A DNA stretch of 64,000 bases from an uncultured Methanosarcinales archaeon (lineage in GTDB: Archaea > Halobacteriota > Methanosarcinia > Methanotrichales > Methanotrichaceae): the NCBI GenBank assembly GCA_963843555.1, contig CAWJKV010000007.1, forward strand, positions 1 to 64,000, read 5' to 3'. Of this stretch, positions 1 through 64,000 are shown piece by piece; position 1 is the first letter of the stretch, and every line of letters begins with the position of its first letter. A model generated the notes under the pieces. The model was not told the origin of the DNA and made no database searches. It was given only the letters and a program-made list of their open reading frames with translations. Both the position numbers and the translations under genes were made by a program.

Positions 1-1226
1 AGACTTGCATATTATTATAATTATGTAGCTCCTGCATTGGTCGGTTGTGGTGAGTTAGAAAAACAAAAATTGAAAGATTTGAGGGAACCTCGAATCGAGA
101 GACGTCTTAAAAGGAGAACTTAATTCATGGGGTTATTGAGACTCAAATAAATCACCTGCAATTGGGCGAAGAGATCAGCAAACTAGACGCAAGGCGACAA
201 TATGCTAACATGGTGAACGAATTTAAACAAACTGCTGATAGGAATCTCACTGAATCAGTTAATGGTGAGAGAATTTACCACACATTTTTTGACGAAATAT
301 TATATGATGGATTAGATCAGATTGATACTTTCTTCAGCAATTTATGGCCTCAAATCAAAGATCTGGAATATCTAAGGCATGAAAAGTTCGATGATTTCAA
401 TCTGGGTGACATTGGGGTTAACGTTAAATTAGATCTTCTATGCCGAAGAAAAGACGGTGGATTGCTCCTTTGCGACTGGAAAACAGGTTCCGACAATCCT
501 AAGTATGAAAATGAATTACAAATTGCGTCATATGTTCTTTGGGCTATCCAGAAATATGGAGTTGAGCCAAATCAAGTCACTTGTCAATTAGTCTATTTGA
601 AGAATGCTAAAGTACATGAATATGAATTCTCGAATACAAAGTTAGAGGAGATTAAAAATAAAATTTTTGGGAGATTTCGCAGAAATTAATAAAACATTTG
701 ACATAGATTATTTTTTGCCAAGTCAATATCCTCACATAGATGCATCAAATGCCGATTTAGTACGATTTGCAGATATTCAAAGGCTTGCGAATACCTTAAC
801 CGATTTAATCATTCTCCGAAAGTTGAAAATGGAAATAGCCAAAGCAAGATTGGCGACTTGATAAATTATCATGGAGATAACATTAAAAGGGAAAAGTTAC
901 TTGAAAATACTTTTGATCTAAAAAACAGGATCGACAATCTCCAACGAGAGCTTAATGGATTAAAGAAAGAGTATGAAAGTAATGTTGAACATGCAAAGGA
1001 ATTGGGAATAAAACAACAGGGAGAATATCGGCTAGAATTAGTAGTAAAAAAAAACAAGGAAATTAAAGATATAAATATTTTTAAAGATCTCTATCCCGAT
1101 CTATTTTTCGAATTGGCTTCAGTCCCTGTGACTGCTGCGGAAAAAATTGTTGGCAAAGAGGCAATAAAGGAAGCAGTCAAATTTACCGTTAAGGAGTTTT
1201 ATATTATTACAAGGACCAAAGAATAG
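1..1226 (+). CDS. PD-(D/E)XK (Cas4/AddB-like) nuclease with C-terminal Cys cluster and coiled coil; 5' partial, frameshifted
   Basis: RLAYYYNYV at the window start; KLDLL...LCDWKTG and QIASY nuclease motifs in ORF 162-689; CIKCRFSTIC at 741-770 is in the same frame as ORF 858-1226, so the three track ORFs join through two compensating frameshifts. Confidence 0.7.
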
Positions 1227-1351
1227 ATCCCAAATAAATCGAAAATGGTATTAATATAATATTCTACGCAACCTTTGTAGAGTTTGTTATCATTCGGACC
1301 GTTTCGGTCCAAAAGCATAATAACCTAGTATCCGACTAAATGAGACTTTAA

Positions 1352-2000
1352 ATGATTCGCGTCATATCCCTGGACATGGATGGCACCCTGGTCAAATCCA
1401 GATTCGTGGACAAGGTCTGGATGGAAGGCATGCCTCAACTCTATGCCGGAAGTCAGGCCAGGACTTTCCTGCCGCCAAAGAATACGTGGTCGGCGAGTAC
1501 ATGAAGATCGGCAGCGACCACCTGGAGTGGTACGACCTCAAGTACTGGATAGACAAATTCGGCCTCACGATTGGCAAGGGGGAGCTGCTGGAGCTCTATG
1601 AGGATGAGATCGAGGTACTTATTCTGAGGTTGAGGAGGTGCTGGATCTTCTGGCCAAAGACTATGAGCTGGTGGTGACATCCAACGCCGCTCGCGAGTTC
1701 ATCGATATAGAGAGTGGACGGCCTGCAGGACTATTTCCGCGAGACCTTCTCTGCCACCAGCGACTTCCGGGAGGTGAAGAAATCACCTCTGCTCTACGGT
1801 GCCGTCTGTGCCCATATGAAAGCCAAGCCCATCGAGGTCCTGCACATCGGCGATCACTACAACTACGACTACGAGTCCGCTCTGACGCGGGCCTGGATGC
1901 GCTCTTTCTGGACCGCAAAGGCGAGCGCCAGGGGAGCGAGGTGGTGGGCGACCTGCGCGAGGCAGTGGAGCTGATCGGCGGATGCGTGTGTAAAAGTTAG
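1352..2000 (+). CDS. HAD-superfamily hydrolase (frameshifted)
   Basis: N-terminus [14 protein letters not shown] read from 1352; VVTSNA, VKKSP and [10 protein letters not shown] motifs spread over ORFs 1486, 1638 and 1714. Confidence 0.8.
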
Positions 2001-2612
2001 AGTTTCATAGATTGTCCACCGCGGCCGCGAGGTCAGATGGCCTGCACGGCATCGAGTGCACCCGGCAGGACGCATTTCGCCACTGGACCCAAAAATATGT
2101 TTGGATGATTCTTGCATTTAAATAAAATTTTCGAAATGTTTTTCAAATGCATATGATACCAATATCATCTTTGCAGGGACAACATTCGCACTTCTTCTGG
2201 GTTCCGCGAGTCGGCCTGCGGGCCTCCCGCGCTATGACTGGGCGCCCTCAACGCCGGGGCAGGCTCGGATACATAGCTTTGTACGGATAGTCCGGTATTG
2301 AAGCATCTTCCCTTCTGGATGCTCTGATCCCGATCCTCTTGTCATCTAAACCGCACGATATCGTTTGCATAGTGACCGTTTTTGATCCAGACCGATGCTT
2401 CTGGTTTCAGTGGCAACGTCGAGAAGCCTGATGGTCGCGGCCAGCCAGGCAACAGCTATCAGGCTGCTAGAATGATAGTGATTCCAAAGTTTCAGATCAA
2501 CATTCTTTTTACCAGCACTATTGATCCAGAAAAGCCAGGAAGGAGTCTGATCAGAGCCTTCTATATACTTTGATCAATATAAGTACTCGGGTTTTGATGT
2601 TTGAGGGGAGGG

Positions 2613-4683
2613 ATGAAAAGGGAACGGTAGAAATTTGTTCCTACCACCTGCCCTTACTGCGGCACAGGATGCAGTTTTTATCTGGTGGTCAGGGGCAATA
2701 AGGTCCTGGGAATAGAGCCCTGGCACAGCCCTCCTGTGAATGAGGGCAAGCTCTGCCAGAAGGGAAGGTACGCCCACGAGTTCATCCATAGCATCGACCG
2801 CCTCACCAGACCGCTGATAAGAAAGATGGAGCCTTTGTCGAATCCACCTGGAACGAGGCCTATCGCCTGATCGCAGAGAAGTTCAAATCCTACAAACCGG
2901 AGGAGTTTGGCTGCCTGGCCTCTGCCAAAGCCTCCAATGAAGATAACTACGTCATGCAGAAGTTTGCCCGTGTGGTGTTGAAGACCAACAGCGTTGACAA
3001 CTGTGCCAGGCTATGCCATTCTTCTACAGTCACTGCCCTCTCGGAGGTCTTCGGCTCAGCTGCCATGACCAACTCCATACTGGACCTGGAATAAGGCATA
3101 GTGCATATTTGTCATTGGAAGCAATACTTTTGAACAGCATCCCTTGATCGCAAGGAGGCTCGTCCTTGCCAGGAAGAATGGCGCCAGGATTATCTATGCC
3201 GATCCCAGGCAAACCCCTACCGCAAAGCAGTCAGACCTCTGCCTTTCCATGTATTCCGGTACCGATGTGGCACTGCTCAACGGACTGATGCACCATATCA
3301 TAGAGAACGGCTGGGAGGATGAGGAGTTCATCGCTCGCAGGACAAAGGGCTTTGATTCGCTAAAGAAAACGGTCATGTCGGAAGACTACAACCTCAAGAA
3401 CGTATCAGAGTATCTACGGCGTTCCTGAATCCGACCTGGCAAAGGCAGCGGAATGGATCGCAAAATCCAAACCTTGCGCTCTTATCTACTCCATGGGGAT
3501 CACCCAGCACACCACTGGAGTGGACAATGTCAAATCCGTCGCCAATCTGATGATGCTGACCGGAAACATCGGAAAGCCGGGCAGTGGTGTCAATCCCCTC
3601 CGGGGTCAGAACAACGTCCAGGGTGCCTGCGACATGGGCTGCTTACCGAATGTGTACAGCGGCTATCAGAAAGTGGCAGACGATGCGTCCCGCAGTAAAA
3701 TGATGATTTCATGGGGCGTGGATGAACTCGCCGGGGACGCGGGCTATACCGCCACCGAGATGATCGACCTGCTGGCAGACCAGCCCGGCAAAATAAAGTG
3801 CCTGTACATGATGGGTGAGAACCCCATGCTCTCCGACCCGACCTGAATCATGTTCGAAGAGCATTGGAGAACGTTGAATTCATGGTCTCTCAGGAGATCT
3901 TTCTCTCCGAGACGGCAGAGTTTGCAGATGTTGTCCTTCCTGCGGCCTGCTACGCCGAAAAGGACGGAACCCACACCAACACGGAAAGAAGGGTGCAAAG
4001 ATGGAGGAAGGCCGTCGACCCTCCGGGGGAGGCAAAGCCGGACTGGCTCATCGTCTGCGAGCTCGCAAGAGTCATGGGATACGAGAAACAGTTCCCCTAC
4101 AGTGACGCCAGCGAGATATTCGACGAAGTCGCCAGAGTCACGCCCTCTTATGGCGGAATGAATTACGAAAGGCTGGAGCACCCTTATGCCCTTCAGTGGC
4201 CGTGCCCGGACAGCAAGTCATCCGGGAACGCAGATACTCCACACGGAGAAGTTCTCAACTGCAGACGGCCTGGGCATCTTCACAGCAGTGCACTGGCGGC
4301 CGCCGGCAGAGGTCCCGGATTCCGGGTACCCGTTTATCCTGACCACCGGCAGGAGCATCTGGCACTGGCATACTGGAACCATGACCCGCCGCTCAGAGAC
4401 TCTGGCTAATGAGGTTAAGACCGGCTGGGTGGAAATTCAGACTGACGATGCCCGAAGGCTTGCCATAGCGGACGGCGAGATGGTCCGGGTCTCGTCCCGC
4501 AGAGGTGAGATAGAGATTACGGCGCGGGTGACGGAAGAGATCAAAGAAGGTGAGGTCTTCATACCGTTCCATTTCAAGGAGTGTGCCGCCAATATCCTGA
4601 CCAACAATGCAGTGGACTGCATAGCAAAGATTCCTGAATACAAAGCGTGTGCAGTAAAGATCGAAAAGATGGGGGAGTCATGA
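2613..4683 (+). pseudogene. fdhA: formate dehydrogenase alpha subunit (Cys type), interrupted by in-frame TAG and several frameshifts
   Basis: [63 protein letters not shown]...[10 protein letters not shown] and IPEYKACAV distributed over several frames. Confidence 0.85.
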
Positions 4684-4684
4684 A

Positions 4685-5879
4685 GTGCCTGCAAAAGGCG
4701 ATCTGATTCACGTCTCGGCCAGCGATCCCGTGATCAGAAAAAACGGCGAATCTGGAGGTGCCGTCACAGCCCTGCTCAAGTTCGCCCTTGAGGAAGGCAT
4801 TGTGGACGCGGTGCTCGCCGTCAAGAAAGGCAAAGACGTATACGATGCCTTACCCGTTCTCATCACGGACCCAAACGAGGTCCTGGAGACCAGCAGGCTC
4901 CATCTATGAGGGCACGCTTCTCCTCTCCAAATTTTTCGGTAAATATCTGCAGGGCGCAAGAGGGCTGAAGATCGGAGCCGCCCTCAAAGGCTGCGATGTG
5001 ATGGGAGTCTACGAACAGGCGAAGAGAAAGCAGCTCAATCTGGACAATTTGCTGATGATTGGCCTTAATTGCGGAGGGGCCACGACTCCCGCCATGATGA
5101 GGCGGTTGGTTTCGGAGGTCTTTGAGGTCGATCCGGAATCGGTGAAAAAAGAGACGATGTATAAAGGGCATCTATACATCACCTATGACGGCCAGCAAAA
5201 AGATCAGCAGAAAGATATCTCCATTCCCAAACTTGAGGAAGCAGGTTATGGCAGAAGAAGCAATTGCAGACGCTGCAAGATGAAGGTTCCGAGACAGGCG
5301 GACCTGGCCTGCGGGCAGTGGGGCGTCAGGGAAGATCTGGTGGGAAAGGCCACTTTTGTCGAAGTATGCAGCGAGCGGGGTGCAGAGCTGATCAATAGAG
5401 CCCTGGAGGCAAAAGCCATAGGAACGGACGTTCCGGATGCTTCATGCATCAAGGCCCGAAAGAGAAGAGAGGAGGCAGTATTGAAATTGGCAGACACCTG
5501 GCGTGAGCGCGATTTTGCACCATTGCAGAGCAGCAGAGAGCGGCTGAAGATGATGATCGAGGAGACGAGTCGATGTATCAAGTGCTACACCTGTGTAGAG
5601 GTATGTCCGGCCCTCTTCAATAGCACTAAGCCCTATATGACTGCATTTCCTGGCAAGGTTCCACCAGAGTTCGGATTCCACCTGTTGCGCTACGCTCATG
5701 TTGCCGATTCCTGCATAGATTGTGGCCAGTGCGAGGAGCTGTGTCCCATGGATATACCGAATGCACGGTTTATGCACGCCATCGAAGCCGACCTGGAAGC
5801 GCTTTATGGCTATCATGCAGGAGAGGACATGTCAAATCCCGTGATGGCGATCATGGAGGATCCTGAAAGGAATAAATAA
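4685..5879 (+). CDS. fdhB: F420-dependent formate dehydrogenase beta subunit (one frameshift near 4895)
   Basis: GESGGAVTALL, LKGCD, GLNCGG, RRSNCRRC, ADLACGQWG and two C-terminal 4Fe-4S motifs; directly follows fdhA. Confidence 0.9.
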
Positions 5880-5903
5880 GAGAGCAAATATGGTCTATCC
5901 GGT

Positions 5904-6551
5904 ATGAATCGAGATACTTCGCTAATCCTGGCGCTGGATGTTAACTCCCGAGATAGAGCCCTTATTCTAGCGGAGCAGTTAAAAGACTATTTCGACGCCA
6001 TAAAGATCGGCTACCCTCTCATCCTCCCCGCGGGCTTGAAGATCGTCAAAGAGATCAGCGTTATTGCACCTGTTATCGCCGACCTGAAGGTCGCTGATAT
6101 TCCTAACACCAACCGGCTCATATGCGAAGCGGTGTTAGAAGCAGGTGCATGCGGTATTATCGCCCAGGCCTTCCCGGGCAAAGACTCCCTGATCGCCTGC
6201 GCCGATTGCGCCGCAAGTTATGGAGCGGATCTATATGCTGTCACCGAGATGAGCCACCCAGGAGCCGAGCAATTCATGGCACCCCAGGCGGAGAGCATGG
6301 CCCGGATGGCAGTGGAAGCCGGCGCCAGTGGTGTTGTTGCCCCGGCCACACGCCCGGAGAGGATCAGGCTCATCCGCTCCATTATCGGGAACAGGGTCAT
6401 CATATCTCCAGGCGTGGGTGCCCAGGGAGGCTCGGCCCAACTGGCTCTGCAGGCAGGGGCGGATTATCTGATTGTGGGAAGATCGGTCTATGAGGCAGAG
6501 AACCCGGCAGCCTGTGTGAAGAGGCTGATCAGCGAGATTGGCCGGGAGTAA
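5904..6551 (+). CDS. pyrF: orotidine 5'-phosphate decarboxylase
   Basis: LILALD, DLKVADIPNT, EMSHPG, SPGVGAQGG, IVGRS. Confidence 0.97.
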   Translation: MNRDTSLILALDVNSRDRALILAEQLKDYFDAIKIGYPLILPAGLKIVKEISVIAPVIADLKVADIPNTNRLICEAVLEAGACGIIAQAFPGKDSLIACADCAASYGADLYAVTEMSHPGAEQFMAPQAESMARMAVEAGASGVVAPATRPERIRLIRSIIGNRVIISPGVGAQGGSAQLALQAGADYLIVGRSVYEAENPAACVKRLISEIGRE

Positions 6552-6665
6552 AAAACCCTCTGCTTCACCGTATCAAGACCGGCTATAATCCTTTCAGTGT
6601 CATTTTCAGGATCAGCTCGGGGCCAATTCAGAACTTTTCTATACTTTGCCAGGAGAAGAGTTATT

Positions 6666-6956
6666 ATGATAGTTGCAGAATTCTCCACCATCCCCATGGG
6701 CGCGGGTACCAGTGCTTCCAATTACGTGCTGGCGATCCATAAGCTCCTGAGGGAATCCGGGATTAAGTTCGTCCCCGGCCCCATGTCTACAGCCTTTGAA
6801 GCGAACAGCTTTGAAGAGCTCTTCAAGACGATAGAGTTGGCGAACAAAAAGCTGGCCGAGATGGGTGTGCAACGAATAATAACCTCTATTCGCATCGATT
6901 ACCGACTTGATAAGGATATATCCATCGAGTCCAAACTGTGTAAAGTCAGAGACTGA
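6666..6956 (+). CDS. MTH1187/YkoF-family thiamine-binding protein
   Basis: MIVAEFSTIPMG...GPMST...RIITSIRIDYRLDK pattern. Confidence 0.85.
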   Translation: MIVAEFSTIPMGAGTSASNYVLAIHKLLRESGIKFVPGPMSTAFEANSFEELFKTIELANKKLAEMGVQRIITSIRIDYRLDKDISIESKLCKVRD

Positions 6957-7401
6957 GCGATACATCAGCGAGGGAGTAGCCTTGGTGTAAACAGTTGTCA
7001 AGTTTTGCACAAATGGGAGAGGAAGGACTGGAAGAACTCGTCATTGACATTCAGAGATGTTTTTGTCACTTTCGATTGCAATCGAGCAGCACTATCTCTT
7101 TCAGGTCGCCAAACTCGGACAAGGAAGCCATCTTCTAGCTCCTATTAATCACCGGATTTCGGGCATAAGGGCCCAAGGAGGGTATCTCTACTGGTTTTGT
7201 AAGCGTTTCTTCTTAACTTCTTTTCTCATACATTATCATATATGAAATATTCGTCCGAAAAGGCAAACATATATATTCATGCTTAATAGTGGTATATCTG
7301 GCGGAGGCAGGCCGGAAGCAATCGACTCTGAAAGCGCCTGATCCGAGCTTGACGTGACCTTGGCTCATTCCCCTTCAGATTGCTGCGAAACTGGAGGTTG
7401 A

Positions 7402-7626
7402 AGCATAACCGGATTAAGAGAAAAAGGGACGGAGAAGCTGGAAGCAGATTCAGGGATTGTCTTCAATGAACACACCTGTGGCGCGGAAGACGAAAGAGAA
7501 TGCAGCATGATAAGGCATCAAATCCTGGCCGAGATTCACAAGTCCAATGCACCCGCCTGGGTGGCAGAAGAACTGGAGAAGCGGCTGTACTGCCAGGGAT
7601 GCAGGATCGCCGTTGCTAACCGATAA
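7402..7626 (+). CDS. small HTCG/CxxC protein, paralog of 12057-12305 (absent from ORF track; start codon uncertain)
   Basis: Open frame ...EKGTEKLEADSGIVFNEHTCGAEDERECSMIRHQILAEIHKSNAPAWVAEELEKRLYCQGCRIAVANR*, aligning with ORF 12036. Confidence 0.75.
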   Translation, partial: SITGLREKGTEKLEADSGIVFNEHTCGAEDERECSMIRHQILAEIHKSNAPAWVAEELEKRLYCQGCRIAVANR

Positions 7627-7849
7627 GCTGACAGAGGCCCGATGCAGTGATATGCCCATCAGTGGCAGCTCTTGTGAAAATTCTGAAACGGTATTAAGCC
7701 CGGCTATCCAGGGAATCATGGTGCTATTCTTTTATAAGCCAAATGCCCCGCTTCCGCAATCTGCGGCTGCCATATTCTTGGAAATAAGGGCCGAGAATGG
7801 CAGAAGAGGGATCAGGAAAATCGAGAAGTTAGTCCCCTGAGGTGGCCTG

Positions 7850-8317
7850 ATGCAGGATGCTGACCAGAAGAAGCTGGATGAAATATTAAATAAATATGAT
7901 GAATCCGAAGGATTCTTGATTCAATTGTTGCTGGACCTGCAAAACGAGTTCAACTGGATTCCGCGAGATGCCGTCAGAGAGCTCTCCGAAAGGCTGAAAA
8001 TCCCTCCCAGCCGGATATTCAGGATTGCCAGCTTTTATAAAGCGATGAGCCTCGGTCCAGTTGGAAAGCATGAGATAAGCGTTTGCATGGGCACTGCTTG
8101 CCAGGTACGCGGCGCACAGAGAATACTGGACCTGACTGAATCGAAATTGAAGGTAAAACAGGGCGAGACAACGCCGGACATGAACTTCACACTGAAAAGG
8201 GTGAACTGCCTGGGCTGCTGTGCCATAGGGCCGGTAGTGGTAGTAGATGATGATTATTATGGCCGGGTGGCATCCGAGAAAGTGGACAAGATATTGAAGC
8301 AGTACAGTCGGGAGTGA
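7850..8317 (+). CDS. NuoE/HydC-like 2Fe-2S subunit
   Basis: VCMGTACQVRG and VNCLGCCAIGP motifs. Confidence 0.95.
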   Translation: MQDADQKKLDEILNKYDESEGFLIQLLLDLQNEFNWIPRDAVRELSERLKIPPSRIFRIASFYKAMSLGPVGKHEISVCMGTACQVRGAQRILDLTESKLKVKQGETTPDMNFTLKRVNCLGCCAIGPVVVVDDDYYGRVASEKVDKILKQYSRE

Positions 8318-10329
8318 GTGGCAGGATGGCGAGGCTCAAATCAATAAGAGACCTGGAGAGGCTTCGATCTGAAATCGAATTCCAGAGAGATCAATTGAAG
8401 CCTCTGGTTGCAATATGTGCCGGCACGGGCTGCATAACTCTTGGGGCTAGATTGGTCGTCAGCGCCTTTCGTAAAGATGTGCATATGAGAGGTCTGGACA
8501 GAGAGATAGAGATCAAGGAGACCGGATGCCCCGGCTTTTGCGAAAAGGGAACTCTGGTGGTCGTATACCCACAGGGAATCTATTATCTCGGAGTCCAGCC
8601 GGATGATGTGCCAGAAATTGTGGAGGAGACGATCCTCAATGGCAGGCTGGTAGATCGTCTTCTTTACGAGGACCCGGAAACCGGCAAAAAGGCAACGCAG
8701 GAAAGCGATATTCCATTTTATAAGTATCAGATGCGGCATCTCATAAAAGATAATATAAAAATAAATCCCAAAAATATTGAGGACTACATAGCTCTGGGCG
8801 GCTACCGTGCCCTGGCCAGGGCCTTATCAGAAATGACTCCGGAAGAGGTGATCGGAGAGGTAAAAAAGGCCAAACTACGGGGGAGGGGCGGAGGCGGATT
8901 TCCCACGGGACAGAAATGGGAATCGACTCGCCAGGCTCCTGGTCAGCCCAAGTATGTGATTGTCAATTGCGATGAGGGAGATCCCGGCGCTTTTATGGAT
9001 CGTGCGCTCATGGAGGGTAATCCGCACAGCGTTCTGGAGGGCCTGATCATTGCAGCGTACGCTATTGGATCGCATAGCGGTTTCATCTACGTGCGGATGG
9101 AATATCCACTGGCCGTGGAGAACGCAAAGTTCGCCCTGAGCCAGGCTCGAGAATATGGCTTGCTCGGCAAGAACATACTGGGCACAGGCTTTGATTTCGA
9201 TGCGTCCGTGCACCAGGGCGCAGGTGCCTTCGTCTCCGGAGAATCGACGGCCCTGATGAATGCCCTGGAAGGCAAGGTGGGCGAGCCCAGACCGAAATAC
9301 GTCCATACATCCGAGTGTGGTGTCTGGAATCTACCGAGCCTCCTCAACAATGTGGAGACCTTCGCAAATGTGCCTCTCATAATCAACAGGGGTGCTCAGT
9401 GGTTCAATTCCATTGGAACCGAACACAGTAAAGGGACCAAGATCTTCTCACTGGTGGGCAAGGTCAACAATACAGGTCTGGTGGAGGTTCCCATGGGAAT
9501 GACCCTTGCCGATATAATATACAAAATAGGCGGGGGAATACCTGGGAACAAGAGGCTCAAAGGAGTCCAGACCGGAGGCCCATCCGGTGGGATAATTCCT
9601 GCTTGCTATCTGGAAACGCCCGTGGATTTCGATGAACTCACAAGGCTGGGCTCCATGATGGGTTCGGGCAGCATAATTGTCATCGATGAGGACACATGTG
9701 CCGTAGATCTGGCCCGCTATTTTGTGGACTTTCTCTGCGACGAGTCCTGCGGCAAATGCCTGCCCTGCAGAGAGGGCCTGAGGCGGATGCAAGAGACATT
9801 GGAGGGTATCGTCTCCGGCAGAGGTAAAGAAGAGGATCTTGAGACACTCCAGGAGATAGCCGGTTTAATGAGAACGGCCTCGCTCTGTGCTTTAGGGCGA
9901 ACGGCAGTCAATCCGATCTTGAGCACGATTCGCTACTTCGAAGATGAGTACAAGGCCCATATCATAGAGAAAAGGTGCCCCTCGCTCTCCTGCAAGGATC
10001 TGGTTTCATATTTTGTAGAACCGGAGATTTGCATAGGTTGCGATCTGTGCCAGAAGAATTGTCCCCAGGGGGCAATCACGGGAGATAAAGACGGCATCTC
10101 AGTTATAGATCAATCAAAATGCACCCGATGTGGTATCTGCTTTGAGGTCTGTCCAGCAAAGGTGAGAGCTGTCAAGAAGGAATCCCGCGGCCTCTCGCAA
10201 TCCGAACCGAGTCAGCCAGGCCAGACTCAGCCCGAAACGACCCCGTCCGACCGGACTCGAGCTGATGATTCCAGCTCCCAACCGCTTTCGGATAGTGAAC
10301 TCTTCGCAAAAGGAAAGAGGGGTGACTGA
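8314..10329 (+). CDS. NuoF/HydB-like FMN/NAD(P)H subunit with N-terminal 2Fe-2S and C-terminal 2x[4Fe-4S]
   Basis: GRGGGGFP, NCDEGDPGAFMDR, NNVET, ESCGKCLPCREG, SLCALG, HIIEKRCPSLSC and two CxxCxxC ferredoxin motifs. Confidence 0.95.
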   Translation: MSGRMARLKSIRDLERLRSEIEFQRDQLKPLVAICAGTGCITLGARLVVSAFRKDVHMRGLDREIEIKETGCPGFCEKGTLVVVYPQGIYYLGVQPDDVPEIVEETILNGRLVDRLLYEDPETGKKATQESDIPFYKYQMRHLIKDNIKINPKNIEDYIALGGYRALARALSEMTPEEVIGEVKKAKLRGRGGGGFPTGQKWESTRQAPGQPKYVIVNCDEGDPGAFMDRALMEGNPHSVLEGLIIAAYAIGSHSGFIYVRMEYPLAVENAKFALSQAREYGLLGKNILGTGFDFDASVHQGAGAFVSGESTALMNALEGKVGEPRPKYVHTSECGVWNLPSLLNNVETFANVPLIINRGAQWFNSIGTEHSKGTKIFSLVGKVNNTGLVEVPMGMTLADIIYKIGGGIPGNKRLKGVQTGGPSGGIIPACYLETPVDFDELTRLGSMMGSGSIIVIDEDTCAVDLARYFVDFLCDESCGKCLPCREGLRRMQETLEGIVSGRGKEEDLETLQEIAGLMRTASLCALGRTAVNPILSTIRYFEDEYKAHIIEKRCPSLSCKDLVSYFVEPEICIGCDLCQKNCPQGAITGDKDGISVIDQSKCTRCGICFEVCPAKVRAVKKESRGLSQSEPSQPGQTQPETTPSDRTRADDSSSQPLSDSELFAKGKRGD

Positions 10330-10331
10330 GG

Positions 10332-11763
10332 GTGACGAAGCTGAAATTGTTGATCGATGATCATCAGATAGAAGCAGAGGCCACTCAGCAGCATCCTCGA
10401 TGCTGCGAGATCTGCGGGGATCTATATTCCTACCTTATGCCATCATCCCTCTCTTGAACCCTATGGATCTTGCAGGCTTTGCACAGTGGAGATAGAAAAA
10501 AATGGCAGGAAGAGGTTTGTTACCGCCTGCAATTATCCCGTGGAAGAAGGGCTGAGGGTGACGACCTGCTCTCCTGAGGTTCTGGATATTCGCAAGATGA
10601 TAGCAGAGCTGCTCATAGCCAGGTGTCCGGGGGAGAAAAGAGTGCAGGATCTGGCCAGAGAGTATGGAATCACTGAGCTACGATTCAAATCAGATAGTGA
10701 AAAATGCGTCCTCTGCGGACTGTGTAGCCGGGTTTGTGAGGAACTGGTAGGCGTTTCGGCAATTAATTTTCAAAACCGGGGCACAGAAAGGGATGTGGGC
10801 ACGCCGTATGGAGAATTATCTGAGGACTGCATCGGCTGCGGAGCATGTGCACTGGTGTGTCCCACCAATGCCATATCCGAGCGAAGGAACATCTTTCCCG
10901 TCACCCCCCAGGACAATAGAGATATAGAAGATGGATTTCTGAAAGGGGAGCCAGATGATGATCTGGGATTGTTTAGCGAACTATTTGCTGCCGAGACAAA
11001 GATAGAGGGGCAGGATGGTGGAGTTGTCACTGCTCTGCTTGCCAGGGGCATTGAGACGGGCCTGCTCGATTCTGCCGTGGTGGTGCTGAATAGGGAGATT
11101 TATGGAGCGAAAGCTGCTCTGGTTGATGATATCCAGGGAATAACGGGAGCAAAGGGGACGAAGTACATGCGGGTGCCCGTAATGCCTCGGCTGATTGACG
11201 CTCTGAAGGAGGGAAAGAGAAAAATTGCTGTTGTCGGCACGCCCTGCCAGATCCGAGTCATCAGAAAATTGCAGCAGAAGGGATACTTCAATGATGAATT
11301 TGCGGATGCAGAGATTTTCCTCCTCGGGCTCTTCTGTTTTGAGAGTTTCGATTACAGAGATTTGAGGACTCATATTCAAGAGCTATTGGGAATAGACCTT
11401 GAGGAAGCAGACAAGATTCAGATCGCCAAAGGAAAATTCATCGTCTCTCATGAGGACCGGGACTATTCTTGCAGCGTGCGAGAGCTTGAGCATGAAGTTA
11501 GAGAAGGCTGTCGATTTTGCGGCGATTTGGTCTCAAGGCTTGCCGATATATCTATTGGCTCTATAGGAAGCCCCAATGGATGCTCCACTGTGATCGTCAG
11601 ATCCGATCGCGGAAAAAGATTGCTGGAAGGCGTGCAGTTCACCAGGAGAGAGATGAATAGGGATGATATCGTTAAATTGGCCAGATTGAAGAGAAGAAAT
11701 GCCGATAAAAACTTCCAGAAGATCGTGGAGGGTTTGCGGCTCAATTTGATCCCAAAAGGATAA
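10332..11763 (+). CDS. NuoG-like Fe-S module fused to an FrhB/FdhB (F420-binding) domain; frameshift near 10388
   Basis: IPTLCHHPSLEPYGSCRLC upstream of the track ORF; CVLCGLCSRVC, CIGCGACALVCP; GQDGGVVTALL, VGTPCQ, GLFCFESF, GCRFCGD, ADISIGS. Confidence 0.9.
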
Positions 11764-12056
11764 TGGGTTAAGAAGAACCGGATCTCATCTCCTGGGCCAT
11801 TCGCTCTCCACCACGAATTGGTGAACAGTTGTTCCCCGGGACCCTTGGCGGTCCAGGATAGATATTCGAATAAATCTATATCATATGCGATATAGGTCAG
11901 CAAAGGTAAGAGTTATATAGTTTATAATGCTTAATAGTTATGTATTGTGCGTATACAATAAGTAAAGCGGCCAGTGGAACTAATTCAAATCTTGTGTTTC
12001 AGCCGCCGGGATGAACTCATCAACGACTCTGCAAATTGAACAGGGGTTTGGAGAAT

Positions 12057-12305
12057 ATGTGTGAATTCGCAGAAAAAGGAATAAATGATCCTAAAATCGA
12101 CCAGATAATCTTCTTTGAACATACCTGTGGTGCCCAAGACGAACGAGAATGCACTTTGATGAAGCATATCATCATGGCCGAGATACGAAAATCCAATGTG
12201 CCTTCCTGGGTTTCCGAGGAGCTGGAGAAAAAACTGGATTGTCGCGGCTGCCGGAGTGCTCTGGGAAGGCGGCCTGCAGCAGGCTCTTTGGAAGTCCTGT
12301 CATAG
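12057..12305 (+). CDS. small HTCG/CxxC protein
   Basis: EHTCGAQDEREC...SNVPSWVSEELEKKLDCRGC; paralog at 7402-7626 supports coding status. Confidence 0.75.
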   Translation: MCEFAEKGINDPKIDQIIFFEHTCGAQDERECTLMKHIIMAEIRKSNVPSWVSEELEKKLDCRGCRSALGRRPAAGSLEVLS

Positions 12306-12595
12306 GTACGTATCCGTAATTCAAAGAGGCATGAGAACAATTCTTCCGGGAATCGAACCATTCCGTTAAAAGGTTTGAGTTAAGGGGCATAAATCAGGAT
12401 GCTGAAGCGTTATGAATTCTGGAAGCGGCGCTGAATCAGCTTGATGCATACCTATTTTCCGAAAATGGCAAGAGGCTTAGGTCAGCCGAGATGGTATATA
12501 ATTCTATATCATGAATTCTGATTAATAATATCGCGGCTGTCAATCTATTTATAGGATACAATCCGTACTCCGCAAAGCTCCGGCGGAGTGTTGGC

Positions 12596-15295
12596 GTGGC
12601 GAATATCCATATCTTATCCGGCATCGAGGAACTCTGCAGACGCCTAGACAAGCTGCGCCCTCAATGTGCAAGTGATCCAAAAAAAACAGAAGAAGCCCTA
12701 ACAGAAGCCCTTGAAGAACTCCGGGCCATCCAGCAGGAGATACAAGCCTCTGAGCAGCTTGACCTCACCAGAGCCGAGCAGGCCGATGAGGCCCTGCGAC
12801 AAAGCGAGGAGCGATTTAGAGTGCTCACCGATAACCTGAGTTCCGGTGTAGCGCTGATTGATGAGTCGGGCAGGTTTGCAGAGTGTAATCCTGCATTCCT
12901 GAAGATGTTTGGCCTTGCCGATGATCCACCTGCTGATAATCCATCCCGTATTAAGGACATTAACGATCAAGACTGGGCTGATTGGCAGGTGTTTGATGAA
13001 AGTGGCGCGTTACTGGATGTTGATGATCACCCCATCCGGAAAGCGTCCAGGACTCGTAAGCCCGTTCGCAATAAGCTGGTCAATGTCAGACTGCCCGGCA
13101 GCGGTGATCCGGTTGGGATGGTCATCAGCCTCGAGCCCATATTCAAACCCGATGGTAAAATGGACTCGCTGATATGCACTTGCCAGGATATTACGGAGCT
13201 GGAGAGAGCGGAGTTGGCACTCCAGCAATCCGAAGAAAATTACCGGCTGCTTATAAAGAATGCTCCCAGCATAATTTATGAACTTGATTTTCGTGGTAAC
13301 AGGTTCAAGAGCGTCAATGACGAGATGTGCAGGACTCTAGGTTACACCAGAGAAGAGCTTCTGGGTATGAATCCAGGAGATCTCCTGGTGGGCACGAGCA
13401 AGACAGCATTCAGGGAACGGATTAAGAAAACACTCGAAGGCGAACCGATAAGAGATTTCATAGAATATAGAGTAAAAACAAAAGACGGACGTGAACTCAA
13501 TGGAGCTCTACGCACCACGATCATATTTAGGGATGGCCAACCAGAGAGCGCATTGGTAGTGGCACACGACTTCACTGAGCGCAAACAGATGGAGATGAAA
13601 CTGGCCCGAATGGTCCTGGAGAGGACCGAGGCGCTCTCGAAGGCCAAGCTTGAACTGGAAGCCGCAAATGAAGAACTCAAATTGGATCTGCTGAAGCACG
13701 AGAGACTCGAGGCAGTGCTCGTCGAGGCCAAGGAAGCCGCAGAGGCCGCAGCGCGGGCCAAATCCAATTTCGTGGCCAATATGAGCCACGAGATTCGCAC
13801 GCCCATGAATGCTGTCATTGGGATGACCAGCCTGCTCTTGGCTGACGAAGATTTGAATTCCGAACAGAGAGATTTCATAGAGACTATCAGAATGAGCGGG
13901 GATGCGCTCATGGTCATTATCAACGACATACTCGACTTCTCCAGGATGCAAGAGAACAAGATAATTCTGGAAGAACAGCCTTTCGATCTGAGAGACTGCA
14001 TCGAGGAGGCTCTCGACCTTGTGGCCGTCAAGGCGGGTGAGAAGAGCCTGAACCTCGCTTACACCATGGACAAAAGCGTTCCCGAGATTATCATCGGTGA
14101 TCCCAACCGTCTCAGACAGATCCTGAGCAATCTCCTCAGTAACGCTATAAAATTTTCAGAGCGCGGCGAGATCAAGCTCTCGGTATCAAGCCAAGACCAG
14201 GAGGGCGCTGGCGCTCATGAGATCCTTTTCGCAGTTCAGGATACGGGTATAGGCATTTCCGCGGACCAAATGGGTTATCTGTTCCAACCTTTCAGTCAGG
14301 TTGATGCCACCGGGATGCGTAATAACGTCGGAGGAACCGGCCTCGGTCTGGTTATCAGCAAGAAACTCGTGGAGCTGATGGATGGCAGGATCTGGGCAGA
14401 GTCAGAGCTGGAAAAGGGGTCGACCTTTTATTTCACCATCAAAGCAGAGACCGCGCCAGGCGATCCAAATGCGTCTCTTGTCGGAGATCAGCCCCATCTG
14501 GTGGGCAAGCATGTCCTCATAGTTAACAATAACAGGACCAATCGACGTATCCTGGGATCCTATGTCTATTCCTGGGGTATGGTACCACTGGTGGCATCAA
14601 AGACCCAGGCGGCACTGGACTGGATTCGGAGAGGAGATGTCTTTGATGTCGCTATCCTGGATATGGATATGCTGGGTATGGATATGCAAGATAAAAACAG
14701 GCAAGATATGGACGGCCTGACACTGGCGGATGAGATTCACAGGTACAACAATGCTCTTCCTCTGGTGATGCTCACCTCGATTGGACAGCATCTGCCAGCC
14801 GGTTATGCGTACTTAACAAAACCCATAAAGCCCGCACAGCTGCATAAGATTCTCACGAAAGTCATTTCTGTGCCTCTGGCCCGTGATTCAGATCAAGCAA
14901 AAGCGGTCGCCAGGGAAATTCAGACCAATTCTTTGCGGATTCTTCTGGCTGAGGACAATGTAACCAGCCAGAAAGTAACCATACAGATGCTTTTGCGGAT
15001 GGGATTAAGAGCAGATGTAGTCGCCAATGGAATAGAGGCTCTGCAAGCACTAAAACGCCAGCCTTACGACATAGTGCTCATGGACCTCAGGATGCCCGTG
15101 ATGAACGGGCTTGATGCTACTCGAATCATACGCCAGAATTGGCCGGACAATGGACCAAGAGTGATAGCCATTACTGCCTATGCCCAGAAAGGCGATCGAG
15201 ATAGGTGCATAGAAGCCGGCACGGATGATTATATAAGCAAACCCATAAAGCTGGAAGAGCTGGCTGATGTGTTGAGCAAGTATCAGAAGAAATGA
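12596..15295 (+). CDS. hybrid sensor histidine kinase (2x PAS, HisKA, HATPase, 2x receiver)
   Basis: [16 protein letters not shown]-box, [22 protein letters not shown], receiver LLAEDN...LMDLRMP...KP. Confidence 0.96.
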
Positions 15296-15668
15296 GGGCG
15301 GGCTCCTTCGAATTCTAGATAGTGCTGCCATTCCGAGGATCAGCTCCGGCTGCGTTCGCCTCTAGATACGGGTGGGACTGTAAGGGGATATCCGCTTCCA
15401 CCTGCGGCTGATGATCAGGCTGCCTGCAAAGGCCCGGGCTCAGCCTTACCAACTCCAAGAAGCTCTGGACGCTTTAATATCCCAGATGTCTCTGAAGATA
15501 TCACCTGGATTCGCCGGAAGGAGCATATGCCGGTTCGCGGGGGCGCGCTTGGGTGTGGGTGCAGAAGGTAGACGGCTAGAGGAGAGGCGGTGCATGCTTT
15601 CGCAGCTATCTTGGCTCCGGATTTTGAGACTATTGGCATCTCTCAGATGCCATTAGCTCCAATCACCC

Positions 15669-15905
15669 TCATTTATCGTAGAAAAGCTCAAGATATTCTT
15701 CGTTAGTTAAACCTGCCCTGGCTATTAGCTTCTTGAGAAGCCCGATGCCAAGATCCTTGCCTTTATGCACAGGTACTGAGAGATGAACGTCGCTTCCTTC
15801 TTTAATTAATATATGGTGACTGCCTTCGATATGATTGAGCTTCCAGCCTGCTCTTTTGAAGGCAGCTACATGTTTATCGCCACAGACTCTAGGAAGCTTC
15901 TGCAT
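15669..15905 (-). CDS. hicA: HicA-family toxin
   Basis: GSHHIL, SVPVHKGKDLGIGLL. Confidence 0.9.
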   Translation of the reverse strand: MQKLPRVCGDKHVAAFKRAGWKLNHIEGSHHILIKEGSDVHLSVPVHKGKDLGIGLLKKLIARAGLTNEEYLELFYDK

Positions 15906-16137
15906 ATTTTGATTCAGTGACGTCTAGAGAGATATCGATCTTTCCATCGATGGATGGGATCTTGAGCTTATCTCCTGCTATCTTGAGCCTGGATTTTAGG
16001 CATCCGATAATGGCTTCACTTATGTTTTCTATGGCCTCTTCCTTGCTCTCCCCTTCCGAAAGGCATCCAGGCAAATCGGTGCACTCAACAACATACTTTC
16101 CGTCTTCGTCGCGCTCAATGGTAATATGAAATTTCAT
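15889..16137 (-). CDS. hicB: HicB-family antitoxin
   Basis: YVVECTDLPGCLSEGESKEEAIENISEAI; overlaps hicA, hicBA order. Confidence 0.9.
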   Translation of the reverse strand: MKFHITIERDEDGKYVVECTDLPGCLSEGESKEEAIENISEAIIGCLKSRLKIAGDKLKIPSIDGKIDISLDVTESKYAEAS

Positions 16138-16459
16138 CTAAGTCCTGATTGGTGATGCTTGCATATTAAGCTTCCTTTCGGGCTTTTTGGGGAGGGTCAT
16201 TAGCACAGCGAGCAAAGCTTGGGCCAGGAAACGAGAGCTGGTCGGCCAGGGAGTGTTGTTAAAGAAGCAGTTTTTGAGGCATCAGATATTTATTTTGAAA
16301 TAAGTGGACGAAAATTACTATTAGCTGATATTTATAACCAAAGAACAACGGAACCCAATTCCAGAGGCATTGAGACGAAGAGACGTACGACGGTTTATCA
16401 ACAGCCCAAACGAACCCCAGTCCCCCTCTTTTCCTCTACCAAACCTTTATCTCCTATCA

Positions 16460-16524
16460 GCCGATTTCCCCTCTAGCACCGGAATGTGACCCGTTTCGGG
16501 TCGAACCGGTATGGGTGAAAAGGA
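16460..16524 (+). promoter_or_regulatory. structured 5' leader of rpl15e (candidate eL15 ribosomal leader)
   Basis: Nested stem accgg(16478)...gacccg-ttt-cgggtc...ccggt(16510) between a TTTAT box at about 16446 and the ATG at 16525. Confidence 0.55.
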
Positions 16525-17112
16525 ATGAGGTCTTTTTACAAGTATATCAGTGACGCCTGGTCCTCTCCCCGAGAGGGATACGTGGGCGCACTGCGGCAAG
16601 AGAGGCTTAAGGCCTGGCGCCAGGATATGACCGTGCAGAAGATCGAGAGGCCTACCCGCCTGGATAGGGCGCGGGCTTTGGGCTACAAGGCCAAGCAAGG
16701 CATAATCGTGGCGCGTGTGAAGGTAAGACGTGGCGGGCTGCGCAAGTCCCGTTACGAGAGGAACAGAAAGACCAGCAAGATGGGCGTGAACACCATCTCC
16801 ATGGCCAAGTCCATTCAGCGCATAGCAGAGGAGCGGGCCGGCAGAAGGTTCCGCAACATGGAAGTTCTTAACTCTTACTGGGTGGCCGAAGACGGCAAGC
16901 AGAAGTGGTACGAGGTCATTCTGGTTGACCCCTGCGCTCCATCCATCATGAATGACAAGAACCTTAACTGGGTCTGCAACGATGTCCACCGGGGCAGAGC
17001 CGTGCGGGGCAAGACCAGCGCCGGTCGCAAGGGCCGCGGCCAGAGACACAAGGGCTTTGGCACTGAGAAGACAAGACCCGGCATCAGAGCCCACGACGGC
17101 AAAGGAAAGTAA
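16525..17112 (+). CDS. rpl15e: 50S ribosomal protein eL15
   Basis: [35 protein letters not shown]. Confidence 0.98.
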
Positions 17113-17146
17113 GCGATTTGGTACGAAATTGGCAAGTGATCGATAA

Positions 17147-17563
17147 GTGATCGATAAGGTCTCTTTCCGGGCCTTTGTGGCAGCGACGGAAGACGTTGAC
17201 CGGGTGCGCGAAGCGCTCAGCATCTTCGTCCCTCTGGATAGAATATCCTCTTCGACCGCAGAAGGCCATTTCGGAAATGAGATCAAAATCCTGGAGGCCA
17301 GCCTCAAAAAGAAAGAGGGGCAGGCCTTCTTTCAAATTCTTAGAGAGCAGCTATCCACAGACGATCAGCTCCGGCTGCGCCGCGAGATGCCGGAGAGGCT
17401 GGAAGGGGATAGCCATTTCCACCTGCGGCTGGACAAGCAGGCCGCCTACAAAGGCCTGCTCCGCCTGACAGACTCTAAAGATGCCCTGGATGTTTGTGCT
17501 CTGGTCAAGACCTATCCCGCCCGGCGGGAGTCGGCCTTGAAGATTTTGAGTGAACTCATATGA
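17147..17563 (+). CDS. RNA-binding protein of the exosome superoperon (DUF54-like)
   Basis: ATED.RV, EGHFGNEI, LRLDKQAAY; conserved position after rpl15e. Confidence 0.85.
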   Translation: MIDKVSFRAFVAATEDVDRVREALSIFVPLDRISSSTAEGHFGNEIKILEASLKKKEGQAFFQILREQLSTDDQLRLRREMPERLEGDSHFHLRLDKQAAYKGLLRLTDSKDALDVCALVKTYPARRESALKILSELI

Positions 17564-18237
17564 GCTTCTACGAGTGCCTGAAAGCCTATCCTGAGGGCTC
17601 GGCATCCGCCAGCCGTCTCGCCCTGACAGCAAAGCGGCTGGGCTACCCTGGTATTATCATCTGCAACCAGGAGCCGCATAAGCTCTTTCGGCCAGAGGCA
17701 ATCCAATTCATAAAGGGAATTGAAGTTGCCATCGGTGCAGAGGTGACGGCACAGAACACGAAGGCGCTTAAGAGCCGTATCTCTAATCTACGGGCAAGAT
17801 ACCCTTTCCTGGTGGTTCGTGGAACGACGGATGAGATCATTCGGGCCGCCAGCGAAGACCCCAATGTGGACGTGCTTCTACACCCCTGCGACGGCCGGCG
17901 CCCTTTGGGCATAGCCACGGCCAGAGCCGCCCGGCTGAATCAGGTGGCTATAGGTTTTGACCTGAGTCCCTTGCTTCATCTGTGCGGCAGCCCGCGAGCT
18001 CGCTGGCTTGAGGCTCTCAGGCGCAATCTGTTATTCTCCCGAAAGTTCGACCTCAATCCTGTTATCACTATGGGTGCAAGATCGCACCTCGACCTGCGTT
18101 CTCCCCGGGACCTCATCGCCCTGGCGGAAGTGGCGGGCTTTGAGCCGGATGAAGCCAAAGAAGCCCTGCGACGGCCGGGAAAGTTGCTGGATCTGAATTG
18201 CAGAAAGTGGCAGAGTCCGGGAGTGGAACTTCTTTGA
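17560..18237 (+). CDS. rnp3: RNase P protein Rpp30
   Basis: VDVLLHP, ARSHLDLRSPRDL; superoperon position. Confidence 0.9.
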   Translation: MSFYECLKAYPEGSASASRLALTAKRLGYPGIIICNQEPHKLFRPEAIQFIKGIEVAIGAEVTAQNTKALKSRISNLRARYPFLVVRGTTDEIIRAASEDPNVDVLLHPCDGRRPLGIATARAARLNQVAIGFDLSPLLHLCGSPRARWLEALRRNLLFSRKFDLNPVITMGARSHLDLRSPRDLIALAEVAGFEPDEAKEALRRPGKLLDLNCRKWQSPGVELL

Positions 18238-18776
18238 GAAGCAGACTGCCGGTGCTCCGCAGCAGAAGAAGGTACATGATATTTGAGCTGGAAGCAGAGG
18301 ACGTTATCCAGGCCAAAGATCTGATGAACGAGATTCACTCCAAACAATTCTCTCTTTTTGGCGACAGGGGCGCCTCGGAAAATAGGCTCAAGCTCATCGC
18401 CTTCAACGGTCGCTATGGATTATTACGGTTTCACCATACCCATTCCACTGAGACCCGGGCGATACTTGCCACCATTTATTCGATCCATGAGTGCAGAGTT
18501 GCGCTGCATGCAAGAGGCGTAACGGGGACAATTAAATCAGCCACAGAAAAGTATTTACCGCGTCTAAGTAAAATAAGTGCGGAAAGCGACGGAAGAAGAA
18601 TCGAGCTGGAAGAAGTTTCCGGGTGCATAATTCGCACCCATGGCCTGGAAGTCGATCTCTGTCCGGACGACCGCGATTGGACCAAGGGATCAGACACCCG
18701 ATACCTGGGGCTGACCTCTTTTGATTTAAGTGGAGGACACGACGATGCAGATGGCACCGCAGATGGGTTACGATAG
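18234..18776 (+). CDS. rnp2: RNase P protein Pop5 with C-terminal extension
   Basis: [23 protein letters not shown]; lies between rnp3 and psmA. Confidence 0.85.
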
Positions 18777-19503
18777 GGCTATTACCGTATTCAGCCCTGA
18801 CGGCAGATTATTTCAAGTTGAATATGCCCGCGAGGCCGTTCGGAGAGGAACGACGGCGGTAGGCATTAAAGTAAAAGACGGCGTAGCCGTACTGGTGGAC
18901 AAGAGAATCACCAGCAGGCTCATGGAGCCCAAGTCCATTGAGAAGATCTTTCAGATAGATACGCATATAGGCGCCGCCACGTCGGGCCTCGTTGCAGACG
19001 CCAGAGTCCTGATCGATAGAGCAAGGGTGGAGAGCCAGATCAACCGGCTGGTCTATGACGAACCGATAGGTGTCGAGGCCCTGGCCAAGAAGATCTGCGA
19101 CTTCAAGCAGCAATATACTCAATACGGCGGAGTGCGGCCTTTTGGAACGGCGCTCCTTATCATCGGCGCAGAAGAGGATAGAGCCCGGCTCTTTGAGACC
19201 GATCCGTCCGGAGCTCTGCTGGAATATAAGGCCACGGGCATCGGAGCCGGCAGAGCGGCAGTGATGGAGGTCTTCGAGGAGAAATACAGAGAAGACTTGA
19301 CAATGGACGAGGCAGTGCTCCTGGGTCTGGAGGCGCTCTACAAGGCGGCCGAGGGCAAGGTAGAGGCGGCTACAACGGAGATCGGCATCATCAAGCTCTC
19401 TGACAAGAAGTTCTACAAGCTGACGGAAAAAGAAGTAGCTGATTATGTGGAACGCATGAAGGCCGCTGTTGTAAACAGCAAAGGTGAGAAAGGAGAGGCG
19501 TAG
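18745..19503 (+). CDS. psmA: proteasome alpha subunit
   Basis: [31 protein letters not shown]. Confidence 0.98.
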
Positions 19504-19505
19504 GA

Positions 19506-20204
19506 ATGGTCCGACTGGATGACGCAGTTCCTGCCAGGCTCAAGACCCACGGTACTACCTTTGAAGTCTTGGTGGATCCCGATGGAGCCTTGGCCCTGAA
19601 GCGAGGAGATAGCGTCAACCTCGAAGAGATCCTGGCTGTAGAAGATGTTTTCGAAAATGCTTCTCGGGGCGATAGGAGCCCGGAAGAAGACCTGCAAAAG
19701 GCCTTTGGGACCACAGAAGTTCTCCCCATTGCTCAGATCATCATCAAGAAGGGCGAGATCAGCCTGACGGCTGAGCAGCGCAAGAAGTTCCTGGAGAACA
19801 AACGCAGGCAAGTGATTGAAGTCATAGCCAGGAATGCCATCAACCCTCAGACCAAGACTCCTCATCCGCCAGCGCGAATCGATCAGGCCATGACCGAGGC
19901 CCGCGTCAACATCGATCCCACGAAATCCACAGATGAGCTGGTCAAGATAGCCATGAAGGCCATCAGGCCTCTCATACCCATCAGATTTGAGGAGGTAGAG
20001 GTGGCAGTCAAACTTCCGCCAGAGTACGCCCCCAAGGCTTACGGCGAAGTCGCAGCTTTCGGTAAACTCACCCGCGAGGCATGGCAGAACAACGGCTCCT
20101 GGGTCGGTGTGGTACAGATACCCGCGGGCATGCAGACAGAGTTCTATGACCTTATCAACCGGCTGACCAAAGGCGAAGCTGAGACGAAACTTCTTAAGCA
20201 TTGA
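19506..20204 (+). CDS. SBDS/Sdo1 ribosome maturation protein
   Basis: FEVLVDP, INPQTKTPHPPARI, LIPIRFE. Confidence 0.96.
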   Translation: MVRLDDAVPARLKTHGTTFEVLVDPDGALALKRGDSVNLEEILAVEDVFENASRGDRSPEEDLQKAFGTTEVLPIAQIIIKKGEISLTAEQRKKFLENKRRQVIEVIARNAINPQTKTPHPPARIDQAMTEARVNIDPTKSTDELVKIAMKAIRPLIPIRFEEVEVAVKLPPEYAPKAYGEVAAFGKLTREAWQNNGSWVGVVQIPAGMQTEFYDLINRLTKGEAETKLLKH

Positions 20205-20223
20205 AGAATGGAGTAGGAAGCGC

Positions 20224-20889
20224 ATGGATCGCAAGGTGGTAGTACCAGGTGATCTTCTCTCTGAGGATGCCAAGAGGTCGGGCGAGGGGACGTATATAAG
20301 AGATGGAAGCGTCTACTCATTGCTATATGGTCTTGCGAACTACAGGGATAAGATAAATGTCATACCTCTGGCGGGAAAGTATGTGCCCGCTCCGGGGGAC
20401 AATGTCATAGGCGTGGTGAAGGATATAACCTTCTCCAATTGGATCGTGGATATAAATTCGCCTTACGACGGGCTTTTGCACATCTCGGAGTTTCCAAAAC
20501 GGATCGAATCGGATGAGATGTCCAAATATTTGCGCATCGGCAGTTCTATCATGACCCGGGTGAAGGATGTAGATCCCACGATGAAGGTGGAGCTCACTCT
20601 AAACGACCGAAAGCTGGGTCTGATCAGGGTCGGCCAGGTCATCGAGATCAGCCATACAAGGGTTCCCAGGCTTATCGGTAAGGGTGGCTCTATGATCAGC
20701 ATGCTGAAGAAAGAGGTAAACTGCAACATCTTCGTTGGCCAGAACGGCCGAATCTGGATCAGCGGTGGTGCAGATGATACGGATCTGGCACTCAAGACTA
20801 TTGCTCTGATCGAGAAGGAAGCCCATACCAATGGTTTGACGGACAGGATAGTGGACTTCTTGAAGACTGAGAAAGAGGCCAGAAGTTGA
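20224..20889 (+). CDS. rrp4: exosome subunit Rrp4
   Basis: VVPGDLL, S1 domain, KH motif [12 protein letters not shown]. Confidence 0.96.
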
Positions 20890-20894
20890 TCACT

Positions 20895-21647
20895 ATGGAT
20901 GAGACTGATATATCATTTTTCAAAGACGGACTCCGCCTGGATGGCCGAAGAGCAGATGAACTCCGGCCTGTAAAGATCGAGGTGGGAGTTCTGGAAAGAG
21001 CGGACGGCTCATGCTACATCGAGATGGGCGGAAACAAGGTCATAGCTGCAGTATACGGGCCAAGGGAAGTGCATCCCAGACACTTGCAGGAGGTAACGAG
21101 AGCAATTGTGCGCTATCGTTATAATATGGCCTCCTTCTCCGTGGAGGAGAGAAAACGACCGGGACCCGACCGAAGGTCATACGAGCTTTCCAAGGTGAGC
21201 CGAGAGGCATTAGAGCCCGTGATTCTTACCTCCTTCTTCCCGAGGTCGGTTATAGACGTCTTCGTGGAGGTGCTGCAGGCGGATGCAGGAACCAGGACCG
21301 CCGGCATAAATGCAGCGGCTGTGGCTTTAGCTGATGCCGGAATACCTATGAAGAGTATGATATCATCCTGCGCAGCCGGCAAAGTGGCCGACACCATAGT
21401 TCTGGACCCCATGAAGGAAGAAGATAACTTTGGACAGGCGGACCTGCCCATCGCCATGACTCCTAATGGTGATCTCACCCTGATGCAGATGGACGGCGGG
21501 TTGAGCACGGACGAGTTTCACGAGGCAGTGGAGATGGCCATGAAGGGGGCAAGAGATATCTATGAGCTGCAGAGGAAGGCCCTGGTGGATAAATACAGCC
21601 AGCTAGTGGCAGAGCCCGGAAGGGAAGAGGTGCATGCCTGTGACTAA
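20895..21647 (+). CDS. rrp41: exosome subunit Rrp41
   Basis: [38 protein letters not shown]. Confidence 0.97.
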
Positions 21648-22416
21648 TGTTATCTCCGAGATCAAGAAGGACTTTATCTACAACCTGCTCATCAAAGGAG
21701 AGAGGGTCGATGGCCGGACTTTTGATCAGTACAGGGAGATCTCCATCGAGAGGGATGTCATCCGTAAGGCCGAAGGCAGCGCTCTGGTGAAGCTGGGTTC
21801 AAGCCAGGTGCTCGTGGGCGTGAAGATGCAGCCCGGCGAGCCTTTCCAGGATTCGCCCAATCGCGGAGTTATAATTACCAATGCCGAACTGGTGCCACTG
21901 GCCTCGCCAAACTTCGAGCCCGGACCACCTAATGAGGTAGGAATTGAACTGGCGCGCCTGGTGGATCGAGGGGTTCGTGAATCAAAGGCAGTGGATCTGG
22001 AAGCGCTCTGCATTGTTCCAGGCAAGCAGGTTTGGATCGTATTCATCGATGTGCATATCCTGGATGACTGCGGGAACATCCTTGATGCCGCCTCGCTGGG
22101 CGCTATTGCAGCACTTCTCTGCACCAAGGTGCCGGCATCCAGGTTTGGCCTTGGCGAGGACTACATCTTGCCCATAAGGGACATTCCCATAGCCACAACG
22201 GCCACGGAGTTCAGCGATGTTTTGATGTTTGATCCAGGCGTCGATGAAGAGGCCATAGCCAATACCAAGCTCACTGTCATCACTACTGCAAGCGGGAATA
22301 TCTGCGGCATGCAGAAGAGCGGCACAGGAATGTTGAAGCCTGAGCAGATCTACCGCATCATTGATATAGCATGTGAGAAGGCGAAAGAAATCCGGGAAAA
22401 GTTTCTGGAAGCATAA
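21634..22416 (+). CDS. rrp42: exosome subunit Rrp42
   Basis: [35 protein letters not shown]. Confidence 0.97.
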
Positions 22417-22431
22417 ACGGAAGTAAAGATC

Positions 22432-22713
22432 ATGGTTAAGCAGACTACAAAAGGACGGAAGAGCAGATCAGCAGCCCGGTTTGGTCCAAGGTACGGTCGC
22501 AAGTCACGAAAGCTCGTGGCCGATTCGGAAGAGAAGAGCAAGGCTTCGTATGACTGCCCACAGTGCGGAAGGAATAGAGTAAAAAGGACAAGCACAGCCA
22601 TCTGGAGCTGCAGCAAATGCGGCTACACCTTTGCGGGCGGTTCTTTCCTGCCTGAGACATCTTTAGGCCGCTCTGTGTTGCGGTCTCTCAAGAAGACCCT
22701 TGAGGTAGTGTAA
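22432..22713 (+). CDS. rpl37ae: 50S ribosomal protein eL43 (L37Ae)
   Basis: RFGPRYG, CPQC...IWSCSKC...FAGG. Confidence 0.96.
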   Translation: MVKQTTKGRKSRSAARFGPRYGRKSRKLVADSEEKSKASYDCPQCGRNRVKRTSTAIWSCSKCGYTFAGGSFLPETSLGRSVLRSLKKTLEVV

Positions 22714-22716
22714 GAG

Positions 22717-22854
22717 ATGGCTTATAAGTGCACCAGATGCAAAAAGACGGTAGAGATTGATTACGAGTATAGCGGCATACGCTGTCCTTACTGTGGGCAT
22801 AGGATCCTGATGAAGGAGAGGCCCACTACAGTCAAGAAGATGAAAGCCGTCTGA
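22717..22854 (+). CDS. rpoP: RNA polymerase subunit P (Rpo12), 45 aa, below the ORF-track cutoff
   Basis: [45 protein letters not shown] read directly. Confidence 0.95.
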
Positions 22855-23267
22855 TGTTAGTCACCACCTCGCGAGATCCGTCTGCTAAGGCGAGACGGTT
22901 TGGAAAGGCTCTGGCCTCTTTCCTCTCTCTCCCATACCTGAATCGCGGGAAGAAAGCACCGGAAGATGATGAAACCTGGTTGGTGGTGGTTGAAGATCAT
23001 GGCAACCCGCGGGGCCTGGTCAAGCGTTCTTCCGAAAAAGAGGAGCATTTGGCTTTCCGGTTATCAGGAGAGCCAGAGGTGGGACGGCAAAAGAAGTGTG
23101 TGCCAGTAGTGACGGGAACAGGCCCTGATGCTCTGCCAATTGCTCAATTCTTCGAGCTGGAGTGGGTGGAGACATATTTGTCCTGCCCGGAACGCACGCT
23201 GTCTGTAGCATCTGGCAGGATCGATTTCATTGATGAGGGCGAGGCCAAGTTCAGGCTGAAGATATGA
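22854..23267 (+). CDS. Brix/Imp4-like ribosome biogenesis protein
   Basis: [10 protein letters not shown]...YLNRGKK...HGNP; superoperon position. Confidence 0.85.
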   Translation: MLVTTSRDPSAKARRFGKALASFLSLPYLNRGKKAPEDDETWLVVVEDHGNPRGLVKRSSEKEEHLAFRLSGEPEVGRQKKCVPVVTGTGPDALPIAQFFELEWVETYLSCPERTLSVASGRIDFIDEGEAKFRLKI

Positions 23268-23491
23268 AAGGCTGTGCAGAGATCGTCTTTGAGACAGCGC
23301 ATTATGAAGAGATCTATCAGGCGCTTGTGCCGGAACTGGATGACGAGCTTCATAGGTCCAATGTCGAATTGGACCCGGGAGTTGGTTTCATTCGATTGAA
23401 GATCCGGGGTGAGGATGTGGTCTCTCTCCGGGCAGCCTTAAATACCTGGATAAGGTTGGTCAATATCGCATTTGAGATGGTGAGTTTATGA
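23264..23491 (+). CDS. pcc1: KEOPS subunit Pcc1
   Basis: ALVPE, EDVVSLRAALNTWIRL. Confidence 0.92.
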   Translation: MKGCAEIVFETAHYEEIYQALVPELDDELHRSNVELDPGVGFIRLKIRGEDVVSLRAALNTWIRLVNIAFEMVSL

Positions 23492-23850
23492 GTGGCGAAT
23501 TGCCTCCGCAGATACAGAACCAGTTGGCCCAGCTCCAGCAGCTCCAGCAGCAGGCTCAGGCCGTTATGACTCAGAAGACCCAGATCGAGGGTCTGATCAG
23601 AGAGACTGATGCCGCGCTGAAAGAACTGGAGAAGAGCGCGGACGATGCCGTTATATACAAGAGCGTCGGCGAACTTCTGTTCAGAGCTGATAAAGCAAAG
23701 CTTACAGAAGAGCTGAAAGAGAGAAAGGATATGATGGATATCAGGCTGAAGACCATGGCCAAGCAGGAAGAACGTATTCAGGGCCGGTTCACTCAGCTTC
23801 AAGAGCAGCTCAAGCAGACACTAGGTCAGATGCCGCCCAAGGGCGGCTAA
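23488..23850 (+). CDS. pfdB: prefoldin beta subunit
   Basis: LPPQIQNQLAQLQQLQQQ, IYKSVGELL. Confidence 0.96.
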   Translation: MSGELPPQIQNQLAQLQQLQQQAQAVMTQKTQIEGLIRETDAALKELEKSADDAVIYKSVGELLFRADKAKLTEELKERKDMMDIRLKTMAKQEERIQGRFTQLQEQLKQTLGQMPPKGG

Positions 23851-23860
23851 AATCCAGTGT

Positions 23861-23935
23861 GGACCCGTGGCTTAGCCAGGATATAGCACCGGGCTTCTAA
23901 CCCGGGGGTCGCGGGTTCGAATCCCGCCGGGTCCG
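23861..23935 (+). tRNA. tRNA-Arg (anticodon TCT)
   Basis: Acceptor stem ggacccg/cgggtcc; anticodon arm ccggg-cttctaa-cccgg; T arm gcggg-ttcgaat-cccgc. Confidence 0.96.
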
Positions 23936-23956
23936 CCTTATTATTCTCGAGGAACT

Positions 23957-24145
23957 ATGTGCGAACTTACAGTTTACACTTTAAAAGGAAACGCCCGTGA
24001 TAAGGCGATGGAAGGAGTAGTCAGGCTCATTGTCCATAATGGAAAAGTGCTCATGGAAGGCATCTTTGGCGATTCCATGGAAGTGGAGGGAAAGCTTGCC
24101 GAAGTGGATATCATGGCCCAGTCAGCCAATATCATAATCGCCTAA
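23957..24145 (+). CDS. CooT-like nickel-binding protein
   Basis: MCE N-terminus, GIFG...EG motif, 62 aa. Confidence 0.75.
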   Translation: MCELTVYTLKGNARDKAMEGVVRLIVHNGKVLMEGIFGDSMEVEGKLAEVDIMAQSANIIIA

Positions 24146-24596
24146 AGAGGATAACAAGTGCTCTGGCTCCTAAATTGGGTGCCAGAAAAAAAGCAAAGAA
24201 TATCCTGGAAGCGATCAATTGCAGATAGGTACGGAATGGATAGAGCAAGTGATCTGATATTTTATTTGAAATATCGCAATAAACCTTCTTATTGATATCG
24301 GAATTCGAAGCTCGCCCTCGAATTCTACGATCCGCATTAAACGCCTTCAATCGATGGCTAAATTGGTAATGAACAGTTATTATATAATTTTATTTTAATT
24401 AATTTTTTGTCGTAGAGCTATAGAACTACATTTATTGGACTGTTAATAACTTATAAAGTTAATTTAAATTGTTTAGAAACATATAAATATCATCGAAAGA
24501 TACTACCTATTAGTCGAGTCTTGTCATGGGGTTCGGAAAACATGATGAATGATATGATTAGGCAATGTTGGGGATCTGAAAATCATTCAGGGTACT

Positions 24597-25109
24597 ATGC
24601 CAACAACAAAAATGGGCTTTAACTCGGCACGTATTCTGCTCGCCGAGAATAATGAATCAAACCGGAAGGTAACCTCGCTAATGCTCAAACGTCTGGGCTA
24701 TCATGCAGACGCAGTTACCAATGGCAAAGAGGTCCTGCTGGCCTTGAAACACCAGCCTTATGATATAATTTTGATGAACTTAAGGATGCCGGAGGTAGAC
24801 GGATTCGAAGCTACCAGGATGATTCGCGAATGCTGTCCTGAAACCGCCCAGCCCACGATAATAGCCTTTACAGCCTATATCCTTCCCAATAGCAAAGAGA
24901 GATGCCTTGAAGCTGGTATGAATGATTTCATGGCAAAGCCGGTGAAGATGGATGATCTGGCTGCGATGCTGAGCAAGCACGCAAGAATTTTGGAGTTTCA
25001 AGCTGAGTTTACACAATTTCAAGAGGAGGCGTTTTGTAACCGTGGCCCATTCCCGAAGAATGGACAGCCGATCTTTCCATTCGATCAAGACCATTCCCTA
25101 AAAAATTAA
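24597..25109 (+). CDS. stand-alone receiver-domain protein lacking the phospho-acceptor Asp
   Basis: ILLAENN...YDIILMNLRMPEVDG...IIAFTA...AKPV. Confidence 0.88.
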   Translation: MPTTKMGFNSARILLAENNESNRKVTSLMLKRLGYHADAVTNGKEVLLALKHQPYDIILMNLRMPEVDGFEATRMIRECCPETAQPTIIAFTAYILPNSKERCLEAGMNDFMAKPVKMDDLAAMLSKHARILEFQAEFTQFQEEAFCNRGPFPKNGQPIFPFDQDHSLKN

Positions 25110-25177
25110 AAAGGCAAATGTCGAAGATCATCTTCGGCTCACAAAGCTTATGAACTTTAAATGAGATAAACCCCTTT

Positions 25178-25741
25178 ATGCGATCGAAAAATGTAATTTG
25201 CATATTATTCATATCCTTGCTTATGGCATTCAGCACGGTTTGCCTGGCAGAGGATAGTGCCAGCCCAGCGACTGCGAACCTGACCATCCCCAAAGATGGG
25301 CTGCCAGAGGACTTCAAGCTCCTCGCTGTTCTCCCTGAGATGGACCCTCAAGTGAACATGACCACTTACATCGAAGAATTCTACGGTGACTTGGATATCG
25401 GGCCTGCCAATGCTTCCGTGGGAATATACCAGTGGGGCGAACCAGGGAAGTCCTATGATGCCAAGATCACCCTGATCCGACTTTTGGATGAAGAGCATGC
25501 CAAAGCTGCCATCTCCAACTTCAAATCCCAGGAGACATACAAGAGTCAGCTGGCAAGAGGTCTGCCGATCTTCGGCAATGCTTCCGTCAATGGTCATGAG
25601 GCATTAGAAGTAAAGGATATCAGAGGAGATAACAGCATAAGATATCTCTACCTCTGGAATGCTGGAAGCACTGTGGCATTCGTTGAGGGCAACGGGGATA
25701 TGAATCAGAGCCGGATGCTGGCCAATGCCACCGGGCTCTGA
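25178..25741 (+). CDS. secreted hypothetical protein
   Basis: Signal-peptide-like N-terminus; clean 187-aa ORF. Confidence 0.7.
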   Translation: MRSKNVICILFISLLMAFSTVCLAEDSASPATANLTIPKDGLPEDFKLLAVLPEMDPQVNMTTYIEEFYGDLDIGPANASVGIYQWGEPGKSYDAKITLIRLLDEEHAKAAISNFKSQETYKSQLARGLPIFGNASVNGHEALEVKDIRGDNSIRYLYLWNAGSTVAFVEGNGDMNQSRMLANATGL

Positions 25742-25753
25742 ATCTCAAACTTT

Positions 25754-26791
25754 TCAAGTTTTTTCGTACCGGAGCCCGAGGCCATTCTCGTTCCAGTCGT
25801 AAACGGGATGGCTTATGCGCCTGTGTCCCGAAGCCTGCAGGGCCTGCACCACAATCGGCACGGTGATGGTAGCATCAGAGAAGACCTGCACTTTGCTTGC
25901 CTCCTTCTTCACCTTGCCCCAGGAGACCGCCTCCTCGAAGGTGCAGCCGGACAGGCCGCCCCAGTGCGGAGCGTCTGTGGTATACTGAAGAGCATAACTG
26001 TGGCCTCCGGAGTAGTTGCCTATGAGCTCGGCAATGACCTCTGTCTGCTGGATGAAGTTCTTCGGCACTCCGCCACCGATGTAGATCACTCCCGTCTTGG
26101 CGGACTTCTCAACCATTCTTGTGATCTCATCCACGTCCTTGATCTGGTCGATCATAACGCTGGTGCCTTCGCGCAAAGCCAGGACCATGCCTATGCCCCA
26201 GGAGCTGTCTCCCAGAGCTGGCACGAAGATGGGGACTCCTGCTTTATGGGCTGCCCCCAAGATGGTGGTATCCGGCAGCCCTTTGCCCACCAGGTGCATC
26301 AGCTCGCGTGAAGAATAGCGGCGGTTCGGGTCGAGTTTCTTAACAAAATTGGAGATGTAGTTGTCAGCTTTATGCAGCTCGACCTCAGACACAAAGACGT
26401 CATAGATCCGATCGATCTTGCATTCATTGAGATAGGCGTCGTCGGCACATGCGCTTCCTCGGTAGTGGATTATGCCGAGGCCCTCGCATAGGTCGTGAAA
26501 GAGATTAGCTCCCGTGCTCACCAGGCAATCCACCTTTCTCTCACGCAGGAGGTAGGCGATGAACTCGCCCAGGCCCGCAGGCACCATCGCGCCTGCCAGG
26601 CCGAGGAAGATCGTTACATCCTCATCCAACATGCGCTCCCAGATTCGTAGGGATGCGCCGAGCTGACCTCCCTGAAAGCCCATCTTGCCCATATCCCTTA
26701 CGAGATCGGCTACACCACGGTCCTTCACAGGTATCGTAGTCCTTATCTTTTCACCATTACAAACAAAATCATGACCGAGACCGTGATCCAT
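25754..26791 (-). CDS. deoxyhypusine synthase family protein
   Basis: GFQG, VSTGAN, IDRIYDV, GGGVPKNF, GGLSG, EAVSWGK, DATI. Confidence 0.93.
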   Translation of the reverse strand: MDHGLGHDFVCNGEKIRTTIPVKDRGVADLVRDMGKMGFQGGQLGASLRIWERMLDEDVTIFLGLAGAMVPAGLGEFIAYLLRERKVDCLVSTGANLFHDLCEGLGIIHYRGSACADDAYLNECKIDRIYDVFVSEVELHKADNYISNFVKKLDPNRRYSSRELMHLVGKGLPDTTILGAAHKAGVPIFVPALGDSSWGIGMVLALREGTSVMIDQIKDVDEITRMVEKSAKTGVIYIGGGVPKNFIQQTEVIAELIGNYSGGHSYALQYTTDAPHWGGLSGCTFEEAVSWGKVKKEASKVQVFSDATITVPIVVQALQASGHRRISHPVYDWNENGLGLRYEKT

Positions 26792-27050
26792 TTTACCCCT
26801 CCGGAGCTGTTCTCAAATAGTTCATCCTGGAAATGTTTAAAGGTTATCCCATCAGGCTAAAGGACTTCATCATGAAGCTTTATATACGAAAAAGGTCTCT
26901 AAAGCAAAGTTCGATATGATCAGCCTTGCTCAGGAGATGTGGTTGATCGTATGTTCGTTGTAAGCGGATTTTTATTAAGCATCGAGGAAAAAGCGATGAA
27001 GACGGATTCGGGGCTGGGGAGCAGGGAACAATTGGGGAAGGCTGAGAATC

Positions 27051-28988
27051 ATGTGGAAGGCTGAAGATTCTATCGAGCTCTATGGAATAGAGAATTGGGG
27101 CAACGGCTATTTTTCAGTTAATGATAAAGGCAATATTATTATATTACCTAATAAGGATCGCGCTCAGTCTGTGGATATTATGGATCTCATCGAAGAGATC
27201 GAAAAATCAAAGGATCTGGAATTTCCCGTGCTATTGCGATTTCCTCAGATGCTGGACGATCGGATCAATGAGATAACTGGATCCTTTTTAAAATCCATTG
27301 AAGAATTCTCCTACAAAGGCACTTATCAGCCCATCTTTCCCATGAAGGTCAACCAGAGAAAAGAGGTTATCGAATACATCATCAAATACGGCGCCAAACA
27401 CAAGATCGGCCTTGAGGTAGGAACGAAAGCAGAGCTACTGGCAGCACTCTCTTTGGGTCTGCCTAAAGAGGCGCCCCTCATCTGTAACGGCTACAAAGAT
27501 GAGGACTATCTGCGACTGGCCCTGAGCATCCATAATATAAATAACATAATTATTGTAGTAGACCTGTTTGAGGAGATCTTCGATATCCTGAAGTATGCAG
27601 ATATCATGGGCATCGTTCCCCGCATCGGTATGAGAGTGAAGCTCTTTGCCCGCGGCTCCGGCCGATGGGTGGAATCAGGAGGTGAATCTGCCAAGTTCGG
27701 CCTTTCCACCAGCGAGGCTCTTGAACTGATGAAAATGCTGCAGGAGAGAGGTATCACTGACAGCCTGAAGATGATTCACTTTCACATCGGCTCGCAGATC
27801 ACTGATATCAGGACCATCAAGAACGCCATGAATGAAGCGGCCAGAATCTATGCCAAGGCGCGCAAGATGGCCAATATCGAGTACCTCAACGTGGGTGGCG
27901 GCCTTTCCGTGGACTATAACGGCTCCAACACTGCCACGCCCTCCAGCGCCAACTATTCCCTCCGCGAATATGCCAACGACGTGGTCTACACCGTGCAGAA
28001 GATCTGCGAGGACGAAGATGTGCCCTGCCCCACCATAGTATCCGAGAGCGGAAGGGCTATTGCCGCCTATCACAGTATGCTGATCTTCAAGATCATAGGC
28101 AAAAAGAATGCCAAGGACTCAAGGCTGCGAACGCCCATAGAGGAGGATCCCATCCAGATCGACGATCTATGCAGCGCTTTCAAGGAGATAAACATCGACA
28201 ATTACAAAGAGCACTATCACGATGCTCTGCAGTACAGGGATGAGCTGTACGATTCCTTCAACCTGGGAAATATCGGCCTGGAGGAGCGGGCCAAGGGCGA
28301 GACGCTCTTCTGGATGGTCTGCAAGAAGGCAGCTATTCTGGCCAAGCAGGCAGAGGATGACTCGGACGAGTTCCTGGAGCTGAAGAAACTGGTAAGCCAG
28401 AAGTATATCGGCAACTTCTCTCTCTTCCAGTCCGTCCCGGATATGTGGGGCGTGGAGCAGATCTTTCCCACCATCCCTCTGCACCGCCTGAATGAAATGC
28501 CCAGCGAGCGCGGCCGGATTGTGGACATCACCTGCGACTCGGACGGGGAGATTAAGAGGTATGCAGGCGAAAGCGAGGGTCTGGAATACCTGGAGATGCA
28601 CACTCTAATGGAGAATGAGGACTATTACCTGGGCATCTTTCTCCTGGGGGCATACCAGGATACTCTGGGAGACTTCCATAACCTGCTCGGATGCGCTCAT
28701 GAGGTGCATGTCATGGCCGAGGGCGATGACTGGTATATCTGTCAGAAGGTGGAGGGTGACACCTGCAAAAAGCTACTGGACTTCTTCAATTATGAGACCA
28801 AGGACTACATCTGGGAGATCATGGACCGCTGCGTGACGAAGAAGGAGTGCATCCACAAGAAAGAGCTCGAGGTGATAGAGGCAGAGCTCAACAGGACTCT
28901 GAAGGGTTACACCTACTTCATCACCAAACCCAATGGATCAGGCAGGAGCAAGGAGAATGACAAGGCCTGCAGCATCCTGAAATATTGA
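27051..28988 (+). CDS. speA: biosynthetic arginine decarboxylase (bacterial-type, PLP-dependent)
   Basis: PVLLRFP, PMKVNQ, CNGYKD, HFHIGSQI, SESGRA, NFSLFQSVPD.W, DITCDSDG, GAYQ. Confidence 0.96.
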   Translation: MWKAEDSIELYGIENWGNGYFSVNDKGNIIILPNKDRAQSVDIMDLIEEIEKSKDLEFPVLLRFPQMLDDRINEITGSFLKSIEEFSYKGTYQPIFPMKVNQRKEVIEYIIKYGAKHKIGLEVGTKAELLAALSLGLPKEAPLICNGYKDEDYLRLALSIHNINNIIIVVDLFEEIFDILKYADIMGIVPRIGMRVKLFARGSGRWVESGGESAKFGLSTSEALELMKMLQERGITDSLKMIHFHIGSQITDIRTIKNAMNEAARIYAKARKMANIEYLNVGGGLSVDYNGSNTATPSSANYSLREYANDVVYTVQKICEDEDVPCPTIVSESGRAIAAYHSMLIFKIIGKKNAKDSRLRTPIEEDPIQIDDLCSAFKEINIDNYKEHYHDALQYRDELYDSFNLGNIGLEERAKGETLFWMVCKKAAILAKQAEDDSDEFLELKKLVSQKYIGNFSLFQSVPDMWGVEQIFPTIPLHRLNEMPSERGRIVDITCDSDGEIKRYAGESEGLEYLEMHTLMENEDYYLGIFLLGAYQDTLGDFHNLLGCAHEVHVMAEGDDWYICQKVEGDTCKKLLDFFNYETKDYIWEIMDRCVTKKECIHKKELEVIEAELNRTLKGYTYFITKPNGSGRSKENDKACSILKY

Positions 28989-29086
28989 GAATTGAGATTG
29001 GCTCTCCAAGACGGGATTTCGGGCCTAAATAGACGAGAGATCACAGCCAATAATTTTAACTTCCAGGACGGCTCCAGAGAGGCCTG

Positions 29087-31076
29087 ATGCATTCGACGGC
29101 CAAGAGAGATAGTCCTATTCTGGCGCTGCCGGGGTTCTTAGCAAGCGCTTTTGCGATAATCATAGGATGCCTGGCCCTTCTGACCTCTATTCCTTCCCTG
29201 GGTCGCCAGACGGAGTACGGTTATCTGCTCTCCCCCGCAGCAGGTGGTTTTCTCTTCATTCTGCTGGGGCTGGCGGGTGCCCTTGGTGCGAGTCTGTATC
29301 TGGAGAGCCGGAGGGCCACAAGGGTGTTGGCGGCTTTTGCTATCCTTCTGGCCTTGCCAGGCCTTCTTGCAATGGCTGTCTTCAGGGAATGGGCGGCCTG
29401 TCTCCTGCTGATAATAATTGCGGCCGCAACTCTTTATGCAGCAAAAACAGATAGAAGCGCTTTCCTGTTGCTCTTTGCCGGATTTGCGGGGTTTCCAATC
29501 GGCCAATGGGCGATAATCACTTTGCCTTATGGATGGAAGACCTGGGTTATCCCGGGAGTTCTTTTTGTCTTCGCAGGTCTCCTCATTGCCGGTCGAGGAG
29601 ATTTGTTGCGCCTGCCATTTCTAAACGACAAGAGCGGCAACGCCAGTCTGGCGAGTCGCTTTCTCTATACCCTGCTCGGCCTGGTCCTGATAATCCTCTC
29701 CACGGCAGCGCTCATCCACATTCCTGCAGACACGGGTCGGGGATTGGCAGGTACGGCTGGTACTCTTGCCCCCGGGCAGGCAAACGAAGCCGCCAATTCC
29801 TGGAATCCAAACGGTATGGAGGAGGCGGAGGAGGCGGTGCTGCTGAATAATTGCGATTGTGAAAATGTGTCTCTCGCAAACACAAGCTCCAAACCCTTCG
29901 AACAGAGCTGCCAGGAGGACGTTCTGAGAGCAAAGATCATCTCTCCAGAAGACGTGCAAACCTTCCCGCGAGGGGAAACTGTCTTCTTCCGGGCACTGGC
30001 TTGCGGAGAGGGGCCTTTCCAATACCTGTGGTGGTCCAACCTGGATGGCATAATAGGAAGCCGCGAATCGTTCCAGAGCCGTAATCTCACGCCGGGATGG
30101 CATACTATTACCCTTGACGTTACGGATAGCCACGGCTCCTCGGCCTCGGCGTCCATAGAATTGGGCATCGCACCACAAATGGTCTGCGGCAAAGTCAATC
30201 CCCGGCCGAAATACTATCCCGTAGACACCCCCTGCCAGGACATATGGCCAAATGGCACGGCCCAGTGCCAGCAGATCGAGGTCTGCCATCCTGATCTGGA
30301 TTATATCGTGGTCGATGCTGTCAGGTGCTGCAACGGGACAGACAAACCACGGCTCGGCCTGTGCTTATGCTCTGGCCAACTCCGGAGGCGACAAGAAAAA
30401 GTGCCGCGGCCTTTACATAATTCGCGCCTTCGGGCCGGATGCCGTTTACATGCAGGGCTATGCGCTCTTCAAGGCCTGCTGTTCCGGCTATCCGGAGTGC
30501 ACCCGCACCTCCTGGCCGAGCCTGGCAGGCACCTGCTCCTTCCGGGAAGGGTTCAACCAGAATGTGCAGAACATATCCTGCCGGCCGGAGGAGTGGGGCG
30601 TCTCCGCCTGGCATTCGGATACGAATATGAGCCTGAACAGCGCCGTGCTGGGTCTCTTTCCCACACACGCCACTGTGAACATCCTGAGAACGGGCGTCTG
30701 CATCGATTATGCTGCCGCAGTGACCACGGCCTTACGGAAAGCCGGTTACAACCGGACGGAGGCGCTGACCACCTCCAGCATGGGCTACGATCTGCCCCTG
30801 CTGGGAGACCATCCCGGTCATGCCTATAATCTGGTGAAGCTTCCCGGAGACGACCTCTATCACATCGTGGACACCACAGGCAATGGCGAGGGCATCAACC
30901 TGGAGGGCTTGCCGCATTACTTCCGGTTTACGGGCAACTTCATGGGGCAGCCGGTCAAGGTCCGGGTCTTCGACTGGTGGGTCGGGTACTGCAGCAAGAT
31001 CTCGCCAAACAGCTTCAATGATGCAGGATATACGAGGACGCCGGAGAACTCCAGCATTTGCGGATGTTCGGAGTAA
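29087..31076 (+). CDS. membrane protein with PKD-like, Cys-rich and transglutaminase-like domains (frameshift near 30350)
   Basis: Several TM helices; YLWWS...GWHTITLDVTDSHG; GVCIDYA...GHAYNLV...IVDTTG triad in ORF 30252. Confidence 0.75.
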
Positions 31077-31087
31077 CCTGTGATCCC

Positions 31088-31952
31088 GTGATCAATCCGA
31101 GAAGATACGGAAGTGCGCCCTTTCGCTTGGCCGTCATCCATGGGGGCCCGGGCGCCTCAGGGGAGATGGCGACGGTGGCAGAGGTGCTATGCTCCGACCG
31201 GGGAGTTCTGGAGCCTATGCAGACAGAGGGGTCCCTGTGGGCGCAGGTCGAGGAGCTGAAGAGCCAGTTGCAGGAGCTGCCAACCTTCCCGTCACATTGA
31301 TCGGCTTTTCCTGGGGCGCCTGGCTCAGTCTGATCCTGGCAGCGCAATATCCGTATCTTGTCAGCAGGCTGATCCTGATCGGATGCGGACCCCTTGAGGA
31401 AAAGTACGTCCCCAAAATCATGGAGACGAGGCTCTCCCGCCTGAGCGAAGCGAGAAAGAGGAGGCCAAATGCATCCTTGCGGCTCTGGAAGACGGGAGCC
31501 TTGCCGTTGATGAGGCGAAAAACAAGAAGATGAATCGAGCAATGGCCCGAATGGGTGAGCTCTTCCGAAAGACAGATGCTTTTGATCCAATGGAATGCAG
31601 ATCAATTCAATCGGATCTGGCCGCAGACGATTCGATCTTGCCTGAGTCTGGATGCGACGATTCAATTGCGCAACTTGATTCGGACATCTATCAAGCCGTA
31701 TGGCAGGAAGCCTCGCTCTTGCGACAAAAGGGCGAGCTGCTCGATCTCTGCAAAAAGGTCCAGTGTCCGGTCATAGCCATCCATGGCGATTACGATCCGC
31801 ATCCCCCAGAAGGGGTCCGGGAGCCTCTCAAGGACGTTCTGAAGAGCTTTCGGTTCATTCTGCTAGAGAATTGCGGACATAAGCCCTGGATTGAGAAGAG
31901 GGCAAGGGGCAAATTCTACACTATCTTAAGAGAAGTGCTGAATCAGGTTTGA
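31088..31952 (+). CDS. alpha/beta hydrolase (frameshifted)
   Basis: HGGPG, GFSWG, IHGDYDPH, CGHKPW across three frames. Confidence 0.85.
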
Positions 31953-32335
31953 TCTGAGAGATAGGGTTTCTTGACTCTCCTGGGAGATCGATAGTCACCA
32001 TTTCACCTGGATTCAACTTGGCTTTTCTCATCGTTCTAACCAAGCCTGCGCGGCGTTGAGGGCGCCCCTCTGTCCCCGCGCGTCTCACCGCGCGCGGTGT
32101 TCCTCCGGAGCCAGCCGTAGAGAACCTATAGAAGAGCAGAGGGCAATTTGTCTAGACGAGTTATATAGAACAGAGATTTGAGACTCAACTGATCTTCAAG
32201 AACAAATATCTGGGCGCATGGCCGATTTCCTGATGCAGGAACTACAGTTTCTTTATGCGAATCCGTCCGGGTTCCACCTTACGAAAAATCCATTGAAACT
32301 GGCGAGGAGTCCTTTAATCGACCATTCGCTATCTG

Positions 32336-33349
32336 CTATCCGATCTCTCGACCTTCTTCCCTGCACAGGCACAGCAAATAGTCCTGCACCGATTTACTGT
32401 ATCCCTTACGGCTCGCCAGCCTCTGTATCTCCTTCATCACGCCGCTGCCATATTGCATGGCCTTCTTCTCGTGCCGGGCAATCTCTGAGGGCATGTACCT
32501 CTCTGCCACCTCCCGCAGCGGCTTCTTACGCACACCATCGCAAACCTTCTGCTCGGCTGGAATGGACTTTGCGGCTGCAACTACTCTCACATCCATGTAG
32601 GGCAGCGAGAAATAGGTGCCATGCAATGCCGCAACCGCCTGGTCTCTGGCCAGCTGCAAGGAGAGGCCCAGGAAATCCTTCTCCAGATCCTGGGCAAGGG
32701 TTTCAGTCTGCAGATAGCGGGCGTATCCCCCGAAGAGCTCATCCGCACCCTGGCCGGCCAGGATGCGCCGGTGGCCGTGCAGCCCGGCCCACTCCGCCAC
32801 ATAGTTGAGAGTCGTGGCTATGGACGCATTAACCGGATCTATCTTTGGGATCACTAACAGAACCTGCCGGAGGCTGTCTTCGATCGAACTCGGATCTATC
32901 AGAACCCGGTTGAGAGAGAGGCCGAGCTCATCTGCCACAGACTTTGCATGCAGCAGGTCATGGGAGCCTTCTACTCCCACCACCACACACTCTCTTCCGG
33001 ACAGGCGGGCAACAAGGGCCGAGTCGACGCCGCCCGACATAGCCACAACTCCTTCATCACTGCGAAGCCGGACTGCGATCTCTATGGCCTCAGCCAAACC
33101 CTCAGGGGGATTTTTCGGATCTACCTTTCCGATAACCTCATCGCCACAGACGACGCTTCCCGGGGGGCAGTCTCCCGACATTATCCCGAAATGATCGCGC
33201 GCCTTGCAGCCGTTCCATTCTAGAAAAAACTCGCCGCCAAGCCTTGAGATCATCTCCGGGCCCTGATGGAGAATGGTCTCAACCTCGCCCTCTGTCAAGC
33301 GTTCTCCTGCCAGCTCCATCCAGCCCCGAGCTCTGATCGACAGATCCAT
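32336..33349 (-). CDS. asparagine synthetase-family (PP-loop) protein
   Basis: ARDHFG, AMSGGVDS, GQGADELFGGY, KKAMQYGSG. Confidence 0.88.
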   Translation of the reverse strand: MDLSIRARGWMELAGERLTEGEVETILHQGPEMISRLGGEFFLEWNGCKARDHFGIMSGDCPPGSVVCGDEVIGKVDPKNPPEGLAEAIEIAVRLRSDEGVVAMSGGVDSALVARLSGRECVVVGVEGSHDLLHAKSVADELGLSLNRVLIDPSSIEDSLRQVLLVIPKIDPVNASIATTLNYVAEWAGLHGHRRILAGQGADELFGGYARYLQTETLAQDLEKDFLGLSLQLARDQAVAALHGTYFSLPYMDVRVVAAAKSIPAEQKVCDGVRKKPLREVAERYMPSEIARHEKKAMQYGSGVMKEIQRLASRKGYSKSVQDYLLCLCREEGREIG

Positions 33350-33474
33350 TCGATACCTCGATTATCCTTCCTGCAAATCAGCTTAAAAATGCTGTCGCAA
33401 GGAGGAAAATCGAAAGTTTTATTTGCCTCAGACAGAGCTTGCCCTGTATCAGAGATCGCAGTCGGAGGCGACAA

Positions 33475-34269
33475 GTGTCAATCGATGCAACAGAGGTCCT
33501 GGAAAGAGTCAGAAGAGAAAAGCCCCTCGTACTACATTTGACGAACTATGTTACCATTTACGACTGTGCCAATATCGTAAAAGTATTTGGAGCCTCGCCG
33601 GTCATGGCTCATGCCAGGGAAGAGGTCGCAGATATGGTGGATCTCGCTTCTGCCTTGGTTCTGAATATCGGCACTCTGACCTCTGATTTTGTCGATGCCA
33701 TGCTGCTCGCAGGGATTAGCGCAAACAACAAAGATATCCCGGTGGTACTTGATGTCTGCGGAGCCGGCGCCACAAAATTCCGTGACGACAAATGTTCTCT
33801 GATCCTGGACGAGGTATATGTGAGCATTATAAAGGGAAATTCTTCCGAGATTGCTCGCACTGCCGGGGAAGATGTTCAGACCAGGGGCGTGGATGCGGCA
33901 TTTGTGGAGAAGAATCTGCAGGATATAGCGCGAGAACTGGCCAAAAAAAGAGATTGCACCGTTGTTATCACCGGCCAAGAGGACACTGTGGCTGATGAAA
34001 AAAGAGTGGTGAAGGTGTTGAACGGCCATCCCATGATGGCAGATATCGTCGGCACAGGGTGCATGGCAACATCGGTGATAGGGACGTTTGCCGCCGTCGA
34101 AAAGGACTGCGTTGTCGCTTCTGTCGCAGGTCTTGTCTGCTACGAGGTTGCCGCAGAGATTGCGGCCAAAAATGCAAGCGGGCCGGGCAGCTTTAAGGAG
34201 AAGCTCTTTGACTCTGTGTACAATCTTGATTCCAGCACCATAAAAAGAATGCAGAGGATCGAAGGGTGA
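33475..34269 (+). CDS. thiM: hydroxyethylthiazole kinase
   Basis: PLVLHLTNYV, GASPVMA, NIGTL, IKGNSSEI, GTGC. Confidence 0.96.
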   Translation: MSIDATEVLERVRREKPLVLHLTNYVTIYDCANIVKVFGASPVMAHAREEVADMVDLASALVLNIGTLTSDFVDAMLLAGISANNKDIPVVLDVCGAGATKFRDDKCSLILDEVYVSIIKGNSSEIARTAGEDVQTRGVDAAFVEKNLQDIARELAKKRDCTVVITGQEDTVADEKRVVKVLNGHPMMADIVGTGCMATSVIGTFAAVEKDCVVASVAGLVCYEVAAEIAAKNASGPGSFKEKLFDSVYNLDSSTIKRMQRIEG

Positions 34270-34883
34270 AGGGATACTATTTCATAACCGACTCCAAACT
34301 GAGCCGCGCTGGGAATGTCAATGATGTAATCCGTGCAGTAGCGTGCGGGGTAGGTGTTGTTCAATACAGGAATAAGAATGCAGAGACCCGGAAGATGTAC
34401 GAAGAAGCCCTTTGCCTAAGGGAGATATGCCGGGATACAGTCTTTCTGATCAATGATCGGGTCGACATAGCGCTGGCAGCAAATGCGAACGGAGTTCACC
34501 TGGGTCAGTCCGACATGCCGTGTCTGGCAGCTCGCAAGCTGCTGGGGCCAGAGAAGATAATAGGCATTACCGTCCACAATCTCTCCGAAGCGCTGCAAGC
34601 TCAAAATGTTGGCGCCGATTATCTGGGTGTCTCGCCCATCTTCCCGACGGCGACGAAACCAGATGCAGGAAAGCCGTCTGGCATCTCTCTGATCGAAGAG
34701 ATTCGAGCCCATGTGGACATTCCACTCATTGCTATTGGCGGCATTAACCATTCCAATGCAGAATACGTCATCAAAGCGGGAGCCGACGGCCTGTGCGCCA
34801 TATCCTGCGTTATCGCCAAAGAGAATGTGAGCACTGAGATCAAGAAGTTTCAGGACTTATTTCGAGCGCTTGGAAATAGATAA
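34266..34883 (+). CDS. thiE: thiamine-phosphate synthase
   Basis: QYRNK, INDRVD, GVHLGQSD, TATKPD, AIGGI. Confidence 0.97.
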   Translation: MKGYYFITDSKLSRAGNVNDVIRAVACGVGVVQYRNKNAETRKMYEEALCLREICRDTVFLINDRVDIALAANANGVHLGQSDMPCLAARKLLGPEKIIGITVHNLSEALQAQNVGADYLGVSPIFPTATKPDAGKPSGISLIEEIRAHVDIPLIAIGGINHSNAEYVIKAGADGLCAISCVIAKENVSTEIKKFQDLFRALGNR

Positions 34884-35067
34884 ATTTAAAAAAACCAAAA
34901 GGTTATTACTACTGGACCTTACCCCGTTGTTCGTCACCTATGTATTCAGGGTTCCTGGTAATGTTCCTGCTCACACGGTTGCACTTGGCTCCTGGTGATC
35001 ATCTGACGGCTCCAGCTTGATTATGAGATCCCGCACTGGTTAAACGACCACCCAAGTACAAGTTTGA

Positions 35068-35562
35068 TTATAGTTTGACATTTACTGCTACTTCGTTCCT
35101 GCGAAGAAAGGGTAGAGTCCAGGGAGGGTTATAGCGCATCATAAAAGGTTCGCCCTCTATCTCTATTCCGTTACTTTTCAGTACCGCGAGCAACTTTTCA
35201 GTCTCTTCATCCATCTTCTTGGGACTGGAGAAACCGGAGAACCTTATAACAGCAACTTTGGCTTCTTGAACCTGATCTATCCCTATTTGAGCCATCAAAG
35301 GCTTGGGAAGGCTTTCCATGTTATACCGTTTGGGCATGATAAAGGACATTTTATCCCCATAGGTAACCACAGGTGCAGTCATACCTATACGTTCATTTTT
35401 TTCATTGTGGCCAAAAATATACTCTGCCAGGACGCCAAAGGATCTATTTTCCTGGCCCGTTTGGGATGTGGCTCTGATTTGAGGATCGTACTCTCTGATC
35501 TCGATGCCTTCCTCTAAAGTCTTTAAAACCGCATAGGAAGCCTCTTCAGTTCTCGTCGACAT
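35068..35562 (-). CDS. SOUL heme-binding protein
   Basis: LAEYIFG.N, IGMTAPV, MSFIMP, YNPPWTLPFLRRNEV. Confidence 0.92.
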   Translation of the reverse strand: MSTRTEEASYAVLKTLEEGIEIREYDPQIRATSQTGQENRSFGVLAEYIFGHNEKNERIGMTAPVVTYGDKMSFIMPKRYNMESLPKPLMAQIGIDQVQEAKVAVIRFSGFSSPKKMDEETEKLLAVLKSNGIEIEGEPFMMRYNPPWTLPFLRRNEVAVNVKL

Positions 35563-35575
35563 CCTTATCCCAATC

Positions 35576-36313
35576 CTATTTTTTCAAAAAGAAAAAGGCC
35601 ATTAGTGTTATGCTCATCAATGAAACGACTGTTCCGAGGCCGGGCTGGGCCATAGGGCCTCCGCCCCCCTGCGGACCGTTTGTTTGGTTGGCTTGACCAT
35701 TCCCTTGATAGTCATACGCAATCGATTGATTGACCGGGGTCCAATAATTCCTCATCTTCAGAGGAAATGCTATGTCACCGCCAGGGATCTCTCGGTCGCC
35801 GATCACGAAGACATATCTGCCCGCCTGTCCTTTATCATCCCAGACAGCTACCGAATAGCTACCATTGGCAGGCAGTTTTACGTACTGTTCTTGCCGTGTC
35901 CAGTAAGATGTGCGGCTGAAGGGCTCGAAGAATGATGTAGCATTTGCAGGTGATGGAAGGATCAGGACGCCAGAGTCTTGCGGTTTAATGACCTGTTTTG
36001 GCAAATCTCCGGGAGGCAACCCTGGACCTATCAATGCCATTGTAGGAGTGAAGTTCTCCTGTCCTGTAATTTGAGGTATGGTAATGCTCAGCAAGACGGA
36101 CTGATTCTGGCTGCCATTAAATTCATAGTAATCTACATCATTCGGCGTTTCAAGCGTTGCATACATAGCGGTCGAAATAGTAGGGTCTTCAATATGCCCG
36201 GGATTGCCGGCAGTGAAATCCTCTTCTTCGAAGAAAGGTTGATGGGCTAATGCAGGCACAATCAAGACGAGAATTGCAGTTACAATTATTGGGGCAATGG
36301 AAGCTCGTTTCAT
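35576..36313 (-). CDS. secreted protein with PGF-CTERM-like anchor
   Basis: Signal peptide; C-terminal QPGLG followed by a hydrophobic helix and KK. Confidence 0.75.
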   Translation of the reverse strand: MKRASIAPIIVTAILVLIVPALAHQPFFEEEDFTAGNPGHIEDPTISTAMYATLETPNDVDYYEFNGSQNQSVLLSITIPQITGQENFTPTMALIGPGLPPGDLPKQVIKPQDSGVLILPSPANATSFFEPFSRTSYWTRQEQYVKLPANGSYSVAVWDDKGQAGRYVFVIGDREIPGGDIAFPLKMRNYWTPVNQSIAYDYQGNGQANQTNGPQGGGGPMAQPGLGTVVSLMSITLMAFFFLKK

Positions 36314-36514
36314 GCTGGTATCCTCTCCTAATGCTTCAGGACCTCATTTCAATAAGAGCCTTTATGCAGATTGTCGGATGGGTACAAAAAGTTTGGCATA
36401 ACAAACGAATAGATTTATTAGTTATCCCCGGCTATTAATAGTAATAATAAATACTGTGAGTGAGAATATGCAGATAAAAATCATGACTATTCTAGCCGCA
36501 CTCGGGAGACTTGA

Positions 36515-37312
36515 ATGGTAGAGACGATTGACCTGAAGAATCGCGACATTTTTCGGCAAGGAGCCAACCTCCTCTTTGCCATAGCTCAATTTTTTGTCAC
36601 CTTTCTCCCGGCCTTTGGCATTGGCATAGGAATCGGTGATCGTGCTGTGGGGGAGAGCCCTGCGGTTGGACCCATCTACTGGGCCTTTTTTATTTGGTTC
36701 TTGATCTTCCCCGCCTGTATTGCTTACGGGATCTACCAAGCACTTCCAACCCAGCGAGAAAACGAGATCCTTCGCCGCATTGGGTTCTACACTGCATCCG
36801 GGTTCATTGGGGTTACGGCATACGCCCTGGTGGCACAATTTGGGGGCAGTGATTGGACCCTCATAGCGATCTTTGTATGGATTCTCGCATCGCTCCTTTT
36901 TGCGTATTTTCGTCTTGCAGATTACCAGCATCTACTCACTCAAAGAGAGCGGTATGTTGTGCTGGCGCCAATCAGTCTGCTCACCGGCTGGGTAAGCCTT
37001 GCAATCCTTGTCAACCTCGCCAGCGCCCTGAAAATCTCAGGCATCATACCATCAGGGACCGCTGAAACGGTATTTTCTGTCTTTTTGCTCTTGGTTGCCC
37101 TTCTTGTTGCATCCCTTATTATCCTCAAAGGAAAAGGAGACCCGTGGTACGCGTTTCCGGTTATTTGGGGGCTGATAGGAGTCGTCATAGCCAACATCCA
37201 GGAACGACCAAATTATGTAGTGGCAGTCACCTCTGGATGTGTCGCACTCGCTATCTTAGGAGTTCTGCTAATGGTACGACGAAGGGAGAAGGAATTGCAC
37301 CAGAGGAATTGA
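36515..37312 (+). CDS. polytopic membrane protein, TspO-related
   Basis: About 8 TM helices; P..WAFFIW.LI, YGIYQALP, GWVSLA, WGLIG patterns. Confidence 0.7.
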   Translation: MVETIDLKNRDIFRQGANLLFAIAQFFVTFLPAFGIGIGIGDRAVGESPAVGPIYWAFFIWFLIFPACIAYGIYQALPTQRENEILRRIGFYTASGFIGVTAYALVAQFGGSDWTLIAIFVWILASLLFAYFRLADYQHLLTQRERYVVLAPISLLTGWVSLAILVNLASALKISGIIPSGTAETVFSVFLLLVALLVASLIILKGKGDPWYAFPVIWGLIGVVIANIQERPNYVVAVTSGCVALAILGVLLMVRRREKELHQRN

Positions 37313-37363
37313 TTATTGAACCACCAACAGCAATAATAAGCGCGCCATCTATAACTGCTATTC

Positions 37364-37453
37364 ATGAGAATCTTCAGCAGGCCGAAGATAGTCATAAGCA
37401 AATGCATCGAGTTTGATCACTGCAGATACGATGGCAGTTTGATTTTTAAATGA
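37364..37453 (+). pseudogene. 5' fragment of a DUF523/DUF1722 (YbbK/YbgA-like) gene
   Basis: MRIFSRPKIVISKCIEFDHCRYDGSLIFK* matches the SxC...RYDG N-terminus of the family. Confidence 0.7.
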
Positions 37454-37455
37454 AT

Positions 37456-37477
37456 ACCCCGCAGCTTGCAGCGGGGT
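37456..37477. mobile_element. GC-rich hairpin resembling an IS200/IS605-type end or MITE scar
   Basis: accccgc-agcttgca-gcggggt directly after the truncation point; family assignment from recall only. Confidence 0.45.
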
Positions 37478-37534
37478 GCGCTGTTTGACTTTCCTTGATT
37501 TCATTCTTGCTCACGTATCCGATCATTAATTTTG

Positions 37535-37885
37535 TCAGATTTTGGATCTAGGGAGCATTTTGGCAGAACGGAAGGCTCTCTTGAGGTAACCCCTCTCTCG
37601 CTGCTTCAAGAGATAGTAGACAATTATGCCCAGCAATCCCGCAATCATACTGCCCAGAAATATCCATAGCTTAACATGCGGCGTTCCTCTCCAGGTATCG
37701 ATATCGTGGGTGCTGAGTGTTATCAGCTCATCCTCGATTCCCGGAGACAGCTCCAATGCGGTTTCCAGGTCTTGACGATCTCCCGCGCCGGTATCGTCGG
37801 TCGAGCGGGTTGTCGGAGTCTTCCAGACTTTCATTTTTGAGCCAGAAGAGCCGGCATCCAATATCTTTATGGTCTGGAATAGCAA
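37535..37885 (-). CDS. hypothetical single-TM protein
   Basis: 116-aa ORF with one hydrophobic helix and a basic tail. Confidence 0.45.
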   Translation of the reverse strand: MLFQTIKILDAGSSGSKMKVWKTPTTRSTDDTGAGDRQDLETALELSPGIEDELITLSTHDIDTWRGTPHVKLWIFLGSMIAGLLGIIVYYLLKQRERGYLKRAFRSAKMLPRSKI

Positions 37886-37918
37886 CTCTTTATCAAGACC
37901 AAGAATAGAGGCTTATAT

Positions 37919-38500
37919 ATGCTGGAAAAGCTCACGAAATCATTGCTGGAGGCTCCCGTATTCAAGCGAGGAAGCTACAACTACTTCATACATCCCATCA
38001 CAGACGGGGTGCCCGAGATCAGGCCGGAGCTTATCCGGGAGGTTACAGCCAACATCGTGCGCATCGCCAATCTGGAGGTGGACAAAATTGTGACTGTGGA
38101 GGCTATGGGAATTCCTATAGGCATCGGGCTCTCCATTATCTGCGATATCCCTCTGGTGATAATACGCAAACGTAAATACGGACTTCCCGGCGAGATCGAA
38201 ATCAGTCAGAAGACCGGCTACTCCAAGTCGCAGCTCTTTTTAAACGGCATAAACAAGGGCGACCGGGTCATCGTAGTGGACGATGTGATCAGCACGGGTG
38301 GAACTCTCCTTGCCACGCTGGAATCTCTGAATGCGGCAGGTGCGATAGTTAAGGATGTAGTCATAGTGGTGCAGCGAGGAGACGGTGTAGAGAGGCTGAA
38401 ATCCGCAGGCTATGCCATCAAGACCATGGTCCAGGTCGAGGTTGATGAGAGCCGGGTGACCAGAGTTATCGAATCCCATAACGACCGCTGTGCCGTTTGA
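37919..38500 (+). CDS. hpt: archaeal hypoxanthine/guanine phosphoribosyltransferase
   Basis: YFIHPITDGVP, EAMGIP, QKTGYS, VVDDVISTGGT. Confidence 0.92.
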   Translation: MLEKLTKSLLEAPVFKRGSYNYFIHPITDGVPEIRPELIREVTANIVRIANLEVDKIVTVEAMGIPIGIGLSIICDIPLVIIRKRKYGLPGEIEISQKTGYSKSQLFLNGINKGDRVIVVDDVISTGGTLLATLESLNAAGAIVKDVVIVVQRGDGVERLKSAGYAIKTMVQVEVDESRVTRVIESHNDRCAV

Positions 38501-38540
38501 AATAATCAATTGCCGTGGCATGAGCCCAAAAGAGACCAAG

Positions 38541-38825
38541 ATGAATCCGGAAAAGAATCCCGAAAATAGCTCCGGGAGATGCCTGGAGAAAGGTCTGGAA
38601 GAAGATCTGCGTGTGGAGACCCTGAAGTGGCTGGAGAAGGCAGAGGTGCTCATTTGCCAGGTATCGGGTGATGAACATTTCCTGGATAACGTCTCAGCCT
38701 ACATCCGCGACTCCCATTATTTTCTGGAAAAAGGAGATCTTATCAGAGCCTTCGAAGCAGTGATTTGGGCCTGGGCCTGGATGGAGATCGGCCTGGCGGA
38801 GAAGCTTCTGCAGCAGAAAGGGTGA
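38541..38825 (+). CDS. DUF357 protein
   Basis: AYIRDSHYFLEKGDLIRAFEAVIWAWAW. Confidence 0.85.
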   Translation: MNPEKNPENSSGRCLEKGLEEDLRVETLKWLEKAEVLICQVSGDEHFLDNVSAYIRDSHYFLEKGDLIRAFEAVIWAWAWMEIGLAEKLLQQKG

Positions 38826-38955
38826 CAGGCATGCCAATCTGGCAGAGACGGCCCGGATATACCCATCCCACCAGCATCCTCAAGGCTGCGATCTCACGAA
38901 TATCAGTAACTTTAGGTTAGTATTATATACTTAGACTTACCTACGCGAACTCAGG

Positions 38956-39456
38956 ATGAAGATTGATTACGGATCCCGGCTGGATGAGGCAAAGTCCCTG
39001 GCGGACATCTTCGAAGTGGTCAAATCATTGGTACTGAAGAGCACCGGCAAGTGCAGAGGAGGGCTGATGCTGGGCATGGCCAACCTGGGAAACCATCCGC
39101 AGGGGTTTTTTGGTGGCTTCTTCACCACAGGCTCGAATGTCATCGTCCTGAATAAGATACCGCTGCAAAGGATCAAAGAAACAAGGCCAGAGCTCTACAA
39201 GCCTTATGTCTTTCATGTGCTGCTGCATGAGTATATCCACTCTCTGGGCTACCTGGATGAAGCGGAGGTTCGCTCCAAGGTTCATCATATCACAAGAGAG
39301 GCTCTGGGTGATGAGCACCTGGCAACGAAGATGGCAGCAAACGCTGAAGGTTTCATAAAGCACCTGGCCTACCCGGATATATCCTGGAAACCGGATGATA
39401 CCGGACTCGAATTGGTAGAAGGCTTCGATAGGTCTAGCGTTTCGTACATCGCGTAA
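38956..39456 (+). CDS. putative zinc metallopeptidase-like protein
   Basis: VLLHEYIHSLG (HExxH). Confidence 0.7.
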   Translation: MKIDYGSRLDEAKSLADIFEVVKSLVLKSTGKCRGGLMLGMANLGNHPQGFFGGFFTTGSNVIVLNKIPLQRIKETRPELYKPYVFHVLLHEYIHSLGYLDEAEVRSKVHHITREALGDEHLATKMAANAEGFIKHLAYPDISWKPDDTGLELVEGFDRSSVSYIA

Positions 39457-39515
39457 AGGAATAGAGTCAATGGCTTGGGGTTGTCTCCAGATTTGCAGGG
39501 CAGTATTCCAGTCGG

Positions 39516-40085
39516 TCAAAATATTATAAAAAATAACGCGGCGGCGACCGGGATGGTGAGATTATCATCGACGGGCGTGGGAAGGCTTTCCACAACTGCA
39601 GTAAGAGCGGCAAGTGCAACTCCCATCCAACCAACAAACAGAAAGGCAGTTAAGGAAAAAACGAAGAATGCAATAGATCCCTCAATGGTTTTGCATCTGT
39701 TATAGGGAAGCGGATGCTGGCCTCTGACTCCGAATATCGTGGCCGCAGAGTCTCCCGCCGCCAGAGTCAAAATTGCTGCGGCTATTTCATCAGGATTGCC
39801 AAGAAATAGAGCTGCCAGCAGCGTTCCTACTACATACCAGAAGGCTCCGTAGCCCGGGAACCTGACGTTCTCTCTTTCGAATGTCTCCTCAAACCAGCCA
39901 ACAACTGGAATTTGCCGACCTTGCAGTCTCAACACAACCATAATTGATCCCAAAAGAAGCATAAGACTCAAGAGAATAATCAAATTTTTGCGGCCAGAAT
40001 AAAAAAGAACTGATATCAAAATTAAGCCAAAAAACGAATGCAAAAGTTTCCTTTTCAGCTCAAATTTGAGTATATCTCTCTTCAT
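39516..40085 (-). CDS. polyprenol/phytol kinase-like membrane protein
   Basis: RKLLH, GDSAATIFG, KTIEGS, DDNLTIP. Confidence 0.88.
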   Translation of the reverse strand: MKRDILKFELKRKLLHSFFGLILISVLFYSGRKNLIILLSLMLLLGSIMVVLRLQGRQIPVVGWFEETFERENVRFPGYGAFWYVVGTLLAALFLGNPDEIAAAILTLAAGDSAATIFGVRGQHPLPYNRCKTIEGSIAFFVFSLTAFLFVGWMGVALAALTAVVESLPTPVDDNLTIPVAAALFFIIF

Positions 40086-40269
40086 AAAACCTCAGCGGTC
40101 TACCTCGACCACCGCTTTAATGGCGATACTGGTTGAAATGCTTAAGTGACCTCTCAGATGAGCCGCCCAAGTGGTCTCATAAGTGATATAGCTCTTCAAC
40201 ATATAAGGAATAATGAGATACGCATGTGGGGCACAATCCAGATTATCGAGCCTCCAAATCTGCTTCCTA

Positions 40270-40380
40270 TTAGATTTAACTCCTTCCACAACTCCGATCT
40301 CATCTTTGTCAGCCCGTAAAGCTCGTAGACCAGGCATCTATCTGGCGGTCCGTGGCCTCGATCTGGCGCTTGTGGGGGTG
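40270..40380 (-). pseudogene. C-terminal remnant of a Type IIG/Eco57I-like restriction-modification enzyme
   Basis: KRQIEATDRQIDA/LVYELYGLT/DEIGVVEG read across two frameshifts. Confidence 0.65.
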
Positions 40381-40687
40381 CCGCCAATTCTCTGCCCTTC
40401 AGGAATAGTCAATTCCCGCTCTACCGAAAAAAGCTTGCGGAAGAATCGGATGGATTCTGATTCCTCTGACGCTTCTCAAAAATGAGCCGTCATGCAATCA
40501 GATCATCACAAACTGATGTATGCATGGAAAATCGTTTCATGATCCTTCAAGATCCTTCGCTGCCGGAACCATTGTCATCCGGAAGTGATTGCTCCATAAG
40601 CAGCGTTCACTGGAAAATTTATTATATTCTGCCATTCAGTGATATTCGAGGTATGAGATGGCTTCCAATAAAGGCCTGAAGTGGCCC

Positions 40688-41713
40688 ATGAAATATATAA
40701 TTTCTATCATAATTCTTTTTATGATATCTGCATCATCACTCGCGGCCACGATCACTGTTCAGCCCGGGGAGAGCATACAGGCGGCCGTCGATTTGGCCCG
40801 CCCTGGTGACATCATCATGGTTGAGAGCGGAACCTATGAAGGGAGCTTGGAAATCGATAAACCGCTCACCCTTATCGGTACCGACTCTGGAGAGGGAATG
40901 CCGGTGATTGATATCGGATCCATGTTTGGATCAGTGCGCCTGGCTGCAGACGGATGCCAGATTACGGGATTCAGGATCTCGAACTCGCAAGGTCACGGCA
41001 TTGGTGTGAATTCCAACCATAACAAGATCGCCAATAATACCATCGAGGCATGTGGGGCTTGCATTTACCTTGGGGGAGCAAATGGAAACATAATCTCCCG
41101 TAACGATGCAAAAGTCCTCTGTCAGGGATTGATGGGCCTGCTCCCCAGTGACGCAATTCAGCTGATGGATTCAAATGACAATCTCATTGAAGGCAATACC
41201 GCTTCAGACGCATGGATCGGTATATATCTGATGCATTCCCACAATAACACTGTTATGAAGAACATAGCCCTTGAGAACGATCACGGAATCGCTATCCTGG
41301 GCACTAACGAAAACAGCATCCTGGAAAATAACGCCAGCAACAATAAAGAGGAGGGAATTGGTCTTCTCGATGGCTGCGTAGATAATGTCATCGCAAAGAA
41401 CACGGTGCAGGGCAACGCCATAGGAATTTATATTCAGGATTCAAGTAATAATAATACAATTTATCTGAACGATTTTATGAACAACGAACGAAACGTCGAG
41501 TCCATAGATTCGAAGAACAGATGGAACTCACCGGAGAACATCAGCTATTCATCCGGAAGCGAGCGCATCACCGGCCTACTGGGAAACCGATGGTCCGACT
41601 ATAAGGGTATGGACTCCGACGGAGATGGTGTGGGTGATACAGGCTTTAGCTTCGAAGGCGGAAAGGATGACTATCCTCTGATGGAGCGATGGAGTGATCT
41701 TATCAAGGCCTAG
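40688..41713 (+). CDS. secreted NosD/parallel beta-helix (CASH) protein
   Basis: Signal peptide, SIQAAVD, repeated GI.L..S.NN units, GNRWSDY, DDYPL. Confidence 0.9.
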   Translation: MKYIISIIILFMISASSLAATITVQPGESIQAAVDLARPGDIIMVESGTYEGSLEIDKPLTLIGTDSGEGMPVIDIGSMFGSVRLAADGCQITGFRISNSQGHGIGVNSNHNKIANNTIEACGACIYLGGANGNIISRNDAKVLCQGLMGLLPSDAIQLMDSNDNLIEGNTASDAWIGIYLMHSHNNTVMKNIALENDHGIAILGTNENSILENNASNNKEEGIGLLDGCVDNVIAKNTVQGNAIGIYIQDSSNNNTIYLNDFMNNERNVESIDSKNRWNSPENISYSSGSERITGLLGNRWSDYKGMDSDGDGVGDTGFSFEGGKDDYPLMERWSDLIKA

Positions 41714-41827
41714 ATACTCCTTCAAAGTGCAAGTGGAGAAGGAGATAAAATGGGAAGAGACTCATTCCGCAGATCGCCGACCCGAAGGAGATGCCGCCCA
41801 TGTGATGCCGCCCTCCCTGGGCCGGCC

Positions 41828-42326
41828 CTATAGCAATAGTTCATACTTGACTTCGGTAACCATGCTGCCCCACAGCTCATGCGTCAGCTCCTCCGTCTGC
41901 CTGAATCCCACGGATTGGTAGAGCTTTGCGGCTATGGGGAGCGTATTCACCGTCCAGAGAAACACCGATGAGTATCCCGCATCCCGGCTGAAATCCAGAG
42001 CCTCTTCTACGAGCTTCCTCCCTATCCCACGGCCCCGCACCTCCGGGTCCAGGAGCAGCCAGCGGAGCTGAGCCTCTCTCTCTCGTGAACTTCACTATGG
42101 CCACGGAGCCAACGATCCGCTCTCCATCTTCGACGATCCATATGCGCTCCCCGGGCGAGGGCGATCTGGCAAATTCGGCCAGAGGAATGGCGACATAAGC
42201 GTCGAAGGTATGATCCCAGCCCTGATCGGCATACAGAATGCCGTGCAGGTATGTGATATAACCCACATCACCTGGCCGGAGGTCATGCCGTATGGAAATT
42301 CGGCGATCGAAGGAGGGCTCGCTCAT
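41828..42326 (-). CDS. GNAT acetyltransferase (frameshifted)
   Basis: RGRGIGRKLV, LWTVNTL.AA.LYQSVGF. Confidence 0.85.
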
Positions 42327-42386
42327 GATGCTCTGGCCTTTGTTACGGATGAATAATCAATTTATCGAATTATCGAAGACTTCCGC

Positions 42387-43590
42387 TCAGATCATCAGAA
42401 ATCCGCGTGGAGCTAAGCTCGTTGCCAGCATCACCATATTGATCTCACGGTGTTCCGTCCAGGTGCTGGCTTCCCTGTTCTTGCCATCCATCCAGAACTG
42501 TTCAATCTTTTCTCCTGAGCGGCACATATCCCATGAGCTCGACAACTCGCGGCTCTAGCTGACCCTGGCGGAATAATACAGGGTTCTCCTCCATCCATCT
42601 TGCCAGGTCTTCGACCGCTGCAAGCCCGATAGACATCCCGAGTTCCCGAAAGGCCAGGCGATAGCCGGCGGGATAAGCCAGCGTTTCGCTGCTCGCAAAA
42701 GCCTTCACTCCCAGAAGGGAGGAGCCCACGACGGCCTCCAGCAGACTCATGTTCTTTATGGCACCCTTAATCATCAATTGGGCAATTCTTGAGGCATCGA
42801 AGAGAAGACCGCCAATGCCTAGTGGATCGTCTGTGGGCAGGCTAATGCCCCGACAGATTCTGGCCATGTCTGTAATCTCTGGCTTGAGATCGAGCGGCGG
42901 CGGTTCTTTGAATTCGAAATCTCTGGAGCGCTGCTGCCTGGAGCTCATTGTAGGTGACAAAGCCGTCGAGAGGGTCGTGCTGGCCCATCGATGATACCAG
43001 CGGATAGGTGAGGTCGATGCTCATCTTCCAGTACATCCTCTTCCGGCCGCCATGAGGAGTGGCGTAAGTAAACCTGGCGTGGGCCGTCTGTGCGAGCTCT
43101 ATCGCCCACCTGGTATAGGTCGAGTCTCCGGTGACACGGGCCACGCAGTTGAGGGCGTGCATCCACTTGGTCAGATAATGGTAGTACTGCCCGTCCTGTT
43201 CCCATTCCAGACGCTCATTGGGCGGCTCATCGGTCCTGCGTTCGTTCAACTGCTTTCCGATGCGCAGGCCCCTCACGGTCGGGTGACGCTCGCCCTCTTC
43301 CTCATCAAGGCCGCTGATCCAGCCCTGTCTGGTGTCGTCATCTCGGTGCCGGCCCAGGGTGTGATGCACCTGGTCTACGAGGGATAGGGCGAGGTCCCGA
43401 TAGGTCTCGTCATCGGTCTGGCGGAAGAGCTCGAGGTAGTTGCAGACCGCGAACGCATCCGTCCATAGATAGCGCCGGGGATGAGAATCACTTGATGCCA
43501 GTCCCTTCAGTCCAGTCAGACGGCCAAAGTCCAGCATGATCTCCTGAGACAAGCGCACAGGCCTTGTTTTGGTCCATTCTTCATCTCCAT
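42387..43590 (-). CDS. conserved hypothetical protein with RRYLWTDAF motif (frameshifted)
   Basis: RRYLWTDAFAVCN, DGQYYHYLTKWMHAL, MYWKMSIDL, RLAFRELG, HREINMVMLATSL across frames. Confidence 0.75.
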
Positions 43591-43600
43591 TTCCTTATGT

Positions 43601-45452
43601 TTATCCATTCAAGGACCAAATTCTTCCATAATTGCTGGGCACAGTGATCTCTCTTTCCTCTCCCGCAGACACTTGGAAGCTATCCTGCTCCTGCTCATGC
43701 AGCTCCTCACCATAAATTCCGGCCAGAGGGAACTGGAAGGAGACTGTCTGATCGCTATCTGTGAAATTGAGAGCGATGAGGCTGAATGTATCCCTCAACC
43801 CTCGAGAGAAGAGCAACACTCCCTTGGACTGGTATCTCTGAGGATCGTCATAGAACCAATGATCGCCTTGCTGGAACTGGGGCTTCCTGCGCAGTTTCAT
43901 CAGTCTTCGCACCAGCGAGATCATCTTCTTGCCATATGAGTCGTAAAAGTAGTCCCATCTCATGGGCCTGAACATCACCACTCTTCCCAGACCGCCTTCG
44001 GGCACATAGTAATTCTCACAGAACTCCTGACCCTGCCAGAGCATTGGGATTCCCTTGGCCATCATCATGGCTATCAGGTAGGGCTGAACCTTGTACCAGC
44101 GACTTCTGTCTCCTTCCTTCAGCAGATCGTTGCTGTCCCTGGAGATGGTACCGAAGTTGCAGACGAAGCGGAAGTGATCATGATTCTCAATGTACTGCAG
44201 TGCAGTCTTCTTGATGCGATCATCGTTGACCACGACCTCGGTTGGAAAACCGTCGAGACCCAGCCGGTGTCCCAGGTCGGTCAGCCGCTCCGGCATCTGA
44301 GTTGCTACAGCAGTGGCAGCATCAAATGTCTGGTTCTGCCAGGTGCTGTTGCTGTAAGTCTTCTCCAGGACCTCCACAGGCCCTTCCAGTTGCTCCGCAC
44401 ATTGGATGAAGTTGATTTCATCTTCGTTGAAGAACCTCTGCCAGTGGTCTTTAGATCCCGACTTTGCCTTGATCGATTGATAAGTCTCATAAACCAGGTT
44501 GGAAAAGCCCTGGCCAGTCTGGGCCATCCCAGTAGTTGGGAACGCAGTCGTATCTGAATCCATCTACGTGATAGGTATCCAACCAGTGGTTACTGACAGT
44601 AAAGAAGAAGTCCCTCGTCAGAGCTCTCTTGAAATCCGTACTCTCTCCAAATAGGTCTTGGGCGAAAGGCCCCATGAAGGGGTTCTCAGCGTAGCCCAGC
44701 TCTCTATAAAGATAGGAGTAGGGAAACAGACCGTCAGTATGGCCATAGACCATATCGAGGATAACGGCTATTCCTTTGCCATGGGCTGCGTCGATCAGCC
44801 TCTGCATGTCACTCCTCTTGCCAAACCTCTCATCAACCCCAAAGTAGCCAATGGGGAGGAAGCCCCAATCGGTGGTGTTGGCAACATTTGTGACCGGCAT
44901 AATCTCTATGCAGTTGATGCCGAGATCAGAGAGATAATCGAGATGGTGAATCGTAGTATCTATATCTCCTCCAAACTCGTTTATCATCAGTTCATAGATG
45001 ACCAGTTCGTCCTGCCTTGGAGTCTTCCACACTTCTTCGTTCTTCCAGATATGAGGTTCGTATCCCAGAGTGAAGGCTGAGAGCTTTCCTATTCCGAATT
45101 CTCGAGCGTATGGATCTATGATCCAGTCTATGGGCTCTTTATCTGGCCTCTCCAGTAAATATCTGTAGACATACCTTCCCTCAGTCCCCCATGCGGATTT
45201 CGGATGAGGTTTGGAGTTTTGATCGATCTTTACCCAGGTCGACCAGTAGTCACCATACTCCGGATCGGTCGAGTGTTCCATCTCAAAGACCTTCGGCTGT
45301 ATATCCTGTAAGAACTGATCCTTCTCATGGATGACCTTGACTGAGATCTTATTGCCATTCGCCTCCGATACCCAGGGAAAAAATACCCCAAAGTCAGCCA
45401 CGCCTTCCGGGGTGCATCTGGCACCCAATTTTTCCAGTGGCAAGAGATTCAT
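43601..45452 (-). CDS. GH13 alpha-amylase-family glycosidase (frameshift near 44510)
   Basis: IDPYARE, LVIYEL, ILDMVYGH, DGFRYD, CAEQL, ENHDH, GIPMLWQGQE. Confidence 0.9.
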
Positions 45453-45799
45453 TATTGACCTCCTCGAATTGATAAGAGCCGCCTTTCTGAAACATCATCT
45501 ATCAACGGTAACAGAAATCTGAATGCAGGAGACTCTCCTAATAACTTCTATTGTCATTTATACTAGTTAAGGATTATGAAAGATGCATTTGAAGCTCTGC
45601 CTGCTTTACTCTACCAGTTGAAATGTGGCTGGCAACTGCACATCCTACTGCTCCTCCGGCAAGATCTCCCTCTTTCGATCCAGCTCCTCTCCTCCAGCCT
45701 CCTTTGAATGAGCAGATCGTATAAATAATTCAGTATGTGTAAGCATATTGGCAAAAGCGTTTATATCACACTAGATCTCTCGTCGGTTGGAAAATCGAG

Positions 45800-46879
45800 A
45801 TGAGATCTGTGAAATTGAAAGGGAGATCGAGTGATGCACTTATGGTGAACCAGCAACAGAAAGAGACGGTCGGCATAGCCTCTATTGGCCACTACATCCC
45901 TGAAAATATTCTCACCAGCAGCGAGATGTCGAGGCTCTCTGGCATACCATTGCCGGTATTCCTGGAGAAGATCGGGATGGAGAAGAAACATATCGCGGCC
46001 AGGGATGAGCAGCCCTCGGATATGGGCATTCGTGCAGCCAGGGAGGCTGTTAAAAGGGCGGGGATCGATCCCGGTGAAATAGGAGTTATTGCGTACTGCG
46101 GCGCCAGCTTTTACGACTACAGGTTCTGGTCTCCGGCGGCGAGGATCCAGTCGGAACTGGGTGCTGACAATTGCTACGCTTTTGAGGTCAAGAACGGCTG
46201 CAACGGTGGAAACCTGGGGGTTAACCTCTGCAAGAATCTGTTGCTCGGCGATTCTGAAAAAGAGTATGCTCTGGTTGTCTGCTCAGAAAAGTTTTCTAAT
46301 TCGATAGACTACACAGATCCCAACTCTCTTTCGCTCTTCATGGTGGGAGATGGGGCAGTGGCAGCGGTGCTGAGGAAGGGCGAGACCACGAACCAGCTGC
46401 TCGACTATGCCTCGCTGACGGATGGGTCAACTGTCGATTGCGTCAAGGTTCCCATGGGCGGGACCCGGCATCCCTATTCTCTTGTAAAGCCTGAGTCGGC
46501 AAACAGGCTGAACTACATATGTGTGGACGACCCGGAAGGGCTCGATCGGATTTTGTCACTGACCTACCTGGAGAACTACGTGAAAGTGATCAGAAGAGCC
46601 GCGGAAAAGAGCGGCCACTCCCTGAAGGATATCGATTTCCTTTTCACCAATCAGGTTAAGAGAAGCCTCTCTCGTGATATATTCCAATCCGTTGGCCTGG
46701 GCGAGGAGAATACTGTAACCTCCATAAGAGACTATGGCCATATGGGCACTGTCGATACCCTTTTCAACCTCGGACGAGCGATCGAGCAGGGGCTGATGAA
46801 ACCAGGCTGCCTGGCTGTTATCGCCAGCAGTGGCGCGGGCTTCACCTGGGCGGCTATGGCCTTGAAGTTCACTGATTGA
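45800..46879 (+). CDS. KAS III/FabH-like condensing enzyme
   Basis: IGHYIPE, NGCNGG, GDGAVA, YGHMG, SSGAGFTW. Confidence 0.88.
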   Translation: MRSVKLKGRSSDALMVNQQQKETVGIASIGHYIPENILTSSEMSRLSGIPLPVFLEKIGMEKKHIAARDEQPSDMGIRAAREAVKRAGIDPGEIGVIAYCGASFYDYRFWSPAARIQSELGADNCYAFEVKNGCNGGNLGVNLCKNLLLGDSEKEYALVVCSEKFSNSIDYTDPNSLSLFMVGDGAVAAVLRKGETTNQLLDYASLTDGSTVDCVKVPMGGTRHPYSLVKPESANRLNYICVDDPEGLDRILSLTYLENYVKVIRRAAEKSGHSLKDIDFLFTNQVKRSLSRDIFQSVGLGEENTVTSIRDYGHMGTVDTLFNLGRAIEQGLMKPGCLAVIASSGAGFTWAAMALKFTD

Positions 46880-46922
46880 CAAAATCCAACTTCAAAAATT
46901 GAGTTAGATCAGGAGCAAATGC

Positions 46923-48119
46923 TCAGGCCTTGACAAATTTGCTCTTGGGAGCGCCGCAGGGGCACTTCCAGGTGGAAGGAAGCCGCTCAAATGGAACACC
47001 ATCGTTCTCAGCCGGATCGTAGATGTAGCCGCATACTGTGCATCTCCACCTGGCAGGATTGCTTCCATTGTTCGCTGCCCCAGTATCCGTCGCCTTCAGG
47101 GTCGGGCTCCTTGCCGGGATGCTATCTGTTTGAGAGATGTCCGCATGGTTGCGATCGCTGCCGGAAGCCTCCAGGGAGGAGACTATGGCTTCGGCGAACT
47201 CTTGAGAGGCCGAAGGACCATTTCCCGTGATGATGTTTCCATCCTGCACCACCGCTTCATCAGACACAATTGCGCCTTTGGATTTGATGTGATCCGTTTC
47301 CGATGCGGTGGCTCTCTTGCCTTTGAGAAGGCCGGCATCCGCCAGGATCCAGGGACCCAGACAGATGGCTCCTACCAGCTTCTTTTGTGCTATGGCTGAC
47401 TTTGCCAGAGCCTGGTAGTCGGGATCTTCGTGAAGTTTGAGTGAGTAGATTCCTTCACCACCAACGAATACCACGGCTATGTAGTCGGATAGCTTGACGC
47501 TCTTCAGATCCAGATCTACATCGATGCTCTCACCGTTCATTCCTGTAGCAGTCTTCACTCCTTTGGAGGCCAGGACGACGGAGTAGCCCATGCTCTGGAA
47601 GTAATCGCGAGGCACATTCAGCTCCTCCTCCTGATACTGCTGAGGCGAAAGGACCATCAGGATCTTTCCTTTGCCGGAAGCTTCATCGGACCCGGGCGCG
47701 GAACTGCTGCTCAATGTATTTCCGGAAAATGGTGGAGTCGAGATAGTTGTGTCAATCGATTTCTTTGCAGAGTCATTTACACTGTTGTAGAACTCGTTTT
47801 CCTGCAAATTCACGTTGTTTCCGTCTTCCACTTCCGGCTGGCTGTATTCTGGTGAGGCGTACCCGGATGTGCTTTCTTCCAGGGCTGCCTGACAGGATAC
47901 TGGCATGAAGTTGCCTGCATATGCCGAATAACAGGAGGGGCAGGGTGTATATGGGTTGATGCTCGCGGCCTCGGCCGGGGTCAGGCTGACGATATATCCG
48001 CAGACAGGGCACTGCCAGCAAGCGTAGCCAGTATCTGTTTCCAGATCGTACTGGGCAGATGCTGAAAATGTCCCTGCCAGCGACAGGAGAATGACTATTG
48101 TCAGGAATGGGGTCTTCAT
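46923..48119 (-). CDS. secreted DJ-1/PfpI protein flanked by two rubredoxin-like Cys knuckle domains
   Basis: Signal peptide; WQCPVCGY...[38 protein letters not shown]...[12 protein letters not shown]. Confidence 0.88.
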
Positions 48120-48315
48120 GACGGGACAGTTTTGAAGGCTGAAGAATAAATAGATCTGCGAACCTGAAGTACTACTATCATCAAGGTTGAATATATAGAA
48201 TAAAATTTGCATATCGACGACTGAGAATCGAGCCGGTGCACAACACGGTTGCAGCTCCTGTCGCAATCGATGGTACTTCACAATTTTATTGGTCTCTACC
48301 CCTCTTCGACCCCAA

Positions 48316-48546
48316 TTATGATCGATAAAGTTTCGGCAGCCCTGCTACAAAGTGGCTGTAAGGCCTTCCTGCTGCGGCCAGATAGATGAAGATCGCTGCC
48401 CATGCCCAGGCAGCCAGAGCAAAAGGCAAAGTGATAATTATAAAGAAGGTGAGCATTAGGATCAGCCCGACGATGAATAGCAGAACTGCTATAATGACGT
48501 ATAAGAGCCTTCTAGCAAGGCTTATCTTCTCATACAAAGGATCCAT
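48316..48546 (-). CDS. small membrane protein
   Basis: 76 aa, two hydrophobic helices. Confidence 0.55.
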
Positions 48547-48860
48547 ACTTATCTTAGTGACTGGTAATGTACTAGAAGATATATCTTCTTGCTGTCAGAC
48601 AGTACTATTCTTGCCTCCAGTACGAGAGCCAAACGACGGCGGCGTACCTACGCAGCAGGTTGGTATCCAAAAACGCAGTCGAATCATGAGCACAATACCA
48701 GGGGGGCTTAATCCGACTAAAATCGTTATTGACAAAAATGCTGATTTAAAATTGGAAGTTGCCCAGTTTTCAGGTTTTCTCCTTCAAAGAAACTCGGCAA
48801 CTTTGATCACATATATTCTCCTCGGCTGTGGCTATGCTCATGCAAGAAATTAGAGTTTCA

Positions 48861-49415
48861 TCAAGGCATCAGTTTCAACGTCTCTACGATCCTTGCAGTC
48901 GTATTCATGTCCAGTTCGGAGGTCAAAATGGCGTGAGTATATTCGTCCAAATCCCAGAAGGCAATTATGGACTCATTGGCTGGCTTGTTCATAGGGGCTA
49001 GCATAATAATCTTATGAAGAGTCACATTCTTTCCCTGAGAGCTATTGACTATCACATCCTCAATCTCCATTCCGCCAGTAAGCTTTGCCGACGCTACAAA
49101 CATGCTCTCCATGGAGTTTGAAAACTCGCTCTGATTTATCAGCTGATTTTCATTGCCCTCCATATTTATGGACATAAGCGCTATGCTGGCATTTTTACCC
49201 ATCGGCTTAGTGCTGTTGATGGATACCGCATCAACAACCATGGCCACACTGGCGTTCACCGATATATTATACTCTGATTCAGATATCATGTCAAAAGATA
49301 TGTTCTTCTTCCCAATGACAGATACTGTATCCTCAAAGGCAGCACATGTGGGCAGAAGACAGATCGCGTACAAAGTTAGGAATATCAAAGCGAGCTCTAT
49401 TTTCGAGAATCTCAT
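48861..49415 (-). CDS. secreted hypothetical protein
   Basis: Signal peptide; clean 184-aa ORF. Confidence 0.7.
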   Translation of the reverse strand: MRFSKIELALIFLTLYAICLLPTCAAFEDTVSVIGKKNISFDMISESEYNISVNASVAMVVDAVSINSTKPMGKNASIALMSINMEGNENQLINQSEFSNSMESMFVASAKLTGGMEIEDVIVNSSQGKNVTLHKIIMLAPMNKPANESIIAFWDLDEYTHAILTSELDMNTTARIVETLKLMP

Positions 49416-49772
49416 TTTAATTCACCATAATAGAGACAGTGTTTAAATTGATAAGTTTTTTGATTGGTAACGATTAATAGCTGTTTAAAGCTAAAAATGA
49501 CCCGGTTCTCAGCGCTTCTCTACCATAAGGAAACTCGACAATCCCGATCGTGTGCACGCCTATCGCCCAATGTTCCGAGCTGACCTTAAGGAAGATGCCT
49601 GTAGTAGCCAGAGGGGCATGGCCTGGAGATTCCCGCTTAATTATTGTTACTAAATATTCAAAATTTAAATCTATATTAGTTAGTTGCTATTGCACTCAAG
49701 TCTATTGCTAGATCGACAATTTTAAATATAACAAGCTAAAATTATTATAGTAGATGGAAGTGGGGGCTTCAG

Positions 49773-50468
49773 ATGGGTACCGGATACAACTGGGCAGGGG
49801 ATGCAATTGTCAGGGATACGATCATGTGGGATAAGAGAGTCGTCATCGGCAACTCTGGTGTTTTCATCCCCACTGATATCCGGGATTGGCTCACTTGCAC
49901 CGGCAGCGAGGTTATAATAAGAGCTCTGCAAGAGATTGGTCTTCCCTCTGCGCGGGAGGCCGGCACCTTCGATATTAGAGCCTGGAGAATCTGGGATTAC
50001 GTAGCAAGAAATGTGCAATATATCACAGATAAAGAATGCTTCGGCCTGGGTGACTTCTGGCTTTTTCCTGAGGAGACGCTCATGCTTCGTAAAGGAGACT
50101 GCGAGGACTCCTCATTCCTGCTGGGCGCTCTTCTCCTGGCCAGCGGAGTGTCAGATCAATGCGTGCGGGTGGTGCTGGGCCGGGTCATCTCTCCGGATGG
50201 AACATACGGCCATGCCTGGGTAGTCTATCAGAGTGAGTCCGGCCAGTGGTGCCTTCTGGAATCCACATTGGACTGTGTACCTGAGCGACTCGCGCCTGCC
50301 GATCCTTTTGCAATGCCCGGCAATCAATACCAGTACCAGCCCCAGTTCTGCCTGAACGCCTCTCACCTCTGGTCGATGGCGCCCATCAGGACGGAGATGG
50401 CCGATTACCTGAAAATGCGTGCCAAACCCAAGAGAATGGAGGCTGCTTCCATGAAGGTTACCTTATAA
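49773..50468 (+). CDS. transglutaminase-like cysteine protease
   Basis: PEETL.LRKGDCED, GHAWV, LLEST. Confidence 0.85.
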   Translation: MGTGYNWAGDAIVRDTIMWDKRVVIGNSGVFIPTDIRDWLTCTGSEVIIRALQEIGLPSAREAGTFDIRAWRIWDYVARNVQYITDKECFGLGDFWLFPEETLMLRKGDCEDSSFLLGALLLASGVSDQCVRVVLGRVISPDGTYGHAWVVYQSESGQWCLLESTLDCVPERLAPADPFAMPGNQYQYQPQFCLNASHLWSMAPIRTEMADYLKMRAKPKRMEAASMKVTL

Positions 50469-50508
50469 GTCTCCATTGAGTGGATGCCCCGATCATAGCG
50501 TTGCAGAA

Positions 50509-50996
50509 TTACAGGATTTTTGTCTCTCTTGCACATTGATTTTCAGGAATCCATTCAATATTTTCATCCTTTCGGGAGCGAACGAACTCCAGCATCCGTT
50601 CCATCTTCTTCCAGTGTCCTCCCTGCCAGTAGAGCTTCTTACAGCCGGGACACTCCCACTTCCTCGATGGTTCGGATTCGACATCCTGAAGAAGAGTGTT
50701 GCACAGCGTGCATCTCTGCGGATCGAGCTGCAGGGGTACACCCTCTCCGGCCATCTCCATGGAGCTGATCGGAAATTTTGGAGGAGCGGATAAGTACGCA
50801 CTCCACACCCGCACCCGGGCAGGCCTGGAAGAGTCTCTTGTCCCTGGTTATGACAATCCTGCCCTCTTCCTCTTGCCTGACGCAATAGCTCGCTGTCGCT
50901 GCTGCCTTCGGGATTGGCCACATCCTGACCCAGGAGCCGCAGCCACCTTCCCAGGCGCATGAGCATCAAATCCACCAGAAAGCGTTTTTGTTCCAC
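50509..50996 (-). CDS. Mut7-C (DUF82) RNase-domain protein (frameshifted)
   Basis: FLVDLML.RLGRWLRLLGQD, ITRDK, RCTLCN, CPGCKKLYWQGGHW. Confidence 0.88.
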
Positions 50997-51049
50997 CTCC
51001 CAGCTTTAGCATCCGCAACTATTTATCGATTGATCTCGACCCTACTGCT

Positions 51050-52972
51050 ATGAAGAAGGCGATGAGCAATGTGGACGTCGCTGCCATTGTGGAGGAGCTT
51101 CGGGACAGGATCCTGGGCGGCTTCATGGGCAAGGCCTACCAGCAATCCTCAGACAAAATCTGGCTCTCGGTTCAGTCTCCTGCCGAAGGTCGGCTGGATC
51201 TGCTTTTAGAGGCAGGGAGAAGGGTTCACATCACCAGCGGCGAACGACCCGCCTCCAAGACGCCGCCTCAGTTTCCCACCATGCTGCGCAGTCACCTTTC
51301 CGGGGGCAGGATCGTCGACATCCAGCAGTACGACTTCGACCGCGTGCTTGAGATCGCAGTAGAGCGGAGCGGCATTCGCAATTATCTCATCGTCGAGCTC
51401 TTTCCCAAGGGCAGCATGGTGCTGCTTGATGAATCAAGGCTGATCCTCAGCATGCTCAGGAAGATGCTCTACCGGGGCAGCAAAATGGCAGCAGGCGAGC
51501 AGTACCTCTACCATCCCGGCCAGCTCGATCCGAGGACTATCTCCCGGGAAGACCTGGCAGTCTGGTTGGCCTCATCCGGCCAGGATCTGGTGAGATCTCT
51601 GGTGCGGGGATTGAACATGGGCGGAACCTACGGGGAGGAGGTGTGTCTGGTTGCCGGAGTGGATAAGAACAAGCAGGCGATCGATTTAGATGCCGGGGAG
51701 ATCGATCGGGTCCACAGGGCTCTGAAGGAGGTCTTTTTGGATGAAACCCTCGATCCGCACATTGTCCTTCGTGATGGAGAGCCCTTTGATGTCCTGTCCC
51801 GGCCGCTGAAGCTCTATCTGGGTCTGGAGCAGAAGCGCTTTGCCACTTTCAGCGAAGCCCTGGACGCCTTTTTCGTAAAGGTGGAGGAAGTATCGCCTCG
51901 CCAGGACCCTCTGGATCGCAGGATAGAGCTGCAGAAGAAAGCCATTGAGGAGTTCAAGTCCCAGGAGAAGGCGTTCGTCCAGAAGGGAGAGCTGATCTAC
52001 CAGATCTACGGCGAAGTCGAGCAGATTCTTGTCTTGATGGCAGAGGCCAGAGTTAGGGGTTTTTCCTATAACCAGATCTGGGAAAGGATCAGCGGCTCAG
52101 GCCTTCCTCAGGCCAGGACCATTCTTTCCCTGGACGGCAAAGGAGAGATGCGGGTATCGCTGGAAGGAGCCGAGCTGGAGCTGAATGCCAATTTGACCGT
52201 CCCCCAGAATGCGCAAAGGTATTACGAAAAGGCCAAAGAGATGGCCCGCAAAGCCAGCGGTGCCAAAGGCGCTCTGGCCATCACCGAGGAGCTGCGTGCC
52301 AGCAAAGCCGGGCCCAAGAAAACGAGGGCCGCACAGGTTCACCGCCGCAGGAAGCCCAAGTGGTATGAGAGGTTCCGCTGGTTTTACTCATCGGACGGAT
52401 TTCTGGTCTTGGGCGGAAGGGACGCGGATACCAATGAGGAGATATACACCAAATACCTGGAGAGGCGCGATCTGGCAATGCATACGGATGCGCCCGGCGC
52501 TCCTTTGACAGTGATAAAGACAGAGGGGGAGGAGGTTCCAGAGAGCACCCTCCTGGAGGCGGCCCAGTTTGCCGTGAGCTACTCCTCCGTCTGGAAGGGC
52601 GGACTTGTGGCTGCTGATTGCTATCTGATCAAAGGCGATCAGGTGAGCAAGACCCCGGAGTCGGGCGAGTTCTTGAAGAAGGGTGCCTTTGTCATTCGTG
52701 GCGAGCGCAGGTACTTCCGGGATGTCCCCCTGGGCATAGCCCTGGGCGTGGCAGAGGGCGTCCTCATAGGCGGTCCTGTTTCGGCAGTCAAGCCCAAAGC
52801 GGATCCGGCGGTGGAGATTGAGCCTGGCGAATTCAATGCCGATGATCTGGCCAAGCGCATCTACAGGCTTTTCTCAGAAGTAGTGGAGGATAGATCTTTC
52901 TTGAAGGCCGCCGCCTCCGTGGACCAGATTGTGCAATTCCTGCCGCCGGGAGGATCGCGGGTAAAGGGGTGA
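51050..52972 (+). CDS. NEMF/Rqc2 (RqcH-like) ribosome quality-control factor
   Basis: MSNVDV, FDRVLE, NAQRYYEKAK, WYERFRWF, GGRDA, SKTPESGEFLKKGAFVIRG. Confidence 0.95.
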   Translation: MKKAMSNVDVAAIVEELRDRILGGFMGKAYQQSSDKIWLSVQSPAEGRLDLLLEAGRRVHITSGERPASKTPPQFPTMLRSHLSGGRIVDIQQYDFDRVLEIAVERSGIRNYLIVELFPKGSMVLLDESRLILSMLRKMLYRGSKMAAGEQYLYHPGQLDPRTISREDLAVWLASSGQDLVRSLVRGLNMGGTYGEEVCLVAGVDKNKQAIDLDAGEIDRVHRALKEVFLDETLDPHIVLRDGEPFDVLSRPLKLYLGLEQKRFATFSEALDAFFVKVEEVSPRQDPLDRRIELQKKAIEEFKSQEKAFVQKGELIYQIYGEVEQILVLMAEARVRGFSYNQIWERISGSGLPQARTILSLDGKGEMRVSLEGAELELNANLTVPQNAQRYYEKAKEMARKASGAKGALAITEELRASKAGPKKTRAAQVHRRRKPKWYERFRWFYSSDGFLVLGGRDADTNEEIYTKYLERRDLAMHTDAPGAPLTVIKTEGEEVPESTLLEAAQFAVSYSSVWKGGLVAADCYLIKGDQVSKTPESGEFLKKGAFVIRGERRYFRDVPLGIALGVAEGVLIGGPVSAVKPKADPAVEIEPGEFNADDLAKRIYRLFSEVVEDRSFLKAAASVDQIVQFLPPGGSRVKG

Positions 52973-52983
52973 GCACGATGGAA

Positions 52984-53008
52984 TGGACCGGTTGAATAGA
53001 CCGGTCCA
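52984..53008. terminator. inverted-repeat hairpin after NEMF
   Basis: tggaccggt-N7-accggtcca 12 nt after the stop codon; function unproven. Confidence 0.35.
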
Positions 53009-53300
53009 ATTGGCTGGTCGCAGGACCGGATTAAAATAGCTAAGAATCAAAATAGCAGAGAACCAACGTTTTTTTATATGATGGAACCATATTTACTAAT
53101 GGCATATCTGTGCCTGCTTTATGGCGTATTGTCACTATGGAGTCATTGTTAAAGAACGAATTCGGGAAGACCCTCCCAGCAGGATAGGATATTTGGGCGG
53201 CGGCTGGAGGCTGGTTAACGATCTCTCTGGCACCGCCCAACGTTCTTGTCCTGCCAAAAAATGAATTCTGGTCGGAATAATGTATTGTGAGGATGGTATT

Positions 53301-54998
53301 ATGAGCAATGCTGATGTCTTTGCAGGTGTTTGGCGTGCCGGAAGCGACCCGTACTATCTCTGGGTCTCTGGCTGGGACAGTTTCAAGGCGAAGTGGGAGG
53401 AGCTCTCCAAGCAGAACCTGAGGCTCGTGGACCTGAAGGTCTACCCGAAACCTGGAGGCACAACCTTCGGAGGAGTCTGGCGCCAGGGCAGCGACGGCCA
53501 CTACCTCTGGGTGGGCGTCGACTGGAACAACTTCAAGGCAAAGTGGGAGGAACTCTCCAAGCAGAACCTGAGGCTCATAGACATTGAGGTCTACCAGGAG
53601 GGTGGCGCCACGAAGTTCGCAGGCGTCTGGCGATCTGGCTCTGACGGCCACTACCTCTGGGTGGGAGTCGATTGGAATAACTTCAAGGCGAAGTGGGAGG
53701 AGCTCTCCAAGGAGAACCTGAGGCTAATTGACATAGAGGTCTACCAGGAGGGCGGCGCCACGAAGTTCGCAGGTGTCTGGCGATCTGGCTCTGACGGCCA
53801 TTACCTCTGGGTGGGAGTAGACTGGAACAACTTCAACGCCAAGTGGAAGGAGCTCTCCAGTCAGAACCTCAGGCTGGTGGATCTTGAGATCTACCAGGAG
53901 GCAGGGGTCACGAAGTATGCCGGCGTCTGGCGTCAGGGCAGCGACGGCCACTACCTTTGGGTTGGTGTCGACTGGGAGAACTTCACATCTAAGTGGAAGG
54001 AACTGGCAAAACAGAATCTCAGGCTCACTTCCCTCGAGATCTATCCCGGGTCATGCGATGCAGCCTGCGCCAACCAGGTGCTCATGCCCGACAACCCCGG
54101 GACTCCCTACAAGGACACATACAACTACGGCATAACCGCAACGGCAACGCACTGCAAAGGGGCGCCGGGAACCTGTTCCCCGCCGGCAGCAGGAGAGCGG
54201 GTATACTACCGCTGGCCCTGCGCTACCTTTGACGGGAGCGAGAGGTACATCCGGCTCTCTGCCCTCTACTTCACCGGAGCGCCCTTCACCATACCCTTCT
54301 CAGATGCGAATGTGTTGAGGAGAGGGCCCTGGCTCTACAGTCCAGGCAGCTGGCACCACGCCATAGATTACAGCAGGGATGATGGAGATACCTTCAAGAT
54401 TCTGTCGGCAGCTCCGGGCAAGGTGATCCACATCGGCTGGGACAACTGGTCCGGGAACACCATGGTCGTCAGCCATGACTCCGGAGGCGTGACGGATGCC
54501 TTCAGGACGATCTATATGCACCTCCGGAACGGCCCGAAGACCGACTGCGAGGCCTCGTGGACCCAGACCGTCCCGACGCTTTCGGACCCCAGGCTCACAC
54601 AGTACAAGGCCTACCTTGCGGCGACGGGCTGCCCGAAGACAGGTACGAAGAATCCTGTGGAGAAGTACTGGGGAACAGATGCCCAGAAGATCGATATGAA
54701 TCTCCTCGGAAAGTCCGTGAAGGCGGGAGACCAACTGGCCTGGGCCGGGAATACGGGTCCGGGAGGCTGCGGATGCACCAGCGATGATCCCAACTGGAAG
54801 TGGGGTAAGGGGACAAACACCCACCTTCACATATTCTTCGCCTGCCGGGACCCAAAGGACAATGAGTGGTATTTCATAGATCCATACGGGATTTATGCTC
54901 CGCCGAGCTGCTATCCTGCCAATCTGACGGACCCGATAAACAAGGCCTGTGCCAGGTATCCGATAGCATGGAAGGGTGGAAAGCCCCAGTACCCATAG
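53301..54998 (+). CDS. M23-family metallopeptidase with five N-terminal 50-aa tandem repeats
   Basis: WHHAIDY (HxxxD), AAPGKV, GNTMVVSH, YMHL, VKAGD, GNTG, THLHI (HxH), IDPY. Confidence 0.85.
   Translation: MSNADVFAGVWRAGSDPYYLWVSGWDSFKAKWEELSKQNLRLVDLKVYPKPGGTTFGGVWRQGSDGHYLWVGVDWNNFKAKWEELSKQNLRLIDIEVYQEGGATKFAGVWRSGSDGHYLWVGVDWNNFKAKWEELSKENLRLIDIEVYQEGGATKFAGVWRSGSDGHYLWVGVDWNNFNAKWKELSSQNLRLVDLEIYQEAGVTKYAGVWRQGSDGHYLWVGVDWENFTSKWKELAKQNLRLTSLEIYPGSCDAACANQVLMPDNPGTPYKDTYNYGITATATHCKGAPGTCSPPAAGERVYYRWPCATFDGSERYIRLSALYFTGAPFTIPFSDANVLRRGPWLYSPGSWHHAIDYSRDDGDTFKILSAAPGKVIHIGWDNWSGNTMVVSHDSGGVTDAFRTIYMHLRNGPKTDCEASWTQTVPTLSDPRLTQYKAYLAATGCPKTGTKNPVEKYWGTDAQKIDMNLLGKSVKAGDQLAWAGNTGPGGCGCTSDDPNWKWGKGTNTHLHIFFACRDPKDNEWYFIDPYGIYAPPSCYPANLTDPINKACARYPIAWKGGKPQYP
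53319..54045 (+). repeat. five intragenic direct repeats of about 150 bp
   Basis: FAGVWR.GSDGHYLWVGVDW..F.AKW.EL..QNLRL.D.E.Y unit repeated; middle copies nearly identical at DNA level. Confidence 0.92.
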
Positions 54999-55213
54999 GT
55001 AGATGGCAAGTCTAGAACCATTGGGCGGGGATTCTTCTCGCCCGTTAATTTTATTTATCTCTGATTGGACATCTTCGATCACGTAAAATTGGATGGTTTG
55101 GCGAAAAGTTCTATATCCAGGCGCTTCTTTCCTAATTTTAAGTCTAATATAGAATTTTTGTTGATCAGACGAGCGCCGAGATCGGGAAATATGATTCTAT
55201 AGGCTCATATGAA

Positions 55214-55897
55214 ATGCATGCCCGAAAATCGGACGCACGCTTCTCGATTGGGCGGACGATATCAAACAACTCGGGCGACCAGTTGGATCTAAAACAGTTT
55301 GGCGTCACAGGCTGGTCAATGGGTGGACAATGCGCTCTTGCTTGTGCCCAACATCTTTCCGATAGCGTTGCAGCCGCGGCTATCATGGCGGGCGCTGTGC
55401 ATTTGGACAGCTTCGACTCATTCGACGAGTTGAACAAACTTGATCAATGTCTTATCCGTCTCTCCGAGCACGTGCCCAAAGCAGCAGAAGCGATCTTTTT
55501 CTCAATGGGCAAACTGGCAGAACACGCTCCCCAGACCTGGAACACAATCATGTTACGGTCGACCGTCCAGATCGATTCGGAAGCGATTCGTCGTCAACCT
55601 CTGCCGGGCGTTGCCGGATTCGCTGCGCCCGCCTTGCTTAATGCTAAGGGTATGGTCGAAGAATATCGCGTATGGGTCAAGCCGTGGGGCTTTTCGTTTG
55701 AACAAATCCATTGTCCGGTAATGGTGTGGCAAGGCGATGCGGACGAGCTGGTGCCCAAGCAATGGGCGGAGGAAATGGCGCGACGCATCACGCACGCTCG
55801 TCTGCATCTGATTGTGGGGGAAGGGCATCTCTTGCCATACAATAATTACAGGGACATTTTGAGCGAGTTGATACTAGAAAGTGGCAAATCGCTATGA
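55214..55897 (+). CDS. alpha/beta hydrolase, probably 5'-truncated
   Basis: GWSMGG, PWGF, WQGDADELVP, GEGHL; no N-terminal HG oxyanion segment. Confidence 0.7.
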   Translation: MHARKSDARFSIGRTISNNSGDQLDLKQFGVTGWSMGGQCALACAQHLSDSVAAAAIMAGAVHLDSFDSFDELNKLDQCLIRLSEHVPKAAEAIFFSMGKLAEHAPQTWNTIMLRSTVQIDSEAIRRQPLPGVAGFAAPALLNAKGMVEEYRVWVKPWGFSFEQIHCPVMVWQGDADELVPKQWAEEMARRITHARLHLIVGEGHLLPYNNYRDILSELILESGKSL

Positions 55898-56149
55898 TCC
55901 GAACGGCTGATGCAAAGGGAGAATCGGCTTGCCCGCGAAGGATATAATGTTCAATTGCTATCCGGCCTTCCCTTGCTAGCTCTACAATAAGAGGATCATA
56001 TCGGGCATATATCATCCATGCGCATCTACTGAGCCTGCTATGTTCAATCTTTCCGTTGTGGTCGTTCAATTTCCAAAGGATTGTTATGCGGCGACTGGGG
56101 TCCGTATGATATCTACATAAGAACCACGCTTTAATATTAAGCCGAATAA

Positions 56150-56950
56150 TTGGCATTGGGAGGAATCTGGATCAAAGCAATCAAGAAGATATTTATCGTC
56201 CTGATATTGGGAATGTTGGTAGCAGCTGGAGCTGCGCAGGAAGCTGCTCAAGAAGGAGCAGAACGTTATGAGCAGCCGCATGATGGCGGCCCTAATGATG
56301 GTGGACAGCCGCATGATGGCGGCCCTAATGATGGTGGACAGCCACACGATGGAGGCCCTAATGACGGTGGACAGCCACACGATGGAGGCCCTAATGACGG
56401 TGGACAGCCACACGATGGAGGCCCTAATGACGGTGGACAGCCACACGATGGAGGCCCTAATGACGGTGGACAGCCACACGATGGAGGCCCTAATGACGGT
56501 GGACAGCCACACGATGGAGGCCCTAATGACGGTGGACAGCCACATGATGGAGGCTCAAATGACGGCGGACATCCACATGATGGATGCCAGAATAACGACT
56601 GCTACTATTACTACAGCGGATGGTTCAACTATCCCTATACATATCCCAGCTACTATTATTACAGCTACCCTGTGGCTGCGCAGATACTGATAAAAGTGCA
56701 ATACACAACTGACGGATATATGTGGAAAGCTGCTCCCTATGCAAATGTCTATAATAATAATAAATTCATAGGAACTACTGATATCAATGGTTGCTTATAT
56801 TACACATACTCATATTACACGTCATCGCAGCCAAGTTGTCATAACTATGCAGCATCTGTGACGGTGAGTGGTATGAATTACCATGGTGTCATAAATCAAA
56901 AATGTGATAATTCGGCTACAGTAATTTACTTACGCCCATCGCCCTATTGA
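56150..56950 (+). CDS. secreted protein with QPHDGGPNDGG repeats and a Tyr-rich region
   Basis: Signal peptide, 9 repeat units, CYYYYSGW... Confidence 0.8.
   Translation: MALGGIWIKAIKKIFIVLILGMLVAAGAAQEAAQEGAERYEQPHDGGPNDGGQPHDGGPNDGGQPHDGGPNDGGQPHDGGPNDGGQPHDGGPNDGGQPHDGGPNDGGQPHDGGPNDGGQPHDGGPNDGGQPHDGGSNDGGHPHDGCQNNDCYYYYSGWFNYPYTYPSYYYYSYPVAAQILIKVQYTTDGYMWKAAPYANVYNNNKFIGTTDINGCLYYTYSYYTSSQPSCHNYAASVTVSGMNYHGVINQKCDNSATVIYLRPSPY
56273..56569 (+). repeat. 33-bp tandem repeat, 9 copies
   Basis: Unit cagccacacgatggaggccctaatgacggtgga with mostly synonymous variation. Confidence 0.95.
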
Positions 56951-57728
56951 TTTATTACCAAATTTTTTAAATAACCAACGATATTAATCATAGGCGAGGA
57001 AGATTGTGAGTTCGTTTCATCACCTCATTCTTCCTCCCACTGCCTCATGTATACTGCCTCACCAAATGTTCCAAATTCATGCTCTTGGATCTTCTTGTAG
57101 AATTTATCCATCCAATCAAAAATAATAGATCTACAAGAATTTTACGCGGTCGATTTAAGAAATGCCAATCAATCTATTATACTTGCTGGTATCTTCTATA
57201 AGTCCCCTCATGGGTTTTGTGTAGAGCCGAAACATCCCGCATAAAAGTGCGAAAGATTATGAATCATACTTGAATGCTCGGTCGTAGCGCGGCCAAGTCT
57301 CTTCATGTACTTCCCTCCAGTGTTGGCGTTGCTTAGCTTATTGTCCACTTTGGAGGGATTCACTCCAGAGAATTGGCTGCCTTTCTATGTCGAAGATTTA
57401 CATATCAATCCTGAGCTTAATCCCTTTGAATTCGCGGTGATAAAGAGGGATGACGGTAAGAAACAGCTCACCAATGGTTTGTCATAGATTCGCAGAACTT
57501 TCCTCTACAGAAAACTGAGTTAGTGTTTCATAAATTTTAGAACCAATGCTCAGATAGTTGGGCCTGCCCAACCATACGAACTTCTGCCTGGCTTTCCCGG
57601 GGTGCATCCTGGCCTTCATCAAGTCACGAATAGCGACTCTATGCGCCGGTGCGTAACTTCGTATGACACTCACATAAAAGTTGTCTTCTAATACCAGGCC
57701 AGTCGTATTATAGTGCAGAGGGATCTTA

Positions 57729-58043
57729 ATCAAAGCAATTAAACTCTTGTTGACCGTTCTGGTATTAGGACTGCTGGTAGCAACGGCAGCCGCGAATAAG
57801 CCATATCCACACGATGGATGTCATGACTGCGGATATTATCCCGCATATGATTACTATTATAGCTACTCTTGGTATTACCCAACGTATATGTATGCATATT
57901 ATCCAACGTATACATATACACATTATCCAACGTATACATATCCTTGCGACTATAGCTACGGGTGTTATCCTGCATACACATACCCGACATACCCATACTC
58001 AAATTATTATTACGGCAATTACTGGTACTATTCGATGTACTGA
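57729..58043 (+). CDS. small secreted Tyr/Pro-rich protein, paralog of 56150
   Basis: IKAIK plus signal peptide, PHDGC motif, YPTYTY repeats. Confidence 0.75.
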   Translation: MKAIKLLLTVLVLGLLVATAAANKPYPHDGCHDCGYYPAYDYYYSYSWYYPTYMYAYYPTYTYTHYPTYTYPCDYSYGCYPAYTYPTYPYSNYYYGNYWYYSMY

Positions 58044-58487
58044 TAAGAATATGGATTAAATTTATCTTTTTTCCGGACTGCCCACCAGGTTTAGCTCTCG
58101 TCTCTCCAATGTTGGTAATACAGTACTAGATCTAGATCTTCACTGGTTGGTTATTAAAATTATCTCCCCCTCTATCCTGATCCTGCCTCCCATAGGGTGT
58201 TCATGATCGACTTTTGAATCGTTTTTGAGGCGCCTACTCCAATTATCTTGCCAATCTTCTGGCAAATTGGCCATTCCAGAATCTTTGGAATCGGCTCCTG
58301 TAAACGATCAATCCAGGCCAAAGATAACGGATTCTTTGGATGGCAATACACCATAGGGCACACCCCGTGGGATTTTGGCCGGAAAGTGAAGCTGGAATTA
58401 GCCTTCATACCCTGGATCCTTGGCTTTGCCGAAGGCTGCTTCGGCTTCTATTTTGGCTTATGGAAATGGCTGCCGGTTCAGTGGAGC

Positions 58488-60248
58488 TTAAACCTTCTGT
58501 CCCACTACATGCCTAATCTCCACTGCCACGCCCCGGCGGGATGCCTTCATCTCCCAGCCTGACATCCTGGCCCGACCGACACCAAAGGCTTTCTCGCCTG
58601 CTACTATTACCTCGTCTCCCGGCCGGATCTGCTCATCGGCGTCGACGACGCCTGGCGCCAGCAAGGAGCCTTTAGGCAGGAAGTCGCCTATCTTGACCAC
58701 GTATTGTCCCAGAGGCTCCAGACGCTTTGCTCCTGCCAGAGAGAGGGCGACGGTGCCATTGGGGGTTGTCGCAGCCAGCTGCCTTTTACTCTCGTCCTGG
58801 ATCTCTCTGCCCTTAACCACTATCTTTCCTTCCAAGAGAGCGTCGCCTGCACCAGGACCGAAATGGAAATCCGCGTGAGCCCGGTAGCGCAGCAGCCGAA
58901 GATCGGGCAGGCGGATGGCGTCGCGGCAGGCCCCGGATACAGCATCTGATAGCGCCTGCAGGGCCTGGCTGCTGGTGCCGCCGCCCGTATAGACTGCCTC
59001 GAGGCAGGAGTCTTTCACGGCCTGCTCCAGCTCTCCTTCCAGGTGGGCCACGATTCTGGCATACTTATTCTTCTTGAGGTAGGCCTCTAAACACGTGGTC
59101 AGCCAGGCTCTCTCCTCCAGGTCCCAGCGGCCGGTGACGGGAACATCGTAGCTGGAGGCGGGATAGGCTTCTTCCAGCTCACGTGGCACCAGGGCCAGGG
59201 GTGATGTCAAAATAAGCTCGTGCAGATAGCGGCGATGGGATCCGATGGCTTCCGCAAAGAGCCGGTGCGATCGGGAGGTGGAGTAAGGCTTTCTGGCGGA
59301 GCAGGGCAGCAGCAGAAGTACATCGCTTTGCGGAGCCTTGTATCGGCTAATTACCCTCTCAGCAAAGCGGGTGACCTCCACGCGTTGCAACGATTCAGCG
59401 GTATTGGCATAGAATTTGCTTCTTCTGCTCTGGGGCGTCCTCTTCTCCAGGTACTGGTGCTCTGCGTCCAGCAGCCGCAGGGCTGCCGTCTGATCGGGGG
59501 CCACTCGCACCTGCCGTTCAATGTATTCACGAGAGGTCTCAGAGCGAACCGCTTCTCGAACCGAGAGCAACTCCTCCTCCAGCATATGCTGGTTGTGAGC
59601 AATGAGTAGCTTTGTCTCCCGGCCGTTCTCGGCCATCTTCTGGCAGTGCGGGCAGAGGCAGGGCAGTTCCACAAGATCGCTCAAAATCCGCATCCCATCG
59701 CGGGTGTGGTAGCGGCCCAGGAGGCCGTCAGCCACCATGCGGGTTCTGTCCAGGAGATCAAGGCCCAAGTACACCAGGAGGGCCAGATTGGCAGGCGTGG
59801 CGAGAGCTGGAGCATAAAGAGCAGTATCCGGCGGGGTCGCATCCCTTACGTTGATAATGGCTTTCACCAGGTCTCTGGGATTCTTGATAGTTCCTGCGTT
59901 GCCCAGCAAATAAACGTCCGCATTTTCAGGCTTCTTTTCGCTGAAAGGATGAACGAGCACGCCCTTGGGGCCATCCATCTCGATTGCTGGCAGCTCCATG
60001 GCCGGCTCGGAATGCAGAGCTGCTGGGACGTATGGCAGAATTGCCAGCTTTTTTTGGCTTCCCAAACACTCTTGGGCCAAAATGGCTTCGTCAACAGAGG
60101 CATAGCTGTAGACGCTGCCGGCAGTTACGTAATCATCGCTGGTGATGAAGCCGGGCGAGCTGATCGACCTCTCCAGGAGCAGCTTTCCCATGCGGGCCGG
60201 GCCGTCGCGGCGGAGGACTTCGAAGTACTTGGTCATAGATTTATGCAC
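58488..60248 (-). CDS. arcS: archaeosine synthase (TgtA2) with PUA domain
   Basis: FEVLRRDGPAR, LLLPCSARKPYSTSRSH, TSPLALVPRELE, YDVPVTGRW, C-terminal PUA domain. Confidence 0.93.
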   Translation of the reverse strand: MHKSMTKYFEVLRRDGPARMGKLLLERSISSPGFITSDDYVTAGSVYSYASVDEAILAQECLGSQKKLAILPYVPAALHSEPAMELPAIEMDGPKGVLVHPFSEKKPENADVYLLGNAGTIKNPRDLVKAIINVRDATPPDTALYAPALATPANLALLVYLGLDLLDRTRMVADGLLGRYHTRDGMRILSDLVELPCLCPHCQKMAENGRETKLLIAHNQHMLEEELLSVREAVRSETSREYIERQVRVAPDQTAALRLLDAEHQYLEKRTPQSRRSKFYANTAESLQRVEVTRFAERVISRYKAPQSDVLLLLPCSARKPYSTSRSHRLFAEAIGSHRRYLHELILTSPLALVPRELEEAYPASSYDVPVTGRWDLEERAWLTTCLEAYLKKNKYARIVAHLEGELEQAVKDSCLEAVYTGGGTSSQALQALSDAVSGACRDAIRLPDLRLLRYRAHADFHFGPGAGDALLEGKIVVKGREIQDESKRQLAATTPNGTVALSLAGAKRLEPLGQYVVKIGDFLPKGSLLAPGVVDADEQIRPGDEVIVAGEKAFGVGRARMSGWEMKASRRGVAVEIRHVVGQKV

Positions 60249-60455
60249 CTGGCGGATCGTGAATGTTGGGATGTCTCGGATGGCAGGTGAAAGTCTTCAT
60301 ATCACGACCAATGATGGCATGATCATATAAAAAGAAGCTTTGCGTCGAAGACAGCCACTGGATCGTCAGTGATCAAAACCTCATGAAAGGCATAAAGGTA
60401 TTGAATCCAACTGCCATCGGAAGCTTCAACTATAAAAAGTGACTTATACCTTCTT

Positions 60456-60656
60456 ATGTCCGAGTTGAAGGCGGAGATCTCCTTGCCGAAACGCCTGGCT
60501 GAAGACATGCAAGCTCAGGTCAAGGCTGGCTGGTTTCCTGACCTCAACAGCCTGGTAGTAGAAGCGGTGCGTCGGTACCTGGAGGCTCATCATGGTGAGC
60601 TGAAGGAGCAGTTCATACGCCAGGATGTGGCGTGGGGACTCTGCGGCAATGATTGA
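60456..60656 (+). CDS. ribbon-helix-helix antitoxin-like protein
   Basis: ISLPKRL...VKAGWFPDLNSLVVEAVRRYL. Confidence 0.65.
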   Translation: MSELKAEISLPKRLAEDMQAQVKAGWFPDLNSLVVEAVRRYLEAHHGELKEQFIRQDVAWGLCGND

Positions 60657-60760
60657 TGCGGTTTGGATTCCGGACCGCTAATTCACCTTGCTGAATTCGA
60701 TGTCCTTGATGTGATCTGCGATCTTTTCTTCTCTCGCCGAAATGGCAAGTATAACAGCTT
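60649..60760 (+). pseudogene. 5' fragment of a PIN-domain (VapC/DUF3368-like) toxin
   Basis: MIDAV/LDSGPLIHLAE overlapping the antitoxin stop, then running into the tgtA 3' end. Confidence 0.6.
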
Positions 60761-62187
60761 ACTGCTGCTTCAAGCGTTCTTCAAAATCCCTGATCTTCAA
60801 TCGGAAGCTGAACCTGGCCTCTGGATTGGCCTTGATAAGCTCTCTAGTGTTTCTCGCGGCCTGATGGATAGCCGCGTCATCTGCCTCCTCCGGGACTTCG
60901 GCATTGAATGGATAGGTCTCGGCAAGCTCTCGTGGATACGCACCGAAGGGCGGCTTGAAGTTCAAGACATGGTCAAAACCGGTCGTATCTGCATCAGAGT
61001 CGTCCGTGATCAGGATGCTTGCCGTCCAAACTGATTCGTCCAACCCTCCTGGCATATCTCACAACTTCCGGCCGGGAGGCGGACTCCGGGCTAAGATAAA
61101 AGAATGTGGACTTACTGGCAGAATCCAGGTCCTCGAGCCATTTTCCCTGGCCGCAAAGCCTCTTCAAGCCGTCCAGCATGCGCGGGTGCGACCGGCAGCG
61201 CGTCTCTAGAAGATCCCAGAGCGATCCCTCGCGAATGCTCTGCTTGACGAGCCTTATCTCCTGCAGCGAGACGTAGAGATTGTGCCTGGCCAGATCTCTG
61301 GTCTTATGAGGGCTGTCCATCAGCTCCTGGCGGGTATGCGCCTGGCAGACTGGACAGGAGCAGGGAAGGTATTTCATCTCCTCCAATTTCCAGGTCCCGC
61401 GCACAGTCAGGTACCTGTCCTGGCGGGCATAAAGAGCGTATGCCGCAGAATCAAATAAGTCGCAGCCCATGGCGGCTGCCAGAGCGAAGATCATGGGATG
61501 TCCGGCCCCGAAAAGATGGACAGGAACGCCAGAGCCCAGCCCCTTCTTGGCGGCCACTACCACATCTACCAGATCTCTGTACCTGTAGGCCTCCATGAGG
61601 GGCACCACTCCGCCCACTGGGTAAACGTCGAAATTAAGGTCGCGGGCAAACTTGCCTGCTCTTTCCCTGAGATCGGGATAGGTCGAGCCCTGGATGGGGC
61701 CGGCGAGAAGTGCAGATCGATCAGTGGCGGCTGCGGCCTCTTGCAGCCGTTCCTCTGTTATTTGCAGCTCGGATTCTGCCCTATCCCTGGCGACATCAGG
61801 AGGAGTCGGTATGTCAAGGGGCACGGAGATATCTGATTTTATGGCGAATTGAAAATCCAGGATCTCAAGGGGCTGGACATCGATGTCTCCATAGACCGAG
61901 AGCTGGAAGGCGCCAGAGTCGGTCATTATCGGACCCTGGAAGCCCAGGAGATCGTGCAATCCGCGCTCTGTGGCCTGGTTTTTCAGGTCTGTATCCTGGT
62001 AAATTATGTAGCTATTGGTGATGATCATGTCCGCGCCTATCTGAGCCAGCTCTCCAGGTGGAATGAGGGGGAGGTGGGGATTGACCACGGGCATGAGCAA
62101 AGGTGTCTCAACTGTGCCGTGAGGTGTGGAAAGCCTGCCGATCCTTCCGGCCAGATCTTTGTGCAGTATCTCGAAGCGGTCCGGCAT
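60759..62187 (-). CDS. tgtA: archaeosine tRNA-guanine(15) transglycosylase (frameshift near 61015, no PUA domain)
   Basis: TPLLMPVVNP, ITNSYII, MTDSGAFQL, HLFGAGHP, DLFDSAAYA, CSCPVC, LARHNL; PPFG.YP.EL.ETYPFNAE in the second frame. Confidence 0.94.
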
Positions 62188-62270
62188 AAGCCCACCTTCA
62201 CCAATAAGGAATAAATAGGTTGGGTCAGATTTCCCGAGAAAGGAAACTGAATAAAACGGGATGTATTAAT

Positions 62271-62756
62271 ATGAAAACGATAGCAACATTAATAGCACTG
62301 ACCTGCTTATTGGGCGTTGCCGGTGCCTTCATGGGCGAGGGATACAGCGCCAGCCAGCTGGCTTTCTTCAATGCACCAAGCGCATCGACTTTTGAACCCA
62401 ATGTCCAGCAGTACTGGGGATCCTATATTGCGAATACGCAAAATATGAGCCGCGGCAGTGGGACAACTGATATGGACCTCTTTATGAACACTTTCCGCCT
62501 GTTATTCGACACGCCCTTGCAGCTTGGTACAACGAGCTTCGCCAGCAATGTTTCAGCTCCGGCTCTCAGCATAGCCGAAAGAAATAGCCAGGATCTGACA
62601 AGTAGTGTCAACGAGGGCTTCAGCGCCTATCAGGTCTCATCATCCCCTGCTAAGAGTGGAAGCTTGACCACAACCAGCGGCACCGGAACGCCCGCCGCGG
62701 ATGCAACAGGAAAGATGCTCTCCCAGAATATCATGACCTTCAAATTCAACGTCTGA
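62271..62756 (+). CDS. secreted Ser/Thr-rich hypothetical protein
   Basis: MKTIATLIALTCLLGVAGA signal peptide. Confidence 0.7.
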   Translation: MKTIATLIALTCLLGVAGAFMGEGYSASQLAFFNAPSASTFEPNVQQYWGSYIANTQNMSRGSGTTDMDLFMNTFRLLFDTPLQLGTTSFASNVSAPALSIAERNSQDLTSSVNEGFSAYQVSSSPAKSGSLTTTSGTGTPAADATGKMLSQNIMTFKFNV

Positions 62757-62809
62757 AGTGCATTATATCTGAAAAATAACTCAAGAAAGCTCCGCCGTCA
62801 TTGGCAGAG

Positions 62810-64000
62810 CTACTTGTCTTTCTCTGTCGCTTTCTTTCTCTTTACTGTGAAAGGCAACAGACCGCCTGCCAGGAGAATATCTCTCTGGCGTTTGGAGAGG
62901 TTCACTAACAGGCTTATCTCTCTATTTCCGGCCAGCGCCCTGATGTTTTCTTCGCCTTTCTCCAGAGAGCTGCGGATGCCCGGTATGCGAACCTCTGTTT
63001 CTTCCGGCAGCAATTCCCAGTCAGTATCCTTGGCAAAGGTGAAGGGCACTATGCCGAAGTTAACCAGATTGGCGGCATGTATCCTCTCTATGGATTTGGC
63101 GAATACGCCTTTCACTCCCAGGTACATGGGACACATCGCCGCATGCTCCCTGGATGAGCCCTGGCCGTAGCTAAGACCTGCAACGATCAGGTTATGGGTG
63201 CCCTGATCTCTAAAGGAGGATGCCCGGCGGCAGAATTCCTTATCCAGAGGCTCAAAAACGAATTCTGCATATTTGGGAACGTTGGACCTGTATTTGAGAC
63301 GAGATCCGGCAGGCATGATGTGGTCTGTGGTCACCAGATCACCGACTCTTATGGCGACAATTCCCTTGATCTCCTCTGGCAGTGGGCCGTTGACTGGAGG
63401 CTCTCCGATGTTGGGGCCTCGGCAGATCTTTATTTTGGCTCTTTCTGCCGCAGGAAGCGGTGGAATGATCATGCGGTCATCGATCTCAAAATGTTCCGGC
63501 ATCTCTATCACTGGAAAATCCATTCCCAGGTCTCTTGGGTCGATCAGCTTCCCGCTGAGGGCAGCTGCGGCGGCGACGACAGGGCTGGTCAGGTAGATGT
63601 TGGCGCTGGGAGTGCCGGATCGACCCTGAAAGTTGCGGTTGCTGGTGCGAACTGAGACCGAGTCCGTGCAGGGCGACATGCTGTTGCCGATACAAAAACC
63701 GCAGGATGACTCCAGTATCCTGGCTCCAAATGTTATGAGATCGCTCAGAGCGCCGTTCCTGGCAATGGCGCTCAACACCTGCCGTGAGCCGGGCGCGATT
63801 CCCAGAGATACTCCCGGAGGAAGAGTCTTGCCTCTCACCATTCTCGCCACTGTCATGAGATCCACATAAGAGGAGTTAGTGCAGGAGCCTATCATAACCT
63901 GATCCACGGGCAGATTGAGATCTCTGATCCTGGCGATGTTTCCCGGGCTGTGAGGGGTGGCTGCGAGAGGCTCGACTCCATCTAGGTCGATATCAATGGT
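62810..64000 (-). CDS. aconitate hydratase (5' part outside the window)
   Basis: IGSCTNSS, CGFCIG, NRNFQGR, TTDHI, YGQGSSREHAA, ERIH..NL. Confidence 0.93.
   Translation of the reverse strand, partial: TIDIDLDGVEPLAATPHSPGNIARIRDLNLPVDQVMIGSCTNSSYVDLMTVARMVRGKTLPPGVSLGIAPGSRQVLSAIARNGALSDLITFGARILESSCGFCIGNSMSPCTDSVSVRTSNRNFQGRSGTPSANIYLTSPVVAAAAALSGKLIDPRDLGMDFPVIEMPEHFEIDDRMIIPPLPAAERAKIKICRGPNIGEPPVNGPLPEEIKGIVAIRVGDLVTTDHIMPAGSRLKYRSNVPKYAEFVFEPLDKEFCRRASSFRDQGTHNLIVAGLSYGQGSSREHAAMCPMYLGVKGVFAKSIERIHAANLVNFGIVPFTFAKDTDWELLPEETEVRIPGIRSSLEKGEENIRALAGNREISLLVNLSKRQRDILLAGGLLPFTVKRKKATEKDK

Follow-up and report, generated by a model that had tools for sequence, protein, structure and literature searches.

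An unnamed Cys/His microprotein family co-retained and co-lost with predicted F420-Bfu in Methanotrichaceae

Here we describe a coding, unnamed family of Cys/His-containing microproteins whose gene is retained or lost in step with a predicted electron-bifurcating enzyme, F420-Bfu, and lies behind the same promoter element, which suggests that the microprotein is likely an overlooked helper of that enzyme. As to the kind of helper, we tentatively favour, at somewhat under an even chance, a trans-acting and likely zinc-thiolate accessory factor of F420-Bfu. Methanothrix is a main source of methane from acetate and its route to reduced F420 is still argued (PMC12072023); F420-Bfu is one predicted answer to that question, and to its three genes we here add a fourth that is mostly unlinked, together with an operator common to both.

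The predicted F420-Bfu operon and its flanking cassettes

The window, by which we mean the whole stretch of 64,000 nucleotides analysed, comes from an uncultured archaeon of the Methanotrichaceae, and its relevant features are listed in Table 1. Judged by its genes, the oxidoreductase operon is the predicted F420-Bfu, the Type 1 BfuABC of Methanosaetaceae (Schut et al. 2022, PMC9304861), with which the three large genes agree: BfuC, a BfuB with the B2-site His/Cys motif, and a BfuA fused to the F420-binding FrhB domain. BfuB has FMN, SLBB, NADH 4Fe-4S and additional Fe-S domains, with matches to PF01512, PF10531, PF10589, Fer4 domains and, weakly at its N-terminus, PF01257, and the B2-cluster ligands (H-x5-C-x4-C plus the Cys before the B1 motif, the paper's residue numbers being equated by motif mapping) were present in 43/43 BfuB sequences. 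Compared with the relatives G076 and G080, bfuA here carries one extra base at about position 10385, and the window copy encodes, split by this frameshift, the same domains (Fer2_4, Fer4, FrhB_N and FrhB_C) as the intact 496-aa BfuA of G076. Coupled electron bifurcation between NAD(H), ferredoxin and F420 is a prediction in PMC9304861, and the literature searched yielded no experimental test of F420-Bfu; the enzyme as described in the available text of PMC9304861 has three subunits, with no mention of a small fourth gene or an operator. In many relatives a gene for a 4Fe-4S protein lies divergent from the bfu operon.

Table 1. Features of the bfu region (positions in the window)
Feature	Position	Strand	Basis or remark
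BRE/TATA-like part, front promoter	7254..7272	+	role assigned from position and archaeal promoter layout
24-bp palindromic operator-like element, front	7273..7296	+	remains before bfuC in relatives without the small gene
GGAGG ribosome-binding-like site and ATA replacing the orthologues' ATG	7393..7407	+	comparison with orthologues
Microprotein copy A	7405..7626	+	73 codons, core intact, start codon lost
bfuC (NuoE-like, thioredoxin-like [2Fe-2S])	7850..8317	+	PF01257, E 1.5e-50
bfuB (NuoF/HydB-like; FMN domain, N-terminal [2Fe-2S]-like domain, C-terminal 2x[4Fe-4S], His/Cys motif of B2 site)	8314..10329	+	domain matches
bfuA (Fe-S domains fused to FrhB)	10332..11763	+	GTG start 10332; frameshifted near 10385 in this assembly
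BRE/TATA-like part, rear promoter	11902..11920	+	shared-element comparison, matrix scan
24-bp palindromic operator-like element, rear	11921..11944	+	matrix scan, dyad symmetry
Microprotein copy B	12057..12305	+	82 aa, intact

A sequence-only reading of the window had proposed that the frame at 7402-7626 (copy A) and copy B are paralogous, and both are present, translate as quoted there and share 59% identity over 68 residues (E 5e-23); it had also placed them correctly, one just upstream of the NuoE-like gene and the other between the FrhB fusion and a kinase gene. The likeness extends to a direct repeat of 152 nt (72% identical, 7455-7606 and 12104-12255), a repeat of 19 nt (7279 and 11927) and the same 24-bp palindromic element upstream of each frame, which bears out the proposed duplication of promoter plus gene, and the whole 2.68-Mb assembly holds no third microprotein copy. 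The two frames go back to an old duplication of a single promoter-plus-gene cassette, with dS between them saturated; in G080 neither copy is damaged.

In this genome copy B would be the working gene and copy A a redundant duplicate minus its ATG. The frame of copy A opens behind a TGA (7399-7401) with no ATG, GTG or TTG ahead of the core; 7 nt behind the GGAGG it reads ATA (7405-7407), exactly in the place of the ATG of the G080 and L140 orthologues, and its first ATG (7507) would yield 39 residues without C24. Copy A is thus likely silenced or weakly translated. That it is still translated from the ATA, with separate roles for the two copies and a functional bracket around the operon, we consider somewhat unlikely. 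In favour of translation, its core is intact and its differences from L140 number 3.5 non-synonymous and 3.5 synonymous, whereas neutral drift after the divergence from G076 would predict about 7 of the non-synonymous kind (P about 0.06-0.14); the pair is old, and ATA is a rare start codon in translation table 11. Against this, the same ATA is found in G076, where the front copy has lost 28 core codons, a deletion also seen in P0072; in the relative G073 the front gene is lost and the promoter kept; and the front copy is absent from 18 of 37 genomes. Among the findings that would count against it, the sequence-only reading had named an untranslated or unconserved front copy and homologues in unrelated contexts; part of this is borne out by these losses and by the location of most homologues in other neighbourhoods. 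The bracket around the operon is a passing duplicate state, and the duplication is of minor weight, catching a gene on its way out of its operon. Among sequencing runs with this DNA no RNA run was listed, and four DNA runs, taken as contigs, represent related populations, with at most 26% of words matched.

Distribution, co-loss and the shared promoter element

The family was found only in Methanotrichaceae, in 38 of 105 genomes, and a phylum-wide search gave two clear matches in 401 genomes, both in the window's own genus. A weak match in G110 was rejected as part of a 529-aa radical-SAM/acetyltransferase-like frame, which we take to be Elp3; further weak matches fell in G010, G011 and G313. 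F420-Bfu is present in 37 of the 38 microprotein genomes, even where the gene lies far away. The 105 genomes divide into 37 with gene and enzyme, one with the gene only (80% complete), 11 with the enzyme only and 56 with neither (34, 1, 3 and 21 in the own genus), counts that overstate independence because the genomes are related. The BfuB relatives that gene-less genomes show at 56-59% are of a different Bfu type, which has a molybdopterin-family A subunit (2/2 scanned), and neither the microprotein gene nor the element occurred at any of 18 loci of that type. What is kept is one open copy anywhere in the genome: an open copy persists in 36 of 37 genomes, the front copy being the only one in nine, intact beside a second intact copy in five, decayed in three, absent in the 18 mentioned above and of unknown state in two, a pattern that speaks for action in trans. 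The repeated loss of the co-transcribed copy counts against a role as fixed subunit.

The gene is also lost with the enzyme. In all six F420-Bfu-less genomes with the macB-peroxiredoxin locus assembled (G068, G088, G079, G037, G060 and G065, three of them 98-99% complete), promoter and gene are missing from this otherwise intact locus, with three junction types among the six; in G068 the last five codons and the stop remain, which identifies a deletion. The six genomes nest among gene-bearing ones, and BfuC gave no match in five of them in a search run without a positive control. Counted as independent events, the pattern amounts to about three deletions plus one clade. The link to the oxidoreductase complex suggested from the window is therefore tighter than could be seen there, by co-occurrence, shared operator and co-loss. 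In one sister genus, g13, eight genomes (among them several that are 94-99% complete) encode F420-Bfu and lack the gene, so the microprotein is not essential to every F420-Bfu, and they count against the accessory-factor and repressor readings alike; in three incomplete genomes of the own genus the enzyme was present and no gene was found. Between gene-bearing and g13 genomes the enzyme differs at few residues (2, 7 and 9 columns), differences confined to one clade and inseparable from kinship.

The two promoters of one genome are 71% identical, compared with 25-27% in their flanks (14 genomes), and a matrix built from the family, which was trained on many of the sites later scored, found only the two palindromes of Table 1 in this genome. 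The element stands upstream of 39 of the 43 small genes with upstream DNA, four front copies (L060, L062, L063 and L064) are without it, and it precedes bfuC in 18/18 genomes lacking the front gene (in 16 of them with a score of at least 17 bits); in g13 genomes with F420-Bfu the best operator reached at most 10.1 bits. Its dyad symmetry is 0.62, while no other register exceeds 0.35, one pair of positions covaries (CG 20, AT 17, unpaired 12 of 49), and the spacer is 8 bases in 49 distinct sites, with a conserved central TTAA. The half-site TATCAC/GTGATA, found among the palindrome variants, and the placement between TATA box and start resemble those of the Thermococcales glycolytic motif (TGM) at repressed promoters, where TrmBL1/Tgr act from sites in the same placement according to the available text of PMC4158304. 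In TGM (TATCAC-N5-GTGATA), however, the spacer is 5, and the present element falls outside that definition. In G000 a symmetrised matrix gave no sign of a wider regulon (45, 16 and 7 sites against control means of 54, 15 and 3), Rfam returned nothing at gathering score in the leaders, and a sigma-70 scan is unsuited to archaeal promoters. By its position the palindrome could be a repressor site that turns on enzyme and microprotein together, and it offers a bait for the regulator of the bfu promoter.

The microprotein family and its candidate functions

That the microproteins form an unrecognised protein-coding family, as the sequence-only reading held, is borne out by the lack of any Pfam, NCBIfam or fold match and by purifying selection: median dN/dS is 0.11 and all values are below 1 (561 pairs with dS 0.1-1.5, out of the 1326 among 52 distinct cores), dN being somewhat lowered by the choice of cores with a pattern that fixes some residues. 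No description of family or operator was found in the literature searched, most subscription journals being outside its reach. Of the H-x-C, C and CxxC that had been proposed as conserved, C24, C62 and C65 stand, H22 and C32 are replaced in 6 and 4 of the 52 cores, and H37 had been missed, leaving three Cys and one His invariant in the alignment (C-x12-H-x24-C-x2-C). The N-terminus is variable and the family is predicted to be all-helical, with three helices in copy B (29-45, 50-59 and 63-69). From the four conserved residues we infer metal or Fe-S binding; together they may hold one metal, most likely zinc, with H22 and C32 as optional extras.

Using two models (pLDDT 68 and 78), Foldseek gave no match at E 0.001 and a VIA structure search no row at Z 5 or more; a PDB sequence search returned only a PHD finger (E 0.12). 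The ESM Atlas gave no usable match to P0002. P0087 matched unnamed clusters at 0.92-0.94, which had few features in common with it, and also MULE clusters at 0.87; we regard these as leads only. CP12, suggested by the AWVAEEL stretch, was rejected for its different Cys spacing and the absence of a Pfam match. Profile comparison between the microprotein and BfuB was negative, a fusion search gave one longer match, a homologue with an unannotated tail, and complex prediction for the core with BfuB, BfuC and the N-terminal part of BfuA, leaving out the FrhB domain, gave no answer, at a score of 0.00.

Among known small zinc proteins, the zf-HC2 anti-sigma motif is H-x3-C-x2-C, whereas here all 51 alignment rows have Lys four positions ahead of C62, with no PF13490 match. 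NDUFS6 has its ligands in the same order as the microprotein, Cys-His-Cys-Cys, but at the spacing C-x8-H-x14-C-x2-C, and no zf-CHCC match was obtained among 37 members. As a zinc accessory subunit of complex I, NDUFS6/NUMM is comparable in being a small zinc-site protein that finishes a complex, one whose N-module is the homologue of BfuABC, and its zinc site is described as required for complex I assembly (PMC8161149). A second parallel is MtrI of Methanosarcina mazei, described as a zinc-binding protein of 68 aa that has a stand-alone gene and binds Mtr on oxygen exposure (PMC12774963). With MtrI and MtrR (PMC13370731) the microprotein shares, by description and with zinc presumed on our side, a length of about 70 aa, a helical make-up, zinc binding, a gene apart from the target operon in variable context, dispensability and restriction to a lineage. 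MtrI differs in having a 15-residue zinc ribbon with four Cys at its N-terminus, which the variable N-terminus here lacks, and in binding Mtr; the available text of PMC12774963 reports it only in three other families, and the parallel is one of function only. The C(P)XCG zinc-finger micro-proteins of Haloferax are likewise archaeal, under about 80 aa and marked by conserved Cys, but are described as having two CxxC motifs (PMC11241148), compared with one in the predicted helical core here.

As an accessory factor the small helical protein would bind F420-Bfu, acting on the enzyme rather than on DNA, and would either mature it or, under oxidising conditions in the cell, close it down and protect it. 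Such a role would carry the theme of MtrI and MtrR, that of small proteins which tune central energy complexes in methanogens, over to a bifurcating enzyme and to a genus without genetic tools. A more specific version, which we consider unlikely, makes it a zinc-thiolate redox switch of new fold that docks on F420-Bfu and gates electron bifurcation, is co-expressed with the enzyme from unlinked loci by a private operator and would be needed for active enzyme at the bench; if true, Bfu enzymes would have in it their first dedicated regulatory subunit.

The main alternative is that the microprotein is itself a metal- or redox-sensing repressor or co-regulator at the palindrome, controlling its own gene and the bfu operon. 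The layout is classic, with a small Cys/His gene leading an operon behind a symmetric, covarying palindrome between TATA box and start, as at the sites of TrmBL1/Tgr; the two sites in the genome are its own and the target promoter; a remote copy suffices; the core has conserved basic residues (R30, K36, R44 and K58); and g13 lacks gene and operator together, a joint loss that fits a repressor better. CsoR, RcnR, FrmR and CstR are small three-helix Cys/His proteins that stand first in the operon they repress. Structural rows to them were weak (Z 4.3-4.6, rmsd 3.4-5.6, 45-63 aligned, 0-7% identity) and tied with unrelated helical hairpins; PF02583 matched 0/37 members, and the CsoR/RcnR/FrmR family gave no signal in five genomes scanned, two of them microprotein-bearing. 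Against the repressor, the core has a net charge of about -2 and an acidic second helix (AEELEKKL), no helix-turn-helix spacing is evident by eye, and four front copies are without the element. In genomes without the gene, operator-like sites of 19-24 bits precede acs (genus g14) or lie at a g13 promoter, and so suggest a distinct binder that is more widely distributed. We regard the repressor as possible but doubtful, and retain the accessory factor as the preferred reading.

A small soluble redox or metal carrier, with Fe or Fe-S on the Cys/His set and serving F420-Bfu as electron partner or cluster donor, along the lines of the sequence-only reading, would suit the three invariant Cys and one His, the dedicated co-inheritance with an Fe-S-rich enzyme and the divergent 4Fe-4S protein gene; it is nonetheless quite improbable, given the absence of any ferredoxin, rubredoxin or Fe-S family match in 37 members, the single CxxC, the all-helical prediction and the loss of the fourth Cys in deep branches. 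Least probable by far, and already largely refuted, is a role in general oxidative-stress defence with a peroxiredoxin, or with the kinase, in which the tie to Bfu would be shared promoter ancestry only: although at its commonest remote site the gene lies immediately ahead of a same-strand peroxiredoxin gene and a kinase gene lies downstream in the window, cassette deletions track the loss of F420-Bfu, and the kinase link put forward from the window is not supported, since the kinase adjoins the gene here only and at 0/4 other downstream-type loci (one of which ends 1 kb after the gene). The peroxiredoxin occurs irrespective of the microprotein gene (82/105 genomes), has its own conserved upstream element and remains after deletion of the cassette.

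The microprotein gene, its two copies and its family

The sequence-only reading had described two paralogous Cys/His microprotein frames bracketing an oxidoreductase operon. Both frames (the 7402 and 12057 copies, here A and B) are present in the window; they share 59% identity across 68 residues (E 5e-23), and a search of the assembly found no further copy. At the DNA level the repeat takes in the coding core (152 nt, 72%) plus a short element upstream of it, with a diverged leader between them. The finding holds, and its weight moves from the duplication and a neighbouring kinase to a candidate dedicated partner, with its operator, of a predicted bifurcating enzyme.

Features of the window, and one related locus
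Feature	Position	Remark
Formate dehydrogenase alpha-like gene	about 2685-4683	upstream of operon
Front element	7273-7296	24-bp palindrome
Stop before copy A	7399-7401	TGA
ATA of copy A	7405-7407	7 nt behind GGAGG
Copy A	7405-7626	front frame
BfuB position 561	about 9994	Lys
bfuA	10332-11763	extra base near 10385
Rear element	11921-11944	24-bp palindrome
Copy B	12057-12305	rear frame
PAS hybrid kinase and HicA/HicB pair	12596-16137	between copy B and L15e gene
Non-coding block of genus g13	L214:2566-2682	~110 nt

A word search returned 50 homologues, all unnamed or 'hypothetical', and those with organism names are from Methanothrix; among 1.84 billion representatives, a profile search found 20 matches at 1e-10, one of which, a 940-aa repeat protein, is spurious. 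The gene occurs in 38 of 105 Methanotrichaceae genomes (the profile at E 0.01 raises this to 40 by adding two weak matches in long frames) and gave clear matches in 2 of 401 genomes of the phylum, both of the window's genus; 28 of 30 loci are titled Methanothrix, Methanosaeta, Methanotrichaceae or Methanosarcinales. It is under purifying selection (median dN/dS 0.11, 561 of 1326 pairs, the pattern used to pick cores itself fixing some residues). The proposed conservation of H-x-C, C and CxxC stands in part: C24 and C62 are invariant in a 51-row alignment, as are D28, H37, E42, S46, N47, P49, W51, E55 and K58, and C65 is nearly so, but H22 and C32 vary. Both structure models predict three helices, with H37 in helix one and the CxxC opening helix three, and together with the conserved residues they point naturally to a putative C-H-C-C metal site. 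In two deep-branching members (P0060 and P0064; L062, L160) the N-terminus is extended and carries a second conserved C-x3-C stretch. The microprotein reached the cut-off of no Pfam or NCBIfam family. Because it does not show the hallmarks of MtrI, zf-CHCC, zf-HC2 or C(P)XCG proteins and fails the CsoR Pfam model, it represents a new family, one that likely works in the manner of known small accessory proteins; no description of the family or its operator was found in the literature covered, which lies mostly outside subscription journals and in which one paper uses the term F420-Bfu.

No ATG, GTG or TTG lies before the core of copy A; ATA takes the place of the ATG seen in genome G080 and in L140, the closest orthologue (86%). 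The front copy of the related genome G076 also has ATA and lacks 28 core codons, a deletion shared identically by P0072. Given the start loss, the G076 deletion and the frequent absence of front copies in relatives, copy A is probably on its way out. Since its core is intact and it shows 3.5 amino-acid changes against L140, versus ~7 expected had it been neutral from the G076 split onwards (P 0.06-0.14), weak translation from ATA, or an ATA that is an assembly error, is possible.

Gene position and the probable link to F420-Bfu

The operon (bfuC, bfuB, bfuA) comprises a NuoE-like gene, a NuoF/HydB-like gene that has additional Fe-S domains and, third, an Fe-S/FrhB fusion, and from its sequence it is a predicted F420-linked electron-bifurcating enzyme (F420-Bfu). 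Schut et al. predicted this enzyme for Methanotrichaceae without testing it (PMC9304861). The B2-site His/Cys motif is present in 43 of 43 BfuB sequences. The window's bfuA has one extra base relative to G076 and G080, a real break or an assembly error; broken bfu frames also occur in G082 and G085. Upstream, the formate dehydrogenase alpha-like gene is split over several frames and its pieces are longer in G076, which suggests indel errors or decay.

The microprotein gene occupies four sites: first in the bfu operon, directly behind it, in the gap that separates a macB pair from a peroxiredoxin gene, and behind a PaaK-like ligase gene. The proposed kinase link is not supported, as the kinase adjoins the gene in the window and at no other locus, and looks like an insertion because G076 lacks it at the same place. 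Among the 37 genomes with both gene and enzyme, the front copy is the only one in 9, decayed in 3 (the window's genome, G076 and G087) and absent in 18, both copies are intact in 5 (two inferred from a flanking gene where contigs end), and 2 are unclear. An open copy is kept in 36 of the 37; in G082, which has none, bfuA and bfuB are frameshifted as well. As front copies also occur in the three other genera and deep branches, the gene probably stood in front ancestrally. Once a second copy had arisen, at least two lineages lost the front one, and the window's bracket represents this intermediate stage. Many remote copies (L042, L045, L046, L048, L050-L052 and others) are likely leaderless, since they start ~25 nt past a TATA box.

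Across the 105 genomes, 37 have both gene and enzyme, 1 (80% complete) has the gene alone, 11 have the enzyme alone and 56 have neither (own genus: 34, 1, 3 and 21). Because kin genomes are not independent, we sought separate loss events. BfuA and BfuB are missing from seven genomes that nest among gene-bearing ones; the macB-peroxiredoxin locus is assembled in six of these (in G047 a contig end cuts it), and promoter and gene are missing there in all six, with three junction groups (G068; G088/G079; G037/G060/G065). In G068 the final five codons of the gene survive with the stop (96% identity), so the loss there was a deletion. Peroxiredoxin, present in 82 of 105 genomes, stays at the emptied loci. 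Against a tie, F420-Bfu occurs without the gene in eight g13 genomes and in three incomplete own-genus genomes: in G063 a contig end cuts the expected site and G086 has no peroxiredoxin match, but G084 offers no such reason. Overall, this is a coding gene of which one copy anywhere is needed, kept and lost with F420-Bfu and sharing its operator, and a functional tie to the enzyme is very probable.

A second Bfu type in the family (L162-L175, L178-L181) combines bfuC-bfuB and a DHODB-like gene with an A subunit of the molybdopterin family, 730-820 aa long. Many gene-less genomes carry it, neither microprotein gene nor element occurs in any of 18 such loci, and, as it is found in genomes without F420-Bfu, the two types look mutually exclusive.

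The palindromic promoter element

The element lies behind a BRE/TATA-like stretch, between TATA box and start, with a dyad centred on TTAA (symmetry 0.62, no other register exceeding 0.35) and one covarying position pair (CG 20, AT 17, unpaired 12 among 49 distinct sites). Of the 43 small genes for which upstream DNA is available, 39 have it in front, as does bfuC wherever the front gene is missing (18 of 18 genomes, at least 17 bits in 16, with a matrix trained on many of the sites scored); the eight g13 operons have none above 10.1 bits, and in the window's genome only the two promoter sites score. Between the two unlinked promoters of a genome (14 genomes), likeness is 71% within the element and 25-27% in the DNA on either side; shared descent accounts for the origin of this likeness, not for the retention of these bases alone. 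TGM repressor sites have the same placement with a different spacer (PMC4158304).

Similar sites precede acs in genus g14 and occur at one promoter in g13, in genomes that lack the microprotein gene, so a different factor with a wider distribution may bind the element. The AT-rich acetyl-CoA synthetase sites (L233-L236, L219, L239, L240) score 23-24 bits in g14 and 10-13 in three other genomes, and may be a wider regulon or chance. The g13 bfuC leader (L097, L099, L101, L102, L104, L105, L107) contains a conserved ~60-nt block that has no Rfam match, and five of these loci have a partial left half of the operator ~400 nt upstream. A strongly conserved ~110-nt non-coding block at L214 and eight further g13 loci (L213, L215-L218, L231, L241, L242) faces a DUF6125 gene from its own TATA-like promoter, whose pattern is matched in 11 g13 genomes, and folds into nested hairpins. 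It shows no covariation and no Rfam or tRNA match, and is a candidate small RNA.

Possible roles of the microprotein

Our leading proposal, held tentatively, is that the microprotein would wrap round one zinc held by C24, H37, C62 and C65 and act on F420-Bfu, in maturation or as a redox-triggered cover. MtrI on Mtr (PMC12774963) and NDUFS6 on complex I (PMC8161149) are precedents for a small protein acting on an enzyme complex. A repressor or co-regulator is the main alternative, and less likely: it suits the way the gene is laid out and the fact that g13 lacks gene and operator alike, but the core is acidic (net charge about -2) and gene-less genomes have operator-like sites. A metal or electron carrier is improbable, and a role with the peroxiredoxin or the kinase highly so. 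At BfuB position 561, beside the last B2-site Cys, gene-bearing genomes have Lys and 8 of 8 g13 genomes Glu; from this one column, the residue may be a place where the acidic microprotein docks.
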